This document shows, in pieces, positions 1 through 64,000 of a stretch of DNA of 64,000 nt (within the stretch, counting starts at the first letter, position 1; every line of letters begins with the position of its first letter). This stretch comes from Kudoa neothunni (Eukaryota; Animalia; Cnidaria). Position numbers and translations under genes: made by a program. Below the pieces are notes generated by a model, which worked only from the letters and a program-made list of their open reading frames with translations, was not told the origin of the DNA and did not search any database. The stretch lies in NCBI GenBank assembly GCA_964304625.1, contig OZ199838.1, positions 16,349,269 through 16,413,268 of the forward strand, read 5' to 3'.

Positions 1-30
1 TAAATATTAACGTCTAAAAGATAAATCTAG

Positions 31-316
31 TCACACGTTTCCTTCTGGGAGTCAGAATTTATAAGTGACATCATAAGCTTAAAACTTATAAAAGGTACTT
101 TATATATTTTTGTTTATTCGATTTAATCATGAATTATAAATGATCTATAATCATGAAGAAAATAAAATAGATGGCGATAACTCAGAGTTGACTCTTGAAG
201 GCAAGAAAAAAAATTCAAAGAGTTTTTTAGGACTCGTGGTGGTTGTTCCAGTTATGTTATTGTTGATTCTAATATCCACTGGAACATTTTTCTATATATT
301 GGTAGTCAAGAGATAA
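31..316 (+). CDS. 3' end (last two exons, 31-94 and 171-316) of a type I membrane protein, paralogue 1 of the local surface-protein family
   Basis: AG/GT-bounded 64-nt exon SHVSFWESEFISDIISLKLIK, then a phase-1 exon encoding ...FLGLVVVVPVMLLLILISTGTFFYILVVKR* (TM plus 2-residue basic tail). Exon size, phase and the W-x-x-E-F-[IL]-S pattern match the gene at 2779-4749. The 5' part lies outside the window. Confidence 0.75.
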
Positions 317-433
317 GCTTATTTCAATAAATATAATAAACAATATAAAATGCGACCAATGAATTTTATTTTATAATTTCTCATAATTTTTCCTATTATC
401 TTTCATCTATATACGTATATATGTGTATATATA

Positions 434-1538
434 CAGTGGATGAGGGGTGGATCGTAATTTCAAACAATCTTTTACTATTTACTTGGTAAAATATTTTAAT
501 TTGTGCAATTTTAATTAAAACTTTTGGCATATCTATTAAGTAATAATTGAGAGAACTAAAAAACAGTTCATAATTATAGGAGAAAAAAACGTCTACACCG
601 GAGTAATCTACTTTTTAAATAAACGGTAATTAATGTTTGTATAATATACATACATTAATACGTTCAAATATAGTACAAATTTATATAAAAACTTTAGTTA
701 ATCATTCAGTTTCTATATAAGGAAAATGTATTAATAAATAACCTATAAATATATTTGTTTTAGGTATTGTATTGGTATATATGCTACATTGTATATGTTG
801 TACGGTGATGGGTGCCACTTTTACCCAGGAATATAATTAAATAGTTCTTCCGGTTTTTGGATAATCGAACATTTATTTGCACATAATGTCAATTAAATCC
901 AAATAAAATTTAGAGTTTCTTCTGGTTAGCAAGATTTCCGGATAATCAAGATTCGACTGTATAATGTTGAATTATTATAAAATTTATTACTCAGATATAG
1001 TAATATTTTTGTGTCTTCTAACAATTATATTGTATACTTCTTGATCAATATCCGTTTGATTATTATAACTATTTCGAATAATGTCTTATATCAGACAAAT
1101 GAGAGAGGCAATTTAGAATTGAATAATTTTTCGTGCATTATAGTCATATTTATGAAACTTGTCATCTTTGTGACAGTTACCATCACTTAAAAAATCACTA
1201 AAATTGGCGTCGTTTTCAATATTGTTTCCGCCCCATATCTTCGCTAGTATTTGAATAACTTTATTATTTCATCTTTCTTTTTAAATGTCCTATCTCAATT
1301 TTTATTTCTGTCTCCCACTTCGCCATCAATCTAAAACGAAAATCTCAACAACTATTAAAATATATGAACTACGCGTCATTACAAAATAATCCATAAAAAA
1401 AAACATAATCAATTAAATTAAAAATACTTTATTTATATTCTTAACGGTCAAATAAATGTTTTTAAATAACTTATTATAATCTTATATGTGTGTTTATTTT
1501 GTAACATTTTCTCAAATTACGAACCCACTTCTTTACTG
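434..1538. mobile_element. Degenerate Tc1/pogo-type non-autonomous element; contains a nested pogo-type TIR at ~937-960
   Basis: TA|CAGTGGATGAGGGGTGGATCGTAATTT at 434 and imperfect inverted AAATTACGAACCCACTTCTTTACTG ending 1538. Same TIR family as 18703-19935. Internal CCGGATAATCAAGATTCGACTG|TA is a Tigger-like end. Confidence 0.55.
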
Positions 1539-2148
1539 TTTACAATAGCGCTGGGTTATTATGCACTCGAACTTCTCTCCTAACAAGTGTGTAGTATCTC
1601 TGCACAACTGTATATGTATATATACGTATATAAAATATGAAGTGCACTTTATATATTCTCTCGTGTTCATCTATTCTCGCTATTCAAAAATCATATCTCA
1701 ATTTCGGCGCGAAACACGAATTAAATCTATTCTAGTTATAAATTATTATATCAAACTAGTAACGAACCTATTTTTTAGATTTCGTATATCGTATAGGAAG
1801 GTAAATTTTTTGAGATATTTCGAAATAATCGCACTGGAAATTTTATATTGTTAATTAATAAATCCTTAAAAACGGTAAAATTTAAGTTATGTTACCGACA
1901 TTAATAAAATTTTATTATTTAAAGTTTTTCTCGTTTTCAACGTAATCAAGGCAAAATATGGTGTAAATATTATTACAACAAGTATTTTTTTAATAGGTAA
2001 AATTGTAAGAAATATTCACAATGAATTAATTTACAAATATTCAATAAAATATTTATATGGACTCTATAATAAAAAGTATATTATTCATATGGATAATGAG
2101 GTTATATTTAATATTTGTCTCGATTTACTTAAGAAATCCCACACTTAA

Positions 2149-2737
2149 AGGAACAGATACTCCCATCTCTTGGGAGTGAAAGCACTCCCAGTCCTAAGGT
2201 GTTGTTCCAAAACGACTTATGGTTATATTGTTGGGTATTTTTAAAGTTTCATAATTTTTCAGTAAATATAAGTAAAATAATAGATTAATTTGTTCGATAG
2301 ATTTTCATAATAACGCTTTTATTATCGTTTAGTAGATTGTATTAAACTGATTTATATTGAATATTATAGATTTTAAATATTATATAGATGATCGAATAAT
2401 AAAAGTATTAAATATCAAATATTTATTATATTATGTTTTAATAAATTGTCTTCAGTTGATTTATATTGAATAATATATACGTTTAATAATATTTTAATGA
2501 TTGTGTAATAAAAACTTTAAAACTGAAATTATTATTATCTCGTTAATAAAAAAGTGAAAGAAATTAGATATATTTTGTTAATGCAGAACGATTTTATTAT
2601 TATGTATTATTAATTATTTAGGTGTATTTAAAAAATTAATACGAATAAGATTAAAATATTTTGATTAGTTATTACGAGGCTATTAGTTTCTCATCCTACT
2701 TTCTAGACAGTATATAAATTACATCTGATGTGTATCT
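2149..2737. mobile_element. Possible Kolobok-like non-autonomous element (TTAA-flanked)
   Basis: TTAA|AGGAACAGAT... at left and ...ATGTGTATCT|TTAA at right (11/14 inverted match including TTAA); imperfect ~110-bp internal tandem duplication (2346-2540). Confidence 0.3.
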
Positions 2738-2778
2738 TTAAAACTTAAAAGTTAACTAGTAAATATTGTTTCCATAGA

Positions 2779-4749
2779 ATGATTGTTCATTGGATATTAT
2801 CAATTTTGCTTGTATATTATCCTAATTCACATGAAGGACAACAAGCTACCAAAGTTTTAATAATAATTAATTAGATTAGATAACTCAATTTTATCTATAG
2901 GAGATATTACTAAGTGTGATAGCTGGTGAACTAAGTGCTGAATTATATTCGTGTGAAGAAAATAGTATTAAATTTTTTGGTGTTCACTGTCACAGAGAAG
3001 ATTTATACAAATGTCCTAGTATTCTATTATCTGATTGTTATGTGCTCTATAATATTGTAATAAGAGTTGGAAAGTCAGGAAAACACTAAAATAGCTTTCG
3101 AAAATAATTGTCTCGAGAATGTTATGCAAAGTACCAATCTCGCAAGAGCCAACGTGCATGTGGTAGTACATAAGGGACCATATTATTCTGTGTAATGGAT
3201 TATATTTTAACATGGAAGAAAAAATAAATCTTTAATTTCTTTACCGAGCAGTTATCAGGAAGGCGAGCAAAACATAGAAACCAAACCTCGTAACTTGTCG
3301 ATTGCTGATGCAAATTTGATAATATCTTATTCTCAAATCACTGCATCGGAAATAACTTTTTATAGCTATTTGGTGTCAAACGAAGAAAGAATTCAAATTT
3401 TTACAGTAAAATATCGACTGAATTTTATAAAATACTATTATTGATATATTTAGGAAGGTGGGTTCAGTGAAGATATATTGGTAATTCGACCACATATCAA
3501 TGAAACAATAATTTCTCATTTTACTAAAATAAATATTGATTTATTTTATTATTATCATCTTTAAAATAAATATTAAAAATAATATAAATTAGGGATATGA
3601 CGACTACGGATACATATCCTTGAGTGAACGAATGTTTTCTATTGGATATTATGCAAATGCCAAAAATAACAATACCGCTGCTTGCGGTTCAGATTCAAAC
3701 AAATATAAATTTTATTCGAAAGAATTACTATATATGGGATATAATGAGATCTTTCCTAAATTAATATTTAAGCAAATATTGGTAATTGGAGAGACAATCA
3801 TCTATGATAATATTTTATTTTTAATAGCTTGAAAATTTTGAGTATGACGAGTCGAACAAGGAGGTTTCATTAAAATTTCCTTGTTATACCGAAAATAAAA
3901 TTATTACTGTTTTTACGGAAAAATATAAAGCTTGGTTTTCAAACATTTCTGGAGACATTGACAGATTTTTCAAACCAATCAATATTATAGAAGCCTATAA
4001 TTTTGTTTCTTGCTTCAATTTAACATACCAAACAGTATTAATTTATAATGAAAGTCATCCTTGGAAAGAAGTCACACAGGAATTTATTTCGATTGAATTT
4101 CCAAAGAAAAATGGAACCAGATACTTCCGTGTAACAACATAGTCATATTATTAAATCATGATAATTATATAATTTTAGGTTTATGGAAATTTTCCTACGT
4201 TGATTGAAAACAATGCTTACGCGTTATTCGAAAAAATACAAACATTACTGAATGAGACAAACTCTAGGTCGTTACTTATGGAAGTATATCTAGTGGACTT
4301 AAAAAAAATAATATATAAACTAGGATATATTATACAAAATGTATTATTATGCTCTTCTTTCCCATATCAATACAAAAATTTTTACTGACGATAATAAAAT
4401 ACTCTACAAATTTCACGTAAAAACCATCCATATATTAATAATAAAATTTTTTTTAGTCATATCATATCGGTTGGAAACCGGAGTTTCTTAGTAATCTAAC
4501 GAGGTCTGAATTTATTGGAGGTAAATTTTAAAGTCGATGTTTACACATGATGTTGGAAATCAATTATAATATATAAATCTAGGCATAAATACTAATAATG
4601 GTAATGATACTGGCGTTTCCCAAAGTAAGGAGGCAAAATCCGATTCCATCATTACTATTGTGATACCCATAATATTGCTTATAATTGCAGTGGTTGTTGG
4701 AGTGGGCTTCTTTATATTAGTCAAGAATCAGAGGAAAGCTACAAGCTAA
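2779..4749 (+). CDS. Multi-exon type I membrane glycoprotein of unknown family (paralogue 2, apparently intact)
   Basis: ATG 2779 gives signal-like MIVHWILSILLVYYPNSHEG. About 11 short-intron GT-AG exons splice into an open frame: Cys-rich N-terminus (CEENS..CHREDLYKCPS..CYV..CKVP..TCMC), several N-x-S/T sites, 64-nt exon 4457-4520 SYHIGWKPEFLSNLTRSEFIG, last exon 4583-4749 with TM IITIVIPIILLIIAVVVGVGFFILV and tail KNQRKATS*. Confidence 0.8.
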
Positions 4750-6712
4750 TATTTCAATTCGAACTACTTTATTTTAATTAATAACTTTTACTTTAACTTT
4801 AATTAGTTCGAAATCATCTCTAATTTATTCTTCCATGCATATATTTCAGAAGTTTTTCTGGCGACCGTGGTTATTCGTATGATATGAAATATTCGAAATA
4901 ATAATATATTATCTATATATCGATCCATTTAAATATATAAATATTTTTTAAATCTCTAAATATGATAATTTATCAAAAATTATCGAAATAATCAGTGATT
5001 TTAATAGTTAATTATTTGATTTTTCTCACTGCTCTAACCATGGTAGTTTTGTGAGGAATTAATTCCCTTCAAAAATAAAGTTGAAAATTTTGGTTGTAAT
5101 ATTACCCGGTTGTTACAACAGATATGGTTCAATTAAATCGGTCACATTATTTTATTTCTGAGTTTTCTTTAAACGTATGTTTCGAATCTAATTCAAGCTT
5201 TAAGTATCCTTTAGTTAATTGCTAAGGTTATTTTCTAATTCTTAAAGTGCATTTATAATTAATGATTAATTTCAAAATATGTTTCTTTTGCGTGGATTTT
5301 AAACTTATTATCGTAAAAAGATTTAATCACAGTATTTCACGATCAAGATACATTCATGTTAAATAAAATTTTGAAAAAATCATTTTAATTAAATAATCAA
5401 CAAGAAATACCCCAGAAAAAATGCGTGAAATCGGTTAATTGCCAGATTTTTGGTTACATTATTTAGCTACTATTTAAGTCAATATTTAATGCCAAAAAGT
5501 ACAATATTACTCATTATTATGAACGTCTTCAATCTAATGACCCAAAAACTGCCACTTTATCACGTTTTGAAATATCTATTATCTACTAATGACATCCTAG
5601 AGATGAAAAATAAAATAATCAAATCTTTAAATGTTTTTAGAATCTAAAAATAGAAATTATTTTCATGCAGGACAATTTCATTCTGTTGATGAAGATGTAT
5701 ATAAGTGAATTGGGTGGATACGAAGAAAAAAGATTGTAGTTAACGTCGTAACGGTAAACACCACGAGAAATTAATTAGCAAAAGAAAAAGATTTACCTAC
5801 ATGTACAATTTTAAAATTCTTGAAGGGATTCTTTAGTTTAAAAAAGGTCCAACATTAAAAAATCAAATTTTATTAACTAATCTGTTGATACTGCGTCTGA
5901 AACTACTTCAGAGTTGATCAATCAAATCAGAACATTTTTTAAAAGTCACTCTGAAAATTTTATTTACGATGTAGACGAATTCGCCTTATTCTTTATTCTA
6001 CCAATAGCAACAAGGGAAATATTTCATAGATTGTTGAAAAGTATTTTTGTGTTTTTAACATGTTTATCGAGCTTAATTAATTTTATAAATTAATATATAA
6101 TTAACTGGTCTTTTTAAACTCAACTTAATCATTAAATATTAAATGTCAATTTATTCTGAAATAATTTCGCACGCACATTCGTGAAATTGGACGTGATAGA
6201 TTTCTCGCAGTTTTTTTCTTGGTCCCGTGGAGATTCCGTGAAGTTGGTTCCTTATTGTAACACCAAGACAACATTTCTCTTATATAAACAAATAAATAAA
6301 CAACTTTGTAACGAATATTATGGATTTTTAAACGTTAATTTTACGCGATTTTATTATCTGATTTGATTTGACTTGATTAATGTTTTGCCCATGCATGATT
6401 ATCATATGTAAATGTGAATGAGGTAAGATCTAATACATTCTTTAAAAAAAAAAGAACGTCATAAATTTTCGAAAAAACTGGTACACGCGATTCAATTTGC
6501 AACAAAAACAATCTACAATTAACTAAATAGTAGAAAACATATGAGCACGCGATACTAATACATAAAGTAGGTTCGACGCAATAAGAACCATATCCTTACT
6601 TTCCATTACGATCGTTGCGTTTACAAAAATCTCATTTATTACTATATCTGAAAAGGGACAAAATCTATGTAATTTGTACAATTTTTAGATATCCCAAGAT
6701 TTTAAACTATAA

Positions 6713-7838
6713 TTATATACAATATAAATATATTCAAAGGAGGACTGTCGGTATGTTTGTGTCAGTACGTGTGCCCCTATGTATGTATGCGCGAATAATT
6801 TTTTCCCTATAGAGATACAGAGTCGTATCTAAAATTTTTATAAATTTGTGATATTTAAAAAAATTGTTTAATTGTTTTTGGACTACTAAAGTTTCCAAAA
6901 AATATTTATGAAATAGTGATTTTGTCGATTTAAAGTTGTTTATCGGATTACATGAGTTCAACTATAGATTTAGCGTTTGCTTATGTCATTGAGATAATAG
7001 GTTGAAGTTAACTATCTACCTTATACACTCTATCATATGTTAATTGAACGATGTCATCTATCTTTACGTATAAGGTTTGTGCGTTTATTTTATTGTTTGC
7101 TTAAATAAATTCCTTACATGGGGAGTTTTAATGTAATTGACTTGACAAACACATTTTGAAGACTCTATTAGTGGATTTATATACGAAAAAATGTTAATAT
7201 TTGAATTATTCTTGAGTTGGTTATGCGTGTTATAATCAGATAGATTGAAGCACTATAACGCAAGTACCGTGTTCGTAGATTTCATTGAAACCGTCCGTTA
7301 TGTTGAACTTACAGTGATTCAATTCAGTGCAGATGGTTAGTTCATCCGTTTATTTATATTATTTGTTAGAAAATGTGTATTAAAGTTTTTGAGGACCAAA
7401 GGATATTAATTTTAGTAATATCAATTAATTTTCATACGTTTTCTTCTATTTCTATTACTTTCTCCATTTTTTTATCTCAAAAAGTTGGTGGTACACACAA
7501 TTATTGAGCGGGACAAGAATTTGACTTTTAGAAATCCCCTGGGCCAAAAAATAACGTTTTAGATAACACTTTAATGGGATTTAAATAATTCGGGGATGAA
7601 AAAAATACGATGCTGACCTTGGCTCATTTAGCGTTGGTGCCGAGCCACGAAATTTTAAATGAACGCCAAAACATAATTTAAATTTCATAATCCAAATCGT
7701 TAAAGTATATTGCTTAAAAATTTTTAGTCATTTTGCATCTGTGGGTTAATTTTAGGATTTAATATATTTTTCGAATATTGTGAAGTAACGTATCTATGCG
7801 AAATCTTCCCCAAGCAACGCTGGGCAGTTCCCGCTAGT
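6713..7838 (+). mobile_element. Non-autonomous Helitron-like element
   Basis: 3' end: hairpin CCCAAGCAACGCTGGG followed by CTAG|T (7809-7838). Candidate 5' end: TATA-rich start followed by a GTATGTTTGTGT/GTATGTATG tract at ~6713-6790. 5' boundary approximate. Confidence 0.6.
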
Positions 7839-8165
7839 TAATTGATAAAATAAAATCAATAATAAAAAGTAGGAAATAATAAGTTACGATAACTCTTCCA
7901 TGGTAGAATTATTATTATTATTAATATTAAAAATAATATTTACAAAAGCCTAAGAAAAGAATGTTACATTGATACTTACTAGAAATTATGATTTTTTTAA
8001 TTTCTTGTTATTTTAATCATAATTTGGGATTGTAATATTCCGTAATAAATTTTAAGAAAATTATCTCCGTAAATTGATTTTATTTATCACAAAAAATTTA
8101 ATGTAACCTGAAATATTATAGATAGAATTAATTTTTATTAGTTTGATTATATTCAAATTTATAAC

Positions 8166-10120
8166 TAGGGTTGGCGATTTTCGACGTTTATCTTTTTACA
8201 AGTCGATGATTTTAATCGATCGAAATAAATAAAAATTTAAAATTAAAGTTTTTTAGTGAAAAACAAATTAAATCGACTAAAATAGTGACTAATAAGTAAT
8301 ATTGTAGTTGAGATTTACTGTGAGGGACCATTAAAATTTAACACTGATAACATTGTGAGGCGTTTATCTGAAAGATTAATCCTTTCTTTGCCAAATACAT
8401 GCCTTAATTTTGAAAAGCTCCTTTCGATGTTGATGGATGATGACACAGGAATAACCAATAAATCCTCAGAAATTTGTGATAAAATTTGTAATATGTTTGA
8501 TTTATTTCTCTAAAAATCATTGTTGATGGGTAGGTCTGATTCTTTCAAAATTTTGCAGAGGAGATCATATTCTTATTGAATTTCAGACTTTTCATTGATC
8601 TCTAATAAATAAGACCAGAAATCTCAACATTTTAGGTTGTAATTTTATTTTTTGGATCAATTTCTTTAATCGTTTGGAAAAATGTAGTCGATGGCAAACA
8701 ATCGTTAACATCATTTGGTAATGACTGATGAATCTCATAAAATTTAGAACAGAAACTTTCAGTTTTAATCGTTAATTGGCTCCTAGATTCAAATGGAATA
8801 AGTCCAAGAATATCTTTGTAAACTATTATTAAATGTTGGGGCGTTAATACCAGTCATCTTTTATCCAATCAGCAATACTTGAAATGCAGCAGTTATCTTC
8901 AGTTTCGATGAATCTAGAGAATTCAAACAATGGCGTTAGTTCATCTGTTAGAATATTAAATTAACAATAAAATATATTGTAACTAACTGAATAAATTTCA
9001 ATTATTGAGTTTAATTTTTTTCCTGTTTCATCATTTTTATTTTCTTTAAAATCATTGACTGCAGGATAATATTCTTTTATGTGTTTTAGACAGTTAATGA
9101 ACCTATACCATCATATGTCCAAAACACGAGGAATTTCCTTCGTTATTTTGAAGCTATTATTAAGGTGAACCCAAAAATTCCTTGTATAATTCCTACCTTT
9201 CGATAAAATGGTGGAAAAACTTTTAATATCAAAAAAGTATTCATTCGTAACTTTTTGAACTGTCAAATGAATAATGCGTGAATAATATGTAATTCCGATG
9301 ATAGTTGGATATATGGTTCTTAAATCCTTAGAATACTTTTTCATGTATTGTGTTGAGTCAGAAACATTCACAATGCATTTATCCCATTTTAAGTTGTGCC
9401 GATTTAGTGATTTAGAACACTGGGTATGTGATCAGCTATGGTTACGAATTTGCATCGAACAAGCCTCGAAGAATCGAGCAGTATAGTTCTCCATTTACCG
9501 GTAGCACAATCATGAAAAGAAGCTAATGTATTAAAAATCGGCCTTTTTTCGAATCAGGGGACTCATCAATTATTAAACTAAATCGTACATCCCTCATCAC
9601 TGATTTAATGTTATCGACACCTTGAAATACAACCGAAAGATGTTTACCAACTGTTTACCAATCAATATTTTCCCATCTGGCAAGGATCTCGACGCTTAGC
9701 AGTACATAGAATGTAACCCCCTCAAGTTACTCTTTTTATTAATTTCATCAAATGTAAGACTGTCAAAAATTATAATCTTCACCAAATCCATTTCAATATC
9801 ATTCGATTTTGATCTATCGAGATTTAGAATATTCTTAAGGGTATTGTTTTGGAAACATTTGACTGTATTGACAAATATTTCTTTTAACTGATATTTTCTT
9901 GAATTTTATTTTGTTTAAGTGGCAACAGAACCTTGCAATATTAACAAGACAAGGAATCGCCAACAGCATCTAAATCAAGCCACTCCACTAAATAATTAGT
10001 AATATCATATCGCTTCCCACCCATCTTAGTTCGATTTTAAGGTGCCAAAATCGATTTTTACCAATCAAAAAAATGTCGAACGATTTTATAAAATTAGAAG
10101 GTTTTAATCGATTAAAACCT
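8166..10120 (-). mobile_element. Decayed hAT transposon with transposase remnants
   Basis: TIR-like TAGGGTTGGCGATTTTCGA at 8166 and ATCGAT-rich subterminal repeats at both ends. Minus strand ~8340-8470 encodes LLVIPVSSSINIERSFSKLRHVFGKERINLSDKRL (hAT dimerisation motif). 9111-9371 encodes VSDSTQYMKK...IIGITYYSRIIHL (D..M...C..H-type core, degenerate). Many stops; right boundary approximate. Confidence 0.75.
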
Positions 10121-10452
10121 TAGATATAACTTATCTTGTGTTTGTGGGGGAATACGAATATTGGTATATATGTATACATAGATATAGGGTGCCGCTGACA
10201 GATTTTTCAGAATTATCACATTCGTAGTAGGTTATTAATTTGTTGTTTGTTCGAATCTCATCAACAAAGTGAAAATTGGCTCATGATAAAACAATTTTAA
10301 TAATAATAATAAATAATAATAATATTAATATTAAAAGGCAAAGATTTATTTTTAGTGATTTTTCTATTAAAATTGAGATCTGATACATACGTGTGCCAAA
10401 TATTCGTTTAATCTAATCATGATAAATTAATTATATTGGTTTATTTTGGATA

Positions 10453-11062
10453 GTTCAGGATTAGTTAATTTAATTGTTTATATTTTATTTTTAAATATTG
10501 AGACACTTCTATGTAGAAATAATTTTAGTATTATAATTTTATATTCGGTCAAATAAAAACCTACTGAATTATTGCATTAGAACGTAATGAATTGAATGTG
10601 TTACTATGCTTTTCATCGTTATGGTTATTGATATAACATTATACAAATGTTCAAACAAAATCTAAAAATTTCACGTCGAAATTATTAAGTAAAATTATTA
10701 AAGATCATAGTTTTTAGTCATATCTTTTCGATCCGGATTAGATGATAATTGGTAATCTAATCAGTGCTAAGTTTTAGGGGGACAAATATCGTGTTGTTTT
10801 TTGTATTTGTAATAAGAAATCAAGTAGAAATTGAAAATCATAGAAAAATCACGCATAATAATATTGATTCAGAAAATCGTCAGATAATAAGAGGAACGGA
10901 AATTTAACGAATGATTCAACAATCATGATTGTTGTTCTCGTCGTTTCAATTATAGTTTTAATATTCATTGGATTGGTTCTATACGTATTGGTGAAGGAGA
11001 AGAAGATAAATTTATGTTCAAAAAATAAATCAAAAGGAAGAACTTCCAAGAATGTCTTCTAA
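10453..11062 (+). pseudogene. Pseudogenised paralogue 3 of the surface-protein family (3' exons only)
   Basis: Exon at 10718 reads SYLFDPD*MIIGNLISAKF*G, homologous to the 64-nt exon, with two stops and a lost GT donor. The preceding exon ends AAATTTCAC|gt as in paralogue 2. Terminal exon 10873-11062 encodes TM IMIVVLVVSIIVLIFIGLVLYVLV plus a basic tail. Confidence 0.65.
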
Positions 11063-12084
11063 TTAACTATTTTTTTAATTCGCATTCATCTCATATTTTA
11101 TTATTATATTGATACATTCTGTAATTTTTTGAATACATTTTCATGTTTAATTATTATTGTATATTGTATTAGATTTTTTGAATATGCTGACAATTTTTAT
11201 GTAAATTATTTATGAATAACTCTCCCTAAACGAATTTTTTCTGTAACCTGTCTGAATGAGGAGTCAATAATTCTTCTGTGATAATTTGTACATTTCAAAT
11301 TTCTTATAAAATAAAATATTTAGAAAAAAATTATTAAGCCTCATAATTATGTTATAATTGTTTTCAACATTTTTATATTAAATAAAAAATTTTGTTGAAT
11401 ATGTTTAGCTTTATACTGTAAAATATTTACACACTTTTATAAAACAATATAGCTATCAACTTTAATCTATAGTCATTAAATATATAATTTAATAAAAAGA
11501 GATCAAAAGTTTTTTGAATATTTAATTCATGTGGCATATAATCTTGTAAATATTTGGATTATGGTGATTTGACAATAGAAAATTCTAAAAATGTTAATAA
11601 TGTACAAAGTAAATACGTTAATAAACAATAAACAATATCAAAAAATTGTTCAATACTTCAAAACAAATTAAACGTTGAAATATTCGGAAATCACTCATTG
11701 TTTCATTCCATAAAAATATTTAAGAGGTTTAATACTATAGTTAAGATATTACGGTTGTATTTCTATTTTAAATCTTTCAATATTTTAATAGTTTTTGAAA
11801 AATAAAATGAGACTTTTAACATATGTTTTTGACTATATATATTGTTAAAATTACTTTTTTTTAATTTAATTATAAACAATCAATTTTTATATCTTGAATG
11901 CGATAATGAAAATCTATTGATAATTAAATTTCTGATAATCTTAAATTTTATATAAGAACTATTTTTATTTTTTCGAAATGATTATGAGCAATAAATAATT
12001 AAAAAATTCAATGTTGGGACGAAAAAATTTGGAAGAGGATATTTACTTTAAATACACCGGCTAATAATTCAATTAATCTTAAGA

Positions 12085-12145
12085 TAAATATGAATTTGGT
12101 TTCCAAGTTAAGGGTGTAAATTTAAAAACCCCTTGAGAACCCCTG
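12085..12145 (-). mobile_element. Terminal fragment of the hAT MITE family (copy 1)
   Basis: AAATATGAATTTGGTTTCCAAGTTAAGGGTGTAAATTT...TTGAGAACCCCTG closely matches 42558-42617 and the reverse complement of 49221-49280. Confidence 0.7.
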
Positions 12146-12238
12146 GAAATTAATGACTTAAAATATCAAATAATGTTTTGTGATCGAAAAATTTCTATCC
12201 TAAATACTACTTATAAACTATAGTTAACGAAAATTAAT

Positions 12239-15222
12239 TTAATCTCTTTTCTTCTTCAATACCACGATGCCAACTATTGCAATAACCACAACCACAGCAA
12301 CGCATGCAATAATGATTCTATAAAAAGGTTAGTTCAAATATCAATATTTAAAAATGTTTACATAAGTTTAGTTTTATCCCTAAAAAATATTAAATTGGAT
12401 AAAAGCATATTATTAAGCTCACCCTGAACTACTCTTTGCTCCTACGATGTATAACATTAAATTAAATTACGAACAAATAATATACCTTGTTGTATGTCAG
12501 CACCGCCAAAAATTGTATTATCTTCAGCACTGTAAACAGTCAAATAATAGTTATTCCCATCAGGTAAATTATTTATTTTGAATTCTTTACAGGTCACGAA
12601 AGCAGCACATCTGTCCACGTTTCTTCTCATGCAAGATTTTACTACCGCATTAGACTTGACACTACTGTTACGTAACTCCCATTTGCATTTTGATTTATCG
12701 TTCATAGTGGCTGGAAGTGTTGTGGTTACAATGAAACTGTTCCCATCACGTGTAATGACGACTGATATCAATTTTGAGGAGTCAGTTGGGTTTACTTGTG
12801 GTGCACCTAATATAAGTTTCGTTTAAACATTTCTTAATAGAGACATTAATTGTAATACTTGATTCTATTATATGTTCTTTTTCTGAAGATTTTCCGATAG
12901 CTGTGACTAAAATTTTGTATGTATTTGCTGCTTCATACTCGGGAAATGTTATGGAACTGCAAAGGGGATTTGAAGAACATATGTTAATGCTGTTCGCGGC
13001 ACCATCACGTTGTGTATCTGAATTATCTGAAATTGACGATTACGCCGTTGGCATTGGACCACCATCTGCTACCATTGGCACAGCAATTCTAGCTATGTTG
13101 AGATCTGCGGAACTTAAACTGGAAGTAGGAGCTGAAGCGGGCGTTGGTACCACTGGGGCGGTGACAGGTGTCGTTACTTTCGGCACCACCGGACATGTGT
13201 AATAGTCTGTGTAATCGTTACCAGTCTTCTTTTGTACGACATAACTGCATGTTGCAGTTGGATCCACGGAATTTAATCGTGCCTTCAATGACAAACCATC
13301 CAACGTGATCTTGTGTGTTATCGTTAATGTTGTTAATACTATTAAAAATTTAAAGAGTAAATTATAACTTCAATAACCTGTTTGTATATTTGGGTAATCT
13401 TTTATGCCGTAATCCTTATGTGCGATCACTCTGATGTCATAAGGTGTGTTTGGCTCAAGATCTTCTATCGTAACTTGTTCACTGCAAATTTCTCTACACG
13501 GGATGTTGCCATTGCACTTCGCGTGGAAAAAGCTATCTAATCCAGTTGGACTTACTAAATACTCACATGAAGGTTCATCTTTCTTATCTTGAGGTAGAGT
13601 TCCGTCAATAGTTGTAAGAGAGATTGTCGTGTCTGTCTTTGTTGGTGCGGTAGTTGTAAATAATTTACTTGCTCCATGTTCTTTAAAAGTCATTATTTTT
13701 TATAATAAATATATTAAAATTTACCCGTTCTTATGAATATCTGTTCTTTAAAATCCGTTGGGATATCAGTAGTAGGTTGAAATGTGATTTCAATCATGTA
13801 GGCTGTTCCTGCTGCAAGTCTTTGAATCACCAATTTTGTTGTGCAATCAGTTTTGCATTTAGTATCGCTGGAACTATTAGTGGAACTGTTAGTGTCGCAT
13901 GTTGTCTCTGTTAGAGATCCTGGTGCGATTTTGTTTGCCAAATAATGTTTAAGAGTACATGAAGTAAATTGTGGAGTTGTTCCTTCTCTAAATGGGGCAA
14001 CATCAAAGGAAACACCATCATTAGTATAAATAGAAAGCAATCCACCGGCTGGTTCAGTAATTGCTATAGAAAATAATCAAAAATGCGTGTTAATATTCGA
14101 AGTACCAAATTTAGTTTGTTTGTAACCATCTAAACTACCTCCAGTAGCTTCTATGTCATGATGTCTAGTTTGAATCAAAATATTGTAGAATTTTTGACCC
14201 CTAACGCCGTTGAGCTCGACGTACTTACAGGGAGCATAACATTTTTTATCATTAACACCACAAACGGACGTATATGATTGACCCTCTGTTCCAGTTAAGC
14301 CATTTTTAAGACTGAATAGACATATTTCAGATGATAGGGAATTGGTGAATTTAATTCCGACTTTATCTTCAGTTTTGGCAATAATATAGAACTGGGGCTT
14401 ATAAATATCGATGTTTTTCTTCATATATTGATTGGGCATATTGTAAAAGAAACCGGGATATTTTTCGCATCTTACTTCGTAATGAGGTATCAATAAATCA
14501 AAATCTACTTTGTTTGCTGAAGTATCAGTAATACAATCTTGCCCTTTGGTGCCATCTACATATTTAATATTCTTATAATAAATTGGGCAATCTACACGTG
14601 CACATGTTTTCGTTGCGAATTTCAACTTTTTGTCGTCAGTGTCTGTAGACACGGTAATTTGTGGATTAGCCAACAACGCTAAATTCAATTTATTTTCATG
14701 TTAAATTAAATTGACTTACGTATTGAATATCCGAATACTTTTGATCCTGCTCCATTAACTGCCTCTTTAACATTAGTTACGCTAGTGCCGACGAAGACAT
14801 ATATGTATTTAGTTCTTGGTGACAGCTTTTTGTAATCAATAGTATTCGTAGTGATTTCACAGCTGACAACACATTTACAATTCCCAGCCTCGCTAATATT
14901 AGCAGTGCAAGCTTCGATGTCTACAAACGCATTTGCTGTTGTACTAGTAGTATCTGCAATTTCTGCTTCTTTAGATCTCATTAAACGACACTTTCTGCCA
15001 GTTACGTAATCAGAGCCTTCAAGACTGAGTTTAATTTTATTATCACCAGTTGATTCCTTCACAATCTGATATTTCAACGTTTTCGTTGGAGCTGTAGCTT
15101 GAGAACCTGAACTTCCATCAGCATTGGATATACCTGATATTAAGACACCTAAACTTACATTATTATTAAAATTAACCCAGAAAGATACCTAAAACAAGGT
15201 AGAGGAATCCAGATATTTTCAT
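12239..15222 (-). CDS. Type I membrane protein, ~858 codons, with six Cys-containing FN3-like modules; one in-frame TAA at 13040-13042
   Basis: Exons 15189-15222, 14720-15148, 14106-14678, 13725-14063, 13378-13680, 12859-13338, 12486-12806, 12423-12441, 12239-12317, all GT-AG. Signal peptide MKISGFLYLVLGVLISGISNA; FN3 tyrosine-corner motifs (LSPRTKY, LAAGTAY, LEPNTPY, YEAANTY, LPDGNNY); TM IIIACVAVVVVIAIVGIVVL and tail KKKRD*. Confidence 0.85.
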
Positions 15223-16202
15223 AATTGACAATTAAATGACCAACCAATTGTTGGTTCGGAATACAATTGACCCGAATTTAACTCATTTATAGATATAATA
15301 ATTCATTCATTGTCAGATAGCGAAACCTAGACTAGATAATAATTATTCAAGTTATTAAAAAATTAATCCCAACCAATTTTTTACAACCTAGCTCATATCG
15401 ATGTGGTAAATTATAATTTTTAATTGGATCAAAATTTTTCCCAATACATTTTTTTAGGGAAATATCGAAATAAAATGTTAAACTCTAGCAAAAAAATGGT
15501 AATACTATTTATTATTGGGAGTATTTATTGTTCCAATCATTTATTAAATGAATCAGTTCCTCTAGACATCAAAATTTTATGTCTTACGGAATACAGGTCC
15601 ATACTGTTTATTATACCAATGCGGAAGGATTCCGAAAATGGTTAACTATTTAATTTTTTATTGTGACCCGAATGACATCAATAATATTTCAAATCTTTCT
15701 GAAATAATTACTTTAACCTTCCTGGGACCATGCGAGGTCATTCTTGAACCTTTTTTTTGTAAATGTTTGTTTTTACCTACTTAAACTTTTCATTTTAATT
15801 TTTCAGTGTATGAAATATTAGATTAATGTGTATTGTTTAGAAATACAAAATTTCAGAGAAATTATAGTATTCTACCGCCTAAAAATTCTATTTAATGTTA
15901 CGTAGCATTGATATTTGTTATTTCACATTATTTTATACTGTTGTATTAAGTGTATTTAATTTCTATGATAAGAACAATGATCATTGCAATATATATTGTC
16001 ACGACAAAAATGAGAAATATTGTAATTTGTAACCATTATTGCTATCTATCTACCTACGCTAAGGTCTCGATATAACGTGTTTTCCCATTTTTCATTAATA
16101 TTTATTCCTGAAAATTCAAGAAAATCGATAAAACTACATCTTAAACTGTAATTAGTCTCATATAAGCCATTAATTTCATTAAACAGTTAAGATCGTCAAG
16201 AA

Positions 16203-17899
16203 TAGTGGGTCTCGTTATTGCGTGGCGTTTTTCCAGGAAATAATCCGCTTAATTCGCCAGAAAACTCAAATGGGTAGGTGTCAACCATATGCAAATGAAA
16301 GAAATAAAAATTATCCAATGTTACAAGTCTACTTAATTAATACAACTAGTAGAATCTAAGACTTCTAAGGGTTTAATTTTCCAAGTAGCTAATATCGCCC
16401 GATTCATATTGAGTCCAAATAGTTTATTCATCTCTCGATGGGATCTTTTCACTGATTGCATAAGAATTCATGTATGGAAAATATAGCGAGCTAGAAAGCT
16501 GCCTTTACAATTAGGTTGTGACCCAGCCAGAGAAGAAGAAAAATATTTCTGAATTTTTAATTAACAAATAAACTGAAAACAGTAGCCACAAACCTAAAAA
16601 TTAATGATGTATATTTCAGTAAAGATTTGTTTTTAAATTTCAAGATTAATTACCGTTTGGGAAACATTATATTGCATGTAGAGGTTGGAATTGCCGATAC
16701 AAATAACGTATATGAATAGATCTAAAAGGTTTCTGAAGCTTTTTTAGACGCGAAAACTTGTAGAAATTATTAATTTGGACAAGACTGCTCTCATTTACGA
16801 ACAGTTGTGACAGTGAACATATACCATTAAAAAATGAAATCGAGTTGAAAGCGATGAGGTTCCCGAAAATGAGAGTCACCATCTTGGTAATTGCTCGTTC
16901 AACAACGACAAATTCCTTCCATAGGTCATAGGAAAATTGAAAACGTCACCTTATTTTGGCGGTATCAATAACTTCCCAGTAAAATACATATTCCAAAAAA
17001 CGGCCAGATGTCAGCAGCTTTATTCTTTTAAATTCTTCGAAGCATTGATAAATAGTTTAACGAATAAACAAAGTTTTTCTTATTCTTGATCAATGTAAAT
17101 CTCATCCTCAATTAATAAATCAATGTAATTATATCGAAATGAACTTTCTTCCAAAGAATGTTAGTGTAACCAAATCAACAGATTTTGAGATCATCCATTA
17201 TTTGAAGTTTAACTGTAGAAAATCATTCGTTAGTCGGTTTATTTTTCAATGATTCTACGAAAATTTTCAAATATACTATCTTGGAGTGTCTTCGTATTTT
17301 GTAGGCAGCGTGGGAAATGGTGACGAGCTCATCCTCAGCTTTTGAAATGTTTTCGCGAAATATCCCATATTCAGAAATAGTACGATTAATTTAAGGGAAT
17401 ATTTTTAAACATAAATAAAGGCAAATTTAAAGTAAATATTAGTCGTACCAAGAAAGCAATAATTGATGGTATCGAATACAATTGGTGCATTTTTAATCTA
17501 TTGCTATAAAACAACGCGAATGAGGTTTCTGAATTGAAGCATGTCAAAGTTATACATGAAGAAACGTATAGTAAACCTGATACAAATGTCTCATGATCAA
17601 CAAAATGCAAAGATGATCCCGTTCTTTATTAGTAAAATAAAAAAAATTACGATATCTGACTTAAAACATTCATAAATACTATAGGATAATCATTTATATT
17701 TGAAAATCCATCTTCATCATTCCATAACCATCCTGTATGGATTCCCTATATAAAATTATACGGCCTGGAACTAAGTTAACAAAAAATCGATTATTTCTTC
17801 AATGAAAAAAAAATAATAATGCACATGATCAACCCTCGATTTTTCGTGGTAAATTGTTAGTCCCAAAAAACCTCGCTATATCGTATCGAGACCCCACTG
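16203..17899 (+). mobile_element. Decayed pogo/Tigger-family transposon
   Basis: Right TIR ...CGAGACCCCACTG|TA (17899); degenerate left TAGTGGGTCTCG (16203). 16470-16660 translates to YGKYSELESCLYN* ... LKTVATNLKINDVYFSKDLFLNFKINYRL, resembling a CENP-B-type HTH. Confidence 0.6.
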
Positions 17900-17901
17900 T
17901 A

Positions 17902-18678
17902 CCCTATTATATAAAGTAGTAGTGTCCGTGTGTGTGCACTAATCTTCTCCTCATACAGAGACTTTCTTTAATATTTGAATTTCTGAGTATATTTTAAAAA
18001 ATCTAAAATTAACTACAAAAATACAACAAAGTTGTCTACTTTCTTATAAGGTGATGAATTTGTAGTGTAAACTTTTCGTAAACAGATTAGCGCCAATAAT
18101 AATAAGATTACTTTATCATGTGATTCGTTATAATGTTCAGTGATATGCGTGTATATCTTTAATTTATATTATTTAAATACAACTGAAACTTTGAAAGTTT
18201 ACTCTTTTCTACTTTTGAACGTACTTAAGACGAATTACAACATTCGTTCGTGCGTAGGCGTGGTTTCGGTGTAAACGAAGATTAATACACGTGAATAAAT
18301 TATTTACTTTGCATGTTTTATTGAAGATAAAAAGTTTTAAATATTTTTTAAATAAACATAAAATAATTTAAGACGTTAAAATAAAATGAGAAATTGTTAA
18401 CAACCTTTTAGATTAGTTAGTTCATCGACGAGTTGATTAAAGCGATTAATACGCCACACGAGTTGTAAGAACTTATGATTTATAAACGTAAATAAAGTCC
18501 AATAATGAAGAAAGTAAAGATGATCGGTTATTTCTGTTTATTCCGATCAACACTGTCGTCAAAAGAATGATAAAATAATTATAATCGACTTTGAACTTTA
18601 AATGACCTTGGCCTACTCAAGGCTTTAGTCTGTGTGACCAGGCACGGAAACCCACGCGAAACGGGGTTTTTGTGCTAA
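17902..18678 (+). mobile_element. Degenerate Helitron-like element
   Basis: 5' CTATTATATAAAG...GTGTCCGTGTGTGTG; 3' hairpin CCCACGCGAAACGGGG followed by GCTAAT (degenerate CTAGT). Confidence 0.45.
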
Positions 18679-18702
18679 TATATATATATATATATATATA
18701 TA

Positions 18703-19935
18703 CAGTCGATGACGGGTCGTTCGTAACTTTTGGTAAGCATAGAATCGGCTAATAAGCAGTTTAATTAATTTTTTCCAAAATATTATGTAATTTTGGTATT
18801 TTTAATGTTTTTTATAATAATTGAATGCATCTCATCTTCGATATCTGTAATACATTTGTATTTATTTGTAACATGCTCGATAAGGTATTTCTTAATTTCG
18901 CCTAAATAATACGGAGCAATTTTAGAATTTATTATTTTTATTTCTTCAATTTCTAATTCATCAATATTCTCTTTGGTTTCATTTCCGATGACATCGTCTG
19001 GATATTCACAAATTCTTAAGACATTCTCATGTTTATCGGAAAGATTGTCATTTCTGATGGCCACGACACGACTTTCGATATTATTTCATTTATCTCTTTA
19101 AAAAGTATGTATTCCAAATTTCAATCATCGTTTTTATCTAAATTATCAGTAATAACAGAAATATTTTTTTACGATTAGATTTCGTCATAATAAAACAATT
19201 ATAAATAGTTGATTTAGTCATCGAATCCCGAAAATCAGCAATCAAAAAAATGCAATAAGAATATTAAAAAATACAGGTTCTGTCGAAGCTTCGATGTTAG
19301 ATTAGAAATGTGGCGTTTTATCGTATATACTTTATAGTGGAATTTAAACGAGTATATTATGCACTGATCTAGTGGTCGGAGAGCACTCGGAGTGTATTAG
19401 GGAAGAAAAATTAGTTGAATATTCCAATTTTACATGACAGCTGACTTTGTCTAAAAACAAAAAATCAATACTCTATTGATTTTTAAGTGTGTCGTATTTT
19501 CTTAGACAAAACTGCGCTTAAATGCGAGAATTATATCCTTTTTATTTAAAACAAAACAATGTGGATAAGGATGATGCATTAAAATGTTTGGTAGTTCATG
19601 ATTTTAACTCCGCTTTGACTGACTATCAAAATAATTGATTATTTTTTATTTTTTAGAAAAACATCCAACATCGTTTTGTATTTTATCTTCAATCAATATT
19701 TTATACAAAAAAATCTGGGCGTTTGTTCACCCGGAAAGTTATGAACCATACGTCAATCTATAAAAATAAGGGAAACACACCAAAATTTAATTATTAATTA
19801 TTAGACATCTAATATTTTTCCGCTTAATGTGTTTACTCTAATGTGTATTTTGAGTTAAAATTTAATAATTAATTTTCTTTATAATTTCTATTATTTACAT
19901 ATTTTCGAATGTTACGAACCACCCGTCATCGAATG
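18703..19935 (-). mobile_element. pogo/Tigger-derived non-autonomous element with near-perfect TIRs and TA target
   Basis: TA|CAGTCGATGACGGGTCGTTCGTAAC ... GTTACGAACCACCCGTCATCGAATG|TA (25-bp TIR, 2 mismatches), inserted at the end of a (TA)n run. Internal ORF 18783-19064 is acidic and ends KNTKIT*YF, like the pogo C-terminal PIP-box region. Confidence 0.8.
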
Positions 19936-20612
19936 TATAACTAGTACAAAAAGGTTTTATATTCGAAGACATAATTTGTAAGTAGTGTTTGAACTTATAT
20001 AACACCTAATTAATTCCTATCTTCAGACCATAACGTTAATATTCAAATCAATCGCAAATTTTTACTGGTCGAAAAAATTCACTCATCCTGTTTCATGATA
20101 TCCAATGAAGATCCCCATAAGATATCCAATACATACTGATACAACATAACGTTTGAAGGTCCCCATTTCTGATGAACATCAATAATCCCATTAAAAAGGT
20201 CGTATTTAAAGTTTAAAATTTTCTTTTTAAACTTTCTTACTAACAAAAAAAAATTCACTCACCGCTTAAACGAAATTCATCCTCAAAAATGCTATCATTC
20301 ACTACTCATTTCCTTAAAATATCTGTCAACAACGTTAGTTATCGCTCATTTGTAATTTTAAAAATGTATGAATTTTTTAGTATGTACAGATTTTGGTCCT
20401 TTTTGTTGACACCAAATCTCAAACTCCTTCGTTGCAAAATTCATACAACAAATATAATTTTGTTAAAAACACATTTTGACGTAGCTTAAATTTGTGGATG
20501 TCAAAACAGAAGAAAATGAGATACCTTTTGAACAACTTATCAAATTAAATTATTTTTTCAATTTTCTATCGCGATAATTTATTTTCGGACATTTAATAAA
20601 CTTTTCTTACTG

Positions 20613-20641
20613 CCTGAGCAACGCCGGGTTTTATCGCTAGT
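20613..20641 (+). mobile_element. Helitron 3' terminus
   Basis: CCTGAGCAACGCCGGG hairpin + TTTTATCG + CTAG|T; same GCAACGC core as 7809-7838. Confidence 0.6.
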
Positions 20642-22444
20642 TATAATTATTTATGGGTAATATTTTTTCAAAATCAACCCCTCTGATTTTTTTTACTTTT
20701 TATGTTACATTAATTTTATTTTTCGTTTAAATGACCATATTATTCAAGAGTTACTAATGCTAAACTCTTACATGATAATAACCTTGGCTTTATATTACAT
20801 ATTTTATGAATTTTAAGATTAAAATTATTATATTTTTGTATAGTTTCGTGGAAACTTTATATACCTTTTAAAAAAAGTAATATCAAACATCTGATATAAT
20901 AAAATTTTTACAGAAAAGATATTTCATCGTAAATTTATAAATTAATAATATACAGTAATTTTGGATATTAACTAAAAAGCATAACAAATATATTTTTACT
21001 TTACAACCATTTATCTAAAAGGTTTTACAATTTAAGTTAAAAATAAATTTCGATTTTATAACTAACTTTCCGAACCAGTTAAAAATTCTTCAACAATGAC
21101 GCCTTAAAATAAGTTACAATAAGCTTGCATAAATTAATGATTATACTCTCCGAAGAATTTTGTATAACAAAAAAATGAATTTTAAAGAGTTTTTTTTTTG
21201 AAAGTTTATCAAAATTATTATTGCAATAAACACACTAATTCCGTTCCGATGCCGCTTAGCATGTAAGCAGAGAGCGACAGACTTTTATAAAGATTCCGGT
21301 AGTTTCGCATTATTAGAAAAGGCGAAACCCTCACTTTCTATTATAAATATACTGTAGCAAAATCAGGGAAACCACAATAACAGGCATCGAAATCAATAAA
21401 CTAGTATCCTAATTATGATGTCGAATTGTAGCTTTTTAATAAACCCAAAAGCAAAAATAGAAACTCAGATATAAAAAAATAATAAAATTTAATGCATAAA
21501 ATAGAAAATAGCTGTTATAGATATATTTGAGCAATGAAATATATCTATAGAAATTTTAATCTGTCTAATCCAATTTAATTAATCACCGAGCGAAAGATGA
21601 ACTATGAGAAATGATAAAAGGGCAAAATATGGTACACGCATGGATGATAGAAATTCACAAAATACCAATGGTAACTTAAGTAATACACTCTTGAGTAGTT
21701 ATAGCGAAAGGGTGCGGTATGACAAACAAACCCGTTAATCCGATTGCTAATCTTGTCTCAAACAATGTCCACTTTATTTCAGAAAACAATTCTTATTATG
21801 TGTCAATAACAAACTTTCAATTTGATAAAAAATAATACAACATATGTGGACCAATTTAATTGAATTCAATCCATACAAAGTTCAAAACCAAAACCGAGGA
21901 TTAAGAAAAGTAATCTCTTAGAAATGTCTGAAAGCGTTTTAAAACCTTATATCGCCAAAAACATTGCTTTCCCTGAAATATAAAATTTTTCTATCAGAAA
22001 TATAAAAAAAGTTTCAACAACGGAAGTCATTAGAAAGTTACCTATAATCCCTTCCGCCATCAAACACAGATTACAGTGGAAAAAATATATTGTTGAGATT
22101 GATGAATAAAAATTTACAAATGAGATCAAATGAATCACATTAATTTTAAAAATATTTGAATCAATTATTAGTGTGAAAAACTATTGTTCAGTTAACTATA
22201 GAGTCGATTCAGGTTGTTTACACCTGAGAGCCAACTAGAAAATACTTTATTACGTGTTATACCGCACCTAATAATCTGTTCAAAGCGTATATCTGTTGGT
22301 AATCTGAGAAGAAATTGTGTGTTTGTTTGTGAGATCACTGGAATACTCAACCCTTATATTATAGTTGTGAGTTCCCTAGAGGTATCCAACAGTTGAAAGT
22401 GGTCATAACAACTAGCTTTAGTGAAAAGTCATCTTGCTAGTTCA

Positions 22445-25429
22445 ATGGATAACTTTTTCAATCTTGATATTGTGTGTAAAATTGAAAACGATCGTCTCAT
22501 AGAGGTAATCTTTATAAATCGCATCAATATGTCGGCTATTTTTTCATTTTCCAATATATGAATACTTAGAACATTACAGTGGACAGTAATGTGACTATTC
22601 GGCAGTTGAAACAAATTTTACTGGAGAGATTTCGTGATGTATCCCATTTTTATTATATTAACAATTGTCTAATGTTGATCGATTTAGTTGAAAGAAAGGT
22701 TCTGTTTTATGAACTACGGTTTTATTCTGCATCAATCTTATGAGGTGTGTGGTCATTTTATATCGGAAACAGCGTTGATTGCTTCATTGAATCCCGCCGA
22801 CTTTAACGGTCTCAATTCAGGCCTGATGGTAACACAATCACAATCATTATTGCATCCTTCTATTGATGTGTGTATTGATCTAGTTTATGTATAAACAAAG
22901 TTTTCGTAATATTTATCAAGTCAACAAAATGGCCACCACCAGGAAGAGTGTAATTAAACCTATGAAATATCCATATTAGAATTTGTCGATCTTAAATGAA
23001 TGATTTCTGCTTTTAGACGCTGACTATGAGACGATTGAACAGCAAGAAAAAGGTAAACTTACATCAACTGCTTCAACATTCTACGTTTAGTTCTATTTTG
23101 ATTTGGAAAATTGTCTGTAGGAGGATGAAAATAAACTTATTCAAGCGATCGCCAGCAACAACATCTTGTCGATTTCGGATATTCTACGTAAAGGATTGGA
23201 TCCAAACTTTAACGATAAAACGAATGAAAGTAGTTACATAACTTATTTCTATATATATATAGTTAATTTGTTTACTAGTGCCTCCAATATTTCACGCAAT
23301 ATCCTCCAAAATGCAACTACAAGAAAACATCCTCGATTTGTTGACCAACTTTGGAGCTCACATCGACTTCAGATCAATCAATGGATTGACTATTATGCAT
23401 CATGCAGTGATTTTGGGCAACTACACCACAATAACAGTAACTTTTTTAGTCAGAATGAATGATATTAATATGTAATGACTAATGCGATTGTTTATTTAGA
23501 CACTAACCAAATACGGTCCTACGTTAGATGATATGGACGATAATGTAAGCATCTGAATTGTCCTCATGAACTATTAATTATTGGTGAAAAATATTAGGGA
23601 AACCCTGCGTGGTTTCTGGCAATAAATCCAAATGTACCGTTGGAATTTTTTCGATGGATTCTTCTAACTGACCCCAACTACGGTGCGATGAACGACGACA
23701 CTCTCTCAGCGTTTCATTTGTGCTGTCGAAACAATCTTCCAACCCATTTGGAAGTACTATTGGACACAGTGTACAATAAACACTGCATGAGAGATTTCGA
23801 CCGATTGGTTAATATTCAAAACAAAAGTGGTAACACCGCATTGCACTACGGAGTTATTTATCGATCGTTTGACTGTGTGCGAATCCTAAATAACTACAAG
23901 GTCAGTCTTGTGTTGAAAAATTTTGCCGGAGAAACACCCATTGCGATTGCACAACGACTCCAAGATTTTAATATTGTGTCGTTGTTGCAAATCGGTGAGG
24001 ATGGAGTAGCTGCCCCATTGGTGAATAGCTCGAGTTTGGTGGCCTATGTGCCCCCTTCGCGACGTTCCAGTTACGCCACCAAAGCCTACAATGAAATACG
24101 CCAATTCCATCATCCAAGCGGAACGCCAACTGTGGTGATCAATGATGATCCTCACAATATTGGAATCGAATTTGGCTTCAGTCAGTGGAATCCATTCAGC
24201 AAAATTGACACCTTAAAATTCAAAAACAAAACCAAATCCTATGTAAGAGTGGCTTATCAAATGTATCCACCAGTGGTTCAAGCAGTCTCCAGTCATTGTC
24301 CTCTCTTCCATGAACAACTTCCGATTTCTCCTGGAGACATGGTTCAAGTGTTTATTACTTTCAATAGTGGGACAGCTTTCGGTCGGAGAAAACTCCCAAT
24401 CGGTTTCATATATGGATGGTTTCCCACTTCGTGTATCGGACTTGACAATCCCGAAGCTATGATCAAATTTAAGGTTAGTAGAATTCGTTTGTAGCTTATT
24501 TTTAACAATTTCTCTTAATTTTACGAATATTGGTTTAGAAAGCGTATTTCAATAAGGAAAATTTCGAACTGCTCAAAATGCTCTCAAAAACTATCTACTA
24601 TGGTCAGATACCAATGTTAAAAGAGATTGTGGTGTCCGACAGAGATTTCCATCTGGGATTGGAGTTGTCCTTTAAACGGGACAATTTTAGCACTTCTATT
24701 CTTGACCCGAAGAATCCCCTGCTTGTCACCCCTCACTACATCAAATCAATCAAAGAGAACAGTTTAGCAAGAGACTACGAGTTTCGAATTGGAGATCGAA
24801 TCCTCGCCATCAATGACGAAGATGTGTCCACCTATGATCATCCCACCGTTTCAGAAATCATAAAGAAGGTGGTTAATAGCACAAAAAAGCTGTGTGTTCC
24901 TAAACAGTGCGGAAGTTCTTTCAGTCTGAAATGGCTCAAAAAACGGAACGATGAACCCACTCGAGACAAACGCAATATCGCTATACTTGTGGGAAGATAT
25001 CATGTTCCACCGGTACCGTCACAATCGTTATCCAATCTAAGACCTACTATGACAATCAGATCGGTGTACACCGATACCGGAGGTCATTTTAATAGTGGCA
25101 CCACCAACCGCCCAACTCAAGAAAGCTCGGTTATCAACTCTTACGACTCGCCAAACGATTCAGTAGATATTTTGGAGACACTTGTGGATCGAATGAACTG
25201 TATGCCGCAAAATAATAACGGTCGTCGACGCTCCATCAACACAAGTCTACCCAACCCTATTGCTTTTACCATCTCGCCGCCTCCACCTCAACCAACTATC
25301 TCCCATCAACAATCTCCAATCAAAAAATTTAAAAACAGCTTCAAACACCAACCACTACTCAACGATAACGACGATAACATCAGTATTATGACCCCCACCT
25401 CAAACGACCTCTTCCCCGAAATCAGATAG
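22445..25429 (+). CDS. SHANK: Shank-family scaffold (SPN/FERM-f0, ankyrin repeats, SH3, PDZ, short Pro-rich tail; no SAM seen)
   Basis: Spliced motifs NVTIRQLKQIL/NYGFILHQ..GHFISE (SPN); KGLDPNF, GAHIDFRSINGLTIMHHA, QNKSGNTALH (Shank ankyrins); EQLPISPGDMVQV...GWFPTSCI (SH3); YIKSIKENSLA..FRIGDRILAINDEDV...H..V..II (PDZ). Domain order is diagnostic. Start codon tentative. Confidence 0.85.
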
Positions 25430-26439
25430 CAATGAATGATTTTTACACCCAATAAACCAACAGAATTCAACTCATACAAAAATCTCTACACACTATACAA
25501 CCATATATGTTTCAAAAATAGATGAAACTATTTTGTAGATAGGTTTCCAATTCCCTTTTGTTAGGCATTATTTGTATCGCTTTTATTGATTTCTTCGTAT
25601 GCGTTTTTGTATGTGTCACACCTTAACCACAATTAGTTACTTTTAGATTTTAGCGTGTATATAAGAAATTCATTTTTTAAAGTAAATTCAATATTAAGTA
25701 AACCAGTTTATTTTTTTATACTAAATAAAGAATTATTAATTATCTACATTAGCGTAAGTATCCTAACTTCTATATTCACTCGATTTTAGATATTTTCCGA
25801 GAGTAAATTATTTTTTAGTTAACTCATAGTAATTAAATTAAAAAAATTTAATTTATCATATTTTTATCGATTACGATTAATAAAATTGAACTATATAATT
25901 AGAGGATAACATAGGAAAATCAATATAATCTCATAGTTCGAACACGTACACAAAGGGTATTCAGAATAAAACCAGTTGGAGTTAAAAACGAAAATTTATA
26001 ATCTATCGGATGACAACTTTTCTATATTATTATTATTATTATATTTATTATTCATTTTTTATATTTTATGAAAAATTTAGTAATGCATGTTTTTTCATAA
26101 ATACGGAGAAAAATAGCCATTTATTTGATGTGAGGTAACGGCTTAAACTAATTATTTTGTTTCATTAGACAGACACTAATGGTGGGGTAAAATGTAATCC
26201 TAAACAGCATGTGCGTAGGTGCAATGAAAAAGTTTTAATCTCAGCGGCTGTTACTTACAATCCGTTTACAAATTTAAATTTTTTAGAATCTGCTATATTT
26301 AATTATTTTTGACCCACCGCTACGCTCTTAGGTGCCAGAAATAATTAAATATAGTCAAAACTAATGTCACATGAATATTATTTTGTTCGGGAGAAAATTA
26401 TTTGGAGTTTGAATACATTTCTTGAACGGATTATGGTAG

Positions 26440-26459
26440 AAATTCGAGGTTGCACTGTA
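26440..26459. mobile_element. Solo pogo-type TIR (same family as 41674-42006)
   Basis: CGAGGTTGCACTG|TA is identical to the end at 41994-42008. Confidence 0.5.
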
Positions 26460-27807
26460 TTTATTGTTCAAATTAATATTCGGTTAAAATGCAGATCAGT
26501 GCTATATTTATGCAATAATTTCGGCCAAAAATTAATTAATTTCATTCAATACATTATTTCTGATATTATGGTTGTGCATTTGCTACAATTTAACACCTAA
26601 TGTTTGCATAAAATACGAATTCTCTTTTCTTATAGACATAGATTTAATAATATGGCAATCCAACAAAATTAAATTAGAGTTGTCCAACTTAAATTCTACA
26701 GCACATAAGGTATGCTCTACTTGAGCCAACTTAATTGATGGTATATCCTGTCCAAATAATGAATAATCACGAGGGACTAGGAGTTCTCTGCATTATTAAT
26801 AGATTACTGCAAATAATATTGTGATGATAAGTAGCGGTTGCTAAAGTACCCTACTGATTGATGGCGCAACATTGATCAATAAACATTATTAAAATATTCA
26901 ACGAGTTCGGTTTTGTGTGTTGTCTCTAATTTGAATTACGGTCATTATTCTGCATTTAAAGCATCAAAAATTAAGGAAATTTGAATTTTTTATATTTAAA
27001 GCTATATATAGAACTATCAAGTAAAATAAATTAAGTTCTTATATAACTAAATTGTTTTCACATGCACCTACGTTATATACATAAAGTAGTCTATATATTG
27101 TAAAAATTTTTAAAACAATTTGTTTAAAATTGCATAAATATCTGTTGATAAATTTAACTCATGAGTTCACGTATAAGTTTTTATGAATCTTAAGTAATAA
27201 TATATATTAAAAACTCATGTGTATATCAAAATAGTAATTGAGTATTATTAAAATTAGGTTATATTGTAATGCATAAAAATTACATTTATGTTAAGACGCA
27301 CGCATGTATACTTGTACTTGATTTCTATTTTGTGTTTTATTTCTTTATCAGCGCATGTAAAGAATTAAAAGATAGCAATATAAACGCTAAATATCTATTT
27401 TTGGTTTATATATTTATAATATGGTAAACGGAGTTCAATCTAACATTAATAAACGCTATTAAAATAGTAAACTAAAGGAATATTTTTATTATCGTTAAAA
27501 TTTTATTTCAATTCAACTCAAACAAAAAATATGAAGAGTTGTAATTAATTATTAACACATTATAATATTATAATTCCAGAAAATAGTATTAATTTATGTG
27601 TGTAAGTATATAAATTAAAATAGTGGAATAATTCTAAATGAGATATGTTGGACGAAGAACTGTGGGTTTTATTCCGATTAAATTATAAATACAAATCAGG
27701 CACAACATATTTGAAAAAAATATTAAATTTTAATGTAAATTCTGTATTATCACATTATTCCCTAACAAAAGAGACATACTTAAATTTATTAAATGGAATT
27801 AGTTAGG

Positions 27808-28721
27808 CTAAAAACCTCTCAAAACTATTTTCCGTAAAAAGTAATCCCTCTGATAAACTAAACTATTCAACAACACACTAAACTACCCCAGTACATACCT
27901 GTTCCTTAGATAGTTGTATTGAGCACAATACACCTCACTTTCCAGCATTAGTGTATTGTCGTAGAGAGTCTTATCAACAATTCCAGTGTAACAGTCCGTC
28001 AATAATTCGAGGGCTTTTTTCCCATTGTACATCCGCAAGGAACTCTACACAGTCGTTTATAGTATTGCATTTATGAAACCATTTCAACTAGCTAACCAGC
28101 TAACTAACTAACTTACATTAGGATCTGGAGTGAGATTGCGAATCTGTTTTATAATTGGTTCAAGCGTTGTAATAGAACCTTCAACACAATCTAATATTGT
28201 GTCGAAACATTTCTCAACTTCCAATTGTGGCATTTGAGTTAAATCCTAACATTCAATCAAAAAAATAGCAACAAATTCCTGAATTAACGTTAGGTTGATC
28301 TTCCGGGACTGATGATGATTGCAACTCTTCTTCGGTCGGTAATGCATTTTGTAAATCGATTTCCAGTTGAAAACCATTATTTGAGTTCTTAAAATTATTG
28401 TCAATTATAGCTGAAACCAAAAAAAGCAATTACATGTTCGTCTAAAAGTGAAGTTTCTTTCAATTTATCAACCATCAAATTCGTAAGATGAGATTTTAAC
28501 TCGGGAGTTGACATATTTTCGGATTCCAAATTCCCAAATATATCCCACAACTCTGGAGGAAATTCTTCGGGCACATTCCATTGGGATGTTCCTGTCACTT
28601 GGTCGTAATAGTACAATCTCCCTCGCGAACTTTTGTACACCGACCAATTTCTGAACTAAAACCCATTCAATACGAGAATTGTTAGTTGGTATTGTACAGA
28701 AATCAATTTTTCACTTCCCAT
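27808..28721 (-). CDS. WAC: WW-domain protein, probable miniaturised WAC (WW domain adaptor with coiled-coil)
   Basis: About 6 exons. WW domain NWSVYKSSRGRLYYYDQVTGTSQWNVPEEF resembles the WAC WW. C-terminus LESEVYCAQYNYLRNSLVYQRDYFLRKIV resembles the WAC terminal coiled-coil (..EQRILFLRQQI). Confidence 0.6.
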
Positions 28722-28736
28722 TGAAATTTGATTGAC

Positions 28737-28746
28737 TGCGTACGCA
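28737..28746. promoter_or_regulatory. Palindromic TGCGTACGCA (NRF1-like) 15 nt upstream of the WAC-like ATG
   Basis: The identical 10-mer recurs at 45311-45320 upstream of TIM9. Confidence 0.55.
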
Positions 28747-29655
28747 TTAATCCTTATATAAAATCACCAAATCATCAAATTATTTTTCAGATTTTATCAA
28801 AATGGCGTCCATATATTTTTATGAATTGATTTTACTTTAAAATTAAACGATATGGGTGAGCTATAAATATACCCACAAAAATAGATTATGGATATTTTTA
28901 CTAAAATACTTCTTTGGGTCAAAAAATATAAAAAAATAACTCAATTCGATACTTGCAACTCTTGTGGGACGACGGGGGTGCATTATGCATCGCAATTTTT
29001 GGATTTATAAAAATCCCAAAAATTGGGAATTAAACCTCCGCCTTATATTCAGTGAAATCTCTCAATATAATTCATTTTTGTATTTAAAAAATTTGAGATA
29101 TTCAGTTTGAAAGAAATTGATTTAATATAATTCGTTAAACCGAAGCAGATTATCTTCAACTTAAAATATCACTAATAGCAATACGAAATGATTATTATAA
29201 TAGGTAAATTAATGTTCACATTAAGAATATTCAATAAAATTAAAATAAAATGTCTAGTAACTTTAAGAAATCATATTTTTAATTTCCGCCGACAAAGTCC
29301 GATGGATTATGAGATTAATTTAAGATACATACGATTAGGAGCGTTGTTATTTGGGTTTTGCGGGAGCGTATATTTTTGTACGAAGATTTTTCAGTCTTTA
29401 ATTTTTTCATTTTGACATAAGAAAATGACATTCAAAAATAATTCGTATAATATTATTGTGAATTTAAATAAAAATAGATGATATATGGCGAGTAATCTAG
29501 AATTTGAGGATGACTAATGTGACAAATGTTCTAATTATAGCTTTTCGAAAATTTTTTATGAGTCAAAAGTCGAATGTGATGAGATGCTATTAGAGAAGAT
29601 ATCAACTGCTACTAAATCGGGTTTCCAGTGAGTTTGTGTTTGAAAATCAATAAGA

Positions 29656-29660
<5 letters not shown>

Positions 29661-29691
<31 letters not shown>
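29661..29691. repeat. (TA)n microsatellite
   Basis: About 15 perfect TA units. Confidence 0.95.
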
Positions 29692-29693
<2 letters not shown>

Positions 29694-30292
29694 GAAAATT
29701 TTCGGCATCATGCTAATAGCTAATAATAAGACTGGTTCTATGGGGATTTCAAATATAATTATTTAAACATTATACTCACTAATTAACTAACTAAATTAAT
29801 TAACTTAAACTTTATATTAGTATTTAAAAATATGATAAATTTCTTGCTACTTTTATTCAAGACCGAAATAACTTATGGGAAATTTTTATGCTGATATAAT
29901 AAGTGATCTCCACTGACGTTGGATTATCACCAATAGTTTTCTAATAATGTCATTATTAATTTAAATGCATTCATTATAACAAAATCACAGGGACATTTTG
30001 TCACCTACAAATCAGATATAGATCCAAATGTGTGTGTTATAGTTGATTGTACACAGAAAACGCAATATCTCATACGAAACCCCCAAAAATTACGCGCACA
30101 ACCGAATTTTTACAAAAAAAAATCAACGCCTTAGATTCAGAGATTTAGACGCCGCTATTGTTGTTACATCAATGCAAAACAAAAAACTGTTTCTATCACA
30201 TAAATTGATTCGAAACATGAAGTAATACTTAACGCCAAACAAACACACTTAATGAAATGAACAATAAATCTATCACTTCGCTAAAATGCCGT

Positions 30293-31025
30293 TTATTTAT
30301 CAAGGATAATTCCATCATACTAAATAGTTCATCGAGGTTAGAGACAGTCACAACACCTACAAAAATCACCTTCTTTTGGAACCACTCGATAGCCTCTTTT
30401 TTCGAGACCATGTGAGATGAACCAACTCTGTTATTCTTTCTCTTGCGTCTCGCAACACGATGACCAGGTCTGGTCAACACAACACAGAAATCCATGCCAT
30501 AGATACCAATGGATGGGTCATATTTGATACCCAAATCGATATGTTCTTGGATACCAAAGCCAAAGTTGCCTTTTGCGGAAAACGCACCTTTTTTCAACTC
30601 GTATTCTTTCACCTATTAGTCAATAGAAGCAAATACTCAAAATGAAACAATGCAACATTGTTATATATATAATTATTAATCGATTGTAATAATAGAAGGC
30701 TCAATAAAAAATCCTATACAACAAACAACAATCGCCCACCCACCTTAAGACCTTTGTCTAAAAGCTCCTCGGCTTTTTGACCTCTCACAGTGCAATGAAC
30801 AGCGATTTTCTCGTTTCTACGAATACCGAAAGAACGAATAGTGAGTCTAGATTTGGATGTGACGGGAGACTGACCGGTGAGAGCTTCCAAAACTTTTGCA
30901 GCTCTGGTTAATCGATCACCACTTTCACCAACACAGATATTAAGACATAATTTGTCAATTTTAACCTCCCTCATTGGGTTGGTTTTTGTTGCACTAACTT
31001 CTGTGGTCTTCTTGACTGACACCAT
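30293..31025 (-). CDS. RPL11: 60S ribosomal protein L11 (uL5), 3 exons
   Basis: [32 protein letters not shown]...[17 protein letters not shown] | VKEYEL...[28 protein letters not shown]...WFQKK | YDGIILDK*. Confidence 0.98.
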
Positions 31026-31220
31026 GACTGGAATTTTAGCGTGGACAGTCGTCGTGAATGTTCGGATTATCCATTCATTAAACTGCTTTAAAATTTGTGT
31101 TTTCTTACTAACTATCTTTTTCACTTTTAATGCAATGTGTTTTAATATTAGTCTTGGTCGTGATAATAAAAATGTTTGGTGTAACGAACAATGGCGAGTT
31201 TTTACGAACAGCGTATAAAA

Positions 31221-32243
31221 ATGAACATGTCAGAGGGCGATGTCCAAAAACAAGTACTACATCAATCGTTTTATCGGTTGTGAGTGCTTATTAGATTGAA
31301 CACATGATTGCGTTTATTCAACAAGAGGCTAAGGAACGTGTTCAAGAGATTGAAGCAAAAGTAGCCATAACTTTAGTGATATGGCGTGTTTTTGAATCTG
31401 GGAACTGGTTAGGCTGAGGAAGAATTTAACATTGAGAAAGGACGTTTGGTCCAACAAGAACGTATGCGTTTGATGAACGTGTATGAGAAAAAAGTGAAAC
31501 AGATTACAATGCTTCAAAAAATGTACTCACACTCGTCTTCTAAACCACCAAATATTAAACTATTTGTTCATCTATTTGTAGACATGAGTCGCGTTGTTTG
31601 AACCAATGCCGTCTCTCCAAACTCAAATGTCAACAAGATATTATATCTGTATTTGTTTTTGAAGCAGTTAACCATTTGAACAATAAAAAATGTAGAATCT
31701 GCTGAACATAATTCGGGAAAAGTTGGCACTTGTGTCTAAAGATAAGGATAAATACAAAGAGATTCTTAAAAAACTTATTCTTCAAGTAAAAATCTACGGT
31801 TCAATTCGTAGATGATATTGAGATTGAATTGGTAGGCCTCGTTTCAACTCATGGAATCTGAAGTGGAGTTGTTTTGTCTTCAAGAAGATTTGGATGTGGT
31901 GAAATCGTTGGTTCCTGATGTTTGCGCAGAGTTCGTTAAATTGGGAGGTGGAAATATTAAATTTAAAGTCAATGAAACAAATTTTCTACCCTCGCATGTG
32001 TAATAATCTACTTTTTTTTGTTGAATTGAATTATTCTTAGCTATGGCGGAATTGAACTCATGTCTAAGTTTGGAGAGGTTCGAGTGAATAACACTCTCGC
32101 TGCTCGTCTTGAATTGATTAGCAGTCAGGTAATACTGTTGTTGTTTGGTGGCTATTTCTAATATTGCGTTGTGTATTCAGAAAATCCCCCACATAAGGAA
32201 CATTCTTTTTGGTGAAAACCCCAGGAGAAAATTTGACAATTAG
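31221..32243 (+). CDS. ATP6V1E: V-type proton ATPase subunit E (multi-exon; absent from the ORF track)
   Basis: Spliced [11 protein letters not shown]|[22 protein letters not shown]|[17 protein letters not shown]...[21 protein letters not shown]..|[20 protein letters not shown]. Confidence 0.95.
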
Positions 32244-32333
32244 TTGTTCCGCACTTTTTATTATCTTTATTGTTTTTGAATATATTTAAACAATCATCAA
32301 TCTTTTTTTCTATTTGTCGCGTTCTTTTGAGAA

Positions 32334-33422
32334 AATTATTCTTATTAATTATTCTTATTAATTTTTCTTATTAATTATTCTTATTAATTTTTCTTATTAA
32401 TTATTCTTATCAATTATTCTTATTAATTATTCTTATTAATTTTTCTTATTAATTTTTCTTATTAATTATTCTTATCAATTATTCTTATTAATTATTCTTA
32501 TTAATTTTTCTTATTAATTATTCTTATCAATTATTCTTATCAATTATTCTTACCAATTATTCTTATTAATTTTTCTTATTAATTATTCTTATTAATTTTT
32601 CTTATTAATTTTTCTTATTAATTATTCTTATCAATTATTCTTATTAATTATTCTTATTAATTTTTCTTATTAATTATTCTTATTAATTATTCTTATCAAT
32701 TATTCTTATCAATTATTCTTATCAATTATTCTTATTAATTTTTTCTTATTAATTATTCTTACCAATTATTCTTATTAATTTTTCTTATTAATTATTCTTA
32801 TCAATTATTCTTATCAATTATTCTTACCAATTATTCTTATTAATTATTCTTATTAATTATTCTTATCAATTATTCTTATTAATTTTTCTTATTAATTATT
32901 CTTATTAATTATTCTTACCAATTATTCTTATTAATTATTCTTATCAATTATTCTTATTAATTATTCTTATTAATTATTCTTACCAATTATTCTTATTAAT
33001 TATTCTTATCAATTATTCTTACCAATTATTCTTATTAATTATTCTTACCAATTATTCTTACCAATTATTCTTATTAATTATTCTTACCAATTATTCTTAT
33101 TAATTTTTCTTATTAATTATTCTTATCAATTATTCTTATTAATTATTCTTATTAATTATTCTTATTAATTTTTCTTATTAATTATTCTTATTAATTATTC
33201 TTATTAATTTTTCTTATTAATTATTCTTATTAATTATTCTTATTAATTTTTCTTAATTTTTCTTATTAATTTTTCTTATTAATTATTCTTATCAATTATT
33301 CTTATTAATTATTCTTACCAATTATTCTTATTAATTATTCTTACCAATTATTCTTATTAATTATTCTTACCAATTATTCTTATCAATTATTCTTATTAAT
33401 TATTCTTATCAATTATTCTTAT
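32334..33422. repeat. 13-bp minisatellite, ~84 copies (AATTATTCTTATT; variants ...TATC, ...TACC, AATTTTTCTTATT)
   Basis: Directly visible tandem array starting ~90 nt after the ATP6V1E stop. Confidence 0.97.
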
Positions 33423-36400
33423 GGTAAGTAGTACCCCCTAGAATAACTAAGATATTACAAAAGTGATTTCATTAGTGTGTTAAGTTAGTTTTTTTTTAAT
33501 TTCTGATGAGTATATCCTATATTTATTGAATTCACTTATTTGGAAATATACTAGCGGTAACATGTTTTAAAGGTTGAAAATGACGTTTTCCGTACTACTA
33601 ATATATTCGGGGGTTTCAGGCATGAACCACTTGCGCCTTGCGTCCTAGTCGGCCAAAGAAATCTTGTTTAATATTCTAATACTATAATACTCTTATACGT
33701 CATGAAACGTCGTTTTTAATGCTGAAATGCTGGTGATTTTTTAAAGAAATTTCTGAATTCATTCCTTGGTTTTTATTTAAAATTTGTATATTTTATGTAT
33801 AATAAATTTAGAAGAAATATTTATATTTTCTAATTCTCAAATTTTGAGAGTAGGTGACCATCTTTTATCTAACTATGAGATTTTCGTTCAAAATTTAATG
33901 TATAAAGGTTTCAAATAACTCTATTTCTTAAACAAAGCTTCTTTTTGAAATAGAATTCGAAAAGGTTTGCTCTGTATCCACCACAGTAATGAGTAATGAA
34001 AAAAATTTTATATCCGTTAATATTCAACGCTTAGAGTTGATAGATAAGTGATAAGTGGTGAAATTTAAAAAACCGAATTCGTTTTGAATATTAGCGTTAT
34101 TTTCAATAGAGTGTAACGGAAATTTATGAGATTCCGCCTAGAAGAAATCACAAATCAATAAGTCGTCATAAATAAGCATGGTAAGGAAAGAAAATCTCAA
34201 TTTAATTATTTTTAAATTTACTCATCTACAAAATTTTTATGAATTGTGAGGCTAATGAAAACAACACTTAGAGAATTTTGCGAATAGTAGTTTCTTTTGA
34301 GTTGAGATTGCTACTCAAATATTTTAAATTTAAAAATTTATTATTGATAATAATTTTTAATCCAGTTAATAGAGTTTTTAAAAAAAATTTTAAAGTATAT
34401 TATTATGTGTAAGCAATATAAATTTGAATTACGCTCAGCATCTTAAAGCCCCAAATACAACCCCGCCAAAACAATTCTCGAGGGTCCAATATTAAAAATT
34501 CTAAAATCATGCCCTTTTGGATATTTAATAAAGCTGAGATATCTAACCATCATACTTTGGTTTAAATTTTCCATCAAAATTCAAAGTATTAGGCCGAAGG
34601 TTATAAAACAAACATTAATGAGCTTCCAAAAAACAAACGAAATTATGTACAACTAATTAAAAATATATTAATTATTATTATTAATTATTATTGGTGCAAA
34701 GATTAGTTTATAAATCGCCTCGTAAAATATTAAATACATATTTCAATACATTTCATTAAATAAATAATTTTAAGTAAAATTCATATCGTTTACTTTTGTT
34801 TATTCTACTACCCAAAACATTGCATTTGCTATGTAAGTGCAGACGAATTCGTGCGAAACTCAAATTCAACTAAAAAGTAGAGTATGAATAAAGCATTTTC
34901 TTGACAATTTTTAAAAGATCCACTAACTATCATTTGGACAAATAAGTGTATATATAACCAAATTTAATGAACCAACTATGATGATATAACGTTCAATCTC
35001 ACCAGCGAATTCTATTAAAAGATATCTTTATAAAATTTTATTTTCGAGGAAATAAAAAATAGTTCCACACATTAGTGGAATCAGCGTTATAAAATCTTAG
35101 TTATTCTATGAGATATTCATTACCGTAAGAATAACCACTGTCTTGACTTATTAGTGCTACTATTTTAGTATTTTATTTTGGTTGATAATTAAGTTACTTA
35201 TTTAAATCAATTAAAACGAAAAATTATTAAGCTAACATTATTTGTAAACTATTTGGACTTTTCGAAACAATCCGAGGTATATGGCATTAAAAGGAAGACA
35301 CGTGCGATTAACTCAATACAGTCAAAATCGCCTATACACAACGTACACAACGTCGTTTTTGGGGTCAAATGGATCTCACTTTTTCATTGTTTATTTAAGT
35401 TTATAAAATCATTTCGGTTCCAATTTTATAATAAAAAATAATTCTATTGACGGAATAAGGAAAAAATCTAAGAATACTGCAAAGTCGATATTTTACGACT
35501 GTATCCGATATCACAAATTATGTTGTATCTACGTATATATTGAAAAACAATTAGTTTTCATACTCGTAACAATATGTATTTAAGTTAATTAACTATAATA
35601 AAATATTTGAGGAAGAAAGCTATTTATATTGCTTTACAAGTAACTCATACATTATACATTACACATTACACATTACACATTACGTAAAGGAGTGGTTAAT
35701 TAATTATAATTGACTAATTTTATTAACTTTTAGTTTATATATCGCATACAATAATTTTTTATTCTTTATGGATTAATAAAGAACGACAGGCATTATTTAC
35801 TCTCTTTGTAGCCGAAAAATATATACCCTCAAAATAAAAATGGAGTAGAAATGTACTCCGCGTTTATATTTCACTAAATTATCTAAATAAAAGTTAGTAT
35901 CGACAGAAAAAAATGTGAGGAAAATTATTCGTTTGAATTGCGCAAAATTACATGTTCATATATTACTTTGAAGTATGATTGTATTTCTAGGTTTATTTTT
36001 TTATTTAATAAAATAATTTAACTACTTTATGTTAATTTATCTTCTTATAAACAACACGATATAATATTACCAAGTGATAACAAATAGTGATTATTTCATA
36101 CAACAGTTTTCACATGTGTTTTTGAATACCCTCCACAATACGAAACTATGAAAAATGAATAACATTCATTCATTCACTTATAAATTGAACAATCTGTGTA
36201 AAAGTCATCATAGTCTGAGGAGTTATGGCTGTATTCAGGTAAAGATATGCTTATATCGACATCGCGCTTGCGAAATGTATGCATCATATTTAGTTATTTA
36301 TTCAATATTTACTCGATAGAACTCTCCAAAAATTTAAAAACTTGTATAAAATAATTTTTACTTTTATTTCACAGAAGAAAATCGTAGGGTCCATGGGATC

Positions 36401-36559
36401 CTACGATTACGACGTGGTGTAAGTAATTGTTGTTTTAGGTTGGAAAAAAATTTCACATGATTTTTGAACAAAGATTATGAGACTGTATCGCATTTATGAG
36501 GAATAATATTGGTTGTTAACCTATTTTTAATCACAGATGAACTGTAGATTGTTCCAACA

Positions 36560-36604
36560 TTTGTGTTGGGGTTCAATCGACCCCACACACGCTTGGAGGG
36601 TTAA
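36560..36604. mobile_element. piggyBac-like MITE right end
   Basis: GGGGTTCAATCGACCCC subterminal palindrome followed by GGAGGG|TTAA; matching left end not securely found. Confidence 0.4.
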
Positions 36605-37709
36605 AAACTTAAAAGTTTGTATTTGAAAATCATTTTATAACAAATAATAGAATTCGGATGTTGCGCACTAAAATTCAATCATCGTGTGGAGTTTTTCGAC
36701 GAATATTGAGGGATAATTTTAGACGCTATTAAATATAACATTACTTTAAAAATAAAACGTGTTATTGGGAGATTTTTTAATTTAAGGAATATACAAAATT
36801 AACGTTTCTAACATGCTTAACTATTTTTTTATTTAAAAAATGAATAAATATTAATTTATTAGACAATAGAAACTAAATTATTGTTCTATGAAGCGAATCA
36901 GCTATCTTTGTATAGTTCTAAATTTGTTTCACATTAATACATTGATAAATTAAAATTTCATTACATATCGTTTTTTAATATAAGATTTGTTTATCATATT
37001 CTAATTTTTAAAATGTAATCCAATAATTATTTTTATATTTAATATGAACAATTCATATGGATAATGCTAGTAATGTGCATGTCACTGAAATATTATCAAT
37101 GGAAAACTATTAATTTAATTTCTACTTACACATTTATTTCTTTTAAAAATATATCATTAAATAATTAATATCATTGATCAAATTTATGATGAACAAAATA
37201 TACGTGATCCGGTAGATTCTACAAAGGATCTCCTCAACAGATTTCGATTTAATAAATTAAATAAAATCGATATTTATTTATTTATTGGCAATCAGCTAAG
37301 AAGTATTATCACCAAAATTTTCCAAAAGGTTATAAAAATATATTATGGTGTAGGTGGATAAAATCATCGCCAATGAACTCTCCTTGAAATGTTAATTAGA
37401 ATGGTTAAATTAACCAATGATAGATATGTATAACATTTTGTTTCAAATTATTCATAGACCATATAAATTTCGAAATATTTCTTAGATTTGGCTTTGCGCG
37501 TGCGCAATATATCATGAATCATAATATTCATGTTTTAATCTTTTAAATATTCGAAATATTGTGAATGATGATTCGTCAATGCTTTTGTCAATTTTTGAAA
37601 TACACGTCATTTGAAAATCAAACAAATTATTACAGGACACGAAAGAATTTCGTTACAATTGTACATGTTAAAGCAATTACGTGCTTCTACGAATTGAAAT
37701 TGTAAGGAG

Positions 37710-37835
37710 TGGTCACGAATGGGGTTCGAACCTGCGAGTATAACTCGAGCATAACTTAAGTATAAGTTAAGTATAATTTATGTATAGCTTATGTATAAAG
37801 GCGGCGGCGGCGGCGCTGTACCACCACTCAGATGC
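37710..37835 (-). pseudogene. tRNA-derived (SINE-head or pseudo-tRNA) sequence with an expanded internal insert
   Basis: Minus strand: CTGAGTGGTGGTACAGCGCC (A-box/D-arm-like) ... GCAGGTTCGAACCCCATTCGTGACCA (B-box/T-arm and 3' end). The middle is replaced by (GCC)n and ~11-bp degenerate repeats; it cannot form a canonical cloverleaf. Confidence 0.45.
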
Positions 37836-38470
37836 TGATTGTGCATACATTAGCTATGGTCACATCCCCTATACACCCAACCGTTACAGAAATATTTATT
37901 TTTTATTAATTCGAAGCCTCAATTTTGAAATATCTTAATGATTTTAAAGTAGTCATTTATATAGGATACAGTAGATTATTCCAACGAGGGCGAATTAACT
38001 TAATAAAATATCTAAAATATAATGTATTGTTAGCGCGAATTTTGATAAATATTATAAAAAGGTGTACTTTTTTATACATTCAATTAATATGATTTTTAAT
38101 TTTAATAATAACTTTATTATAAACACTATATTTTCTACTACAGATGAGCTATATATTTAAATTATGTGAGTACAGAAGATAATATTTAAATCTTACGTGA
38201 TCAAAAAACTTTATTGCCCCGAGTTCCTCGAACTCTAATAGAAAAACGACCCCATATTGCGTGATATTACATTATATGTTAATTAGAAAAAAATTTTTAA
38301 AATATTAATAGCGTCAAGTGGATAAAAAATATAAACTAAAAAGAAAAGCACACCTAAGTCGATTCATTAAATTTTTCAAAGTTACCATTAAGATATAAGA
38401 CATGTTAAAAATCTTTAAATTAAACAGAATACTAGAAAACCAAATTGAATAACAAAGAAAAATGAAAAAA

Positions 38471-40208
38471 TCAGTCAAAATAGTCAGCGATATCGATATC
38501 TGGATCGAGAAGATGCTCCTTGAGTGAATGCAAATTGGTTTGATTGAGTATGAGGTTTTCGAAGGTTTCAGCAAGTTCAAACGTTTGGTCGCATTTTCCA
38601 ATAAATAATGCGCCGATCATACGATCGTTCACAACCACACACCGGATATACTCACATTTCTGTTTATCAACTCGCAACAAAATTTCAGTGTCATCACTGG
38701 CATTCTCCTCTATGTTGTATTTGCCAAGTAGTATGGCAGTGAGACCGAAAATTCTGGTAAAATGTGAAAATATTTCAAACTGAATGGGGACCATAGAAGT
38801 GATTGCAGATAGTTGGCGTTGGCTGATAATTTCGGCCACTCTCAAACCCATGTATCTAGCTTGACCCCAAAGACGTTTCTGAAACCAACAATTCACTCTA
38901 TCATTTTCAGTCGAACTAAGAGGGGGTAACTGAACACAACAACAATCTCCAGCAGCATACACATCTTCGATGGAGGATCGCATTAAATGGTTCACCTATT
39001 TGGTTGAGATGTTAATATTTGAAAAAAAAACACTTCATCTATATACCTTGATTGCGCCAACAGAATCTTTCTCCAATTCCAACCCTTCAGCCACTTTAAT
39101 GTCAGTGTTTGGTACAACTCCAATAGCAACAATAATGACGTCAGTAGAAAGCTGTTCTCCAGTTGACAGAGTGAGGGTGTATTTGTGTGAATCAGTATTC
39201 TCGTTGGCCGACACTTTTGTGATTTCAGTTTCTAGTTTGATGTCAATGGTTTTGTCAGTTTTTTGTTTCATAATATGTTTGAAATCGATGTGTTTGTGCC
39301 AATTGGGGCCCAGCGAATAGCCAAACTCTAAAAAATAGCATAACTATTCGTCGAAAAAAACCTAAAAAACAACTTTCTCTCAAGTAGGCATCAAAGTGAT
39401 CAAATTTAATGATCTCCCCCTTGGCGGGATGAGATGTGGTCTCAATCTTTTCATTCTTGTCACGAGCTTTGCAGTTCACATAATCTTGCAAAAAGAGAGA
39501 GGTAGCTTCATCGTAGAAAGCATGCCCAATATTTTTACTTCGAGCTATCCAAGTAATAGAGCAATGTTCTAAAGTGTATCTAGATCAGGTAGTATAGATC
39601 AAATGAAGAGATTTGACCGGTGGAAAATTACATCAATTCCAACGCGATCCCACCATTTCCAACAATACAAACTTTGTTTGAATTTTCCAACGCCTTAACG
39701 AATTGATCCGCGCTATCTCTATCACGGAGAAAAATAGCCCCTCTAATGTTGAAAGGTAGAGTTTTAGGACGCGCCCCTGTGCAAATAACCAATTTTCTGT
39801 AATTGATAATGGTTTTTTTATCCGACACAACCTTACCATCAACTGTCATACTTACGCTTACTGTATGCTCTAAATTTCAGGTGTCGATCAAACTATGTAA
39901 AGCGCACACAAAGATGTACTTTTAGGAAATATTTCCTCTAGGAAACCACTTACAAACTTGAAATTTTTATATTTTCCAAACACTCCGTCACAGCTCTCAA
40001 TTACTGGCGTGATTTCGTTGAGCGTTTGAGTTATTTTGCAGTTGATTTTAGCCATTTTAATGTAATCACAAGGTGAGATAAGAATAACTTTTTCGTCATT
40101 TTTCTCAATACATCCTGTGGAGTACAACTGATCGATACATGAAACCCCTGTTATACCCCCTCCTACGATCAAATAATCACATTTCAGTGCATCATTATCC
40201 ATATGCAT
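38471..40208 (-). CDS. PYROXD1: Pyridine nucleotide-disulfide oxidoreductase domain protein 1
   Basis: YLIVGGGITGVSC, KLVICTGARPK, IVGNGGIALEL, GYSLGPNW, DVYAAGDCC, WFQKRLWGQARYMG, ETFENLILNQTNL...LLDPDIDIADYFD* (PYROXD1 C-terminus); 5 exons. Confidence 0.95.
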
Positions 40209-41673
40209 TGCTATTGTTGTTAAAAATGCACAAGTTAATGTGGTATTTTTATGTGTGCGTGCGCCAGGTCTTGAGAAGAAAATACATTGATGTAGTTGGT
40301 ATTGTCAAATTTGTATTACATTTTGTTCTAGACCATTCTAATTTAAAATTAAATATAATCTCTGTTTTTGTATACAATAGAAAATTTCTGGAATTTTTTT
40401 ATGTATTAGGAGACAATTTAATCAGCAACAACATAATAATGAAAACATTCTTTTCTTATAAAATTCCACGTCATTAGACAGTATTTTTTTAATTTAACAT
40501 CATACTAAAATATGTTTTATTTTAATCCATATTTATTATTTTTTAGTGAAAAAAGTGACTTGGAGCGAGTCTGTACAAATTTAACTGGTTAACATGAATT
40601 AAATAGTTAAATTCCCCCAAGAGTTAAAGTTTGAGTTCAATTAGTATATAAATAGTTATAAATTCAATACCAATTTTAAATCGTTTTATTCATACACGTG
40701 GAATTAATTTATTAAAAATAAATTTTTTAATTGTTGATTTAATTGGTATAAATTAGAATTTTACATATTAATTGTCTATGATTCCAATTCAGTCGGATCA
40801 AAATATTCATCAGGAAATTTAAAATTAACTTAAGCTATTTAGTAATAGAATTAATCGGAAGTTAATTGCATTTTCTAAAAAGGAAATCGATTTCGCCATT
40901 GTTTCAATTTCTTTTGATCTGTACAGAAAAATAAAGACTTCGATAAAGATAGAATTGTTCAATTTATCTAGCATTTCTTGACTTAACTCTTAAATGAGGA
41001 GGTGAGAATCCTATTTGACTTTTTTAAAATAAAATTGATACGAATAATTAATATTTTTTCGCAATATAATTAAAAAAATATTTTAATTGGCATTAATTTT
41101 TAGGTTATTTTAGTCCCACAGTTATTTCATTGTTGTTTTAAAACCAAGTTTATTCCATCTTTCATAAGAATTTTTCCACAGTATTGTGGGGATTTTATCT
41201 ACTGAACACATGGTATCAAGGCAACTATAAGACCTAGAATTTTTCGACTTTAACGACGTTGTATCTGTGGGCTCTCCAAAATTTACTAATAACTAATTCG
41301 TTCCCTTGACAAAAATAAATGTGTTGCAATCTTTTAAAACACAAAAAAAATATAACTACTCGTTATTTCATTGAATACCGTAAATACGCACTAATCAAAA
41401 CTCCCATTATTTAGTAGGAGCTTAAAATACAGAAGGGGTTACCTTGCCGTGATCAGAATTGAATTCACGAACCCCCAGTCTAAAGGCTTAATATATGTGG
41501 TATATTTCCGCTATATTTTCTAGAATATTTCTAGTACGATTTCGAAATTGTGACAAATCAATTTCTCCTTCATGCTCTTTCGATTTGTGAATTTAAAGCA
41601 CCCCATAAACTAGACTTATTATACTCTCAAAAAATTAAAGTAATAAAACATTGAAAATGAGAAATTAAAATTA

Positions 41674-42006
41674 CAGTGCAACAAATAAATGACCCTTTTT
41701 ATTCTTATGAAAAAACATGCAAACCTTATATGTATAAAGAATAAAGTATCAAGTACAATAAATAAATAAATATTAAATATAGTAATAATGAAAATGAAAA
41801 AAATGAAATATAGGATAAATTTTCTGTTGTTGTCATACGATAGATTATAAAGGGTTCTCTTTCGATGATGTTTGCATAATTTAATTGAGCGACTTTTCTT
41901 CTAGGACTTCTTTTATTCTCTGTTTTTTGCTTTAACTAGATTTTTTCTGAATACCCTTCCTATATGTGTTCGAACTCCGAGACGTTCGAGTTCCGAGGTT
42001 GCACTG
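41674..42006. mobile_element. Small pogo-type MITE
   Basis: TA|CAGTGCAAC ... GTTGCACTG|TA (9-bp perfect TIR, TA target). Confidence 0.55.
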
Positions 42007-42039
42007 TATTTAAAAGAAAAATTACAATATCTATTAATT

Positions 42040-42617
42040 TGAGAGTTCTCAATAAGAGGTAAATTAAGTAACATCCAAATTGGATAGTGGAAATTTTTGC
42101 ATAATGGGGTTTGTGATATACCTAAGTTTTCTAAAGGATTATATTATTCAGAGCTATCAAACTCAATAACAAGTTGGCAGAAATTCTTAAAATGTTTTTA
42201 GGAATAAGTATTTAGAAAATATTTATGAAATTATAGACAATCTCTTTCTTTTACGGCTCGTTTATTTTTCAATGAGGCAGCTAATAATAATACTTAATGT
42301 TGCAATCTGCATGATAAATAATATTTATGTGTCACTAATTTTGACTATTTTAATTATCTCTTATTCCTAAGATGGAACGAAGGTCAGAAACACTTTAATG
42401 TAGAAAAATGTAAACATATTAAATCTGTAAGCAGCTTGTGAGTTAGAGTTGATGAGATTAAAAATTGTCATTACACAAGCATATATTCCTTTTAATATTA
42501 GGATTTTCCACGTAAATGGCCTCTGTAATAGTTTAACCAATATGAAACCTTAAAGTAAATATGAAGTTGGTTTCCAGTTTAAGGGAGTAAATTTGAAAAA
42601 ACAATTGAGAACCCCTG
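42040..42617 (-). mobile_element. hAT MITE (copy 2)
   Basis: Right end TTGAGAACCCCTG; degenerate left end TGAGAGTTCTCAA; flanks TATTAATT/TATTAATC (7/8 match, 8-bp TSD). Confidence 0.65.
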
Positions 42618-42767
42618 TATTAATCTATGTTTGGATGTAAAATTATCACCCACAAATTTCTTACATATTCAATGTGATTTGATTTCGGAAAAACCTTTTG
42701 TAGATCAATTGTAACAAGGAACCGAATTAAAAAATCACATATGGAATCGCACACCTAATTTTTTTAC

Positions 42768-43280
42768 TTCTATGCTTTTTGATTCCTATGCTTTTTGATT
42801 CCTATGCTTTTTGATTCCTATGCTTTTTTATTCCTATGCTTTTTTATTCCTATGCTTTTTGATTCCTATGCTTTTTGATTCCTATGCTTTTTTATTCCTA
42901 TGCTTTTTGATTCCTATGCTTTTTGATTCCTATGCTTTTTGATTCCTATGCTTTTTGATTCCTATGCTTTTTGATTCCTATGCTTTTTGATTCCTATGCT
43001 TTTTGATTCCTATGCTTTTTTATTCCTATGCTTTTTTATTCCTATGCTTTTTTATTCCTATGCTTTTTTATTTCTATGCTTTTTTATTTCTATGCTTTTT
43101 TATTTCTATGCTTTTTTATTTCTATGCTTTTTTATTCCTATGCGTTTTTATTCCTATGCTTTTTTATTCCTATGCGTTTTTATTTCTATGCATTTTTATT
43201 TCTATGCTTTTTTATTCCTATGCTTTTTTATTCCTATGCTTTGTTATTCCTATGCGTTTTTATGTCTATGCTTTTTTATT
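42768..43280. repeat. 16-bp minisatellite, ~32 copies (TTCCTATGCTTTTT[G/T]A)
   Basis: Directly visible; G-variant units on the left, T-variant and degenerate units on the right; lies ~120 nt behind the AHSA1 stop. Confidence 0.97.
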
Positions 43281-43397
43281 TATTTGCAGCGAGAGAATCA
43301 ATCGTACGAACAAAAAAAATTAAGATAACATAGAGAGTTTGTAAGCTAATATTTATATGGATGCAAAGCTATAATGTAGAAGTGACAGATCTTGTTG

Positions 43398-44750
43398 CTA
43401 AGCGAAAATAGCCTGTATAGGAGAGAGGAACATCCGTTTCCAGCCGTTATCGACGCGTTCTAGATCATGTGCAGGTATTTTATCATGTTTAATCGTCAAT
43501 TGGCAAGTGTTATTTTTCTCATTGAGGAAAGTTAGCTTGGCAACCGAATATTGAACATCTGGCCAACTTTTCAATCGCCAATTCATCTCTATGTATTTTC
43601 CCTCATCCAATTTGGCAAAAGTGCCACTGACAGTTCCATCAATGTAAGAGAATTTCCCGCCAACCTTTGGTTCAATGTAAGCAGGTGAGTTGGTGATCAG
43701 CATCATTTTCTCCGGCGACACAAACATGTTATAGACTTCGATGGGTGGGCAATTGAAAGTTTTTGAAATATTCACAGCAAAAGTGGAAGGGTCGATATCT
43801 GCGGCGGATTCGGTGTTTACTCCGCATGTGTTCTCATTGGGCCGTGATTCGACTCCGTCGCCGTATGGTGGTACAGGATATGAAGAGACCGAAACACCGG
43901 TTTTGTTATTTAAGGTGTTGGGATTATTCTTGGTGGGTAACACAAGACCTTGTGTGCATTCTAAACAGGAATATGTTTATCAGGTCCCAACAATCACAAA
44001 CGAGTACCAGCATTAAGAGCTTCTTTATATTTGGAATGGGTATCCAAAAGAAGTGATTTGAACGACTTTTTTATGAAACTCACTAAACCATCGTCTTTTT
44101 TGGCAGAAGTGAATGATACGGTAAACTAAACCGAACCGAGAAACATGAGATTATCCACAATTGTACACGGTCAAATAGCCTACTTCAATGTTGCTATCAC
44201 TGGTGTCCCATGAGAATTCAGGAACCGAAATCTTGCCTTCAAATTCGTTTTCCTCTTTGGAGTTTTTAAGTTGGGCCACAAATTTCAGTTCAAGTTCGAG
44301 ATCAAATATTTGTTTTATTCGACCTTTCCTTATACTTCAGAGAGTTAACTTCACATTTGAAGAATTCAGGAATAAGTTACCCCACTGTAGAAACTCCCTC
44401 GGTTGAAAGAGACTTAATCTGACATTTATCTACATATATCACCAAAGTCAAAATCTGTATCAAATGAGTGCAAAGTCAAATAAACACATTTAGAATCTTC
44501 CATTGATTTATTCACTAAAAGTGAATCCATTTTTTCGGTCGACCACTTAAATACATCCCTTTCAATCCTAAAAATGTGAAATGTGTCAGACTACAATCCA
44601 GCAATTAACTGCAGCAGCAACAATTAAAACTGATGGATAATGCGGAAACTATCTACGATCGTATGCATACCAGTGCCAATTATTCACATTAGCAGCATCG
44701 GACCTTTCTTCAACTATCCATCTAGGATCGCCCTCGCCTATTTTAGCCAT
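43398..44750 (-). CDS. AHSA1: Activator of Hsp90 ATPase 1 (Aha1)
   Basis: MAKIGEGDPRWIVEERSDAANVNNWHW|IERD..., EGKISVPEFS, C-terminal SRPBCC domain (VGGKFSYIDGTVSGTF..MNWRLKSWP..GWKRMF). Confidence 0.96.
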
Positions 44751-44905
44751 CTACTTGTGAGTGAATGCAGGCGACACAAATACGAATTAACAGGTAAATG
44801 AAACAAAGATTTGCGCAGGTCAAAATGAAACGCTTGCGCATTCTAGAAGCTACTGGAACGCTAACGAACCCTCCGATGAAATTAAAAATCCAACCAACAA
44901 CTAAA

Positions 44906-45290
44906 CTATTTCTTAAAAGTTTGGTCCATTTGTCTTTCTTCGAAAAGTTGTCCTACGCGCAGCTGAGCAGCAAAGAACCTGGAGACACAATTTTGGGAGC
45001 AGGTTTTCTAAAATCAACGTAAGAAACCAGCTCAAATAAAATCCATCCAATTAGATTCTAAAATCTGACGGTCGTGTTATTACCTCGGTTTCAACGAGAT
45101 AAGGTGTTTTCATTGATGCAACACATTTTTTGAAACAAAATTCGACGCTCTCGTTGTAATTGTCGAGAAATGTTTTCATCTAATTTTCGTGTTAGTCATG
45201 AGGTTAATTATTTGGTAGCCCATTGTATAAAATCATTCCTACTTGCATCAGTTGTTCTGCTTCGGTGACGTTCACGCCAGGATTCACCAT
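44906..45290 (-). CDS. TIMM9: Small Tim chaperone, Tim9-like (twin CX3C), 3 exons; not in the ORF track
   Basis: Spliced MVNPGVNVTEAEQLMQ|MKTFLDNYNESVEFCFKKCVASMKTPYLVETE|KTCSQNCVSRFFAAQLRVGQLFEERQMDQTFKK*. Tim10B cannot be fully excluded. Confidence 0.85.
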
Positions 45291-45310
45291 GTCTTGGTTT
45301 TTGATTTGGC

Positions 45311-45320
45311 TGCGTACGCA
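45311..45320. promoter_or_regulatory. Palindromic TGCGTACGCA (NRF1-like) 20 nt upstream of the TIM9 ATG
   Basis: Identical to 28737-28746. Confidence 0.55.
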
Positions 45321-46920
45321 CAATAATACAAACACCTGAATTCTTTTTATTTTTACGGCGTTAATATTTGATTTATATCGTTTATTTTGTTTGATAGGTC
45401 TTCAAGAAGAGTTAGATAGGAAATAGAATTTTTCGGTAGGCTTAATGAGTACTTTAATGCATGGTTTTTGTATTATCTAGAAAATTTTGCATTAATTCAT
45501 TAGAATTTCTAAAATACAGTTTGGTGTGATTTTTATGGATTTTTATTAAAAATTGTTTTCATTTAGTTGGCTGAAATAAAGAAATGAATGTTTCTGCCAA
45601 ACAAAAACAGTTATATTTTTGGGTGTTCAATAATTGGACTTAAAAAAAGAGGGTGAATAGTGTTTAATATGCTTATGAATTTTCCCTCACATAAATAAAT
45701 GGAGAATTGTATTTATAGTGGTTAATATACATCGCTTAGCATAATGTTAAGCCATTTGCCAATATTCTGGTTATACATGGAAACAAATTAATTCGTATTG
45801 TTTGATAATTCGCGGTAAATTTTCAGCTAAAATGAATTTGAATTAGAATACATTGTTACTTAACGTGTGGACTAAGAGAACCCCTTGAGAATGCTTCTCC
45901 GTGTGATAAATCAGGAAAATGGCACAGCCTTACAAAACGTTTCCCAGAAATTAAATATCATTTCCATTGTTTTACATAAATAATATTGGCTTGTTGTGAT
46001 AAAATAATGCTAATTTAATTTTTAAAATTCTCATAATTTATCAATGCAGAGTAAAAATATTGTGTCAATGATTAAAGTGTAGTGAGAAATAAATTTGGTT
46101 ATTGGAAAAGTATTACAGTGTGTGACGGGTAATACGTGTTCCCTTTGGGATCGGGGAAAGAGTGCGAGTTAGCCAGCAATGATGGGAATACGCACTTTTG
46201 AGGCACGTGCGTATATTCAAAATTCAATTATTTGTTGATTATTATTGTGGTCATTTACTTTAGAGAACATCTATTAATCTAAATGTTTTCTTGCAATCCA
46301 TGTATATGTTATACAAACCTTCTAAGTAGTAAGTGTACTTTCGTCTATTCGTGTTCGTGCCACAATTACAGTTTAAAATTAGTTGGTCGAGTAATCGAGT
46401 ATCAAGATACTTCTTCCTTAAAAAGGACTTTTTGATTATCATATTGAGAATATTAGTATGAATTTTACAGAGTCGAACTAACTCTTGGGATCTCATTGAC
46501 TATTGCTGTACCTTGTTTATAGTGAATATTTTAATTAAATTTCTTAAAAATATATGATAATCTTTTATGTTAATGAATTTAGGTTGGTATAAGTTTATTC
46601 AAATTGAAGTAATTGAGTTCTAAATTGAATACATGAATAACTAAAGCAAGGATTCGGCTAATTGTTATAATTTCTAATTTTGCCACCAAATCCCGAATAC
46701 AACATATTCGGCCCTCGCAAAATCTTTGTTAAGTTTCGAAAACGCACTCTATTATTCATACATTGACTTTTAAATTAATTATGTGTCGTAAAAACATTTT
46801 TAATAATGTTTCGTCTTCAAAATTGTATGATTCAGCCATTTAATAATAGTAAATTATCTTCTATATCATTATTTATATATCTACTATAAACTTTTTACAA
46901 AATTATTTCAATTAATTAAC

Positions 46921-47010
46921 ATATTTTTTAGTTTATATATTTTTTAGTTTATATATTTTTTAGTTTATATATTTTTTAGTTTATATATTTTTTAGTTTAT
47001 ATATTTTTTT
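46921..47010. repeat. 16-bp tandem repeat (ATATTTTTTAGTTTAT) x ~5.5
   Basis: Direct observation. Confidence 0.9.
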
Positions 47011-47404
47011 TGTTACAAGTTTTCTGCAATAAAATGATTAGCTTTTTAATTTCACTACAGTAAGAATGTGTAAACAAATTTATTATCAATTAATTTTTCA
47101 ATACTTATTTTTTAAAAAGCTACATTGAAGAAATAAAAAATGCAATAGAAATGGCATAAAACCAAGATAGTGCGTAGTAAACTAAATATAGTTGTCCTCA
47201 TATGACTTACAAAAATTTATGTTCAATCTGATTTAATATTTTCACAATTAACTATCATATTTTAAGGTTTCTATTTTAATACATGTGAAAAAATACGTAT
47301 ATAAACTTATATAGGTTAATTGAATGGATTAGCGTATTTTGAGAGATTTTTCAATATAAGTATTTTCGATACCGAGCTATGTTGCGCTATTGACGCTAAT
47401 TTGC

Positions 47405-47710
47405 TTAAATTGTAGATATAAATGCACGCTGTTTTAGGTAATCCCACGAAATTTGAATGACTCCCGCGATATTGAAATTTCGAATATTCAATAGTCTCGA
47501 CACTCCCATTTTTAAACCTCTAATTGATCGAAATATTTTCCTGGAATATTGACGATGTGAAAAAAAAGTTGGATAATAGAGCTCTCTACTCGTGGAAGAT
47601 GTCCATCCATATTTACCAAAGATGGAGACGAAATCTCCCAACCTCACTTTATTATTTGCATGAAGTGCAATAGATTGTTTAGATATAAATCTATGGTTGG
47701 TAATCGTCAA
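47405..47710 (-). mobile_element. Possible hAT transposase relic
   Basis: FVSIFGKYGWTSSTSRELY resembles the hAT s-l-t-t-D-x-W-T-S motif; otherwise degraded. Confidence 0.3.
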
Positions 47711-48779
47711 CCCGAATATATTTCACCACAGATTCAAATTTACATCAATATTAGAATTTACTCTCGTTGAGCTATATTTTTCGAGGTTTTCAATAAAATA
47801 AACACATAATTAAGTTCCTATAAAACAGTATCATTCGTTATGTAATAACAAGCAATAGAAATTTCTATTCATAGGAAATCACAATATTTTGTCGTTTATA
47901 CCTGTCAACATCACGCATTACATTTTTCATTGCGTTCGCGATTTTTAGAAAATGTGATAATAAATTTATATGTTCTAGAATCAACTAGATCGGGTTGAAT
48001 ATAATATATAATTCGAATTGAGCAAAATTACTAAGAATACGATTTCGTAATATAAATAGCATAAAATATTTGTTATTGTTTTCTTAAGGATTGATTTATT
48101 ACTAGTATAGAATTTACAGAGTCATAATTTCGATATAACTCAAAAATAAAACCTCCTCATACAAAATCCATGAATATGATTTCGTTCGGGATTCGTGTCT
48201 AAAATTTATAGTTAAAATAAATTTCGTTCATGTTTCGTGCCAGAATTTAGACATGGTATTAAATTCGTGAAAATACATTCTCTAAATTTAAGGCGTTCAA
48301 ATGCGCAATAATGAACCAACCAAAATAAATGTCGATTTTTTAAAAATAAACGTAGGAAATTGCGGTCCAAAATTATGTGTTATAATTTATCTTATAACTA
48401 ATTATTTATACGTATATATATTGTATTCAAGCTGCAAATAAAAAATTATTTACTCTCTCGTAATTTCTGTTTAAATCCTTCAATAATAATTTATTTATTG
48501 AACCCTCTAACGAACGATCTCGAAAACGGTATCCCTGTAACAATTGGGATACAAATTACCTCACTTTTTTATTGCGCCGATTTGCGTAAAAAAATAATTA
48601 ATTATGGAATACAAAATATTGTTAAATTTAAACGAGTAGAATCATTGAAATATTTTATTAATTACGTCAAATAATCTCAAACCAATCTCGATTATGACAT
48701 TATCAGGATATATCGACATTGTCAGCAAGTGTTCAAAAAAAAAGTAACGTTATCGGCTAATAAAAAATTCATTAAAAAA

Positions 48780-50140
48780 CCAAAATAAGCGCAGAAATTA
48801 ATTTTTGCCCTTTAAAAGAATTTAGAAGCACGAGTGGAGAAATAAAACTTGCAGCAATTGATATCATTTAGAGTTTTTCCTATCATTTTATTTTTCACAA
48901 TAATCTCAGCGTAACTATTTTTTATTCAAAATTTTTTAGATAACTTTTCTTGAGATTCAATTTACAGTGAATTGTACAATTCTTCAGAAATCTCTTTTGG
49001 AAAGTTTATCCTTAATTTTTTCTCTAAATTAAATATCTCGTTGAAAAAGACGATAAGTGGCCATCTTTCAAACTTCTGGGTAGAAATTGATGTCAACATT
49101 CTATCCACATTATCAACTCCACTCTTGTTTGCATGGTAATGCATTATCGTATGAGGTTTAAAATTTTTAGACGCATCGATTGTCGATTGTCAATTGTCGA
49201 TTATCGATTATCGATTAAAGCAGGGGTTCTTAACAATTTTTTCAAATTTACCACCTTAACATGGAAGCTAAATTCATATCTACTTTTAGATTTTATACTG
49301 GTTTGACTAAGGCAGAGGTTATTTTTATTGCAATTTTTCATCCCATCAACTCCTACTCCCAAGTTGTCTAGTTGTCTACAGATTAGATTTTTTAGATTTT
49401 GCTAAATTAACCATGATCAAAACTAGTGACGTTTAAATATTATTTACCACGCAGATTGCAACATTAAGTAATACTATTATTAGGCAACATCATTAGTAAA
49501 TAAAGGGGGGCAAAAAAGAAAGAGAAATTTTATAGTTTTATAAATATTTGTTAAATACGTCACAAACCTCTATCCGCAAGAGTTTCCCATCAAATCATGA
49601 TAACGCTTAATTTACTCACTTTCATTTAAAATTAACCCCCGGTTGAGAACCCTTGGATTACAGTATTATCAGTGTTATTTGTTTATCCTTATGAATAGTT
49701 ATAGTTATAGTTATAGTTATAGTTATTAGTATTAGAAGTCTTGCATAATCTTAAAATTCAATTTCATTGTTATCATGTCACTCATCATCGAAATAATGAT
49801 TTCTGAGCACATTTTTGCATACTTTATAATAATACTACCCCTTTCTGGGGTAAAGAATAATAAAAAAACAATCAATTAATGATTTTATTTTTGATACAGC
49901 ATATAATTCCACCTTAACTTTTTGAATTATTATCATTAATATCTATGGGATCTATTTGTTCGTCCGAGATATCACTCTCATCAATAACTTGATCGTCAAA
50001 TTCGCTTCCAAATTAAGTATATTCGTGGTCAATGAATCTCTCGCGACGTTTATTTCGAATAACACACTACGCACATTGTCCCAACTAGTAGTTATTTTGT
50101 CATTATTTTCTTCAAATATACAGATTTGATTTAACCAATA

Positions 50141-50174
<34 letters not shown>

Positions 50175-50240
50175 TAAAAGATACTCTTTCGGTTAAAAAA
50201 ATAAAAAAGTGTGGAAAATTCTACCCCACCAAAAATTAAA
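48780..50240 (-). mobile_element. Decayed piggyBac (PGBD-type) transposon interrupted by a hAT MITE
   Basis: KPHTIMHYHANKSGVDNVDRM...RWPLIVFFN (piggyBac Y-N-x-x-K-G-G-V-D and R-W-P motifs) at 48962-49160; acidic N-terminal relic SEFDDQVIDESDISDEQID near 49940-50010. Boundaries approximate. Confidence 0.75.
49221..49655 (+). mobile_element. hAT MITE (copy 3, complete)
   Basis: CAGGGGTTCTTAAC ... GTTGAGAACCCTTG TIRs; flanks GATTAAAG/GATTACAG (7/8 match, 8-bp TSD). Confidence 0.85.
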
Positions 50241-50984
50241 TGATAATATTGGAATAAAATATTTTCTTTTCATTATTTTTTTCCAATTTATTCGATGAAA
50301 AGTAAATCATTATAAGATTAAGGAATATTGAAAATCTGGTGGGATATAATAAATGATCACAACTGTAAACTGGTTACGAGTTTATTTGTGTAAAATAGTT
50401 TTAGGATTATCATTTGGATCCGGTAAACAAGGATCAATGCGAATACTGGATAATCCACTTTCAGCGTTAGCATGAGAAATTTTCCGGTCAGTATTAATTA
50501 ATCGTCAATAAAGAGATTTGTTGGATTAAGATTCGTCGAACAAGTGTCTCTACTGTGTTCTTCAGCTTTCAGTCTTCAACTAAAATATTCGTATAAAATT
50601 TGACAGTCGTATTCATGAAATATATGTAGTCCAAATAAAGATGTATAAATAATACGTTGCGCAGTTCACTTGTTCGCATGTGACACGTCCAATAAAACGC
50701 AATACATTACATCGATTCTACGCGCACGCAACAACTCACTTATCGTCCTTTTCCTCCTGAACAATCAAAATCCAATATTCCCCAAAAATATATTAAAACG
50801 AGAAAAACACTCACTCCTTGTGATACAACAAATAATAGCATCACAATAATTCCGATAATACAACATAATCGATACAAATATTAGTTGTTATTAATTATTC
50901 AAGAATTGATAAAATCAATCCAACAATAAACAACTCCAAAACAGCAACATTTCGTGTTAGTGATAAGCAGATGCGTCATATCAT

Positions 50985-50998
50985 TGCACGCATGCGCA
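50985..50998. promoter_or_regulatory. NRF1-like TGCACGCATGCGCA 14 nt upstream of the ZNF207 ATG
   Basis: Near-consensus YGCGCATGCGCA in an otherwise CpG-poor background. Confidence 0.55.
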
Positions 50999-51012
50999 TT
51001 GTAAACTAAAAT

Positions 51013-52208
51013 ATGGGTCGTCGAAAGAGAAAGGTTATGAAGCCCTGGTGCTGGTAGTTACTTGGATATTCGGTGGACAGTGATTTAATTGAAAACCCCA
51101 ATTCAAAGGTATTGCAACCGGGAATTTGACGACGAAAAAGTTCTGGTGTACCATCAAAAATCCAAACACTATCGTTGTCAGATATGTCGAAAAAAGCTGT
51201 TTTCAGCAATGGGCCTCTCAGTCCATTGCATGCAAGTACATAAAGAAACCATTACATCGATTCCCAATGCATTACCACATAGAACTGATTTGGATATTGA
51301 AATTTTTGGAATGGAAGGAATTCCCCAGGAAGATTTGGAGGAAAGAATGCGAATGTTGAATGGTTTGTTAGGTGGTTGGACGATAAATTGAATTTTTAAA
51401 TTGTGGATAGGTGATAGTAAATCCAACGTGAAATCAGCGGTATCCGGCAATGTGCCATATTCTTCGGTGTTGTCTTCGAATCCACCAGTTCCTACTACAG
51501 CTACAACTATTAATGCTACTGTTGCCACTTCTGTTGGTTCAACTGTTCCATTTTCATCCAAATTTGGTAGTAGATTTCTATTTTGTATATTGTCTAAATT
51601 GTTGTTGTGAAGTTCCTCCTCCACCGCCACCTTCGGCTGATATGTAACAATTCTGTTATTGGATACATATTTTAAATTGAAGCTTTAGACCACCACCTCC
51701 TCCTCCCATTGAACCTCCTGCTATAATTAATCCTCCAAACCCCTCAAATGTTGGTTCATTTTTTATGGGTTCACCTCTTAGATTATATCTAGAATCAAAA
51801 TATTTCGGCAAGCTTATTAGATTTGGGTCAGTATAAAAAATTTAATGTGTGTATTTCGTCATCGTCAATGATAGTCCATCCCGAATATGATATCTCATTA
51901 GTAACAACAAAACTTAACATTATGGAATCTGATTGATCTTATGTGTGTGTGTGTGTGTTTAGGAGGAGTATAGATTGTCTCAACGAGAGTATCGAAAGTG
52001 TTCCACTTTACCAGCCAACGGTAGCAGTGATTTATCAATTGAGAATTTACTAATTTTCTCCAATTTAATAGGTGGTGGATTTTATGGAAATGGGAATGTG
52101 AATAGCAATGTGAGGCCGCCGACGGTTGCATATGGCTATTTGCGTATGTCGAGTGGTGGTTATCCTGCACCTTTACCAAACAATCAACCCAATAATAGTT
52201 ATAAATAA
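51013..52208 (+). CDS. ZNF207: BUB3-interacting zinc-finger protein BuGZ
   Basis: MGRRKRKVMKPWCW|YCNREFDDEKVLVYHQKSKHYRCQICRKKL...HCMQVHKETI..IPNALPHRTDLDIEIFGMEGIP; GLEBS-like IVHPEYDISL|EEYR; Pro-rich low-complexity middle. Confidence 0.95.
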
Positions 52209-52299
52209 ATAATGCGCATGGTCGTATGCACACGACAATAGAACAAACACTCTTATATATATATATAATTTGTATATTTAAAACAAAACTATGCTACGG

Positions 52300-57547
<5,248 letters not shown>

Positions 57548-57958
57548 TTAGAATTAAATTTTAGTTGTTTTTTTCAGATTGAGGGTTACTATAGCGACTG
57601 AAAACTGACCCCAATAATACAACACTAATGCGCAACTAGGGGGACTATGGACTATAAACGTGAGATCTAAATTAAACGCGCATGCGAGTGATTACTGGAA
57701 TTTTTAGGCGTCTTTTCGAAACACAATTTTTTTTAAATATAACCAATACCACAAAAAATACAATCAACTAATAATTGAGCTTTAGCGTTTGAATAATTAA
57801 ATTTATTAAAAAATCATATTTTTAAAAAATAACTCATTTGAGTTATTAGCTTAATCGATTTATAAATCAAAAATATTCTCACTATAAATATGATATATTA
57901 ATATTTTCAGCCTACAGTTATCTCTACTGATCACAAGTATAACTTTAACACAGCAAGG

Positions 57959-57995
57959 CAGTGTTTCCCGACCTTTTTTGTATCACGCCCCACCT
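57959..57995 (+). mobile_element. Solo hAT (Charlie-like) terminal sequence
   Basis: CAGTGTTTCCCGACCTTTTTTGTATCACGCCCCAC resembles the CAGTGTTTCCCAACCTTTT class of termini; no partner found. Confidence 0.4.
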
Positions 57996-58820
57996 CTATC
58001 AAAAATATCAAAAGTATTGATTTTTTATTTAAACTGTTGATAATTTTGAATAAAACTCCTTATCACATTAAAATCTGAAATCAATTAATATATATTACTT
58101 TTCTTTTCTCATTAGAATTAGAATTAATTGAAATCTTTCATTCTTCATTCATCAAAAAACAACGTCAAATGAAACTCGTGGTAACCCAACCCCAACCTTC
58201 ATTAGGAAAGTCTTTCGTGTATATGGGGCTAACGAACCGAAAATAAATATTATAAATACAAAATTAATCTATACCACTCTTAATGAGACAATTAATGACT
58301 GAGATTCAAGCCAGTCTGATTCTATTCGGATGAATATTATTTTAAATATTATCTCACAATTACCATTATAGGTGTCACACCAATACTTAGAATTTTACGA
58401 ATCCCACCACACATTACACACTACAGCGGTTAATTAAAGTTTAAAAATTTTCAAGCAATTTTTACTGTTTATCGAGTATAATAGTTTAACTTCTGCGACT
58501 TAAAATTAAAATTATTAGTATATCTATAAATTAATAAATAACCTGTAAATATTTTTGTTTAAAATATCTTCAGGATAACGAAGTTTTGGACTGTATGCAA
58601 TATCGAGATCTTCCTGTGATCAAATTTGGATAGATAATGCGGCGGCAATATGTTCCACCATATTTGCATTGTGTTAATTCTCAAAGTACGCAGACAAATG
58701 TGTTAAATAAAAATCTCAAGAAAGTATAATTTTACTGCTATTATTTTCGCATAATATAATAAACACGAATATCGAAATAAGAAGAACAATACAGAATAGT
58801 TGATCAATAGAATGAGGAGA

Positions 58821-61727
<2,907 letters not shown>

Positions 61728-62388
61728 TTTAATCGAAGATGGTGTCAGCGCGCGATCTACTCACCACAAATATTTTACGGATAATCTACCATACCATAGG
61801 GATTATCATTATAAAGTGGGGGGCAGTTACATTGATATTTTCAGGGGAATTTATTATTTTTTCTCATTATTTTAATAAATTATATTGTTAAATTTGTAGT
61901 AATATTTGAAATTTATCGATTGTTTTTAAAGAATATTAATTCCTAATTTGATCCCAAAATAATGAGACTATCCTATTTAACTTTGCTTCATATTACTTTC
62001 TACGGTAAAATGTACGATAGTGTCTGTAATCCGAATCAACGACAACCTACTCAAATGAACCCCTTGAATATTTCAATAATAAGTATTGATCAGTGTTCCG
62101 CTATTTGTCATCACAACAGCATTTACAGTAATCTATTAATGCAGAGAGCTCCTTGTCCCTCGCGATTATTTTGACAGACTACACCATTAATTAATTTGGC
62201 TCAAGTAAAGCATGTTTTATGTGCTGTAGAATTTAATTTTGTTGGATTGTCTATCATTAAATCTGTCTATAAGAAAAAAGAATCCGTATTTTATGCAAGT
62301 GATAGATGTTCAGTTGTGACAAAAATTATAGCATAAATATAACGCTAATCTCGGGTTAAAAATATAGGATTAATATTCCTCATTTTAA

Positions 62389-62990
62389 CCCTTTCTATTA
62401 ATTACTTTATATAATTTTTGAATGTGAAAATATTTTTTTATTATGTCAATATAAAATTAATTATTTTTTGAAATGATGAGAAGCAACAAATGCCTCGAGT
62501 TGAGTTAGAAGCGCCTGCGCAAGAGTAAATAAATATACCTTTATTATAATAGTATAGTTGATGTTTATTCGATTTTATAAAAATGAATTAATACAACCTG
62601 TATGTTTTACATCAAGAGCAATACAGATGAATATCAAACTGTAGGACTTGCGTAAAAAAGGTTAAACTATCCTGCAGTTGAACTTAGAATTTTGAGGTTT
62701 CAATAAATTAAAAATATACACATATACTATTTAATGAGTTTATTCTAAGAATAAAATATGCTTTGATATGTATCTGAATTCAGTTATAGTGATGAGGAGC
62801 AGGAGGAGGAAGAAGATGACTACCGTTTAAATTAGACAGTGAGCTCAAAAAATCTAATAAATAATTTAATATTTCATTTCTGATGACGGAAGAGTAATTT
62901 TTTTGATGTTTTATATAAAATTATTTAAAATTTAATAGAATGAGTAACAAAAAATTTTCAGTTATTGAATTAAATTCGGGGTTCAAAGGG
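62389..62990 (+). mobile_element. piggyBac-like MITE
   Basis: TTAA|CCCTTT ... AAAGGG|TTAA; internal acidic relic SEFSYSDEEQEEEEDD at ~62770-62820. Confidence 0.55.
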
Positions 62991-64000
62991 TTAATGTAAT
63001 GACAATAATCGAATAGAATATGACTATAACTTGAAAAAATTTGGATGATAATAATATTGATGCATTGTGTGGTTATGTATCAGAATAAGCTCTACACGTA
63101 AAATAAAGTAATTCATGTATCTGAGAGCTGGGAGGAAATCGTTACAATATTACATTTAATTGTGGAGTGAATTAACGTATAACAGTCAAATATTTTTAAA
63201 AAACGTGGGTTAAAAAATAGTAGACCTCTTATTATGTATTATGGGGTGTTTGATTCATTCTATGACTTAATGTTAATAAATGAATTATCGTTAAAATTCG
63301 GAAATATTAATCAATTATTCTTTGTTTAGTCCTTTTGTGAAATAATATATGCCTTGGGTTAGTTTAACTTATAACATTTTCAGTCGTAGATCTTAAAATT
63401 CGGGCCAATTATGATTATGAGATGGGTGGACGAGAATTAACGAATTCACATGCCATGGTATGCTTAATCTAAATTTGGTGTTTTCTACATCAGTTAAATC
63501 AACAATTCTCTCCAAAAATCATTTATATTTCAAATCCTTGTGCCCTATTTATAATATTTTAGTAAATTGAAATAAAATTTCAAAAATGTCATGTTTTTAT
63601 AAGATGCCATTTTGTAATTTAGTTATAGTTACAAAATTTTTAGCTTTATGAAAAGAAGATCAAATATAAACTTTTTTGATTCTTTGGTAATTTTAAGATG
63701 TATATTGTTGAAATTTGGCTTAATATTATTGTTACATCGTTGGAGCGTTTTAGAAGTTTTAAATAAATCCCACAATATTCCAAGATAAAGTTTAAGAATC
63801 TTAATATAGTTTTACATTCATAAAGACTAAACATTTATTTAGTTTTTAAATATTTTTTACAAACTTACAATTTATGTACTAAGAAATAATGCATAATTTA
63901 TGGATAAAGTTCAATCTAGGTTTTGTCGTAAATAGCTTTTATATGATAGTTTTGTTTCAAATTCTTAAATATTAAGATTAAAAAATTCTAAATTAGTAAT

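What the first reader, a model, noticed from the sequence alone, without database searches (positions are those of the whole stretch)
12239..15222. Exon-modular surface protein built from an unrecognised 4-Cys FN3-like repeat with a hypervariable loop
Seen: six ~100-aa modules share a pattern of T-x-D-G-like N-terminal turn, C1 (CRL/CLF/CTL/CEY/CSY/CKW), C2, a loop, C3-x3-5-C4, and an L-x-P-x-T-x-Y-type tyrosine corner. The C2-C3 loop varies from 5 aa (CNGNIPC) to 13 aa (CDTNSSTNSSSDTKC) to ~70 aa of Pro/Thr/Ser-rich sequence in module 5. Module exons are all multiples of 3 and flanked by phase-1 introns (429, 573, 339, 303, 480, 321 nt), so any can be skipped or duplicated in frame. The cytoplasmic tail is only KKKRD. 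Known: canonical FN3 domains usually lack disulfides, and class 1-1 exons are the substrate of exon shuffling. Inference: a lineage-specific adhesin/variant-surface-antigen scaffold displaying disulfide-pinned variable loops. This is the best candidate for an undescribed system in the window.
Basis: partly seen in the sequence, partly recalled or inferred. Interest (0 to 1): 0.8.

Follow-up and report, generated by a model that had tools for sequence, protein, structure and literature searches.

The report
Huge Kudoa FN3-type surface-protein family
This gene is one copy, interrupted by a single stop codon, of an undescribed family of at least 212 membrane-anchored surface proteins in the tuna-muscle parasite Kudoa neothunni; they are built from disulfide-bearing fibronectin-type modules and diversified by swapping module-sized pieces between copies, which makes the family a candidate for the parasite's variable outer face.

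Summary
It is a minus-strand, nine-exon gene (15222..12239): signal peptide, six module exons of 429/573/339/303/480/321 nt, all flanked by phase-1 GT-AG introns of 39-52 nt, a 19-nt micro-exon, then a TM helix and a KKKRD tail.

Corrections:
- Exon 6 has an in-frame TAA (13042..13040) where every paralogue has Lys.
- Exon 3 encodes two beta-sandwich domains, not one, so the ectodomain has seven domains.

Fold: module 4 is FN3 (Pfam fn3 at threshold; AF2 pLDDT 87; Z 8-8.9 to FN3 domains). Modules 3-6 are homologous by profile comparison. Modules 1 and 2b share the four-Cys signature.

All sampled copies have the same fixed architecture, and about 20-30 % are broken. Module trees conflict and the 3' half is homogenised, which indicates gene conversion. 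Only loop windows reach pN/pS >= 1. An exhaustive profile search of 1.84 billion proteins found 19 unnamed fragments, and no paper describes the family.

There is no expression evidence, so the surface or variant-antigen role is inferred. Other first readers of this scan noted the same family in two other windows.

The parts
15189..15222 (-). Exon 1: ATG and first 11 codons of the signal peptide (MKISGFLYLVL-G), ends in phase 1
   Evidence: ATG at 15222, GT donor at 15188; similar M-K-I-x-G-F-L-Y-L-V-L-G starts upstream of m1 in close paralogues
14720..15148 (-). Exon 2 = module 1 (143 codons): rest of signal peptide plus the membrane-distal domain with four conserved Cys (C..C..C-x3-C); most variable module
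   Evidence: identity to paralogues 29-67 %; pN/pS up to 2.2 in its C1-C2 segment; fold not predicted, only weak FN3/Ig leads
14106..14678 (-). Exon 3 = module 2 (191 codons): two beta-sandwich domains, 2a (Ig-like, 4 Cys) and 2b (FN3-like with the four-Cys signature); most conserved, family-signature part
   Evidence: AF2 pLDDT 82.6; Foldseek to two-domain cytokine-receptor modules E 6e-5; VIA-align residues 1-81 Z 7.3, 94-190 Z 6.4-6.9 to FN3; no Pfam or PDB sequence hit
13725..14063 (-). Exon 4 = module 3: four-Cys FN3-type module, 13-aa Ser/Thr-rich C2-C3 loop; highly variable among paralogues
   Evidence: hhalign m3~m4 97 %, E 6e-11 with Cys in register; profile hits titin FN3 E 0.0085
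13378..13680 (-). Exon 5 = module 4: archetypal four-Cys FN3 module (C38, C55, C61, C65 invariant)
   Evidence: Pfam fn3 25.5 bits (cut-off 25), 23/45 paralogues hit fn3; AF2 pLDDT 86.6, pTM 0.80; FN3 domains Z 8.0-8.9, rmsd 2.3-3.5 A over 83-92 residues
12859..13338 (-). Exon 6 = module 5: four-Cys FN3-type module split by a long loop
   Evidence: m5b~m6 98 % by hhalign; exon borders
12980..13192 (-). C2-C3 loop of module 5: 71 codons, Pro/Thr/Ser/Ala-rich (mucin-like), with the conserved core LNIARIAVP
   Evidence: Loop 45-90 aa, mean 42 % S/T/P in 40/40 intact paralogues, conserved [IV]-[AV]-R core; local GC up to 0.62
13040..13042 (-). In-frame TAA inside the module 5 loop; paralogues have Lys here
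   Evidence: a DNA contig of run X3 has the reference letter, and one of run X2 reads A>T at 13042 (= AAA)
12486..12806 (-). Exon 7 = module 6: membrane-proximal four-Cys FN3-type module (C3-x5-C4), 87-97 % identical among the closest paralogues
   Evidence: hhalign m4~m6 98 %, E 5e-14; alignment A5
12423..12441 (-). Exon 8: 19-nt micro-exon (..AKSSS..) that sets the frame of the last exon
   Evidence: AG/GT sites and sequence conserved in 11/11 close paralogues while the flanking introns vary
12239..12317 (-). Exon 9: transmembrane helix IIIACVAVVVVIAIVGIVVL, tail KKKRD, stop
   Evidence: every sampled paralogue for which enough downstream sequence was held ends in one TM helix plus a 4-8-residue basic tail

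Best explanation
The locus is one member of a Kudoa-lineage multigene family with at least 212 copies. This copy is interrupted by a single nonsense codon that may be allelic. The family encodes type I membrane glycoproteins with a fixed architecture: a signal peptide, a rod of seven beta-sandwich domains (six FN3-type modules each with four conserved cysteines, plus one extra Ig-like domain in exon 3), a mucin-like Ser/Thr/Pro loop inside the fifth module, one TM helix and a 4-8-residue basic tail that is too short to signal. Shown here: the gene model, the FN3 fold of module 4, the two-domain fold of module 2, homology among modules 3-6, family size, fixed architecture, tandem arrays, about 20-30 % broken copies, module-scale mosaicism, homogenisation of the 3' half, and overall purifying selection with loop-restricted excess of amino-acid change. 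Inferred: the proteins sit on the parasite's plasma membrane as a passive binding or coat layer at the interface with the host (or with other parasite cells). The membrane-distal modules 1 and 3 and the BC/FG-type loops would provide variable contact surfaces, and gene conversion among paralogues would generate new combinations, as in other parasites' contingency surface families.
For: Gene model. Organism: G000 is 40.26 Mb in 4 contigs, and the fourth works out at 18,219 bp, the mitochondrial contig length given in PMC12239612. FN3 fold: Pfam fn3, PDB profile hit to titin 1.9e-8, AF2 models, Foldseek and VIA-align. Module homology: hhalign 97-98 %. Family: at least 150 scored hits for each of m2 and m4 with 444/445 candidates; 212 pattern matches against 0 control, pattern present in 46/47 sampled copies; all 46 sampled paralogues keep m1-m6, and a TM helix plus short tail was found wherever enough downstream sequence was held. 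Selection: dN/dS 0.2-0.55 per module; loop windows reach or exceed 1. Mosaicism: dS 0.55-0.65 in m1-m3 against 0.15 in m5b-m6; nucleotide identity 0.67-0.72 against 0.90-0.94 with introns included; conflicting module trees with AU p 5e-6, <1e-100 and 0.009. Restriction: 1 hit among 5.8e9 proteins, 19 among 1.84e9, all unnamed. Literature: nothing found.
Against: There is no expression, protein or localisation evidence. The only RNA run tried laid no read, and the holders X1-X3 are DNA. The genome paper reports that very few transcriptome reads map to the parasite. Average dN/dS is below 1 in every module. The window copy itself has a premature stop, and 9-14 of 47 sampled copies are broken. 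Kudoa grows inside muscle fibres, where antibody pressure on a surface coat is not obvious (my own knowledge). The AU-tested groups were chosen after seeing the trees. Disulfide pairing and the fold of module 1 were not tested.
Confidence: 0.6

Rival explanations
1. The family serves the parasite's own cell-cell adhesion or spore construction (valve, suture or capsulogenic cell contacts in the multicellular spore). Many paralogues would be used in different cell types or stages, and the family would not face the host.
For: FN3 chains with short tails are classic adhesion and matrix modules (fold matches to NCAM, contactin, DCC, tenascin and titin). Purifying selection dominates. Architecture is rigidly conserved.
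Against: A structural role does not readily explain more than 200 copies, the mosaic exchange, the excess of replacement changes in loops or the roughly 20-30 % pseudogenes.
Confidence: 0.2
2. The family is a self/non-self (allorecognition) or gamete/cell-fusion recognition system, like the polymorphic Ig-like Alr genes of the cnidarian Hydractinia. Diversity in the distal domains would set specificity.
For: Myxozoans are cnidarians. The family has clustered type I membrane proteins with divergent, hard-to-recognise beta-sandwich domains, the greatest diversity in the distal domain, and gene conversion. Hydractinia Alr is cited in PMC11792419.
Against: No sequence link was found and none was specifically tested. 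The cytoplasmic tail of 5 residues lacks any signalling motif. Copies are spread over all three chromosomes rather than in one complex.
Confidence: 0.08
3. The proteins are ligand-binding subunits of a receptor (cytokine-receptor-like) that signals through a partner chain.
For: Module 2 aligns over its whole length to D1D2 modules of class I/II cytokine receptors and tissue factor (E 6e-5, Z about 7).
Against: Identity is about 10 % and TM is 0.42-0.45. No WSxWS-like motif occurs in any of 329 modules scanned, and module 2 has almost no Trp. The match is what any FN3 tandem gives. A receptor does not need 200 paralogues.
Confidence: 0.05
4. The family is a decaying, unexpressed repeat, effectively a dispersed pseudogene family or cargo of a mobile element.
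For: The window copy has a stop and 9-14 of 47 copies are broken. The genome paper.6 % of the assembly repeats and does not mention the family. There is no RNA evidence.
Against: dN/dS is 0.2-0.55. The 28 cysteines, the splice sites and the 19-nt micro-exon are conserved. About 70-80 % of copies are intact. A relative with the same six modules exists in a distant organism whose SNF5 is only 44 % identical.
Confidence: 0.05

Closest known systems
Fibronectin type III domain (Pfam PF00041) chains of metazoan cell-surface proteins (NCAM, contactin, DCC/neogenin, tenascin)
   Same: Same fold for module 4 (Z 8-8.9). Tyrosine-corner region detectable by sequence. One domain per phase 1-1 exon, type I membrane anchoring, tandem rod of domains.
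   Different: Four conserved cysteines per domain (canonical FN3 has none). Most modules fall below Pfam thresholds. No Ig domains or cytoplasmic signalling region. A mucin-like loop lies inside a domain. More than 200 paralogues in a 40-Mb genome.
Cytokine-binding homology region (two FN3 domains with conserved disulfides) of class I cytokine receptors such as gp130 and the common gamma chain
   Same: Module 2 is a two-domain beta-sandwich tandem with conserved disulfide-forming cysteines and superposes over its full length.
   Different: No WSxWS motif and different Cys spacing. About 10 % identity. No Box1/Box2 tail. The similarity is at the level of fold only.
Parasite contingency surface families diversified by segmental gene conversion (Babesia ves, Trypanosoma VSG, Plasmodium var/rif/stevor, Giardia VSP)
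   Same: Hundreds of paralogues, tandem arrays on all chromosomes, many pseudogenes, mosaic exchange of segments, variable distal parts with a conserved membrane-proximal part, and in Giardia VSP a 5-residue tail (my own knowledge for VSP; VSP features also in 10.64898/2026.02.11.705288).
   Different: Unrelated folds and sequences. Here the host is an animal parasite of cnidarian descent. No evidence yet of mutually exclusive expression or switching. The VSP-, RIFIN- and STEVOR-like genes reported in Sphaerospora molnari are a different set of genes.
Plasmodium 6-Cys (s48/45) domain proteins and CSS
   Same: Parasite surface proteins built from disulfide-stabilised beta-sandwich modules. There is a weak PDB profile hit of module 4 to CSS (E 0.02).
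   Different: No Pfam s48/45 hit. Four rather than six cysteines. The FN3 topology matches are much stronger.

Membership tests
Fibronectin type III superfamily | Sequence match to the fn3 profile at or above the curated threshold | tested here: met
   Module 4: PF00041 E 1.6e-5, 25.5 bits against a cut-off of 25; 23 of 45 paralogous m4 hit at E<=0.01. The m4 profile hits titin FN3 at 1.9e-8. Modules 1, 2, 3, 5 and 6 do not hit Pfam on their own.
Fibronectin type III superfamily | Seven-strand beta-sandwich with FN3 topology | tested here: met
   Module 4 model (pLDDT 86.6): the top 50 VIA-align rows are almost all FN3, Z 7.6-8.9, rmsd 2.3-3.5 A, 83-92 of 100 residues. Module 2 residues 94-190: FN3 at Z 6.4-6.9. 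Modules 3, 5 and 6 are inferred through hhalign at 97-98 %. Module 1 was not folded.
Fibronectin type III superfamily | Tyrosine corner / L-x-P-x-T-x-Y in the E-F region | tested here: met
   L74, P76 and Y80 of module 4 are invariant or nearly so. PDB and Pfam alignments centre on this stretch.
Class I cytokine receptor (cytokine-binding homology region) | WSxWS motif in the second FN3 domain | tested here: not met
   No W[ST]xW[ST] in 329 module sequences of 47 paralogues; mean 0.02 Trp per module 2.
Class I cytokine receptor (cytokine-binding homology region) | Cytoplasmic Box1/Box2 region for JAK binding | tested here: not met
   The tail is 4-8 residues (KKKRD, KKKN, WKNKN) wherever it could be read in the sampled paralogues.
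Variant surface antigen system (functional class) | Large paralogous repertoire with segmental exchange | tested here: met
   At least 212 copies. Incongruent module trees, AU p 5e-6 to 0.009. dS and identity gradient along the gene.
Variant surface antigen system (functional class) | Surface exposure and exclusive or switching expression | not testable with these tools
   No RNA run of the parasite was available: X10 laid 0 reads and X1-X3 are DNA.
Plasmodium 6-Cys s48/45 family | Match to the s48/45 profile and six-Cys pattern | tested here: not met
   No s48/45 hit at E<=10 in Pfam for any module. There are four conserved Cys per domain.

The most novel reading that the evidence does not exclude
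Kudoa, and perhaps other myxozoans, possess an animal-derived analogue of protozoan variant-surface-antigen systems: several hundred FN3-based coat proteins whose distal modules are reshuffled between paralogues by module-scale gene conversion and are expressed variably at the host interface. This would be the first such repertoire defined in a metazoan parasite of cnidarian origin. The conserved [IV]-A-R core in the mucin-like loop may be a processing site.
Probability: 0.3. Interest if true: 0.85.

Novelty: new variant of a known kind. Interest (0 to 1): 0.62.

Why it matters
Myxozoans cause major losses in fisheries and aquaculture. Kudoa species cause post-mortem muscle liquefaction, and one species causes food poisoning. 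Almost nothing is known of their surface molecules, and their genomes are full of uncharacterised lineage-specific genes. This family would be about 4 % of the 5,316 annotated genes of K. neothunni, and it is not mentioned in the genome paper. It has the genomic hallmarks of host-interface contingency families, yet it is built from an ordinary animal adhesion module. It gives concrete candidates for diagnostics, for vaccine antigens in farmed hosts, and for asking how an intracellular animal parasite presents itself to a vertebrate host. It also shows that hint-based annotation can miss the largest gene family of a parasite genome.

Tried and rejected
- Plain BLAST between modules and against the window gave no significant inter-module similarity and no second family member in the window.
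- The long 439-445-aa frames in some paralogues looked like intron loss. They are 45-nt introns that happen to be open in frame, so I did not use them as proteins.
- The QTRHHD motif pattern was too strict for a census (44 matches). I replaced it with a pattern on invariant residues (212 matches).
- The module 2 profile had no hit against PDB sequences or Pfam. The module 1 profile had no hit against the PDB, and the atlas gave it only weak leads.
- Link to the FN3-like giant protein / adhesion-GPCR locus noted by the scan at C1:2.56 Mb: the two 10-kb pieces I could fetch gave no HMM hit, so no link could be shown.
- The neighbouring orphan glycoprotein array at window 31-11062 gave no HMM hit.
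- Disulfide pairing could not be read, because model coordinates are not returned.
All searches were exon by exon, by reference.
Full report
OBSERVATION. Translating the minus strand of window 12100-15400 gives a series of open pieces. With GT-AG borders these join into a nine-exon gene:
- e1 15222-15189 (34 nt; ATG and the start of a signal peptide)
- e2 15148-14720 (429 nt)
- e3 14678-14106 (573 nt)
- e4 14063-13725 (339 nt)
- e5 13680-13378 (303 nt)
- e6 13338-12859 (480 nt)
- e7 12806-12486 (321 nt)
- e8 12441-12423 (a 19-nt micro-exon)
- e9 12317-12239 (TM helix, KKKRD, stop)

The six introns between e1 and e7 are 39-52 nt long, 9-26 % GC and in phase 1. Exons are 32-42 % GC.

First, exon 6 holds an in-frame TAA at 13042..13040, which a separate note of the scan (s1-718237) had seen. 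Second, exon 3 is not one module (see below).

The spliced protein was never joined, searched or folded. Every search was exon by exon, by reference.

ORGANISM. G000 has 40,260,978 bases in four contigs. Three of them are 17,154,348, 12,040,071 and 11,048,340 bases, which leaves 18,219 for the fourth. PMC12239612 describes a Kudoa neothunni assembly recovered from yellowfin tuna data: 40.2 Mb, three chromosome scaffolds, an 18,219-bp mitochondrial contig, a median intron of 49 bp and exonic GC of 36.8 %. I take the genome to be that assembly, which agrees with earlier follow-up notes of the scan. That paper reports 5,316 hint-based gene predictions and 45.6 % repeats, says very few transcriptome reads map to the parasite, and does not discuss gene families or surface proteins.

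THE STOP CODON. All 13 close paralogous loci whose reading frame is open at that position have Lys at the TAA position ('..AAK SSVP..'). The window copy therefore differs by one base (AAA to TAA).

The four runs that hold the stretch come from one sample. The three I laid (X1-X3) are DNA, since their contigs run through the introns. One X3 contig carries the reference letter, and one X2 contig reads A>T at 13042, which restores AAA. Because contigs of close paralogues can also be laid at 95 % likeness, I cannot say whether this is the second allele or a paralogue. The RNA run tried (X10) laid nothing, so expression is untested.

WHAT THE MODULES ARE.
- Pfam finds only fn3 on module 4 (E 1.6e-5, 25.5 bits, cut-off 25). 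It hits 23 of 45 paralogous m4.
- A profile of m4 hits FN3 domains of titin (1.9e-8), fibronectin, Dscam, contactin and NCAM in the PDB. Profiles of m3 and m6 hit titin FN3 weakly (E 0.006-0.009). Profiles of m1 and m2 hit nothing.
- AlphaFold2 with a 45-row paralogue alignment gives m4 pLDDT 86.6 and pTM 0.80. Foldseek's best rows are uniformly FN3. VIA-align gives Z 8.0-8.9, rmsd 2.3-3.5 A over 83-92 of 100 residues to FN3 domains.
- Module 2 (pLDDT 82.6) is two sandwiches. Residues 1-81 match Ig-like domains (Z 7.3, rmsd 2.4 A). Residues 94-190 match FN3 domains (Z 6.4-6.9). The whole module matches D1D2 pairs of cytokine receptors and tissue factor (Foldseek E 6e-5, TM 0.42-0.45; Z about 7). 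This is fold-level likeness only: identity is about 10 % and no WSxWS-like motif exists in any of 329 modules scanned.
- Profile-profile comparison links m3~m4 (97 %, E 6e-11, all four Cys in register), m4~m6 (98 %) and m5b~m6 (98 %). m1~m5a is weak (58 %). m2 is unlinked.
- Four Cys are conserved in m1, m3, m4 and m6, and eight in m2. The spacing C3-x3-C4 (x5 in m6) recurs in m1, m2b, m3, m4 and m5.

So the ectodomain is a chain of seven beta-sandwich domains. The fold of m1 and the disulfide pairing remain untested.

THE FAMILY.
Identities run from 100 % down to about 40-45 %, on all three chromosomes, often in same-strand tandem arrays such as C2:9.80-9.87 Mb, C1:16.44-16.56 Mb and C3:0.05-0.46 Mb.
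- A degenerate DNA pattern built on invariant m2 residues (P-x-Y-E-x-x-C-x-x-Y-P) matches 212 places against 0 for the reversed control. It is present in 46 of my 47 sampled copies. The family therefore has at least 212 copies, about 4 % of the annotated gene number.
- All 46 sampled paralogues (L002-L057) have m1-m6 in the same order and spacing. Wherever enough downstream sequence was held, they end in one TM helix and a 4-8-residue basic tail.
- Module number varied once: L052 has two tandem m6.
- Nine of the 47 copies (the window gene included) have a stop or frameshift inside a module, and five more are ambiguous.
- The window itself holds only this one member.

HOW IT EVOLVES.
- In the window copy's clade (11-12 genes on three chromosomes), dN/dS per module is 0.21-0.55. 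dS falls from 0.55-0.65 in m1-m3 to 0.37 (m4), 0.27 (m5a) and about 0.15 (m5b, m6).
- Nucleotide identity with introns included is 0.67-0.72 in m1 and m3 and about 0.8 in m2. It is 0.90-0.94 from the 3' half of m4 to the TM exon, and drops again beyond the stop codon.
- Module trees conflict with high support. AU tests reject the m1 sister pair on m2 data (p 5e-6), the m2 pair on m1 data (p < 1e-100) and the m6 pair on m2 data (p 0.009). The groups were chosen after seeing the trees, so these p-values are optimistic.
- I read this as exchange of module-sized segments between paralogues plus homogenisation of the membrane-proximal half.
- Windows of 12 codons reach pN/pS >= 1 only in loops: the m1 C1-C2 segment (1.7-2.2), the m1 F-G region (1.3-1.4), the m3 B-C loop (1.7) and the m4 B-C loop (1.1-1.2). 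Strand cores lie at 0.1-0.3 and the C2-C3 loops at 0.2-0.8.
- In standard FN3 topology the BC, C'E and FG loops lie at one pole. That is established knowledge of the fold, not checked on coordinates here.

THE C2-C3 LOOP. It is fixed in length in m4 and m6 and varies in length in m1 and m3. It is expanded by about 45 Ser in the m3 of L037. In m5 it is always long: 45-90 aa in 40 of 40 intact copies, 42 % Ser/Thr/Pro on average. Between clades it cannot be aligned except for a conserved [IV]-[AV]-R core. A conserved arginine motif inside it might be a processing or binding site, but that is inference only.

RELATIVES AND LITERATURE.
- The word-indexed search of 5.8 billion proteins found one relative, P0001 (45 % identity, ENA metagenome).
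- The exhaustive profile search of 1.84 billion representatives found 19, all unnamed singleton fragments from ENA or Logan.
- One contig from SRR31175926 (GC 17 %) carries m1-m6 in order. A SNF5 fragment from a second contig of that same run is only 44 % identical to the K. neothunni orthologue. The family therefore extends to at least one distant relative.
- P0019, from another run, is a continuous protein with an m2-like domain followed by modules showing the same Cys signature.
- Full-text searches found no description of the family. The surface families proposed for Sphaerospora molnari (VSP-, ETRAMP- and RIFIN/STEVOR-like) are different genes.
- Within this scan, first readers noted the same family in two other windows (s1-687453, s1-712007), without follow-up.

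VERDICT. The module is a disulfide-bearing variant of FN3, not a new fold. The new result is the family: at least 212 copies, a fixed seven-domain type I architecture with no signalling tail, mosaic evolution, variable distal modules and loops, many broken copies, restriction to the Kudoa lineage, and no prior description.

I think a host- or cell-interface binding or coat role is the most likely function (0.6 for the overall explanation). A true variant-antigen system has a probability of about 0.3. A purely structural adhesion role is the main rival. Expression data would decide between them.

Noticed in passing
window 12980-13192 and the same loop in L002-L057: The long Ser/Thr/Pro-rich C2-C3 loop of module 5 cannot be aligned between clades but always contains a short conserved core [IV]-[AV]-R (LNIARIAVP, IKIARSG, IEVARSA, IGVARSA). 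It may be a processing or binding site.
   Followed up: partly
L052 (G000:C1:13258189-13262689, minus strand): This paralogue has two tandem module 6 exons, and about 730 nt of unexplained sequence lies between module 5 and the first of them. It is the only change in module number among the 47 sampled copies.
   Followed up: partly
L037 (G000:C3:2801992-2806492): A run of about 45 serines sits inside the C2-C3 loop of module 3, in the same loop that carries the mucin-like insert in module 5.
   Followed up: no
L018 (G000:C1:16869720-16874220) and other paralogues with 439-445-aa frames: In some copies the 45-nt introns between modules 2, 3 and 4 are free of stops and a multiple of three, so intron retention would stay in frame. 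This is not intron loss.
   Followed up: partly
window 31-11062: The neighbouring array noted by the scan as an orphan type I glycoprotein family gives no hit to any of the module HMMs of this family, so it appears to be a separate family.
   Followed up: partly
L059 (Logan SRR31175926 contig, 4,611 nt, GC 17 %): A complete m1-m6 relative lies in a very AT-rich genome. Its exon-sized frames abut or overlap (gaps of about 0-13 nt), so the intron structure seems to differ from K. neothunni. The organism is unknown, and its SNF5 is 44 % identical to that of K. neothunni.
   Followed up: partly
L003 (G000:C3:302896-306192), last exon: A one-base insertion in the TM exon of this otherwise intact close paralogue shifts the frame before the KKKRD tail.
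   Followed up: no
window 12200-13550 in runs X1-X3: Summed contig depth is 5-40 times higher over the 3' half of the gene than over modules 2-3. This fits the near-identity of that half among many paralogues.
   Followed up: no
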